Positions 1-44,268 of a stretch of 44,268 nt of DNA are shown in pieces. The stretch covers positions 6,876,640-6,920,907 of the forward strand of contig NC_057756.1 in NCBI RefSeq assembly GCF_004010195.1, given 5' to 3'. The stretch's first letter is position 1. Every line of letters starts with the position of its first letter. The DNA is from Chiloscyllium plagiosum. Its lineage: Eukaryota. The notes below the pieces were generated by a model. It did not search any database. It was not told the origin of the DNA and was given only the letters and a program-made list of their open reading frames with translations. The translations under genes and the position numbers were made by a program.

Positions 1-158
1 TTTCACCACATTCCATTGCTTGGCCCAATACCTCCATTCCGGTTAGATTCACACATGTATTGGGACATAATTTTAACCCTTTCACCACATTCCACTGCTT
101 GGCCCAATACATGTGTTACATTATGATTCACACATGTGTTGGGACATAATTTTACACC
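1..158. repeat. Two imperfect tandem copies of a ~79-bp unit
   Basis: tttcaccacattcca(t/c)tgcttggcccaatac...gattcacacatgt(a/g)ttgggacataatttta occurs from 1 and again from 80. Confidence 0.75.
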
Positions 159-160
159 AC

Positions 161-1914
161 ACCTGCAGGCCCCCGCTGCCAGGAATAGTCACCCCTCTCA
201 GGCTCGCATCCTTCCTGATGGACTCGGCAAATGGCTCTATGCAGCACACAAATAAGGTAGGAGAGAGAGGGCAGCCCTGTCTGACTCCAGATCTGACTGG
301 GAAGCTATCTGATTCCCACCCATTGATTGAGACTGCACTGACAATGTTGGTGTAGAGCAGTCTGATCCAATTGCAGATTCCCTCCCCAAAGCCCATTTTG
401 GAGAGAACATCTCTCATATACCTGTGTGATATCCTGTCAAAGGCTTTCTCCTGGTCCAAGCTGATCAGGCAGGTGTCCAACCCTCTGTCCTGCACGTAGG
501 CGATCGTATGCCTGAGGAGTGCGAGACTCTCAGCGATCTTCCTGCCCGGCACAGCACAGGTTTGGTCAGGGTGATTCACCGACCCCAGAGCAGCCCTGAC
601 CCAGTTGGCGATTACCTTTGACAGAATTTTGTAATCCGCATTCAACAGTGAGATTGGTCTCTAATTTTTGAGTTCCTCCCTCTCCCCCTTCCGCTTGTAG
701 ATGAGGGTGATGATGCCTTTCCTCATGGATTCACTCATGGTACCTGACGAAGCATACTGACATACACCTCCAGCAGGTCCTGGCCAATCAAGTCCCACAG
801 AGCTGAATAGAGCTCGACCGGTAAGCCGTCGCTTCCGGGAGTTTTATTCTTTTCGAAGGACTCGAGGGCCTTGGTCAGCTCGTCCAGAGATAGCGGCTGG
901 TCCAGCCTCTCGCGTGTTCTGTCGCCTAAGACCTCCGTGATAGAGGACAGGAACGACTGGGAGGCTGTGCTGTCAGTCGGCTTCACTTCATACAGACTGG
1001 CATAGAAGGATTTACTGATCCTCATGACGTCAGTCTGAGATGACGTTATGGAGCCATCTTCTTCCTTCAGGCTGCTGAGCACAGAGCTCTCTTTGTGCAC
1101 CTTCTGGAAGAAGAAATGTGAGCACGTCTTGTCCTGCTCCACCGAGCGGACCCTGGACTGGAAGATTATCTTGGAGGCCTCCGAGGCAAAGAGCGAGGCT
1201 TGCTGGCCCTTCACCTCCTTGAGGTACTCCGTGACATCCACCCCCATCGTCTGCAGCAGGAGCAGGTTCTGCATACTTTCCTGGAGCTGGGACAGTTTTC
1301 CCCGCCTCTCTCTCGCCTCCTGAACACTTTTGAGGATGAAGAACCTCTTGATGTTCCCTTTTACTGTTTCCCACTGGTCCGCTGGGGACTCAAAGAGGGG
1401 CTTTATGGTTCTCCAACCTGCGTAGTCCCTCTTGAGGTCCTCAATGTTTCCCGGGGTCAACAGCTTTGTGTTCAGCTTCCACATTCCCTTACCAACCCGC
1501 TGCTCGTCCTGTAGGTGACAGTCGGCCAGCAGAAGGCAGTGGTCAGAGAAGAACACCGGTTTGACGTCAGTGGATCTGACCGAGAGCGCTCGGGACACAA
1601 ACAGGTAATCTATCCTTGAGCGGATTGACCCGTCTGCCCGTGACCAGGTGTATCTACGCTGCGCTCCGTCTGCAGGGGTGCTGAAGATGTCATACAGCTT
1701 GGCATCTTTTACCGTGTCCATCAGGGCTCTGGACGTGGCGTCCAGTTTACTGTCCCCCCCGCCGGATCATCCACCTGCATCAATGATACAGTTGAAGTCT
1801 CCGGCCAGAATGACCGGCCTGGACGTAGCCAGCAACAGTAGAAGCTGCTGCAGGATGGCCAACCGTTCACTCTTACCCACTGGGGCGTACACATTAATCA
1901 GTCTCAGGGTAGCA
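161..1914 (-). mobile_element. Tx1-like (L1 clade) non-LTR retrotransposon, internal ORF2 fragment (APE endonuclease plus N-part of RT), disrupted
   Basis: ORFs 1767..2030, 735..1721 and 121..645 give LRLINVYAP, ILAGDFNC, SRIDYLFVS, FFSDH, KTPGSDGLPVELY, RPISLLNADYKIL, ISLDQEKAFDRISH, GVRQGCPLSP. There are two frameshifts and an in-frame TAG at 661-663; homology ends before the catalytic YxDD. Confidence 0.9.
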
Positions 1915-2384
1915 CTTAACTTAGAAACATCTGCTTCTTGAAAAAGAGTAATACATAGCCCAAACGTGCAAATATTTATGTGCATGTCAGTCCACAGTCT
2001 GCAACACCAGGGCTCTGTCTGTGTCTGCAATCACCAGTCCTCCCATTGTTTGCACATTTTGCTTTAGGCTGTGTCTAAGAGATTAATGTTAGAGGTGCAC
2101 AACTAAAGTTAAATCGGTTGCTGCTGCCTCTAGGTATTACTCAAGCAGGCTTCCTATTTGTTGATATAATCACAGGGTTCAGTGAGTTTGTTAATGCTGG
2201 AATAAGCAGAAATTCCTCCAATGTTTGAACCATTAGGCAGAGCAGCTTATTTTTTTGCTTGAATTTCCTGAAGATTATCATCATTAAGTTCCGGGTTCTG
2301 GGGGAGCCCATTCTCCGATCTTCCCCACACAGATCAAAAAACACGTGACTGTGATATCTGCAGGACATGCAGCTTGCGGAGAGG

Positions 2385-2780
2385 AGCCAGTGGCCTAGCG
2401 GTCGTATTGTTGGGCTATGAATCCTGAAGATTCCTGAAGAAGGGCTCATGCCCGAAACGTCGATTCTCCTGCTCCTTGGATGCTGCCTGACCTGCTGCGC
2501 TTTTCCAGCAACACATTTTCAGCTCTGATCTCCAGCATCTGCAGTCCTCACTTTCTCTTCCTATGAATCCAGAGACCCAGCTGAAGTTCTGGTGTTCAAG
2601 TCCCACTACGGCAGATGGTGGGATTTGAATTCAATCCGGGGAGGAAAAAAGATCAGGAAGTAAGAATCAGATGATGATGATTGGAATATCCCATCGGCTT
2701 CACTAATGTCCCCGTAGGGAAGGAACTGTGTTGTCCTTACCTAGAATTGCTGACATGTGACTCCTAACTGCCTCCTTATA
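2385..2780 (+). mobile_element. tRNA-derived SINE (non-HE1 family), interrupted by a Penelope-derived insert
   Basis: tRNA-like head (cagtggcctagcggt...gttcaagtcccact). Body matches the related copy at 8475-8810 (cccat..g.tt.actaatgtcc/gattcc...ggaaggaa...ccttacct...acatgt.actcc). Confidence 0.6.
2425..2560 (+). mobile_element. Short Penelope-derived 3' element (family A) with hammerhead-like core
   Basis: 10-bp TSD ctatgaatcc (2415-2424, 2561-2570). Core CTGAAGA-A-GGGC-tcat-GCCC-GAAACGTC at 2434-2461. The same sequence ends the Penelope fragment at 33160-33720. Confidence 0.75.
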
Positions 2781-2849
2781 ATAAACACCTCTCCAGTGAC
2801 ACTCACATCGTGTGAGTGAAAATGGTTTTAAAAAGTGATGTCTTCTCAG

Positions 2850-3085
2850 TGCAGTAACTCTACAGAGGGTCTTATTTCATCACCAAATCACTCTTTATTT
2901 ACACCTGAGCAGTCCTTGATGATAGTACTACCTCATATAGAGTCAGTCACCAGAGTGTAAGTATCCCTGATTCGTAACCTTTTTTATATCAGCCATGGTT
3001 CCCTGACTGGACCAGATTCACAGCCTCAATCAGGGAACTCATATTCTATGAAGTCCCCCTGACTGACCTCATTACAATCATTACA
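2850..3085 (-). mobile_element. Probable solo LTR
   Basis: On the minus strand it starts TGTAATG, ends ...TTACTGCA, and contains TATAAAA followed by AATAAA. No clear TSD. Confidence 0.5.
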
Positions 3086-3109
3086 CAAAGGTAGTCAAGC
3101 TGTCAGCTT

Positions 3110-3760
3110 CTTTTGAATTCATCTGTGAGATATGGGCATTGCTGCCTGGGTCCACCATTTATTGCCCATCCCTAGTTGCCCCTTGAGAAGGTGGTAGTGA
3201 GCTGCCTTCCTGAGCTGCTGCAGTCCATCTGCTGAGGTTGACCCACAATGCCCTTTGTTAGGGAATTCCAGAATTTTGTCCCAGCGACAGTGAAAGAATG
3301 GTGATATATTTCCAAGTCAGGATAGTGAGTGGCTTGGAGTGGAACTTGCAGGGGGTGGTGTTCCCATGTATCTGTTGCCCTTGCCCTTCTGGATGGAAGT
3401 GCTCCTGGGTTTGGAAGGTGTTGTCTAAGAACGTTTGGGGAATTTCTGCAGTGCATCTTGTAGATGGTACACATTGCTGTTACTGAATTTTGATGGTAGA
3501 GGGAGTGAATGTTTGTGGATGTGGTGCCAATCAAGCGGACTGCTTTGTTCTGGATGGTGTCAAATTTCTTGAGTGTTGTTGGGGCTGCTCCCATCCAGAT
3601 AAGTGGGGAGTATTCCAACACATTTCTGAATTGTGCCTTGCAGATGGTGGACAGGCTTTGAGTCAGGAGGTGAGTTACTTACTGCAGTGTTCCTAGCATC
3701 TGACCTGCTCTTGTAGCCACTGCGCTTGTGTGCCGAATTCAGGTGAATTTCTGATCTATG
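3110..3760 (-). mobile_element. 3' fragment of a CR1/L2-group LINE
   Basis: ORF 3172..3621 LEYSPLIWMGAAPTTLKKFDTIQNKAVRLIG...WNSL is a LINE RT C-terminal region. Same family as 12560-13210. Confidence 0.75.
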
Positions 3761-4787
3761 GTTCTTTCGTGGTCTGCCTGAGCAGATCCTCCAAATTCCC
3801 TGCCTAAACCTCTGCCTCCCATTTTCCAGTTTGGAACCAAAGCGATATTAGCAACAGCAGAAGCCATCAGTGTCCGGGGTGGGGGATAAGAGGAAACAAG
3901 TCAGAGAATGGCCTTGAGTAGGACTGAAACCAAAATCAATGTATTCCCAAAGTAGGTAGGGAATGCTCAGGGGCCACATAGTGTCCCTTGCTCACCCCTA
4001 CACCTCCACCCTGCTTTTTAAATGGGGAGACTGAGCAGGGGAAAAGGAATCGATGTCCTGTGTTGAGCAGTAAATGCTTTCTGGGGAAATGGGAGAACAA
4101 CGCACAGAACAGTGACCGAACTCGGAACTCTCTTGAGTTTCGGTTGAAATAGTTGCTTAAACGGAGACGTGACCTAAAAAGCAGCAATCAGCTGTTTTTA
4201 ACTCGAAGGAAAACTTGGCTGAGAGGCAGGAAACGAATAACTGGTTGTTTTTATTTTAGACTTGGGGAGAAGTTTGTAGTGGAGATTCCCAGATGGAAGG
4301 GGGGGAATTCAATTTCTGTTATTGAAAGTGGTTGGACAGATTAAAAACAGCAATTAATAAAGAAGAAAATGCATTTGACTTTGTGACTAGGGGCTAGAAA
4401 CATAGAATATAAGATTGAATATTTGATGACCGTCTTTCTCAGCTGGAAGCTTGACAAGGCAACATTATTTGCAGTGGCGTCGAGTTGTGAGAGCTGGGAT
4501 GCGAATAGAATATTCCTTCTCCTCAGGCCAAGATCCCTTTCTGGAATAAGCGATCAGGGCAAAATGATCGTAGTCTCCAGTCCAAACAGAAGGAATTGCA
4601 AGTGGAGGGGAAACCACAGAACAATGGGAACTGACAATGATTGCACTTGGAGCTTGTTGACAAGTGTATGACCAGCAAACAGAGCAGCCAGTCACTTGTC
4701 TTTCCCCAGTCTTCGCAAACCGCTCATGTGACGCTCCTGGAAACAGGACTCCAGTGAAAACACCGGATTAGAGACACTTCTGCCAAA

Positions 4788-4839
4788 ATGGAGAGAGCTG
4801 TATTCATCATCTCCGTGGTGTGCTTCGTCATATCGTACG
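4788..4839 (+). CDS. Ig-superfamily receptor, coding exon 1: signal peptide (MERAVFIISVVCFVISY)
   Basis: Good start context (aaaATGG), hydrophobic core and donor G|GTGAGA (phase 1). A polypyrimidine acceptor at 4708-4709 suggests the exon may begin at 4710, after an upstream non-coding exon. Confidence 0.8.
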
Positions 4840-4993
4840 GTGAGAATCTCTTTGGGTAACAGCAGGCCGGGTCAGAGTAGGCAATTGGAAGTTTTGGGGG
4901 CATCCTGAGGGTAAAAGTAAAAGGCAGCCCCTGTGTGTTGTGCTCCTCTCTGGGTCCCTTCCTAACGCAGATGCCTTGGAATTGTTCCCACAG

Positions 4994-5305
4994 CTGAGCC
5001 TTTCAGTATCTTCGTGTACAAGCCAGAGGTCAATGCCACCGTGGGTGATCGAGTCACCCTCCCGGTGAGACCCTCCTCCCCCGTCTCGAGTGGTTTCTGG
5101 AACTTTGGCGGCGAGTCCATTGTCCTGTGGACCGTCGAGCCCCCTGACCTCAACGTCGCCTACACCAAACGCAACGTGCTGCTTTTGGACAACACGTCCC
5201 TCCTCCTCCTCTCAGTAACTCTCAAAGACGCTGGGGATTACTGGGTGACGATGGACTCCCCGACTGGACAAGAAGGCAAAGCCAAGGTCACTTTGAACGT
5301 GTTCC
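4994..5305 (+). CDS. Coding exon 2: IgV domain 1, CEACAM-N-like, no cysteines
   Basis: Acceptor ttgttcccacag|, donor C|GTAAGT, 312 nt, phase 1-1. Translation includes VNATVGDRVTLPV, C-strand Trp (GFWNF), NTSLLLLSV, DAGDYWV and VTLNVF. Confidence 0.9.
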
Positions 5306-5344
5306 GTAAGTTCCCTGTCTCTTGTAATCGACAATGAGCAGATC

Positions 5345-6545
5345 AACATGGGCAGAGCGGTAGACGTTGTTCACTTGGACTTCGGTTTGACAAGGTTTCG
5401 CATGATAGACTAATTAGCAAAGTTTGATCACATGGGATTCAGGGTGAGCTTGCCAATTAGTCACAAAATTGGCTTTATGGTAAGAGACAGGGTGGTGATG
5501 GAGGGTTGTTTTTCAGACTGGAGGCTTGTGACCAGGGTGTTCCACAGGGATCAGCGCTGGGTCCACTTTTATTTGTCATTTATAGAAATGATTCAGGTGA
5601 GCCTATAGAAAGCATGTTTAGTAAGTTTATGGATGACACCAAGACTACTGGTGTAGTGGACCGTGAAGAAGGTCATCTAAGATTACAAGAACATCTTGAT
5701 CAATTGGGTGAATAGGCAGATGAATGGCAAATGGAGTTTAATTCGGATAAATGTACCACATTTTGTTAAGATAAACAAAGACAAGACTTATACGATTAAA
5801 AGTAGGGCACTGGGGAGTGTTGTGGAACAGAGAGACCTAGGAGTTCAGGTACATAATGCTTTCAAGTTTGCATCAGATCGAGATAGGGCGGTTAAGAAGA
5901 CCTTTAGTATACTTGCCTTCATTGCTCACAAGAATGGTGGAGTTGGGACATTATTTTGAAGATGTACAGGATGTTGGAGAGGTGTCTGCTGGAATAGTGT
6001 CCAGTCCTGATCACCCTATTACAGGAAGGTGAGAGGTGACCTTACAGAAGTTTATAAAATCATGAGGGGCATGGATAAGGTGAATGCCTTTTCCCTAGTG
6101 TGGGGGATTTCAAGACCATGGGCGTATTTTAAAGGTGAGAGGAGAAAGTTTTAAAAAAAGACACGGTAGGCTGTTTGTTTCAACAAAGGGTGGTCCGTGT
6201 ATGGAATGAAATTCCAGAGGAAATGGTGGATGCGGTTTCAGTTAGAATGTTTAAAAGACATATAGACAACCACTTGATGAAGGAGCAGCGCTCCGAGAGC
6301 TAGTGCTTCCAAATAAACCTGTTGGACTATAACCTGGTGTTGTGTGATTTTTAACTTTGTCCATCCCAGTCCAATACCGGCATCTCCAAATCATGACATT
6401 TAGATAAGTATAGGAATAGGAAATATTTGGAAAATTACATGCCAAGTGCAGGCAGATGGGTCTAGCTGAGTTTAGGATTATGGTCGCCATGGCAATGGAC
6501 TGAGGGATCTGTTTCTGTGCTGGAAGAGTCTATGACTCCATAACT
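5345..6545 (+). mobile_element. Degenerate CR1 LINE 3' fragment with a family-B insert
   Basis: GVPQGSALGPLLFVIY...KFMDDTK and LGSVVEQRDLGVQVH; CR1 tail with ctatgactc. Confidence 0.85.
6268..6395 (+). mobile_element. Short hammerhead-like-core element (family B)
   Basis: ttgatgaaggagcagcgctccgagagctagtg...gttggactataacctggtgttgtgtg; imperfect TSD gacat(a/t)taga. Related copies at 8249-8375 (-), 19910-20140, 37058-37285 and 39540-39625. Confidence 0.65.
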
Positions 6546-6599
6546 TGAATTGGGCATGTGATGAGGCTCATTCGGTGTTTTTTTAATTTATATAAAATG

Positions 6600-6895
6600 T
6601 TTAGATTAGATTTGATTCCCTACAGTGTGGGAAGAGGCCCTTTGGGCCAACACATCCATACCGACCCTCCGAAGAGTAACCCACCCAGACCCATTTCCCT
6701 CTGAATAACACACTTAACACTATGGACAATTTAGCAAGGCCAATTCACCTGGCCTGCACATCTATGAAAGGAAACCCACGCAGACACGGGGAGAATGTGC
6801 AAATTCTACATAGACAGTCACCTGAGGCTGGAATCGAACCTGGGACCCTGGTGCTGTGTGGCAGCAGTGCTAACTGCTAAGCCATCGTACCGCCC
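6600..6895 (-). mobile_element. HE1-like (V-SINE) SINE
   Basis: Reverse complement of the tRNA-like head, the tgtggagtttgcacattctccccgtgtctgcgtggg core and the CR1-like tail gggcctgtttcc. Confidence 0.85.
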
Positions 6896-7186
6896 TATGT
6901 TTATGTTTATAAAAACAAAGAACTGTAGGTGCTTAAGGTCTGAGATGAAAGACAGCAATTGCTAGAGAAACTCAGCAGGTCTGACAGCATTTGTGAAGAG
7001 AGAAAGCAGTCTTAACGCTTCAGAACACAGGTCACTGGACCCGAAACATTGAGTTTGATTTTTCTCTCTCTGCTGTTTCTCGAGTTATTTCCGCTTTTCG
7101 CTTCTTTCTGTTCGTCTTGGCCGGGTACGATTCTTGTAATTCTGTGTCAAAGGTATAATTCAGATTCTGTGATTCAGCCAAACTTT

Positions 7187-7470
7187 AGATTAGATTCCCT
7201 ACAGTGTGGAAACAGGCCCTTCAGTCCAACAAGTCCACCCCAACCCTCCAGAGAGTAACCCATTCCCCTGTGTTTACCCCTGAGTAATGCACCTTCCACG
7301 ATTTAGCATGGCCAATCCACCCTAACCTGCACATTGTGGGAGGAAACCGGAGCAAGTCCATGCAGACACGGGGAGAACGTGCAGACTCCATGCAGTCACC
7401 CAAGGCAGAAATCAAACCTGGGTCGCTGGTGCTGTGAGGCAATAATGCTAACCACTGAGCCACTGCACCT
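7187..7470 (-). mobile_element. HE1-like SINE
   Basis: Same head, core and tail motifs. Confidence 0.85.
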
Positions 7471-7477
7471 GTACAAG

Positions 7478-7880
7478 CTAAGACCATAAGAAATAGGAAC
7501 AGAAATAGTCCATTCAGCCCCTCAAGCCTGCTCTGCCATTCAATACGAAAGTGGCTGATCTGACATTTCTCATGGCCACTTCCCTGCTCGTTCCCCATAA
7601 CCACTGATTCCACGACTGATCAAAAATCTATCTCAGCCTCAAATATATCGAAGGACTCTGCCCCCACAGCTCCCTGCCGCAAGGAGTTCCAAAGACTCAC
7701 AACCCTGAGGGAAAGGAAATTCCTACTCATCTCATTCTTAAATTGGCCACCCCTTTATTCTGAGACTCTACACTCTGGTCCTAGACTTTCCCATGAAGGG
7801 ACACCTCATTTACCCAGGAAAGCTCCTGAAGAATCTGACATCTTTCAATGAGATCACCTCTCATTCTTCTAAACTACACT
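7478..7880 (-). mobile_element. CR1 LINE 3' fragment
   Basis: Reverse-strand CR1 tail (ccataagaaataggaac...ccattcagccc) and RT C-terminal remnants. Confidence 0.7.
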
Positions 7881-7909
7881 GCACAGAGTCCCCATCTGTT
7901 TGTCTTCTA

Positions 7910-8185
7910 CATCATGGAACCCCTACAATGCATAAGCAGGCCATTCAGCCCATTGAGTCCACACTGACCGTCTAAAGAGCATTCCACCCTGGACCTTACA
8001 TTTCCCATGGCCAAACCACCTGACCCATACATCTTTAGATTGAGGGAGAAAACTGGAGCACCCGGAGGAAATCCATGCAGACGCGGGGAGAACGTGCAAA
8101 CTCCACACAGACAGTTGCCCGAGGCTGGAATCAAACCTGGTCCCGAATGCTGTGAGGCAACAGTGCTAACTACTGAACCACTATG
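7910..8185 (-). mobile_element. HE1-like SINE
   Basis: Same head, core and tail motifs. Confidence 0.8.
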
Positions 8186-8474
8186 TTTCCTTTGCTTGTG
8201 AGACAATACCTCCACACAGAGAATTACTTAAATGAACCTGTTCTGATCTGATTTAGAGACACCGGTGTTGGACTGGGGTGTACAAAGTTAAAAATCATAC
8301 AACACCAGGCTATAGTCCAACAGGTTTATTTGGAAGCACGAGTTTTCCAAGTGCTGCTCCATCATCAGGTGGTTGACCAGCTGATCTGCCAGACTTTTAT
8401 TCTGAATCAAAGGTATAACTGAGACTCTGTGATTCAGCCAAACTCTATAAGTTAAGAGATTTGAATTCTGTCCA

Positions 8475-8810
8475 GCGAGGGAGATGGTGGCATAATAGCA
8501 TTGTCACTGGACTAGTAATCCAGAGGTCAAGGTTTGAGATATGGGGTTCAAATCTCACAATATCAGTTGGTGGGACTGAAATTCAGAGAATAAAACTGGA
8601 TTATAAACCTTGTCATCAGTAATGATGCCCATTTGATTGACTGATTCCTTTTGTAAAGGAAATTTGCCTTCTTTACCTGGTTGACTGACATGTAACTCCA
8701 TACCCATAGCAATATGGTTGATTCTGAACTGCCGTCTGAAATAGTCCAGCAAGCTACTCAGTTCAACAAATGCTTGCCTTGCCAGCAACACCCATGAAAG
8801 AAAAAATAAG
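8475..8810 (+). mobile_element. tRNA-derived SINE sharing a 3' tail with the CR1/L2-group LINE
   Basis: Head ggtggcataatagcattgtcactggactagtaatccagag; tail aaatgcttgccttgccagcaacacccatga resembles the LINE end at 13160-13210. Confidence 0.6.
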
Positions 8811-8829
8811 CCAATTAATCATTTTGTGG

Positions 8830-9120
8830 AAGGCACAGTAGCTCAGTGGTTAGCACTGCTGCCTCACAGCGCCAGAAACCCCGGTTCAATTCCCGCCTCA
8901 GGTGACTGTCTGTGCGGAGTTTTCACAATGTCCCCGTATCTGCGTGGGTTTGCTCCGGTTTCCTCCCACAATCCAAAAATGTGCAGGTTAGGTGAAATTG
9001 CCTGTAGTGTTAGGTGAAGGGGTAAATGTAGGGGAATGGGTCTGGGTGGATTGCTCTTCAAAGGGTCAGTGTGAACTTGTTGGGCCAAAGGGCCTGTTTC
9101 CACATTGTAAGTAATCTAAT
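8830..9120 (+). mobile_element. HE1-like SINE
   Basis: ggcacagtagctcagtggttagcactgctgcctcacagcgccag...gggcctgtttccacattgtaagtaatctaat. Confidence 0.9.
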
Positions 9121-9829
9121 AAGACCATAAGAAATAGGAACAGGAATAGTCCATTCAGCCCCTCACGCCTGCTCTGCTATTCAATACAATCATGGCTGAT
9201 CTGACATCTAAATAACATCATTTCTTAAACAAGGTGACCAAAACTGTCCATTCACAGACACTTTATTTTCCCTCAAAATAAATCATTTTTTGGAGAAATT
9301 TGTTCCAGTACATTCCAAGTCATGCCACAATGAGCAGGACGGAGATTGTAAATAAATTCAACTTTCCTCCAAACAGCCTGTGAGACTTTGCGATGCCACG
9401 GTAGTGTTCCGATACTCCTAATGTCTGCAAGGAACGTTCCTTCATAGCTGATAGAGCCTGAGAGGTTCGAGACAGTTTCCAGCCATTTGGCGTACTCTGT
9501 AAGGTTCAATGCAGCAATTTTGTTGCCACCATTGTGAGCCTAAGATTTACTGCATCCCTCAGCACATAATTCTGGCCCCGTGACGTTTAGTCACACACAG
9601 TGTTTGTATTGCAAGAGCAGCAACTTTTAGGCACCACTCCAGTTGAATTGATTATCTCCCCGCTCCAGCCCTGCTCAATGTGATGCCTTCATAAACAAAT
9701 AATGTAAAATCTCAACAGTCCAACCAGATCATTAGGCTGTTCGCTCACCAGGGGTAGAGAGAGAGAGAGAGAGAGACAACTGGTTGTGATTTAACCTGAA
9801 GGTCACCAAGCCTCAGACAAGGGGAGAGT

Positions 9830-11215
9830 CATAGAGTCACAGAAACAGACCCTTCAGTCAAACCAGCCCATGCCGACCATAGTCGCAAACTAAACTAGTC
9901 CAACCTGCCTGCTCCTGATCCAAACCTTTCCAAGTCATGTACTTAGAACAAGTATCTTTTAAACATTGTAATTGTACTTGCATCCAACACTTCCTCAGGC
10001 AGTTCATTACACATGTGAACCACCCTCTGTGTAAAAAATTTGCCCCTCATGTCTTTTTCCAATGTCCATCCTCTCACGTTAAAAATGAGACCTCTAGTCT
10101 TGAAATCCCCCTTCTTAGGGAAAATACACCTCCCATTGTCAGCACAGGACATTAACAAGGTGGCACGGTGGCTCCGTGGTAAGCATTGCGGTCTCATAGC
10201 ACCAGGGACCTGGATTTGATTCCAGCCTCAGGCAACTGGCTGTGTTCTCCCTGTGTCTGCGTGGGTTTTCTTCCCACAGTCCAAAGATGTACAGGTTAGG
10301 GCGAATTGGCCATGCTAAATTGTCCCATAGTATTCAGGGTTTGTAGGTTAGGTGCATTAGTCAAGAGTAAATGTAGGGGAATGAGTCTGGGTTGGTTACT
10401 CTTTAGAGGGATTCTATGATTAACCCTCTCTATACCTCTCATCATTTTACAAACTACTATAAGGTCACCTCTCAGTCTCCTGCGCTCCAGTGAAAATAGC
10501 CCCAGCCTAGCCAGCATTTCTTTATAACGCAAGTCTTCCATATCCAACACCGTCCTCGTAAATCTCCTTTGAACCCTCTTCAGCTTAATAACATCATTCC
10601 AATAACTAGGGTGACCAGAACTGGGCACAGTAACCCAAAGGAGGCCTCACCAACGTCCTATAGCAACGAAGGCAAGCGTATTAAATGCCTTTTTAACTAC
10701 TCTGCTTATATGTGATGCAAACTTCAAAGAATTACGCACCTGAACCCCTAGGTCCCTCTGATCTACAACACTACCTAAGGCCCTACCAATAATTGTATAA
10801 GCCCTGCCCTTGTTTGTTTTTCCAAAATGCCATTCCTTGCATTTATCCAGTTTGAACTCTGCCATAGAGTCATAGAGATGTACAGCATGGAAACAGATCG
10901 TTGGGTCCAACTGGTCCATGCCAATGAGGTATCCAATCTAGTCCCACTTACCATTTTTCAACCCATTGATCCATTTGATCAAGATCCCTTTGTAATCTTA
11001 GAAAACTTTCTTTGCTCTCTACGATGCCACCAATTTTGGTATTGCCTGCAATCTTACTAACCATGCCTTTTGTACGTGTATCCAGTTCATTCATATAAAC
11101 GACAAACAGAACAGGACCCAGAAATTATCCCTGCGGAACACTGCTGGTGACAAGACTCCAGTCTGAGAAACTACCCTCCACCACCACTCTCTGTCTCCTA
11201 CTGTGAAGCCAATGG
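9830..11215 (-). mobile_element. Cluster of CR1 LINE fragments with an embedded + strand HE1-like SINE (10158-10420)
   Basis: ORFs with FFTQRVV, RVQRRFTR...LFSLERRRLRGDLI, LGSVVDQRDLGVQV and RQRVVVEGSFSDWSLVTSSVPQG. Confidence 0.85.
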
Positions 11216-11455
11216 ATGGAGGAGAGTGCTAACCTCAGCCAGTGTGGGAATTGAACCCATACTGTTAGCATCACTGGCTGGCCATCCAACAAATAACATG
11301 GTTGAGTAAAGAAGCATTTATATGCTTGATTATCCATGACTGTTGTAATGAGGGTAGAAGCTGACAGATTCACTGTCATTACAACTGCAGAATCTGGATT
11401 GTTATCAGTTCTATCAATGGAAAATATCACAGATTTTTTTTTTGCTTTCGCCTAG

Positions 11456-11770
11456 CAAAGTCTGCTCCTTTTACCATCAGCGTTGAAGGCGGCAAGATTA
11501 ATGCCGTTGCTGGGGACACAGTCATTCTGTCAGCGAGCCCTACACAAGAGGTGAAGGACGGGAGCTGGACGTTTGGAGGGAAAGCTGTCACCTGGTGGAG
11601 TGACACATTCCCCGAGATCAGCCCTGATTACAGTGGGCGGACCGCAATCTCCTCCAAGACTTCACTGAAACTGAAATCGGTTAGGGTATCGGACACTGGA
11701 GAATACGATGTGACCATGAGTACAGCATCCGGCGACACGAGGACAGCCAAAATCGAACTGAATGTCATCA
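11456..11770 (+). CDS. Coding exon 3: IgV domain 2, CEACAM-N-like, no cysteines
   Basis: Acceptor t-rich...ctttcgcctag|, donor A|GTAAGT, 315 nt, phase 1-1. Translation includes PFTISV, INAVAGDTVILSAS, GSWTF, YSGRTAI, TSLKLKSV, DTGEYDV and IELNVI. Confidence 0.9.
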
Positions 11771-11874
11771 GTAAGTTGCTGCTGTTTCCCAAATTAAAGA
11801 AAGAAGGGCCAGCAAAATAATTGGGTTGCCTATTTAATGTTGCCCATCATTGCCCAGAATAGTCAACTACCGAA

Positions 11875-12048
11875 ATGAAACAAAGAACTGTGGATGCTGG
11901 TCATGTGAAACAAAGGCCAGAAATTGCTGGAGAAACTCAGGAGGTCTGGCAGCATTCTGAAGAAGGGTTAGTGGACTGAGACATTAATTGTCTCCCACAG
12001 AACCTACCAGATCTCCTGAGTTTCTCCAGCAATTTCTGTTTTTGTTAC
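11875..12048. repeat. Short fold-back element (family D) with degenerate hammerhead-like core
   Basis: Arms agaaattgctggagaaactcagga / tcctgagtttctccagcaatttct enclose ttctgaagaagggttagtggactgagac. Related copies at 6910-7110, 23570-23670 and 31045-31160. Confidence 0.55.
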
Positions 12049-12074
12049 AGGTTGAGTACTTCTAGCTCTTAGGG

Positions 12075-12410
12075 TAAATAGACAAAGTCTTTTCCCTGGG
12101 ATCGGGGAGTCCAGAACTAGAGGAGCATAGGTTTAGGGTGAGAGGGAAAAGATATAAAAGAGACCTAAGGGACAACTTTTTCACGCAGAGGGTGGTACGT
12201 GTATGGAATGAGCTGCCAGAGGAAGTGGTGGAGGCTGGTACAATTGCAACATTTAAGAGGCATTTGGATGGGTAAATGAATAGGCAGGGTTTAGAGGGAT
12301 ACAGGCCGGGTGCTGGCAGGTGGGACTAGATTGGGTTGGGATGTCTGGTCGGCATGGAAGGGTTGGACCGAAGGGTCTGTTTTCATCCTGTACATCTCTA
12401 TGACTCTATG
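12075..12410 (+). mobile_element. CR1 LINE 3' end
   Basis: FFTQRVVRVWNELPEEVVEAG coding remnant and tail ctctatgactctatg. Confidence 0.85.
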
Positions 12411-12559
12411 TGTCAAGTGTTGGTGGGGCATATCACAACAAATGTTTCTATTCTATTGCACATGAGATGTGGGTGTTCCTCACTCAGACAGCTTTTGCTC
12501 CCCATCCTTCACTACCCTGGAAGGGTTCATGGTGAACAGCAGCAGTCTTTGGGATGTAC

Positions 12560-13210
12560 ATACCTAGGGGTTACCATTAACCAGAAATTCCACTAGACGC
12601 ACCACATTAACACAGCGGCTACAGGAGCAGGTCAGAGGCTCGGAATACTGCACCTCCTGACTCTGCAAAACCTCTCCGCCATCTGCAAGTCAGGAGTATG
12701 ATGGAATACTCCCTACCTTCCCTGATGGGGGCAGCTCTGACAACACTAGAGAAGTTTGACACTACCCAGGACAAAGCAACCCCCGCTTGATTGGCACCAT
12801 AGCCACAAACACCCGCTCCCTCTGCCACCGACGCTCAGTAGCAGCGGTGTGTACCACCGACAAGATGCACTACAGAAACTCACCAAAGATCCTCAGAAAG
12901 TGTCTTCCAATCCCATGACCACTTCCGTCTAGAAAGACAAGGGCAACAGATACATGCAAACACAACCACCTACAAGTTCCCCTCCAAGCCACTCCCCATC
13001 CTGACTCGGAAATATGTCGCCGTTCCTTCACTGCCACTGGGTCAAAATCCCAGAATTCCCTCCCTGATGGCATTGTGGGTCAACTTACAGCAGGTAGACT
13101 GCAGCAGTCCAAGAAGGCAGCTCACCACCAACTTCTCAAGGGGCAACTAGGGATGGACAATAAATGTTGGGCCCAGCCAGCGACCCCCACATCCTGTGGG
13201 AATGACTAAA
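12560..13210 (+). mobile_element. 3' fragment of a CR1/L2-group LINE
   Basis: Homologous to 3110-3760 (atggaatactccc...atgggggcagct; tail gggcaactagggatgg..aataaatg). Confidence 0.75.
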
Positions 13211-13362
13211 AAGATTATTAATAAAGAGGACAGTTATGTTGGTCATTAGACTTAAATACATCTCTCGCAGCCTCATGTAGAAACAGCAAGTTGGCCCTCT
13301 CTCGGAGTGATCAGTTACAATAAGCTTAATGTAGTTTACTGACCTATTGTCCTGTCTCCCAG

Positions 13363-13677
13363 CGCAACCACAGCCTCTCAGCATCTCCCCAGAGCTCAGT
13401 AGCATCAAAGCAGAGTCTGGAGCCTGTGTCATCCTCTCTGTTCATATATCCGGGGAAGTGAAGAATGGAAGCTGGGTTGCCAATGAGGAAACGCTTTTCC
13501 AGTGGTACGGCACCATTCAGAATATAACACAGCACAAGTTCTTCTGGATAGAACTCTTACCAAATGCATCCCTCCTTCTACTGTCTGTGCATCCTTACAG
13601 CTTCACAGAATTTACGATCACTCTGGAGTCCCCCACCGGTATCTCAGCATCAGCCAGTATCACCCTTCAAGTATTCA
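13363..13677 (+). CDS. Coding exon 4: IgV domain 3, divergent CEACAM-N-like
   Basis: Acceptor cctgtctcccag|, donor A|GTGAGT, 315 nt, phase 1-1. Translation includes PLSISP, ESGACVILSVH, GSWVA, LLPNASLLLLSV and ITLQVF; the DxGxY motif is replaced by SFTEF. Confidence 0.85.
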
Positions 13678-13734
13678 GTGAGTACCTGCTACAATTGTTG
13701 GATTAAAGAGTTACTTGGTTGAAACTTGCACTTA

Positions 13735-14310
13735 GGGCAGCATGGTGGCTCAGTGGTTAGCACTGCTGCCTCATAGCACCAAGGACCTGGGTTCAGTTCC
13801 CACCTCGGGTGACTGTCTGTGTAGAGTTTATATATTCTCCCAATGTCTGTGTGGGTTGCCTCCCACAGTCCAAAGATGTGCAGGTTCGGTGAATTGGCTG
13901 AGCTAAACTGCCCCTAGTGTTAGGTGCATTAGATTCCTGGAAACAAGCCCTTCGGCCCAACCAGTCCACACTGACCCTCGGAAGAGTGACCCATTATCCT
14001 CTGACTAATGCATCGAATACTATGAACCATTTAGCATGGCCAATCCACCCTAACCTGCACATCTTTGGACTGTAGGAGGAAACCCACGCAGACACGGGGA
14101 GAATGTGCAAACTCCACACAGACAGTCACCCGAGGCTGGAATCGTATCTGGGACCCTGGTGCTGTGAGGCAGCAGTGCTAACCACTGAGCCACCATGCCG
14201 GCCTGTCAGGGGTAAATATGGACAATGGGTCTGGGTGGGTTTCTCTTCAGAAGGTCAGTGTGGACTCTTAGGGCCGAAGGGCCTGTTTCCACACTGTAGG
14301 GTATCTAATC
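13735..14310. mobile_element. Nested HE1-like SINEs: a - strand copy (13930-14200) inside a + strand copy (13735-13930 and 14205-14310)
   Basis: The + copy breaks at ttaggtgcatta and resumes at gtcaggggtaaat...gggcctgtttccacactgtagg. Confidence 0.8.
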
Positions 14311-14459
14311 TTATTTTGCCCATTTGATTGCTAATTGAATTATCTAGAACATCTTGTTCCTCTGCTGAGGTTCCTGTTCCTAGTTTGGTTAGATTAGGGT
14401 GAAAGAATTTGCAATGGGTCTGGGCATGATGACTGTTTTCTTTGCACTGTTGAACTGCC

Positions 14460-14990
14460 AAGAGTGGGGATGTTCACAACTAGGGGTCATAGTTAAAGGT
14501 GAGAGAAGAAAGATTTAAAAGGGATCCGAGGGGCAGTTGTTTCACACTGAGGTATAGGACAGATGTCAGAGGTAGTTTCTTTACTCAGAGAGTAGTAGGG
14601 GCATGGAACGCAGTGCCTGCAACAGTAGTAGACTCGCCAACTTTACTGGCATTTAAATGGTCGTTGGATAGGTATATGGACAAGAATGGAAGAGCATAGG
14701 TTAGGTGGGCTTCAGATTGATTTCACAGGTTGGCGCAACATCAAGGGCCGAAGGGCCTGTACTGTGCTGTAATGTTCTATGTTCTAGAAGGTGGTTCATA
14801 TGTGGAATGAACTACAGACGAGCTGGTGGATGCAGGTACAGTTACAACACTCAATAGGTATTTTGACGGGTATGTAAATAGGATAGGTTTAGAGGGAAAT
14901 AGACCAAACGCAAGCAAATGGGGCTATTCAGTTTGGGAAACTTAATTGGCATGGACAAATTGAACGGAAGGATCTGCTGTATGACTCAGT
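14460..14990 (+). mobile_element. Nested CR1 3' fragments
   Basis: RYRTDVRGSFFTQRVVGAWN with tail tgttctatgttcta, inserted into an older CR1 end. Confidence 0.8.
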
Positions 14991-15129
14991 GTCGGTCTAT
15001 ATATTCTGAGTTTAAATGTAGAGGACTTCCTTTGTCAAACAGAAAATTATTCCAAACTTAAAGCAGCTGGCTTTTCTGTGCCACTGAACTCAATCAAAAG
15101 AAAATGGGGAGAGAGTGTAAATTTGGGAC

Positions 15130-15790
15130 ATATGAATTGGCCTTCTGAACTTGCGTTTGCACCAATGCTGTCACTTTTTGAGGTTATTTTGTCCTGTTTC
15201 TTTTTTGAGGAGAGGTTGTAAAGCAGAGGTGCAGAACTGGTTAGATAAGAGCACTTGCATAATCAGCTTGGGAGGCCTTGGGTTTTTTTTTCACAGCCTG
15301 AATGGGTGTGGCCAACTGTCACAGATTGGGGTTTCTAGATTTTAGTTCCTCACTAACGTCAGAAGCTACTGCGATGTCAACAGAGTTGGAAGCTTCAGCG
15401 AATGTCCTCCTGGCTCCAACTCTCTCTGAATTTCCTTTTGATGTTTTTCGCCTCCTGGATGTGAGAATCCGTGACTGAACTTACCTTTTTTTTTGCCAAA
15501 GGTAATGTTTATGGAATGTTACTATATTGGAAGTTAATTAGTAATATTTGTTACGGTATCTGTTATTGTGCTAGACCTTCCAGCACAGTTGTCATCCGAA
15601 ATTCCTCTTTCTTTGATTGGACTATAACTACAGCGGTTTAAATAAATTGTGTTTTGCTTAACACTGAATGGTTTGACCCGTTAATTTGCGTCTGAAAGAG
15701 GCACTTCACCTTTGAGTTCAAAAAAGAAGTAAAATTTAGGGTCGAGGCTACCTTAAAATATTTTCAGGGGGTCTGGTCTGGTCCATATTA
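15130..15790 (+). mobile_element. Possible solo LTR
   Basis: ORF-less ~650-bp block with AATAAA near 15641, ending ggggtctggtctggtccata. Termini are not cleanly resolved. Confidence 0.35.
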
Positions 15791-16248
15791 CTTCAACTCC
15801 CCCTCCCACTCCACCAGGTTCATGCAGGTCCTGGGCCTCCTCCATCACCACTCCCTAACCACCCTGGAGGAATAATGCCTTATCTTCCATCTCGAAACCT
15901 TCCAACCCCACGGCATCAATGTGGATCTCACCAGTTTCCTCATTTTCCTCTTCCCTCGCCTTATCCCAGATCCAACTTTCCAGCTTAGCACCGCCCTCAT
16001 GTCCTGTCCCACCTGTCCATCTTCCTTCCCACCTATTCGCTCCACCCTCCCATCTGACCTATCACTTTTACCCCCACCTCCATCCANNNNNNNNNNNNNN
16101 NNNNNNNNNNNNNNNNNNNNNNNNNNNNNNNNNNCACCTCGCCCCCTCCCCCCCACCCACAAGCCTCATTCCTTTTGCCTGACTCTCCTCCTCCTCGAAT
16201 GCTGCCTGACCTGCTGTGCTTTTCCAGCAACACACTCTCGACTCTGGT
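15791..16248 (+). mobile_element. Penelope-like element 3' fragment (endonuclease C-terminus plus family-A tail)
   Basis: FNSPSHS...MQVLGLLH...LEE..LIFHLETFQPHGINVDLTSF, followed by a pyrimidine-rich UTR and gctgcctgacctgctgtgcttttccagc. Confidence 0.75.
16087..16134. other. Assembly gap (48 N)
   Basis: Run of n. Confidence 1.
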
Positions 16249-16679
16249 CGGTAACAATTTGTCATTCTAATAGATTAAAACAGATCTGGTTCTGATCCTT
16301 GCCTCCCTCCATCAACCTTAAGTTTCCTCCTCTGTCAAAAATCAAACTCAGCCTTGAGTAGATTCAATGACCAAGCGTCTACTCCTTTCCAGCGAAGCTA
16401 TTTCCACAGACTCACAACCCTCGAAGAGATGAAACAAAAACTCTTTGTATTCCATCTTAAAAGGGAAACCTTATTTATTTACTTCTGTTCCCTCGTTCAA
16501 GCTTTTTTCAACATTACTAGATTATTTCTCAAACAAGGAGACCTAAACTGTGCATATTATTACCGATAAGACCCCAAAACGGCCTGGACAACTGCAATAA
16601 AGCCTCTCTAAGACCATAAGAAACAGGAGGCCATTCATCTCTTTGAGCCTTTGTTCAATGACGTCATGGCTGATCAGAA

Positions 16680-17118
16680 AAAGCATGACAAGGACGTTAC
16701 CAGGACTGGAGGGTTTGAGCTATAAGGAGAGATTGGATAGGCTGGGCTTTTTTTCGCTGGAGCACGAGAGATTGAGGGTTCACTTTATAGATCATAAGGA
16801 GTATAGATAAGGTGAATACAAAGGTCTTTTGCCGAGGTTGGAGTAATTCAAAACTAGGGCGTGTATTTTTGAGGTGAGAAGAGAAAGATTTAAAAGGAAC
16901 CAAAGGGACAACTTTTGTACACAGTGGATGGTTTGTATGTGGAAGAAGCTGCCAGAGAAAGTGATAGATGCAGCTACAGTTGCAACATTTAAAAGACATT
17001 TGTACATAAACGTTACAGGGGATAGGAAACGTTTTGCGGGATATGGGTAAAACGCAGGAAAGTGGTCTGAGTTTAGTTGGGGCAACTCGGTCATCATGGA
17101 TGAGTTGGACCAAAGGGT
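16680..17118 (+). mobile_element. CR1 LINE 3' fragment
   Basis: LPGLEGLSYKERLDRLG..FSLE coding remnant; tail gagttggaccaaaggg. Confidence 0.8.
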
Positions 17119-17120
17119 TT

Positions 17121-17953
17121 TAGAACATAGAACATTACAGCGCAGTAGAGGTCCTTCGGCCCTTGATGTTGCGCCGACCTGTCATACCAATCTGAAGCCC
17201 ATCTAACCTACACTATTCCATGTACGTCCATATGCTTGTCCAATGACGTCTTAAATGTACTTAAAGTTGGTGGATCTTCTACCGTTGCAGGCAAAGCATT
17301 CCATACCCTTACTACTCTCTGAATAAAGAAACTACCTCTGACATCTGTCCTATATCTATCACCCCTCAATTTAAAGCTATGCCCCCTCGTGCTCGCCGTC
17401 ACCATACTTGGAAAAGGGCTCTCCCTGTCCATCCTATCTAACCCTCTGATTATCTTATATGTCTCTATTAAGTCACCTCTCAACCTTCTTCTCTCTAACG
17501 AAAGCAGCCTCAAGTCCCTCAGCCTTTCCTCGTAAGACCTTCCCTCCATACCAGGCAACATCCTAGTAAATCTCCTCTGCACCCTTTCCAAAACTTCCAC
17601 ATCCTTCTTATAATGCTGTGACCAGAACTGTACACAATACTCTAAGTGCGGCTGCACCAGAGTTTTGTACAGTTGTAGCATAACCTCATGGTTCCAGAAC
17701 TCGATCCCTCTATTAATAAAAGCTAAAACACTGTATGCCTTCTTAACAACCCTGTCAACCTGGGTGGCAACTTTCAAGGATCTGTGTACATGGACACTGA
17801 GATCTCTCTGCTCATCTACACTACCAAGAATCTTACCATTAGCCCAGTACTTTGCATTCCGGTTACTCCGACCAAAGTGAATCACCTCAGACTTGTCCGT
17901 GTTAAACTCCATTTGCCACCTCTCAGTCCAGCTCTGCAGCTTATCTATGTCTC
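17121..17953 (-). mobile_element. Young 5'-truncated CR1 LINE
   Basis: Open 234-aa RT C-terminal ORF 17208..17912 (LYKTLVQPHLEYCVQFWS, LERVQRRFTRMLPG) and a tgttcta-repeat tail. Near-identical to 34790-35665. Confidence 0.95.
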
Positions 17954-18017
17954 ATGTTTTCATGTGACTCTATATTCCTTCCTCATCCCAGGAATCAGTT
18001 GAGTGGAACTATTTCCA

Positions 18018-18209
18018 GATTAGAGTGGTGCTGGAAAAGCACAGCAGATCAGGCAGCATCCAGGGAGCAGGAAAATCAATGTTTTGGGCAAAAGCCCTTC
18101 ATCGGGAATGCCCAAAACATCGATTTTCCTGCTCCTTAGATGCTGTCTGACCTGCTGTGTTTTTCCAGCACCACTCTAATCTCCAGCATCTGCAGTACCC
18201 ACCTCCGCC
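18018..18209. mobile_element. Fold-back Penelope-derived element (family A)
   Basis: 14-bp TSD tggaactatttcca (18004-18017, 18210-18223); imperfect inverted arms of about 70 bp. Confidence 0.8.
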
Positions 18210-18634
18210 TGGAACTATTTCCAACACAACTATATAATTAGGAGACCTAAACTGTGCACAATATTACTGATAAGGCCGCAAAACGCACTGTACAACTACA
18301 GTAAAGCCTCCCTGAGAGCATAAGGAACAGGAACAGGAGGAGGCCATTTAGCCCTTCCAGCCTGCGTTCCATAAGATTAAGACTGATCGTCTCACCTCAT
18401 ATCTACTGACCTGCCCTTTCCCCAATTTTTATATTGCATTCCACTTGCAACAAGCAACATTCCTAATTTTCACACCAGAAGTAGAAGTCAATACACGTTC
18501 CCTTGTTTCATTGATAGTGGAGATAGGTCTGACAACCTGTAATACTGCAATACCTCCCCCCCTCCACCGCCCACCCAATTTGAGGCATAAGGTGTTTATA
18601 GTTCGACATCCTTTTCACAGCCTCAGCTTGTTCT

Positions 18635-19505
18635 GGAATAGAACAAAGGAAAACAAAGAAAATTTACAGCCCAGGAATAGGCCCTTTGGCCCTCCAAGCC
18701 TGTGCCAATCCAAATCTAGTCTAAACCTGTTGGTCAATTCCTAAGCAAAGTGGGTGGTACAGTGGTTAGCACTGCTGCCTCACAGTGCCAGAGACCGGGG
18801 TTCAATTCCCGCCTCAGACAACTGACTGTGTGGAGTTTGCACGTTCTCCCTGTGTCTGCATGGGTTGCGTCTGGGTGCTCTGGTTTTCTCCCACAGTCCA
18901 AAAATGTGCAGGTTTAGGTGAATTGGCCATGCTAAATTGTCTGTAGTGTTAGGTGACGGGGAATGTGTAGGGGAATGGGTTTGGGTGGGTGGCGGGTCGG
19001 TGTGGACTTGTTGGGCCAAAGGGCCTGTTTCACACTGTAAGTAATCTAATTTGTATCCCTCTTCTCCCCACCTACTCATGCATCTATGCAGACGCATCTT
19101 AAATGAATCTACCGTGCCTGCCTCTACCACCTCTGCTGGCAACGTGTTCCAAACACCCACCACCCTCTGTGTGAAGTACTTGCCGCGTGTATCCCCCTTA
19201 AACTTTCTACCTCTCGTTATTGAATCCTTCACCCTGGGAAAAAGCTTGTCTCTATCCACTCTGTCTATACCCTTCATGATTTTGTAAACCTCAATCAGGT
19301 CCCCCCTCAATCTCCTTTTTTCTAGTGAAAATAAACCTAACCTACTCAACCTCTTTTCATAGCTAGAACCTTCCATACCAGGCACCATCCTCATAAACCT
19401 TCTCTGCACCCTCCAAAGCATCCACATCCTTTCGGTAATGTGGCGACCAGAACTGTACACAGTATTCTAAATGCAGCTGAACCAATGTCTTGTACAATTT
19501 TAACA
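18635..19505 (-). mobile_element. CR1 3' fragment interrupted by a + strand HE1-like SINE (18750-19050)
   Basis: RVQRRFMRMVPGMEGSSYEKRLSRLGLFSLEKRRLRGDLIEVYKIM. Confidence 0.85.
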
Positions 19506-19909
19506 TGCTTTAATCAGTGCACTGTTGTAATGTATGAATTGGTATAACTGCTTTATGGCCTGCAAAGTCCCACCTGTGTTGACGGAATGGTCAGTCATCG
19601 AGTTTTACAGCATTGAAACAGGCCATTCGGCCCAACTTGTCCATGCACCCAGTTTTCACAATTAAGCTAATCCCATATTTGGTCCATATCCCTCCATACG
19701 TATCCCATTCATGTTGAAACGTTTCTTAAATGACAAAATTGTACTCACCTCCACCACTGCATCTGGAAACCCATTCCAGACATTCACCACCCTCTGTGTG
19801 AAAAGATTGCCCCTCTGGACCCTTTTGTGTCTCTCCACTCTCACCTATTCCCTTTAGTTGTCAACCGTCCTACCCATGGGGAAAATCTGTTGGTATCCAC
19901 CTAATCAAT

Positions 19910-20140
19910 ATTAAATATCACACAACACCAGGTTATAGTCCAACAGGTTAAATTGGAAGCACACTACCTTTCGGAGCAACGCTCTTTCATCAGGTGGTTG
20001 TGGAGTCCACAACCACCTGATGAAGGACCGTCGCTCCGAAAGCTAGTGTGCTTTCAATTTAACCTGTTGGACTATAACCTGGTGTTGTGTGATTTCTAAC
20101 TTTGTACACCTCCATCCAACAACGGCAGCTCCAAATCATC
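19910..20140. mobile_element. Fold-back family-B element inside a CR1 remnant
   Basis: Inverted arms of about 90 bp centred near 20004; core CTGATGA (20017)...GAAAGCTA (20038-20045); imperfect TSD cacct(a/c)atcaat. Confidence 0.75.
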
Positions 20141-20195
20141 ACCTCATCAATGCCTCTCATGGTTTTATAAACCTCTATAAGGTCACCTTTCTGAT

Positions 20196-20661
20196 ACCAC
20201 CAGCAAAACTAACGTCATTTACAAGATACCATGCGAGAACTGTAAAAAACACTACAAACTAGCAGGAAACTTGCCACCAGGATACAGGAATACCAACTGG
20301 CCACCAAAAGACATGACCCACTGTCACTATTTCTCCACATACAAAGAAGGACACCATTTTGACTGGGGCAACACACACATCCTAGGTCAGGCGAAACAAT
20401 GACACGCACGAGAATTCTTAGAAGCGTGGCATTCCAACCGGAACTCCATCAATAAAAACATTGACTTAGACCCTATCTACCTTCCCTTGAAAAAAAACTG
20501 GAAATGACATCACCCACCTGAAGAAGCCACCACCTATAAGGGGAGAGGTAGGACATACAACCAGCGCTTCACCAGAGACTCTCACTGATTATGTTACGTA
20601 GTATGGTGACGAAACGTCTGAAAACAAACCTTCCAGCCTCAGCGAGCTAACTGACATACTT
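20196..20661 (+). mobile_element. Penelope-like element 3' fragment, GIY-YIG endonuclease remnant (family C)
   Basis: KTNVIYKIPCENCKKHY...RKLATRIQEYQLA...AREFLEAWHSNRNSINK; 14-bp TSD gtcacctttctgat (20182-20195, 20662-20675); hammerhead-like core near 20585-20618. Confidence 0.85.
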
Positions 20662-21004
20662 GTCACCTTTCTGATTCCTGCGCTCCAGGGAAAAGAAGTC
20701 TCAGTCTATCCAATCTCCTCCTACAACCCAAACCTTTCAGTCTAGCTAACAAACCGGTAAAACTTTCCTGCACTCTTTCCAGTTTGATAACGTCCTTTAT
20801 ATAATAGGGCAACTTGAACAGCAGCTGGTCATCTACAATTGGCCTTACCAATGTCTTGTGCACCAAACAGCGTGGAATGGTGGTTGGGGGGGGGGGGGGG
20901 GGGGGGGGAGAGGAGCAGTATGCCAAGATTTGCCTTGTCAAGCAAGTTGAGTTGAAGACTCTCATCGTTTTGCTGACCTGATCCGCGAATTCTGTTCCTG
21001 ACAG

Positions 21005-21133
21005 ACTTCTCTGCAAATTGTGCAACCTATTACGTTGGCCTGGTTGTTGCGGTTCTTCTGGTTTCAGTTTGCATTTTCTTCATTGGTAAGCACATCTATG
21101 TGAAGCGGCACAGAGCGATGGGCGAAATTCACG
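21005..21133 (+). CDS. Coding exon 5: transmembrane exon A
   Basis: Acceptor ttctgttcctgacag|, donor G|GTAAGT, 129 nt, phase 1-1. Translation (N)FSANCATYYVGLVVAVLLVSVCIFFIGKHIYVKRHRAMGEIH: hydrophobic span followed by basic stop-transfer residues. Confidence 0.85.
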
Positions 21134-21711
21134 GTAAGTGTCAAACTCTGCATCTCATCCAAGTGTACAAAATAGGAACAGGAGTAGGCCATTCAGCCGA
21201 TCAAGCCTCTGCCATCACTCGACAGGAGCGGGATTGATCCTCCATCTCTGTGCCGCACTCCTGATCTCTCCCTGTCCCCTTTGACACCCCTCAGCTTCTA
21301 AAGCTGTAAGACCATAAAAAACAGGAACAGCAGTACGCCATTCAGCCCCTCAGGCCCGCTCCATCAGGTAGACATGTTCTTCTTCCACCCCAAGGGTTGA
21401 AAGATCATAATAAACCAGTGGTTTTCAACTGGTGTGCTACAGCACAAACTGGTGTGCCCCCGTGAACTGCTCATGTGTTCCGTGAGATTTTGTACAATGG
21501 TAATAAAAGCCATTGCCAAGAGTATGTTGTTGAATCTTACGACCAGAAGAAATAGGAAAAGCAGCCCCTCTTTTGCCATTCAAAAGGATCATGGTTGATC
21601 CCACTTTCCTCAGCTGCACCTCCCTGTCCTTTCTCGATGAGCCTTGATTTCCCCGACTGATCAAGAATCCCTCCACCCCAGCCTGAAACATACACAGGGA
21701 CTCTGCCTGGG

Positions 21712-22200
21712 AGTGGCACGGTGGCTCAGTAGGTTAGCACCAGGGACCCAGGTTCAATTCCTGCCTTGTGGCAACTGTCTGTGTAGAGTTTGCACATTCT
21801 CCCCGTGTCTGCATGGGTTTCCTCCGGGTGCTCCGGTTTCCTCCTGCAATCCAAAGATGTGCAGGTTAGGGTGGGTTGGCCATGTTAAATTGTCCCATAA
21901 TGTTCAGGGATGTGCAGGTTAGGGTGGATTGGCCATGCTAAATTGCCCATAGTGTTCAGGGATGTGCAGGTTAGGGTGGATTGGCCGTACTAAATTGTCG
22001 CATAGTGCTCAGGGATGTGCAGGTTTGGGTGGATTGGCTGTGCTAAATTGCCCATAGTGTTCAGGGATGTGCAGGTTAGGTGCATTATTCTGGGTAAATG
22101 TAGAGTGGTAGGGGAATGGGTCTGGGTGGGTTACTCTTCGGAGGATCAGTGTGGACTTGTTGAGCTGAAGGGCCTGTTTCCACATGGTAGGGAATCTATG
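21712..22200 (+). mobile_element. HE1-like SINE with ~4 internal 53-bp repeats
   Basis: Repeated gatgtgcaggttagggtggattggccatgctaaattgtcccatagtgttcagg. Confidence 0.85.
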
Positions 22201-22730
22201 ATAAGGGGTTCCAAAGACTCACAATCCACTGAGAGAAGAATTTCTTCCTCATCACAGGCTTAAGTTTGTGCCACTTTATTCTAAGACTATTCACACCCTT
22301 CCCACTCCCCCACCAGTCCGATCTTAAAAAATATTCTATCAGATACTTGTTAAGAGTGCTAATGCGTTTATTAAAGCCTGAATTATGTTGCAAACTCCTC
22401 CAATAAGTCTGTAAATGTGAGTAGATGTGATGTTTATGAGCAAAAGATCCAGCTGTGAAAAATGAGGGGGTACCATGAAACTAAATTTTTGAAGTGTGCT
22501 GGAAAAATCGGGAGCCTTAAAACAGTGGTGTTTCCCACTGTACCTCTGCAGCAATTACCCTTAAACTTTTAATGCATCGCTTGGTTAGTCGTCCTGTTGG
22601 ATTTTAGAACGAACCAATCTGCAACTCTCAATTAAGGACAATTTCTTGCACTTGAGTACCAGCAAATTTCCGGCAAGCGTGTCTTTCGCTGAGCTGACCA
22701 CCGTTTGAGTGTTTGATTTCCATCTTCCAG

Positions 22731-22859
22731 ATCTCCTGACTATATTCTGTAAAGGATATCGGGCTGCCCTGACCTTAGTCATGATCCTGACCTTCTGCTT
22801 TATAATTGCCTTTTCTATCATCATAAACAAGTATTGGTGCATCCCCAGTACCCGGCCAG
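22731..22859 (+). CDS. Coding exon 6: transmembrane exon B (alternative or second TM)
   Basis: Acceptor tttccatcttccag|, donor AG|GTAAGT, 129 nt, phase 1-1. Translation (N/D)LLTIFCKGYRAALTLVMILTFCFIIAFSIIINKYWCIPSTRP. Confidence 0.8.
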
Positions 22860-23087
22860 GTAAGTTGCTTGATTCAACATCACTTTCACAGAATCATTGA
22901 GGTTTACAACACACCAAGAGTGATCCAGCGAAGCTCAGTCTAAGCTCTAAGAACAGCACCTCATTTTCCACTTGGGGTCCCTGCAGCCCCTTTGGACTCA
23001 ATTTCAACTTTAAGGGTTGAACTCTCCAATGTCCTTACCCCAGCCTCTGCATGCACCAGGCCTTGTTACCACACAGTCCGCTGCTAC

Positions 23088-23365
23088 GGGGAGAAAGTGA
23101 GGAAGGCAGATGCTGGAGAGTCAAGGGTTAGTGCTAGAGAAGGCACAACAGGTCAAGCAGCATCCGAGGAGCAGGAGAGTTAACATTTCGGGCATAAGCC
23201 CTTCATCAGGAATGTGGTGGAGGGGGAGGGATGTGTGTGTAAGGTGTCTCAGGGAAAAGTCGGAGGGTGGGGCTGGGGGGAAAATAGCTGGGAAGGCGAT
23301 AGGTAGATGCAGGTGGGAGCTGACAGTGATAGGTCGGAGGGAAAGGTGGAGCACATAGGTGGGAA
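23088..23365 (-). mobile_element. Penelope-like 3' fragment (family A)
   Basis: Reverse-strand cctgatgaagggcttatgcccgaaatgtt plus a purine-rich (on +) UTR segment. Confidence 0.7.
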
Positions 23366-23669
23366 CACATAACTCATTGATAGCCACTAACAGTCTCCAT
23401 TAACAGCTCTTCACCCTGTTAACTAAATGGCTGTCCACTCCTTGGTCAGTCCAAATGTTCTTTTCTCTCCTTGGGCTTTATCCCCACTCATCATTTACTC
23501 CTTACACCGTCCCTCCAGCCCCCATTCTATCCTCTGCATAAATACCCACATTTTCCGAGCCAACATCAGCTCTGAGGAGGCGTCACTGGACCCTGAAACG
23601 TTAACTATGATTTCTCTTCACAGATGCTGCCACATCTGCTGAGCTTTTCCAGCAACGTCTGCTTTTGAT

Positions 23670-24530
23670 TCTATGAAACAGAGAAGTCGGCTTGGCCGAA
23701 AGCCTTTGTACCACAAGTGCACATCTCGAAACTTCTTCAGCGTGATGAGGGTCTCCGCCTTTCCCACCCTGACAGGCAGTGAGTCCCACATTCCCCACCA
23801 CCCTCCGGGTGAAAATTTTTGTCCTCATATCCCCCCTCTAAACCTCCTACCTCTTACCTTTAATCTATGCCCCCGGTCACTGATCCCTCCAACAAGGTGA
23901 TATGTTTTTCCTGTCTAAGCTCCACATCATTTTATACATCTCAATATCACTTCCTGAGAAAAAGAACAGGAAATAACATCACCACCGGAAACAACGTCAC
24001 CACAGGAAATGACATCACCAACCCAAGGAAAACACATAAATAGAAAGCGGGCCATGCCACTAGTGCTTCATCTGGAGGCTCACTGATGATGTTACCTAGT
24101 ATGGTGGCAAAACATCTGAAAATGAACCTTCCAGCTCAGCGAGCAAACCTACATCCAGAATCTCAACCATGTTCTGCACCTCCTCCTCAGTCTCCTCAGC
24201 TCTAAGGAAAACAACCCCATTCTGTCCAATCTTTCTTCATCACTGAAACTCTCCAGCCCAGGCAATCCCCTGGTAAATCTCCCTCTGCTCCCTCCCCTTT
24301 CCACTGCTATCCCATTTGCTCCTATAATGTGGATTCTAGAATTGAATGCAGTACTCTAGCTGAGACCTAACTGATGTTTTATACAGCTCCCTGCTCGTAA
24401 ACTCTAAGCCTCGTCTAATGAAGGCAAGTATCTCACGTCAGCCTTAGCCATTTGAATCCAACTGTCCTGCTATCTTAAGGTACAAGTACACTACAGTCCC
24501 TCCAATGCTTGGTACATCCAGAGTCCTACT
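23670..24530 (-). mobile_element. Degenerate CR1 fragment containing a family-C Penelope 3' end (~23950-24165, + strand)
   Basis: CR1 remnants; insert ctcactgatgatgttacctagtatggtggcaaaacatctg matches 20581-20650. Confidence 0.65.
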
Positions 24531-24674
24531 ACTCATAGACCAATCAGATTGCTCAGTATGGCCTGGCTTCCCTAGCCCACCAATCAGTGCAATCTGCATG
24601 GGATTGATAGAAGCTGTTCAAAAAAATGCAGAAGAACATTTCAGAGGAGATAAGACAGTGGATAGACACAGATT

Positions 24675-25805
24675 TCATAGAATCCCTACAGCATGGAAAC
24701 AGGCATTTTGGCCCAACAAGTCCATACCAAACCTCCAAAGAGTATCCCACCCAGACCAATTCCCCTACTACTCTACATTTACTCCTGACTAATGCACTGA
24801 ACCCAAACAAGCCTGAACACCTATGGGACAATTTAGCATGGCCAATTCACCCTGACCTACACATCCCTGAACACTATGGGACAATTTAGCATGGACAATT
24901 CACCCTAACCTACACATCCCTGGGCACGCTGGGACAATTTAGCACAGCCAATTCACCCTAACCTGCACATCCCTGGACACTATGGGCCAATTTAGCACAG
25001 CCAATCCACCCGAACCTGCACATCCCTGGCCACTATGGGACAAGTTAGCATGGCCAATCCACCCTAACCTGCACATCCCTGGGCACTCTGGGACAATTTA
25101 GCATGGCCAATCCACCCTAACCTGCACACCCCTGGGCATTCTGGGACAATTTAGCATGGCCATTTCACCCTAACCTGCACATCCCTGGGCACTATGGGAC
25201 AATTTAGCAAGGTTGAAACTTTATTGCTGGAACAGCACAGCAGGTCAGGCAGCATCCAGGGAACAGGAGATTCGACGTTTCGGGCACAGGCCAGGGCCCG
25301 AAACGTCGAATCTCCTGTTCCCTGGATGCTGCCTGACCTGCTGTGCTGTTCCAGCAATAAAGTTTCAACTTTGATCTCCAGCATCTGCAGACCTCACTTT
25401 CTCCTCGACAATTTAGCAAGGCCAATCCACCCTAACCCGCACATCCTTGGGCACTATGGGACAATTTAGCATGGCCAATCCACCGTAACCTTCACATCCC
25501 TAGGCACTATGGGACAATTTAGCACGGCCAATTCACCCTAACCTGCACACCCCCGGGCACTATGGGACAATTTAGCACAGCCAATCCACCCTAACCTGCA
25601 CATCCCTGAACACTATGGGACAATTTAGCATGGCCAATCCACCCTAACCTGCAGATTTGTGGACTGTGGGAGGAAACTGGAGCACCCAGATGATATCCAC
25701 GCAGACACGGGGAGAACACGCAAACTCCACGCAGACAGTCACCCAAGGCTGGGATCGAACCCTGACTAATGCACTGAATCCACTGAGTGCTAACCACTGA
25801 GCCAC
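24675..25805 (-). mobile_element. HE1-like SINE with ~12 tandem 53-bp internal repeats
   Basis: Unit ggacaatttagcatggccaatccaccctaacctgcacatccctgggcactatg recurs at a 53-bp period from ~24826 to ~25650. Confidence 0.9.
25213..25406. mobile_element. Fold-back family-A element inserted in the SINE array
   Basis: 15-bp TSD gacaatttagcaagg (25198-25212, 25407-25421); perfect 74-bp inverted arms at 25212-25285 and 25296-25369. Confidence 0.9.
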
Positions 25806-26234
25806 CAGATTTAGTGCTGGTGAGAGAGATTAGCTGGAAGGGTGTAACCCTCATGTCAGAGTTACCCCAAACCTCCAGGTCTGGAGAAACACATCTTCAC
25901 ATAAAGAGTGGCAGGTATATGGCAACTTTATCCTCAGAAAGTAGTAACTCCATTAATAATCATAGACTCATACAATGCAGAAGAAGGCCTTCAGCTCATC
26001 AATGACAGAAACTGCTTTGTATCTCCAGCAGTCCCACTTTCCAGCACTTTTATGAGAACTCAAAGGACGAAAGACTGAACACTCTTTGCCAGTCCAGTCC
26101 AGTATATGTAAGGAGATGCAGCCAAGACAGATACAGAGTTTAGAGTATATGTTATTCTGAGTGCCATAGAATGAGGAAACTGGCATGTGGCCATGAAGCA
26201 ACCTCCTGTCCCTATCTGAGGGTGTCAGCACATT

Positions 26235-26880
26235 GAGTCATAGAGATGTGCAGCATGAAAACAGACCCTTCGGTCCAACTCTCCCATGCCGACCAGATAT
26301 CCTAAACTCATCCCGTCCCATTTGCCAGCACTTGGCCCATATCCTTCTGAACCCTTCCTATTCATGTACCCATCCATATGCCTATTAAATGCTGTAATTG
26401 TACCAGCCTCCACCACTTCCTCTGGCAGCTCATTTCATACATGCACCACCCTCTGCACGATTATGGTGCCTCTTAGGTCCCTTTTTTATCTTTCCCATCT
26501 CACCCTAAGCCTGTGCCCTCTAGTTCTGGACTCCCAGGGAAAAGACCTTGTTCATTCACCCTGTCCATGCCTGTCATGATTTTATAAACTTCTGTAAGAT
26601 CACATCTCAGCTTCCTACACTCAGGGAAACAGCCCCACCCTATTCAGCCTCTCCCGATAGCTCAAACCCTCCAACCCTGGCAACATACTTGTAATTCCTT
26701 ACTGAACCATTCAAGTTTCACAAGATTCTTCTGATAGGAAGGAGACCAGAATTGAATGCAGGATTCCATAAGTGGCCTAACCAATGTCCTGTACAGCCGC
26801 AACATGACCTCTCAACTCCTGTACTCAATGCACTGACCAATAAAGGCAAGCATACCACACGCCTTCTTCACTACCCTATC
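26235..26880 (-). mobile_element. CR1 LINE 3' fragment
   Basis: VEAGTITAFNRHMDGYMN coding remnant; tail gagtcatagag. Confidence 0.85.
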
Positions 26881-27083
26881 GTTAACATCGACAGATGGAC
26901 ATTTAAATTTATAAGTAACACAGTCATGTAACAAAGCAATCGACAGTAATATTTTTGAGATGGTCAACATGCAAGCATTTTTTTGGAGCGATGTACATTA
27001 CTCAGTATAGATCATTTAAGGATGCTTAAGCCTCATCAAATTGATTAAGTCAATTGATTATGTTCTCCTCTGTCTTGTTGCAG

Positions 27084-27106
27084 TTCTGGACTTTGTTGCT
27101 GAGTAA
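27084..27106 (+). CDS. Probable last coding exon (VLDFVAE*); exon extends to the donor after 27132
   Basis: Strong acceptor tgttctcctctgtcttgttgcag|; phase-1 entry gives TAA at 27104-27106; donor AG|GTGAGT at 27133 (alternative AG|GTGAGA at 27117). Confidence 0.6.
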
Positions 27107-27276
27107 CCCTATCCAGGTGAGACAGTTAATAGGTGAGTATTTGCAGTATATCAAGAGGTAAGACAAGTCTTTAAGTTATGATAACTTGCTGGGGTAATAC
27201 ACTGGAAATCAAGTCCTTTGATTCCTTAAGTTATCACAAACGTTTAAAAAGTTTCCAATTTACTTGTCTCTCACGA

Positions 27277-28690
27277 AGTCATAGAGATGTACAACACGGA
27301 AACAGACCCGTCAGTCCAACTCGTCCATGCCAACCAGATATCCCAATTTAATCTAGTCCCATTTGCCAGCACTAGGCCCTCTAAACCTTTCCTATTTACA
27401 TAACCATCCAGATGCCTTTTAAATGTTGTAATTGAACCAGCCTCCACCACATCCTCTGGCAGCCCATTCCGTACATGGACCACCCTTTGCATGAAAATGT
27501 TGCCCCTTAGGTCTCTTTTATATCTTTCCCCTCTCACCCTATACCTATGTCCTCTAGTGCTGGACTCCCACACACCAGGGAAAAGATATTTACCATATCC
27601 ATGCCCCTCATGATTTTATAAACCTCTACAAGATCACCCCTCAGCCTTTGACACTCCAGCGAAAACAGCCCCAGCCTATTCCACCTCTCCCTATAGGTCA
27701 AATTCTCCAACCCTGGCAACATCCTTATAAATCTTTTCTGAACCCTTTCAAGTTTCAGAACTTCCTTCCAATAGGAAGGAGGCCAGAATTGCACGCACTA
27801 TTCCAAAAGTGGCCTAACCAATGCCCTGTACAGCCGCAACATGATCTCCCAACTCCTGTACTCAATACTCTGACCTATAAAGGAAAGATTACCAAATGCC
27901 TTCTTCACTAACCTATCTGTGACTCCACTTTCAAGGAGCTATGAACCTGCCCTCCAAGGTCTCTTTGGTCAGCAACACTCCCTAGGACTTAGATTAAATG
28001 TCAAAGTCCTGCTAAGATTTGCTTTCCCAAAATACAGCACCTCGCATTTATATAAATTAAACTCCATATGCTACTCCACAGCCTATTGGCCCATAGGATT
28101 TGAACTAGTGACTCTGGAGGAACTGTGATAAGGATGGTCAGGGGCTTGGAGGGGAACTTGGAGACAGTGGTCTTCCCATGTATCGGCTGCCCTTTGTCCT
28201 TCGAGATGGAAGTCGTCATGTGTTTGGAGCCTTAGTCGACTTCTACAGTGCATCTTCGAATCATAAGAGTTGTACAGCACGGTATCAGACCCTTCACTCC
28301 AACTGGTCCATGCCAACCAGATATCCAAAATTAATCTAGTCCCATTTGCCAGCATTTGGCCCATATCCCTCTTAAACCCTTTCCATTCATATATCCATCC
28401 AGATGCCTTTTAAATGTTGTAATTGTATCAACCTCCACCACTTCCTCTAGCAGCTCATTCCATACACGTGCCACCCTCTATGTGAAATAGTCACCCCTCA
28501 GGTCCTTTTTAAATCTTTCTCCTCTCACCTTAAACCTATGCCATCTATTTTTGGACTCCCCTATCCTGGGAAAAAGACCTTGGCTATTCACATTATCCAT
28601 GCTCATGATTTTATAAACCTCGATAAGGTCACCCCTGAACCTCCGACACTCCAGGGAAAATAGCCCGAGCCGATCCAGCCTCTCCCTATT
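27277..28690 (-). mobile_element. Tandem CR1 LINE fragments
   Basis: LERVQKRFIRMLPGLENLTYRERWNRLGLFSLE and NIFMQRVVHVRNGLP; two CR1 tails. Confidence 0.85.
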
Positions 28691-28846
28691 TTATACCAGT
28701 GCATGAGATAACATGTATGTTTTTTTAAAGTTTTCTTTATTTGAGTGCTTGCAGTGCACTGTAACTATCAGGTTGGTGTAACAACAATACAGGACAGTAC
28801 ATTTCATACCAAGCATCACTCCAATTTGTTTCCATTGTGTTTTCAG

Positions 28847-29030
28847 AGGGAAGCTGAGGACTTTACCAATAATGCTCTGCAGCCCAAAGAAGCCAGAAAC
28901 CACAGGAAACCGACAGAAAATGAACAATATTAACTCCCTCCCAGAGGATGTCTTAAAGCATAATTCAGATTTCACTTTATTACAAACTTGTGGGGTCCAC
29001 TTGCTCATTAAAGTTTCATGGAGTTACAGC
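28847..29030 (+). other. Candidate terminal (3'UTR) exon of the Ig gene
   Basis: Acceptor tttccattgtgttttcag| in unique sequence; ATTAAA at 29007-29012. Confidence 0.4.
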
Positions 29031-29129
29031 CACGACCTGTTAATTACGCTGGAATGTCTGTTCGGAAAAGAGTTGGTGCAACCGAGATTTTCCGGGTTCT
29101 TTTCAACTAAATTCACAATTCATTCCCAG

Positions 29130-29345
29130 CGTCAAAGGCGGTGGAAAAGTGCAGCCGGTCATGCAGCATCTGAGGAGCAGGAGAATCAACGTTTCGGGCA
29201 TAAGCCCTTCATCAGGCATGACTCCTGATCGAGGGCTTATACCTGAAATGTCAACTCTCCTGTTCCTTGGACGCTGCCTGACTGGCTGTGCTTTTCCAGC
29301 ACCACAATCTTGACTCTGATCTCCAGTCCTCTCTTTCACCTGATT
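29130..29345. mobile_element. Fold-back family-A element (older, imperfect arms)
   Basis: gtttcgggcataagcccttcatcagg...cctgatcgagggcttatacctgaaat; flanking attcccag duplication. Confidence 0.7.
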
Positions 29346-29389
29346 TATTCCCAGGGCGTGGCACCGTTAGTTGGGCCAGCATAGAGGTT

Positions 29390-29725
29390 CATAGAACCCC
29401 TACAGCATGGAAACGGGCCCTTCAGCCTAACAAGTCCACACCGACCCTCCAAAGAGTATCCCACCCCGAACCAATTCCCATTTCTCGACGTTTACCTCTG
29501 ATGAGTGCACTTAACCTACACATCTCCGAGCACTTTGGGCAATTTAGCATGGCCAATTCACCTAACCTGCACATCTTTGGACTGTGTGAGGAAACCGGAG
29601 CACCCAGAGGAAACCCACACAGGCACAGGAAGAGTGTGCAAACTCCACACAGACAGTTGCCTGAGGCATGAATTGAACCCAGGTCTCTCGCGCTGTGAGG
29701 CAGCAGTGCTAATCACTGTGCCACA
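29390..29725 (-). mobile_element. HE1-like SINE
   Basis: Head, core and tail motifs. Confidence 0.85.
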
Positions 29726-29759
29726 ATGTTTAACAGAACATTGCCTAGTTATGGGGGAT

Positions 29760-30170
29760 TTTAGCTATGATAGACTGGGTTCATTTTCACCGGAACGCAG
29801 GAGCTTGAGGGGTGACCTGATAGAAGTTTATAAGACTGTGGATGTCATGTGGAAACTGTGCGGCTTTTTCCCAGGGCGGAGGGGTCAATTACTAGGGGAC
29901 ACGGGTTTGAGGTGCAGATTGGGGGGGGGGGGGGATGTTTAAAAGAGATGTGTGAGGCAAGTTTTGCAGACAAAGGGTAGTGAGTGCCTGGTGGAGGTGT
30001 TGGAAGCAGCACTCAAGCGACTCCTGGACGACTACATCAATGTGAAGGAAATAGAGGGAGGGATCCTGTCAGTGAAGGCAGTTGTCGTCTGGAGGGGCAA
30101 AACGTGTCAGCACAGGCTTGGAGAGTCAAAGGGCCTGTTCCTGTACTGTACTGGTCTTTGTTCTTCTTTG
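29760..30170 (+). mobile_element. Degenerate CR1 3' fragment
   Basis: FSPERRSLRGDLIEVYK; tail gggcctgttcctgtactgta. Confidence 0.75.
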
Positions 30171-30386
30171 TAAGTGCAGAGATCCTGCGTTCCTACCTAA
30201 CTCCTTGAACTCCCTTTGCAGGACCTCATTTCGCTTTCTGCCTATGACTTTATGAACAACTACTTTGGCTGCGCACCCTCCCAATTCAGAATATCCTGCT
30301 CTGGCTGAGAGACATCCTTCACCCTGGCACCAGGGAGGCAACACACTATCCTGGAGTCTCATTTGCCTCTCTGAGCCCCCACCTTG

Positions 30387-30880
30387 GGGTGGCACAGTGG
30401 TTAGCACTGCTGCCTCACAGCACCAGAGACCTGGGATTGATTCCAACCTCAGGGTGACTGTCTGTGTGGAGTTTGCAAACTCTCCCCATGTCTGTATGGG
30501 TTTCCTCCGGGTGCTCCGGTTTCCTCCCACTCGCCAAAGGTGTGCAGGTCAGGGTGGATTGGCCATGCTAAATTGTCCCATAATGTTCAGGGATGTGCAA
30601 GTTAGGGTGGATTGGCCATGCTAAATTGTCCCATAGTGTCCAGGGATGTGCACATGCTAAATTGTCCCATAGTGTCCAGGGATGTGCAGGTTAGGGTGGA
30701 TTGGTCGTGCTAAATTGACAGTCGTGTTCAGGGACATGCGGGTTAGATGCAATAGTTAGGGATAAATGTATATGCAATAGGAGAGGGGGTTGAGTCTGGG
30801 TGGGTCACTCTTCGGAGGGTCGGTGTGGACTTGTTGGACCAAAGGGCCTGTTTCCACACTGTCGGGGTTCCGTGATGATT
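30387..30880 (+). mobile_element. HE1-like SINE with internal 53-bp repeats
   Basis: Head, core and tail plus 3-4 repeat units. Confidence 0.85.
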
Positions 30881-31629
30881 CTGAGTGTAGAGTCCACTAT
30901 TAGTACTACTCACCTACACTTCACCCCTCCCTGGCATACCACAGTGCCAGTCGTGAGTGTACCACAGTGCCAGTCATGAGTGCCATTGACCAGGTGACTA
31001 TTGCTGCTTTTCCCTGAGTGGCCATTACCTCCGATACTATCCAAAACAGACACTGGTCGGAAACCTCAGTGGGTCTGGCAGCATCTGTGTGGGGTGTTGG
31101 GGGTGGGGGGGAATTGGTGGTGGAGTTGACATTTTGGGTCCAGTGACACTTCTTTAAAATGGGCCCCATGTGCTGGCTGGGCTTTCACCCTATGAATGCT
31201 GTCAGAATTGCTATGTTTTCCCAGCTATTTCTCCTTCAGCTTTGTATTTCCAGCTTTCGCCTCTTGTGAGAGGGGAATGGTCAAAACAGACAGCCTTCCC
31301 TCACTTATCCGTCTTCCTGGTGCTTACTCAACTCTTCGCTAACTGTGTAGCCCTGACTGGTGGTGTGACCCAGCTCAGTCATTGTGCTATCTGTGACATT
31401 CCCAGGTTCCTGGATGCTCCATAGTGAGTCCATCGTAGCTCCAGACGTTCCATGCAGCAAATTAGGGAACTGCAGTCAAGCACAGTTCCTGCATGGAGAC
31501 TGGACGTGTCCCTGATTTCCCACCTATCACAGGAGGAGTGTTCAACAGGGTCAAATTCTCCTGCCATCTCAAACCGTATCAACTAACCCTTCTGTATCAA
31601 CTTCAGGAAATAATCCGGGAACTGGATTA

Positions 31630-31868
31630 GGGTGGCACCGTGGTTAGCACCACTGCCCCCCAGTGCCAGGGACCCAGATTCAATTCCAGCCTAGGGTGAC
31701 TGTGTGGAGTTTGCACAATTCTCCCCATGTCTTCTGTGGTTTCCTACTGCAATCCTAAGGGGTGCAGGCTAGGTGGATTGGCCATGGGGAATGCAGGGTT
31801 ACAGGGATAGGGTGGTGTGGACTCGGTGGGCCGAATGACTTGCTTCCACGTTGTAGGGACTCCATGAG
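31630..31868 (+). mobile_element. HE1-like SINE (divergent)
   Basis: tRNA-like head and core. Confidence 0.75.
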
Positions 31869-31959
31869 TTGAGTAGTCAACCTTACCCGCTGGTCATCAA
31901 ACTCAGGTGCCTCACTCCCCATTCAAATTTGCTTGATGAAGTGTAGCAGGCAGTGAATG

Positions 31960-32880
31960 ACCACAGAAACATTGAAAATAGGAGCAGGGAGAGGCCATTC
32001 AGCCCTTGATCACGATCACGGCTGATTGTCCAACTCAATCGACCAATCCTGCTTTCTCCCCGTAACCCTTGATCCCAAGTGCTATACTGAGCTGCCTCTT
32101 GAATACACTCAATGTTTTGGCATCAACTACTTCCTATGGTAATGAACTCCTGTCTTTGGGTGAAGAAATTACTCATCTCCAATCTAAATGTTCCACCCTG
32201 AATCCTCAGACCATGACCCTCTGTTTCTTGATGCTACCCACCATCAGGAACATCCTCCCTGCATCTATCCCCTGTTTCATAGAACCCCTACAGTGTGAAA
32301 ACAGGCCATTTGGCCAACAGGTCCACACCGACCCTCCGAAGAGTGACCCACTCCCCTACCCTATTACTCTACATTTACCCCTGACTAATGCACCAAACCG
32401 ACACATCCCGGAACACTATAGGACAATTTACCATGGCCAATCCACCCTAACCTACACATCTTCAGGAGGAAAATGGAGCACCCGGAGGAAACCCACACAG
32501 ACAACATGCAAGCTCCACACAGACTGTCACCCGAATCGAACCCAGGTTCTTGTCCCTGTGAGGCAGCAGTGCTAACCACTGAGCCACCGTGTTGCCTGTT
32601 TCAAATTGTATAAGTCCCCTCCATGCGTCTGACCTCCAGCAATAATAATCCTAACTTAGTCAATCTCTTCTCCATCGCCATCCCCGGAATCAGCCTGGTA
32701 AACCTTCGTTCACTTTCTCGAGAGCAAGAGCGTCCTTCCTCAGAACAGGAGACTAAAACTGCATATGACAATCTCAGTGTGGCCTCACCAAGGCTCTGTA
32801 TAACTGCAACATACACCCCTGCTCCTGTACTCGAAACCTCTCGCAATAAAAGCTGACATAAAATTTGCCTTCTTTACCAC
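31960..32880 (-). mobile_element. CR1 fragment interrupted by an HE1-like SINE (32277-32595, -)
   Basis: LQLYRALVRPH and RRFTRLIPGM remnants. Confidence 0.75.
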
Positions 32881-32999
32881 CTGCTGTATGCCCTGTATAC
32901 TTGTACTTTTGGAAAGCATGTGATATGGAGCCACATTGGCTGGTTGGTTCGCAAATTAGAAATGTATGGGATTGATGGGGCCTTGGCAGCATGGATGAA

Positions 33000-33720
33000 A
33001 ATGAGTCGAAGAGTGTGGCGCTGGAAAAGCACAGCCGGTCAGGCAGCATCCGAGGAGCAGGAGAGTCGACGTTTCGGGCATAAGGCCTTCATCAGGAGCA
33101 CGGATGAAAACTTGGCTAAAAGCTAGAAAGAATGTAAAGAGGGGCACTTCCCAAACTGGACTAGGCAGACGCTGGAGGTCAGAGTCAAGATTAGAGTGGT
33201 GCTGGAAAATCACAACACGTCAGGCAGCATCCGAGGGACAGGAAAAATCGATGTTTTGGGCAGAAGCTCTTCATCAGGAATGAGGCTGGGAGCATTCGGG
33301 GTAGAGAGATAAATGGGAGGGGTTGGGACTGGGGGGAAGGTAGTTGAGAGTGCAATAGATGGATGGAGGTGGGGATGAAGGTGATAGATCGGAGAGGAGG
33401 GTGAAGCAGATAGGTGGGAAGGAAGATTGACAGATGGGACAGATCATGAGGGCAGTGCTGAGATGGAAGTTTGGAATTGGGGTAAGGTAGCGGGGAGGGG
33501 AAAAGAGGAAACTGGTGAAGTCCACATTGATGCCATGGGGTTGGAGGATCCCAAGATAGAAGATGAGGCATTCTTCCTCCAGGCGTCGGGTGGTGAGGGA
33601 GTGGTGATGGAGGAGGCCCAGGACCTGCATTTCTTCGGCAGAGTGAGGCGGGGGGGTGGAGTTGAAATGTTCAGCCATGGGGCAGTGGGGTTGGTTGGTG
33701 CGGGTGTCCTGGAGATGTTC
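33000..33720 (-). mobile_element. Penelope-like 3' fragment with duplicated family-A tail
   Basis: ORF 33274..33678 AEHFNS...MQVLGLLH...RRLEEECLIFYLGILQPHGINVDFTSF; hammerhead-like cores at ~33067-33095 and ~33249-33277. Confidence 0.8.
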
Positions 33721-34149
33721 TGTAATGCGCTTCCCAAATTAGAGATGAGTTGAAATTGGTGCTCCGCAGGGATTGGTGTTGGGACCCTGATTTATATCAA
33801 TGAATTGAGATGGGTGTTGAGGGCAGGATCTCTAAATTTGCAGATGATACTAAGCGAGGGAGAAAGGTAAAATGGGAGGATGACACTGAGGGGCATTGAC
33901 AAGTTGGCCCCATGGGCTTATAGCTGGCATCGGGATTGCAGCGAAACATGGCAGAAAAAACATGGAGAGACAATACAAGCTCAATGGTACAACTTTGAGA
34001 AGAGAATAGGAGCAGGGGTTTATTGTATTTTCTCTCTCTATCTCCCCTTCCCTGCTTCTCAAAGTATGTAGGTTGGCTAGTTCAGATGGCTAGAGCATGG
34101 TGTCACACTCAGGTCATGTGTTCAATCCCCCACTGACCAGGTACGTGAT

Positions 34150-34513
34150 TGGGTAGTGGCTCAGTGGTTAGCACTGCTGCCTCACAACATCAGGGATCCG
34201 GGCTCAATTCCCACCTTGGGCAACTGTCTGTGTAGATTTTGCACATCCTCCCAGTGTCTCTGCGGGTTTCATCTGGATGCTCTGGTTTCCTCCCACAATC
34301 CAAAGTTGTGTAGGTTAGGATTGATTGGCCATGCAAAATTGTCCCATAGTGTCCAGGAATGTGCAGGTTAGGGTGGATTGGCCATGGGAAATTGTCCCAT
34401 ATTGTCCCATAGTGTCCAGGGATGTGCAGGTTAGGATGGATTGGCCATGCTAAATTGTCCCATAGTGTGCAGGTGCATTAGTCAGTGGTAAATATAGAAT
34501 AGGGGATTGGGTC
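34150..34513 (+). mobile_element. HE1-like SINE, 5' part (3' tail resumes at 38243-38326 after the LTR element)
   Basis: Breaks at ...aggggattgggtc and resumes ggtctacgtgggttactcttcagagggtcggtgtggac...gtaaggaatctaatct. Confidence 0.85.
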
Positions 34514-34789
34514 TGAGATCATGTATCGGGTATAAGCAGGCAGGGAAAGAGTTAAGTTCTGAGTTTTGTGAAGCAAGGGATTCAGCTGAGCATGACTCAG
34601 ATCAGATAAGAACTTACAGTTAACAATAGGGTGTTGGAGGCAAGGGTAATGGGTTAACAAGGTGGAAAAGCAGTCACTATGTTTAACAATATTGGAAGCA
34701 TTCAGTATGCAAGGACAGCTAACAATGGGAAAACGATCCACCGTATGAATCCAGTTAACAATGTTAAGAGCATTCATTGTAGAACAGTA

Positions 34790-35665
34790 CATAGAACATT
34801 ACAGCGCAGTACAGACCCTTCAGCCCTCGATGTTGCGCCGACCTGTCATACTAATCTGAAGCCCATCTAACCTACACTATTCCATGTACGTCCATATGCT
34901 TGTCCAATGACGACTTAAATGTACTTAAAGTTGGCGAATCTACTACCATTGCAGGCAAAGCATTCAATACCCTTACTACTCTCTGAGTAAAGAAACTATC
35001 TCTGACATGTGTCCCATATCTATCACCCCTCAATTTAAAGCTATGTACCCTCATGCTCGCTGTCACCATACTTGGAAAAAGGCTCTCCCTGTCTACCCTA
35101 TCTAACCCTCTGATTATCTTATATGTCTCTATTAAGTCACCTCTCAACCTTCTTCTCTCTAACGAAAACAGCCTCAAGTCCCTCAGCCTTTCCTTGTAAG
35201 ACCTTCCCTCCTTACCAGGCAACATCCTAGTAAATCTCATCTGCACCCTTTCCAAAGCTTCCACATCCTTCTTATAATGCAGTGACCAGAACTGTACACA
35301 ATACTCAAGTGCGGCCACACTAGAGTTTGCTATAGCTGTAGCATAACCTCATGGTTCTGGAACTCGATCCCTTCTATTAATAAAAGCTAAAACACTGTAT
35401 CCCTTCTTAACAACTCTGTCAACCTGCGTGGCAACTTTCAAGGATCTGTGTACATGGACACCGAGATCTCTCTGCTCATCGACACTACCAAGACTCTTAC
35501 CATTAGCCCAGTACTTTGCATTCCGGTTACTCCGACCAAAGTGAATCACCTCCCACTTGTCTGCATTAAACTCCATTTGCCACCTCTCAGCCCAGCTCTG
35601 CAGCTTATCTATGTCTCTCTGGAGCCTACAACATCCTTCGTCACCATCCACAACTCCACCGACCT
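34790..35665 (-). mobile_element. Young 5'-truncated CR1 LINE inserted in the 5' LTR
   Basis: ORFs 34872..35318 and 35349..35651; near-identical to 17121-17953. The uninterrupted site is visible in the 3' LTR (aacagta|aagg). Confidence 0.95.
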
Positions 35666-35940
35666 TAAAGGTCTTGGTCTCTGCTATTGATACTCATTGA
35701 TTGTAACAGGCACCCAGTTGATATGTATGTTTCCTTATCTGGATGCTCCTCCCTGTAACATGATTATATAGTTCATTGAGAAACTGCTGTTCAAGAGAAG
35801 ACATGAACTCATGTCTCTGCACACATGGGCGATTGTTCTCTCTCCTTCCAGGGCCCAGAATAAAGATGAAGGAGGTAAAACCATACTGTGTCTCTGAGCG
35901 TTTTACTTGAGGGGTGGGGGAGGAAACGGGATGACAATAT

Positions 35941-35958
35941 TGGCATAGTTGGCAGGAT
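35941..35958 (+). promoter_or_regulatory. Primer-binding site, tRNA-Ser type
   Basis: TGGCATAGTTGGCAGGAT, 4 nt after the LTR end, differs from the tRNA-Ser complement TGGCGTAGTCGGCAGGAT by two CpG-type transitions. Confidence 0.8.
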
Positions 35959-36179
35959 CCAAATAAATAGTTACGATCGGATGGTGTCAGCGGCTGCCCA
36001 GAACATCAGTGTCTGGAGACCGACGGGACCACAGGGTAAGATTTTAAACCTTAGTCCCTTCCGATGTTCCTGTGTGCCAGTGATGGTCCCCTCGTTCGAT
36101 CGCTCTCTTTTCTACGGATTCCTCAAACGGTAATTAGTTCAGCTGAGAGATATAGTTTCACAAGCGCGCAGGAAGGCAG

Positions 36180-36500
36180 AGTTTGACTCCTCTGCGCTGC
36201 GTTGGGAGGGAGGGGGGTGTGATTGAGGTTTGAGTCCTCTGCGCAGTACTGGGGTTAGAGCCCCCTGTGGTGGGTTGATTTGAGGTTCAAGTCCTCTGCA
36301 CTGTGCTGAGGTTCAAACTCTCTGTGTTGAATTGGGAATGGAGTTTCCTGTGTTTAGTTGGGGGTTCACGTTTTCTATGTTGAAGTAGGATTTGGACTTT
36401 TTGTGTTTAATCGGGGTTCGAGTTGTCTATTTTTAAGTGGGATTCGCATTCTCTGACTTTAAGTGGGATTTAAGTTCTCTGTGTTTCAGTGGGGTTCAAG
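36180..36500 (+). repeat. Degenerate ~25-30-bp tandem repeats in the LTR-element interior
   Basis: Recurrent g(a/g)gtt(c/t)(a/g)agt(c/t)ctctg...ttgaagtggg motifs. Confidence 0.55.
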
Positions 36501-36808
36501 CCCCCATGAGGAGTAAAGTGAGAAACGGGTTAAAATCCTCCAGTGGTGAAATTTGAGGCCCGGTGAGTCTTTGGGGAAAGAGAGTGACTCGGATCGCGAT
36601 GCCACGTGGTCTGCTGCGAGGGCTTTCTCTGTTTATCAGTGTAATTTCAGAGCAAGGATGCAAACAAAAATGAGAAAACACTGAAACTAAGAATGTGCTA
36701 ATATTTGGGTCAAGAGGGGAGGTTTCAATATAAATTGTGCCATGCTGAGAGTGTTTGATGTTTAAAAATTTTGGTTTGTTAAAATACTGGTTCAGAAAAT
36801 CCTTTTAA

Positions 36809-37070
36809 GTAACTATTTTGCCTTGTTTGAATCAGGATCTCAATTCAATGTGTTTTGTCGGCTGTGTAATAGGGCAGATTTTGTTTTCACATTGAAATTG
36901 TACAACATTATGTCCTTTTTAAAATTATTTGGAGATGCCAGTAACTGTTTTGCCTTGTTTGAATCAGGATCTCAATTCAATGTGTTTTGTCGCTGTGTAA
37001 TAGGGCAGATTTTGTTTTCACATTGAAATTGTACAACATTATGTCCTTTTTAAAATTATTTGGAGATGCC
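36809..37070 (+). repeat. Near-perfect tandem duplication, ~131 bp x2
   Basis: gtaact.ttttgccttgtttgaatcagg...aaaattatttggagatgcc at 36809-36939 and 36941-37070. Confidence 0.95.
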
Positions 37071-37285
37071 GGCGTTGGTCTAGGGTTTACAAAGTTAAAC
37101 TCACACAACACTAGGTTATAGTCCAACAGGTTTAATTGGATGCACTAGCTTTCGGAGGGCTGCTCCTTCATCACGTGGTTGTGGATTTTATCTTGTACTC
37201 CACAACCACCTGATGAAAGAGCAGCCCCCCGAAAGCTAGTGCTTCCAATTAAACCTATTGGACTATAGCCTGGTGTTGTGTGATT
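37058..37285. mobile_element. Fold-back family-B element
   Basis: Inverted arms around 37185-37198; CTGATGA at 37210-37216 ...GAAAGCTAG. Confidence 0.75.
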
Positions 37286-38489
37286 TTTTTTTATTTTAAA
37301 ATTATCAAACTTGTAACCTTAAAACAAATTGATTGGGTGCATTGAGCCACGAATTGTTTGAAATTCCACAATGCCTGTTTAAAAAAAACATTTGGGTCAG
37401 TGGTCATGCTTTAGCCAGATGAGAATATTGCATTACAATATCTTTACTGCTGTGTTTTTAATGCAGAGTGTTCACAAAAAGAAAAGTGCATTTTTAGGTT
37501 GATGTTTTGTTCTGATTTTCTAGAGAAAATTAACACGTGAGGCTGAGCTGTTTAAATTCTGTTAATTATTGTTCAGACTTCATTGGCCCCCTTCATATTG
37601 CACATACAAAGAATATTGATCTCTGCCAAAGTTGCCACTGTAATTCCTACTGTTTTATTTAGGAAGTTTCATTTGGAGAACATATTTTAAAATATTCACC
37701 GTCCTTGTAAATCTTTTCTGAACCCTTTCAAGTTTCACAACATCTTTCAGATAGGATCCTCCCAACTCCTGTCCTCAATACTCTGACCAATAAAGGACAG
37801 CATGCCAAATACCTTCTTCACGACCCTATCTACCTGCAACTCCACTTCTTCACTCTTCATGCTCATGACTGAGGAGCTGATTGAATCCATTGGATCATTC
37901 AGTATGCGAAGTCAGCTAATTGTATGAATCCAGTTAACAAGGTGAAGAACATTCATTTGTAACAGTAAAGGGCATGTTCTCTGCTATTGATACTCATTGA
38001 TTGTAACAGTCACCCAATTAATATGTATGTTGCCTTATCTGAACGCTCCTCCCTGTAAAGTGACTATAGAGTTCATTTAGAAACTGTTGTTCGAGAGAAG
38101 ACCGTGAACTCATGTCCCTGTGCACATGGGCGATCATTATCTCTCCCTCCAGGGCCTGGAATAAAGATGAAGGAGGTAAAATTATTGTGTCTCCGAACGT
38201 TTTGCTTTGGCTGGGGGGGGGGGTGGGGGAAACAGGGCGACAGGTCTACGTGGGTTACTCTTCAGAGGGTCGGTGTGGACTTGTTGCACCGATGGGCCTG
38301 TTTCCACACAGTAAGGAATCTAATCTAAAAGCACAGTCACTGTCCCAGGCACTTGGTTCAAGCACATCACAGCTGCCCCTACTCCATTTGCAGCGAGCTG
38401 CTAGCAAGAGGTGGAGGTGGAAAAGAAGGAGACATGCACTAAGCTGCATGCATTACACATCCTTGGCTTCATTGGTCAGAACATTGGAT

Positions 38490-39062
38490 ATGGGAGTCGG
38501 GAGGTCATGTTGTGGCTGTGCAGGCCACTCTTGAAGTACTGTGATCAATTCTGATCTCCCCTGCTATAGGAAGGATGCTGTTACATTTAAAAGGGGGCAG
38601 AGAAAACTGACAAGGATGATGCTGGTCCGAGAGAGAGAGGCTGAACAGGCTGGGGCTGTTTTCCCTGGAGTGTCGCAGGCTGACGGGTGACCTTACAGAG
38701 GTTTATACAATCATGAGGGGCATGGATAGGATGAATAGTCAAGTTCTTTTTCCCAGGGTAGGGGAAATTCAAAACTAGAGGGCATAGGATTAAGATGAGA
38801 GGGGGAGATTTAAAAGGGACCCCAGGGACAATCTTTTCACCCAGAGGGTGGTGCGTGTATGGAATAAGCTGCCAGAGGAAATGGTTGAGGCTGGTACAAT
38901 TACAGCATTTAAAAGGCATCTGGATGGGTATATGGATAGGAAGGGTTTAGAGGGATATGGGACAAATGCTGGCTAATGGGACTGGGTCAGATTGGGACGT
39001 CTGGTCAGTGTAGACATGTTACATCCGAAAGAGTCTGTTTTCTCGCTGTATGACTCTATGAC
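38490..39062 (+). mobile_element. CR1 LINE 3' fragment
   Basis: LNRLGLFSLE..RLTGDLTEVY and FTQRVVRVWNKLPEE; tail gactctatgac. Confidence 0.85.
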
Positions 39063-40424
39063 CTCAGGGTTCATGTGCAGAATTCTCTGAGAAACGGGCA
39101 TCACTTCGAGATTAATGGCATTCCAACCCCAAGATCTTTATTTCCTCATTTGCACTCGTTATCTTGTGACAAGCACTCTGAAATACTTGAGTGAACAACA
39201 TCTTGTCATTTGACAAACAAAATTGCTCGAGGGGACACAATCTTTTCATCCTCCATCTGGATTTGGACCATTCGATGCAGTTACTTGTCAATTTTAACAA
39301 AGCAAAATCTTGTGCCGAAGTAGGTTGGTATGAATTATTTATCGAAGGTGGAAGTGGGTGTGCCTGTTCCTCTGAAATATGTTAGAACTGTGTACATTCC
39401 AATCTCATTATCAGCCAGGACTGGAGGGGTTGGTGCGTCGATCGTGCCTGTAAAAGAACTATCAATTTCCCCCATGCTCTTCCCCCATCGTCTTGAGGAA
39501 TTTTCTCTGTGAGTTTTTTTTTTAACCAAGGTCATCAGAGAGCAGCTTCCAAATAAACCTGTTGGACTATAACATGGAGTTGTGTGATTTTTAACTTTGT
39601 GCCACCCTAGTCCTCTCCAAATCATTTTTTTAAGCAGTTCACTTCATAAAGTACTGGAGGCTTCGACTCCATTTTGGTGCTAACAAAACAAAAATCTACT
39701 CCATTTTGCTGTGCAGGCTCTTGTCGTGCAGTGGTACTGTCCCTATTTCTGAGCCAAGAGGCCTGAGTTCAAATCCCACTTGTTCCGGCAGTATGCCTTA
39801 AGATCTCCAAACAGACTGATTAGAAAATATCTCTACTCTCCAAGAGGCTATCACAGTACAGCGGTAAAGTCCGTATCTCTGAGCCCACTGTTTCAGAGAT
39901 GAGGCATATAACATTGGTTGATGAGAAAATATCTCTACTCCTCTTTGCTTGCCCGCTCCCTGTATTCTTTAATTGCCGAAGAGACCATAAGCCTGCATGA
40001 GATACATTCAATAGGGGAACATCCTCAACCAGAAACTTGGGGTGAAATTCTACAGACTCGTTCCTTTGGGTGGTCATTTATCCTGAAGTGGTCTGAGATT
40101 TTTTTTCAAGATGGCGAAGCAGTGGTAGTGGAATGTGTGGGCTCTCAGCCCATCTACTTGTCCACTTTGTTCTTCTATTTTTGTTTCAAATGTTTCCATT
40201 TATTATGGGACTTTACCTTCTTCTAATGACCTCGGCAGAAGGCATCTTCTCCCAGCCCAGGCCTGCTGACGAGGTGGTTTCCAGCAACTCGGACTGGTGG
40301 TGTAGGCCTAGTGAGGAGGTCTCCCAGTGTGGTGGTCTCGTCCAGGAGGGTGTGGTCTCGGCCTGGTGAGGAGGTCTCGTCTTTATTTTGGAGATGGCTT
40401 CAGAGTCTTCCAATGGCCCAGCAC

Positions 40425-40712
40425 GGCAGTCTAGTCCCAGCTCGGAGGCCTAGTCCCAGCTCGAAGGTCTAGTCCCAGCTCAGAGGTCTAGTCCCAGGAA
40501 GAACGTCGAGTTCCAGCATGGAGGTCTAGTCCCCAGCTTGGAGGCCTAGTCCCAGCATAGGGGTCTAGCCCCCAGCATTGAGGCCGAGTTCCAGTTTGGA
40601 GGCCTAGTCCCTGCACAGAGGTCTAATCCCAGCTCAGAGGTCGAGTCTCAGGAAGGACAACAAGTCGCAGCAAGGAGGTGTATTCCCAACAAGGAGGCCT
40701 AGTCCCAGCATG
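40425..40712 (+). repeat. Minisatellite, ~19-20-bp unit ggaggcctagtcccagc(tc/at)
   Basis: About 14 degenerate copies. Confidence 0.85.
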
Positions 40713-41054
40713 GAAATGTCATTTTGGTGTGGCTTGGTAGTCTCTACCTGATCTTCAGCTTACCTCAAACCCAGGAGCCGTTACTTGAACTATGATGAAC
40801 TTTTGCTTCTTATTTTTTTCTCACTTATGACTTCTGTCATTAAGTTAAGCACTCATAAACTTTATCGCTTTTTTTGTTGTAAACATACATGTGACAATAA
40901 TTTGCTATTTTGAATGACCGAGCCCTAATCCTGAGACCACGTTTTAAATGCAATGATTCCATTGCTCACCCCTGCCATTTCCACTCAGGATTCGGGAATT
41001 TACAAATCAGGCACAGACCAAGGGGATTGGCTGCTAACTCTGTCGTGCGAGTGT

Positions 41055-41350
41055 CACGGTGGCTCAGTGGTTAGCGCTGCTGCCTTACAGTGCCAGGGAC
41101 CCAGGTTCAATTCTAGCCTTAGGCAACCCCCATGTGGGATTTGCATGTTCTCCCTGTGTCTGCATGGGTTTCCTCCAAAAATGTGTAGGCTAGGGTGGAT
41201 TGGCTGTCCTGAATTGCCTATAGATGTGTCGGTTAGGTGCATTAGTCAGCGGTTAAATGTAGGGGAATGGGTCTGAGTGGGTTACTCTTCTGTGGATTGG
41301 TGTGGACCTGTTGGGCTGAAGGGCCTGTTTTCACACTGTTAGAATTCTAT
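41055..41350 (+). mobile_element. HE1-like SINE
   Basis: Head, core and tail motifs. Confidence 0.85.
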
Positions 41351-41939
41351 AAAAATTCCATGGCCTATGCACCCAATCCACCGACTGTGCATACAGTCAT
41401 GTTCTATCCTCCAAAGCTCATATGTTTGAGGGTTAAGAGCTTTAATCTCTGCCTTTCCCAGATTCTGACCGTCTTTCTGAAAGCTCTTTATCTTCCTCGC
41501 TCACATTTTTGGGGACGGCCCTCGGTCTTTTGGCACTCTTGATGTCTCCACTCGATAAGGCTCTTCCTGTCATTCTTCTCAATGGGTAATGGGAGCTGAT
41601 GCTTTTATCGCTCCTTCCCCACTGCCTGCTCAGCATGCTTGGCAAAGTGCTGACAACATCGCTGAAGCAATTCTCCTTCAAAAGGCAGCGTCCCCCAAGC
41701 TCAGCTCAATAACAAACAAAACCGCACAACACACTCCCTTAATTGCAAACAGCCATCTCAAGAAGCCTGGCTTCAAGTAATCTGTGTTTGATGTGTCAAT
41801 CTAAGAGCTCATTGTTGATTGAGATTGAGTGGTACGTAAGGCTGAAATGGAGCAAGCTGGTGTATTCATTTCTTTCAGTGCAACTCAGCTCCAGTTTCTG
41901 AGGATAATGTGAGAAATGGTCTGTAATTTTAAAAAGTCA

Positions 41940-42030
41940 TTCCTGATGAAGGGCTCTGTCCCGAAACATCGATTTTCCTGCTCCTCGGATGCTGCCTGAT
42001 CCTCTGTGGCTTTTCCAGCAACACACTCTC
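41940..42030 (+). mobile_element. Short family-A Penelope tail
   Basis: tcctgatgaagggctctgtcccgaaacatcgattttcctgctcctcggatgctgcc. Confidence 0.7.
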
Positions 42031-42047
42031 AATTGAGATTGTTTTAA

Positions 42048-42330
42048 AGATTAGATTCCCTACAGTGTGGTAACAGGCCCTTCAGCCCAACAATTCCATG
42101 GCGACCTTCCGAAGATTAACCCACCCAGACCCATTTCCCTCTGACTAATGCACCTAACACGACAGGCAATTTAGCATGGCTAATCCACCCTAACCTGCAC
42201 ATCTTTGGACTGTGGGAGGAAACCCACACAGGCACGGAGAAAATGTGCAAACTTCACACAGTCACCCAAAGCAGGAATCGAACCTGGGTCCCTGGTGCTG
42301 TGAAGTTGCAGTGCTAACCACTGAGCCACT
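42048..42330 (-). mobile_element. HE1-like SINE
   Basis: Head, core and tail motifs. Confidence 0.85.
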
Positions 42331-42334
42331 AAGC

Positions 42335-42835
42335 ACCTTTTGTTTGGGCAACTACACTAGAAGGATGTTGTGAAACCTGCAGGTATCCACAAAAGATTTA
42401 CAAGGATGTTGCCAGGGTTGCAGATTTGAGCTATAGGGAGAGGCTGAACAAGCTGGGGCTGTTTTCCCTGGAGCATTGGGGGCTGAGGGGTAACCTTATA
42501 GTGGTTTATAAAATCATGTAGGGCATGGATAGGATAAATAGACCAAGTCTTTTCCCTGGGGTCGGGAAACTAGAGTGTGAGAAGGGAAAGATATATAAAA
42601 GGGACCTAAGGGGCAACTTTTTCACACAGAGAGTGGTACGTGTATCGAATAGGCTGCCAGAGGAAGTGGTGGAAGCTGGTACAATTGCAACATTTAAGAG
42701 GCATTTGGATGGATATATGAATAGGATGAGTTTGGAGGGATATGGGCCGGGTGCTGGCAGGTGGGACTAGATTGGGTTAGGATATCTGGTCAGCATGGAT
42801 GAGTCGGACCGACTGTGCTGTGACTCTATGACTCT
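42335..42835 (+). mobile_element. CR1 LINE 3' fragment
   Basis: NFFTQRVVRVSNRLPEEVVEAG; tail gactctatgactct. Confidence 0.85.
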
Positions 42836-42850
42836 GTGTAGATTGCAGCT

Positions 42851-42978
42851 CAGCGAAAGTGAAGACTGCAGATGCTGGAAACCAGAGTTTAGATCAGAGT
42901 GGTGCTGGAAAAGCACAGCAGGTCAGGCAGCATCCGAGGAGCAGGAAAATCGACGTTTCGGGCAAAGGCCCTTCATCA
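42851..42978 (-). mobile_element. Short family-A Penelope tail with intact hammerhead-like core
   Basis: 13-bp TSD gtagattgcagct (42838-42850, 42979-42991); minus strand reads CTGATGA-A-GGGC-cttt-GCCC-GAAACGTC. Confidence 0.8.
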
Positions 42979-43184
42979 GTAGATTGCAGCTGTCAGATAT
43001 ACCATGACCACTTCCAAAAATTACAGAGAGGGAAAGTTCTGTCTTGTCTGAAAAGGGATAAATTAAAACCTTATCTGCTTCAACTCTATACATCAGCCTC
43101 TCCCTGTCCTGGCCACTTTTTTAGATATTATAGACCAGGCTGCGGCAGACTCAAGCAGCTCAGTGGCAAGGGAGTTGGGAGAAA

Positions 43185-43485
43185 ATCACAGAATCCCTGC
43201 AGTATGGAAGCATACAACTTGCCATTCGCGTCCATACCAACCCTCTGGATAGCATTCCACCCTATCTCCTGCATTTCCCACAGCTAATCCACCCAGCCTA
43301 AACATCCCTGGACACTGCATGGCAACGTAGCAAGGCTTAACCTGCACATCATTGGACTGTGGGAGGAAACCCACACAAAGGAATAGGGCAAATGCGCAAA
43401 CTCCACACAGACAGTCACCCGAGGTTGGGATTCAACCTGGGTCCTTGGTGCTGTGAGGCAGTACGGCTAACCACTGAGCCACTGT
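43185..43485 (-). mobile_element. HE1-like SINE
   Basis: Head, core and tail motifs. Confidence 0.8.
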
Positions 43486-43804
43486 ACAACCCAGGGTGGA
43501 AGCTAAATAAATAATCAGTGCAGCAGTGATTGCTGAAATGTTTGTGCATGAGGTGAGTACAGGATATACCCTCTAACTGATTGATATCCCCAGCAACAGT
43601 CTCCAAGTAACCGACACAAACCATCCCTCAACTGACTGGTGCCCATGGCCAGTATCAATGGTTGGTCAATGTTCCTTGGGTTACAGCCACTCTTCTAGAT
43701 AACCAACCCATCTGCATTCATCGTGAGGTCCCTCTGATTGCCTTAGTCCCACTGCCAACACACCCTCTCCTTCAATGTCACTCCACCTAACTCAGTTAAC
43801 GATC

Positions 43805-44268
43805 ACAACTTGAGGGACGTTTCAGAGAACATGGCCGGGACACACGTACCCAATAGCCCCACCGCCCTGTGGCCGCCCACTGCAACTCCCCCTCCAACTC
43901 TGCCAATGACATGCAAGTCCTTGGCCTCCCCTACCGGCAAATCCAAGCCATCTCACGCCTGGAGGAAGAACTCCTCATCTTCCGCCTTGGGAGTCTCCAA
44001 CCACACAGCCGCAATGTCGATTTCATCAGTTCCCTCATCTCCCCTACCCCCCACCTCATCCCAGATCCAACCCTCCAAATCAGCACTGCCATCTTGAACA
44101 GTCCAACATATCCATCTTCCTTCCCACCTATCTGCTCCACCCTCTGCTCCGACCTATCACCATAATTCCCCACCTGCATCTACCTATTGCTTTTGCAGCA
44201 ACCTCTCCCACCCCAATCCCAGTCCCCCTCCTATTTATCTCTCAGCCCCCTTGGGCTCCTGCCCACTC
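43805..44268 (+). mobile_element. Penelope-like element 3' fragment (runs off the window)
   Basis: VAAHCNSPSNSANDMQVLGL...RLEEELLIFRLGSLQPHSRNVDFISS. Confidence 0.8.

Follow-up and report, generated by a model that had tools for sequence, protein, structure and literature searches.

Two neighbouring exons of a shark Ig-superfamily gene, here called A and B, probably make up, together, a conserved membrane anchor of two passes with cassette-type skipping, a reading drawn from sequence and annotated gene models. They lie in a stretch of 44,268 nucleotides of Chiloscyllium plagiosum DNA (contig NC_057756.1, positions 6,876,640 to 6,920,907, forward strand), hereafter the window. We consider it probable that this is one elasmobranch-specific CEACAM-like gene in which A and B are joined by default, that the product carries a helical-hairpin two-pass anchor, and that the forms lacking one or both exons are minor or regulated variants, with no either/or switch. 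Mutually exclusive use of A and B, which an earlier sequence-only reading of the window had favoured, is not supported.

The gene model was built by tblastn of two orthologues and from the sequence itself. It consists of seven coding exons with a total of 1275 nt and an intact frame of 424 aa, in which A and B are exons 5 and 6. Every intron of the gene is GT-AG and in phase 1. The product comprises, in this order, a signal peptide, three V-like Ig domains without cysteine, A, B and a 7-residue tail. The coding exons are:

4788..4839, + strand: exon 1, holding the start codon and encoding the signal peptide MERAVFIISVVCFVISY; phase 1 at its 3' end, donor GTGAGA (tblastn, sequence, splice table)
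4994..5305, + strand: exon 2, Ig1, V-like, no cysteine; 312 nt, phase 1-1 (tblastn, sequence)
11456..11770, + strand: exon 3, Ig2, V-like; 315 nt, phase 1-1 (tblastn, sequence, splice table)
13363..13677, + strand: exon 4, Ig3, V-like; 315 nt, phase 1-1, donor at 13678 (tblastn, splice table)
21005..21133, + strand: exon 5 (A), encoding a stalk with C6 and Y9, then the first hydrophobic helix and a basic stretch KHIYVKRHRAMGEIH; 129 nt, phase 1-1 (sequence, tblastn, alignment)
22731..22859, + strand: exon 6 (B), encoding LLTIFCKGYR, then the second hydrophobic helix and NKYWC...RP; 129 nt, phase 1-1 (sequence, tblastn, alignment)
27084..27106, + strand: last coding exon, end of the split codon, LDFVAE, TAA (sequence)

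The three Ig domains are mutually 29-39% identical and match the Pfam V-set and I-set families in overlapping fashion, with V-set E values (2e-4 for Ig1 and 4.5e-5 for Ig2) that are weaker than the curated cut-off. The nearest solved structures by sequence are CEA (1e07, E 8e-8), CEACAM6 (E 2.8e-7) and CEACAM1 (E 1.3e-6). The Ig exons of Chiloscyllium punctatum are 96-99% identical to those of the window gene, the Ig1 exon reaching 99% over 104 aa, and the Ig3 exon used as a query matched 8 shark protein clusters. Related V-like exons, with 37-42% identity, occur at scattered places along some 3 Mb of the contig. The tail reads VLDFVAE after either A or B, and would read ILDFVAE directly after Ig3; in the window it is identical to that of C. 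punctatum at 7 of 7 residues, and the same type of tail closes 25 of the 31 orthologue models that were classified by motif. The window as a whole is vertebrate DNA, rich in dispersed repeats.

Direct reading of the sequence confirmed two 129-nt exons of phase 1-1 at 21005-21133 and 22731-22859, each with AG directly before it and GTAAGT directly after it, as the sequence-only reading had described them. The donor of A (ACG/GTAAGT) agrees with the consensus MAG/GTRAGT at 8 of 9 positions and that of B (CAG/GTAAGT) at 9 of 9; the gene's three Ig exons have weaker donors, with 6 of 9 each. The intron between A and B measures 1597 nt. Neither exon contains a stop in phase 1. Exon A translates as FSANCATYYVGLVVAVLLVSVCIFFIGKHIYVKRHRAMGEIH, in which CATY is followed by the hydrophobic span YYVGLVVAVLLVSVCIFFIG, and exon B as LLTIFCKGYRAALTLVMILTFCFIIAFSIIINKYWCIPSTRP, in which CKGY is followed by the hydrophobic span AALTLVMILTFCFIIAFSIII. 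Against the orthologous protein of C. punctatum, A shows 86% and B 93% identity (tblastn). An exon-peptide search found a single copy of each in the 3.56-Gb assembly, and a genome search with the single exon peptides for paralogous anchor exons gave only four matches, with E values of 4-7, which we take for chance. Phase 1-1 is not special to A and B, being shared by the Ig exons of the same gene. Two trivial accounts of the exons were also considered. That A or B is a chance open frame in a repeat was ruled out by conservation in relatives, and that the two belong to separate genes was ruled out by the lack of an Ig exon between them and by orthologue models that join both.

Orthologue models were collected from 14 elasmobranch species through searches with the Ig3 and Ig1 exons, through cluster members and through a profile search. 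They represent ten sharks (C. punctatum, Hemiscyllium, Stegostoma, Rhincodon, two species of Scyliorhinus, Mustelus, Carcharodon, Heterodontus and Heptranchias) and four rays (Mobula hypostoma, M. birostris, Hemitrygon and Narcine). We classified 32 protein models, 31 by motif and one by eye, leaving out Narcine X1. All of these models are automated predictions, and several of those from Hemiscyllium are identical proteins from near-identical loci, so that species counts are the safer measure. The RefSeq label X1 says nothing on the abundance of an isoform.

A is joined to B in 20 of the 32 models and in 12 of the 14 species, among them all four rays and two deep branches of the sharks, Heptranchias and Heterodontus. 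The joined form is the sole anchor form among the models of Carcharodon, Heterodontus, Heptranchias (5 of 5 isoforms), C. punctatum and M. birostris, and the 424-aa sequence of C. punctatum has a GenBank accession (GCC21110.1) as well as RefSeq accessions. The remaining models fall into several types. B without A is found in four models from three species, namely Hemiscyllium (two loci, 381 aa), Stegostoma (X2, 383 aa) and S. canicula (X2, 384 aa). A followed by the normal tail is found in two, S. canicula X3 (384 aa) and Hemitrygon X2 (593 aa), and A followed by read-through or another ending in three, from Hemiscyllium (429 aa), S. torazame (380 aa) and Mustelus. Two Hemiscyllium models (X3, 338 aa) contain neither exon but keep the tail, and one Rhincodon model ends after Ig3. 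Skipped forms are thus annotated in 4 of the 14 species (Hemiscyllium, Stegostoma, S. canicula and Hemitrygon), which indicates that inclusion of both exons is not obligatory. The claim that every exon combination stays in frame holds: both exons give 424 aa, one transmembrane (TM) exon 381 and none 338, and the Hemiscyllium models have exactly these three lengths. We infer the predominance of the A+B form from these automated gene models.

Exclusive use of neighbouring exons can be enforced by a short intron that sterically blocks splicing, by a clash of U2 and U12 splice sites, by a frameshift leading to nonsense-mediated decay (NMD), or by competing RNA pairing. None of the three mechanisms that can be read from sequence (steric block, U2/U12 clash, frameshift with NMD) applies to A and B. 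An intron of 1597 nt leaves no steric block, both introns being GT-AG leaves no U2/U12 clash, and a length of 129 nt, or 3 x 43, means that neither joining nor jointly skipping the two exons shifts the frame. With strong splice sites on each exon and nothing that compels the use of one over the other, the default product should hold both A and B. The sequence-only reading had reasoned that a type I receptor needs one TM segment, so that A and B would be alternatives, and had named a constitutive A-to-B junction as the finding that would speak against this; that junction is the one present in the models of 12 of the 14 species.

The anchor is conserved as a unit. A, B and the tail align without gaps over 93 columns in 10 species, with 43 codons per exon in all 10. 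The invariant positions in this alignment are C6, Y9, L13, L18, L19 and I24 in A, L46, K51-G52-Y53-R54, C80 and P86 in B, and F90 in the tail; D44, whose codon is split by the A/B junction, is invariant as well. Narcine, which lies outside the 10-species alignment, keeps C6, D44, C80, P86 and F90, and departs from the others in having CTANN where they show C-x-x-Y-N and KGHH where they show KGYR, so that Y9 and KGYR are not kept. The proposal that both exons are conserved, TM-encoding parts of one Ig-superfamily gene was borne out in that they are kept without an indel in the 10 aligned species, and kept also in Narcine. In eight three-domain sequences, the mean pairwise identity of A (0.54) and of B (0.62) is below that of Ig1 (0.79), Ig2 (0.71) and Ig3 (0.66). 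When the 93 columns were turned into a HMMER profile and compared with 1.84 billion representative proteins, four matches had E<=0.001, all from this gene family, and no chimaera or bony-vertebrate protein matched. Within the sensitivity of this profile search, the A+B module appears to be confined to elasmobranchs.

Several features of the anchor are consistent with two membrane-spanning helices. Both 19-residue hydrophobic peaks have Kyte-Doolittle values of 2.0-3.4 in 11 of 11 species. The 26-residue loop between the helices contains 4-7 Lys and Arg residues, versus 1-3 in the 17-residue C-terminal tail of the same 11 species, a moderate charge bias given that the Heptranchias tail has a net charge of up to +3. 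C6 and C80 are present in all 11 species, and the ectodomain is free of cysteine in 7 of them. AlphaFold2, run on the alignment, predicts helices at 2-38 and 45-78 with a break at 39-44, at middling confidence (mean pLDDT 67.5, pTM 0.41). No ITIM, ITSM or ITAM is present in the anchors of the 11 species, and a motif search for signalling motifs in the loop found none. An acidic di-leucine motif, EIHDLL, that spans the A/B junction was rejected as too poorly conserved, being present in the window and in only 5 of the 11 species.

We propose the following working of the gene. The spliceosome would join A to B by default and so give the 424-aa product. The Ig domains would lie outside the cell, helix 1 (from A) would cross the membrane, the basic 26-residue loop would sit in the cytosol, and helix 2 (from B) would cross back, leaving the 17-residue C-terminal tail outside. 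Such a hairpin would place C6 and C80 on the same extracellular face, just outside the membrane, and we speculate that they could form an intramolecular disulfide staple or link two molecules into a dimer. With no ITIM, ITSM or ITAM in its anchor, the protein could signal, if it does so at all, only through a partner. Since both exons are 3 x 43 nt and of phase 1-1, skipping A, B or both would keep the frame. Skipping A or B would give two different single-pass forms; in the B-only form helix B would insert the opposite way, with the tail in the cytosol, and skipping both exons would give a secreted protein.

This working leaves room for the two in-frame TM exons to be a regulated topology switch, a possibility that we take seriously while holding it less probable than a default hairpin with minor skipped forms. 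In such a switch the A+B product would be a hairpin with both ends outside, possibly stapled through C6 and C80, the A-only and B-only products would be single-pass receptors, and the product with neither exon would be a secreted decoy. In the B-only form the reversal of helix B would move the tail, and C80 with it, from the outside to the cytosol.

A different way to account for the skipped forms is that A and B share an origin and serve as alternatives for anchoring the protein. The working forms would then be the single-pass products with only A or only B, chosen by tissue or state, and the A+B product would be a by-product of splicing or an effect of annotation bias toward the longest frame. 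B-only models in three species and A-only models with the tail in two are in line with this, as are the equal length and phase of the exons in all aligned species. A common origin would also fit the sequence-only reading, which had proposed an old exon duplication and had pointed to Tyr10, Cys23 and Lys34 at the same positions of both exons; with the split codon taken as residue 1, the three residues indeed fall at matching positions. The duplication itself is undetectable in single sequences. In the window, A and B are identical at 37 of 129 nucleotides (p 0.25) and at 5 of 42 amino acids (p 0.12), their Smith-Waterman score of 28 (p 0.15) is like that of shuffles, and an in-register comparison finds agreement at only 1-6 of the 43 residues in each species. 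It is weakly suggested by profile-profile comparison, in a register one residue off the one proposed: hhalign aligned the A columns to the B columns with a score of 23.8 (P 3.6e-5, probability 71%), pairing A 6-33 with B 7-34, that is, C-x-x-Y and its helix with C-K-G-Y and its helix. The score stayed at or below 18.5 in 30 free column shuffles, and shuffles that preserved the blocks (stalk, helix, tail) reached 23.8 in 2 of 100 cases when B was shuffled and in 0 of 100 when A was shuffled. A common origin of A and B is thus possible but not established by these comparisons, and a weak profile similarity of this kind is what would be expected of duplicated alternative exons.

The surroundings of exon B also bear on the question of alternative anchors. 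The arms of several inverted repeats lie on either side of it, with 84-92% complementarity over 90-175 nt:

21774..22053, no strand assigned: dispersed-repeat array with a 53-bp unit, left inverted-repeat arm, in the A-B intron (tandem array 21856-22080)
24826..25762, no strand assigned: the same 53-bp-unit repeat in opposite orientation, right arm, in the intron after B (array 24821-25653, 15.8 copies)

We conjecture that these repeats could promote looping out of exon B in C. plagiosum, which would favour products without it. Against alternative anchors stand the joining of A to B in most of the models and its status as the sole anchor form in five species, the conservation of the junction residue D44 and of the basic loop, the strong splice sites of both exons with nothing visible that would enforce a choice, and the single-sequence comparisons, in which A and B are no closer than shuffles. 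On balance we regard alternative anchors as an unlikely explanation.

It is also conceivable that both exons are included and that helix B does not cross the membrane. It would then lie in the cytosol or at the membrane interface, leaving a type I protein with a hydrophobic tail; in a related version, B would serve as a GPI-attachment signal in the form that skips A. The hairpin topology is itself a prediction, the AlphaFold2 model speaks to the helices themselves and not to their packing, and CEACAM5-8, which are GPI-anchored through altered TM exons, provide a precedent. GPI signals, however, end with a hydrophobic stretch, whereas helix B has 17 residues after it, among them Lys, Arg, Asp and Glu. 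In addition, helix B is hydrophobic to TM grade along some 21 residues in all 11 species, and the loop that precedes it is the most basic segment of the anchor. We therefore consider a non-crossing or GPI-directing helix B improbable, and retain the two-pass hairpin as the preferred reading.

Equal length, same frame and homology have been used as search criteria for mutually exclusive exons, and non-exclusive neighbouring exons of Drosophila seldom share them, according to that study (PMC3228551). A and B agree in length and in phase, and by annotation they are found together in one mRNA, contrary to what defines exclusive exons. Strict mutually exclusive splicing in the style of Dscam1 exon 17, with A and B never in one mRNA, could draw on these two of the three criteria of PMC3228551, but it is very hard to reconcile with the 20 models that join A and B, with the 1597-nt intron, U2-type GT-AG sites and exon length divisible by three, and with the lack of detectable homology between the single sequences, and we give it next to no weight.

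Receptors of the Ig superfamily are almost always single-pass or GPI-linked. If the proposed anchor is correct, a conserved two-helix hairpin with an extracellular C-terminus and no cytosolic signalling motif would be an unusual way of anchoring an adhesion or recognition molecule. The gene, from which either helix can be lost without a frameshift, would also offer a compact natural case for relating exon choice to membrane topology. Should exon choice prove to be regulated and to have been kept since the split of sharks and rays, this would be a four-state anchor switch of a kind that we have not found described for Ig-superfamily receptors; should A+B simply be constitutive, it would be a lineage-specific two-pass Ig-superfamily protein, of modest interest. 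Our literature search, which covered article text, found no description of a two-helix anchor of this sort, and none is mentioned in the available parts of three papers on CEACAM evolution (PMC3628338, PMC4079198, PMC13278318). Searches under five orthologue gene identifiers and one locus tag found no publication. RefSeq already contains models of the orthologues, either uncharacterized or under loose names, some of them 'CEACAM21-like' or 'CEACAM8-like'.

Multi-pass proteins are known in the Ig superfamily, such as CD47 with five TM segments and mouse Skint1 with three. The shark gene resembles them in that its Ig ectodomain would sit on an anchor with more than one span and no classical signalling motifs. 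It differs from them in having two spans and a proposed extracellular C-terminus, and the A+B profile showed no sequence relation to them among the 1.84 billion representatives. Switching between membrane-bound and soluble forms by skipping of a TM exon is known from Fc receptors and the IL-6 receptor, and CD58 has TM and GPI forms. Like the Fc receptors and the IL-6 receptor, the shark gene has phase 1-1 TM exons that can be dropped in frame, which would give a secreted form such as the 338-aa Hemiscyllium model. Unlike them, it has two TM exons, with four possible products and three topologies, and the direction in which helix B inserts would be reversed between the A+B form and the B-only form.

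The N domain of CEACAMs is without the canonical V-domain disulfide. The shark V-like domains likewise lack it, and their best PDB matches by sequence, with E values from 8e-8 to 1e-6, are all members of this family. CEACAM homologues have been reported from cartilaginous fish (PMC3628338, PMC4079198, PMC13278318). In CEACAMs the V-like N domain has C2-type (A/B) Ig domains after it. The shark gene appears to have three V-like domains in a row, and where CEACAMs have one TM segment with an ITIM, ITSM or ITAM tail, or a GPI anchor, its predicted anchor consists of two hydrophobic helices without ITIM, ITSM or ITAM.

Exon 17 of insect Dscam1 encodes the TM segment and has two mutually exclusive alternatives. 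Dscam1 and the shark gene both belong to the Ig superfamily, encode cell-surface proteins and have two TM-encoding exons side by side. Dscam1 has four variable clusters, and exon 17 is among them (PMC8042237). The suggested likeness to the either/or use of this exon found no support, as A and B are joined in the models of 12 of the 14 species. The shark exons further differ from those of Dscam1 in showing no clear homology to each other and no enforcing mechanism that can be read from the sequence. In place of the choice of one exon out of two that is made in Dscam1, the shark gene would thus appear to use cassette skipping around a two-pass default.

Joining exon A to exon B, the two exons of 129 nt that each carry a hydrophobic span, has a consequence at the protein level. 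A motif scan showed that the junction forms EIHDLL, which matches [DE]xxxL[LI], the pattern of acidic di-leucine sorting signals, is present solely in the A+B-joined product and is absent if the exons are not joined. The junction di-leucine motif was found in five of the 11 orthologues compared.

21041-21133 joined to 22731-22745: EIHDLL junction region, protein-level motif

Beyond the donor of exon A, no stop interrupts the frame for another 34 codons (window 21134-21237; GKCQTLHLIQVYKIGTGV...), and the equivalent read-through is used by P0009, the Hemiscyllium RefSeq protein model of 429 aa. The S. torazame GenBank model has the C-terminal end GKH. These endings suggest that the two models reflect either intron retention or mis-annotation. 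At the 3' end of the gene, a possible donor, CAG|GTGAGA, lies 11 nt past the stop of the short last coding exon (window 27107-27125), and the 3' UTR may thus continue into a further exon. Downstream of the stop, ATTAAA first occurs at 27993.

Exon B is bracketed by arrays of a dispersed repeat with a 53-bp unit, from which many inverted pairs arise, 90-175 nt long and 84-92% complementary. In C. plagiosum, these inverted arrays might make it more likely that exon B is skipped or back-spliced. The following repeats were recorded in the window:

21774-22053 and 24826-25762: 53-bp-unit arrays in mutually opposite orientation, flanking exon B
30541-30688 and 34307-34473: further sites of the 53-bp-unit dispersed repeat
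19906-20104: near-perfect palindrome, 99-nt arms, 91%, separated by a single base
25208-25373: near-perfect palindrome, arms of 83 nt, 96%, without spacer
36808-37070: tandem duplication of 131 bp, two copies, 98%, downstream of the gene
40417-40714: 19-bp minisatellite, 15.6 copies, downstream of the gene

Long open frames of 179 and 343 aa occupy 121-1766 on the minus strand and, judged by eye only, resemble what is left of a LINE endonuclease/reverse transcriptase. The motif ...RVQRRFTRM.PG...RL..LGLFSLE.RRLRGDLIE.YK... recurs in numerous shorter pieces, which are spread over the whole window and lie on either strand. The intron between the Ig3 exon and exon A, 7.3 kb as assembled, contains an assembly gap of 48 N (16087-16134), and its true length and content are therefore uncertain.

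A search of the C. plagiosum assembly revealed ten more V-like Ig exons outside the window, with 37-42% identity to Ig1; a single-peptide search detected no A- or B-like exon with them. The tenth, at 3901-4200 of the small contig C82182, has the same score, E-value and identity as the match at 8169203 of C47, the window's own contig, and the two are possibly one locus assembled twice. The other nine are on C47 itself, at about 5.09-8.17 Mb, where related IgSF genes form a local cluster.
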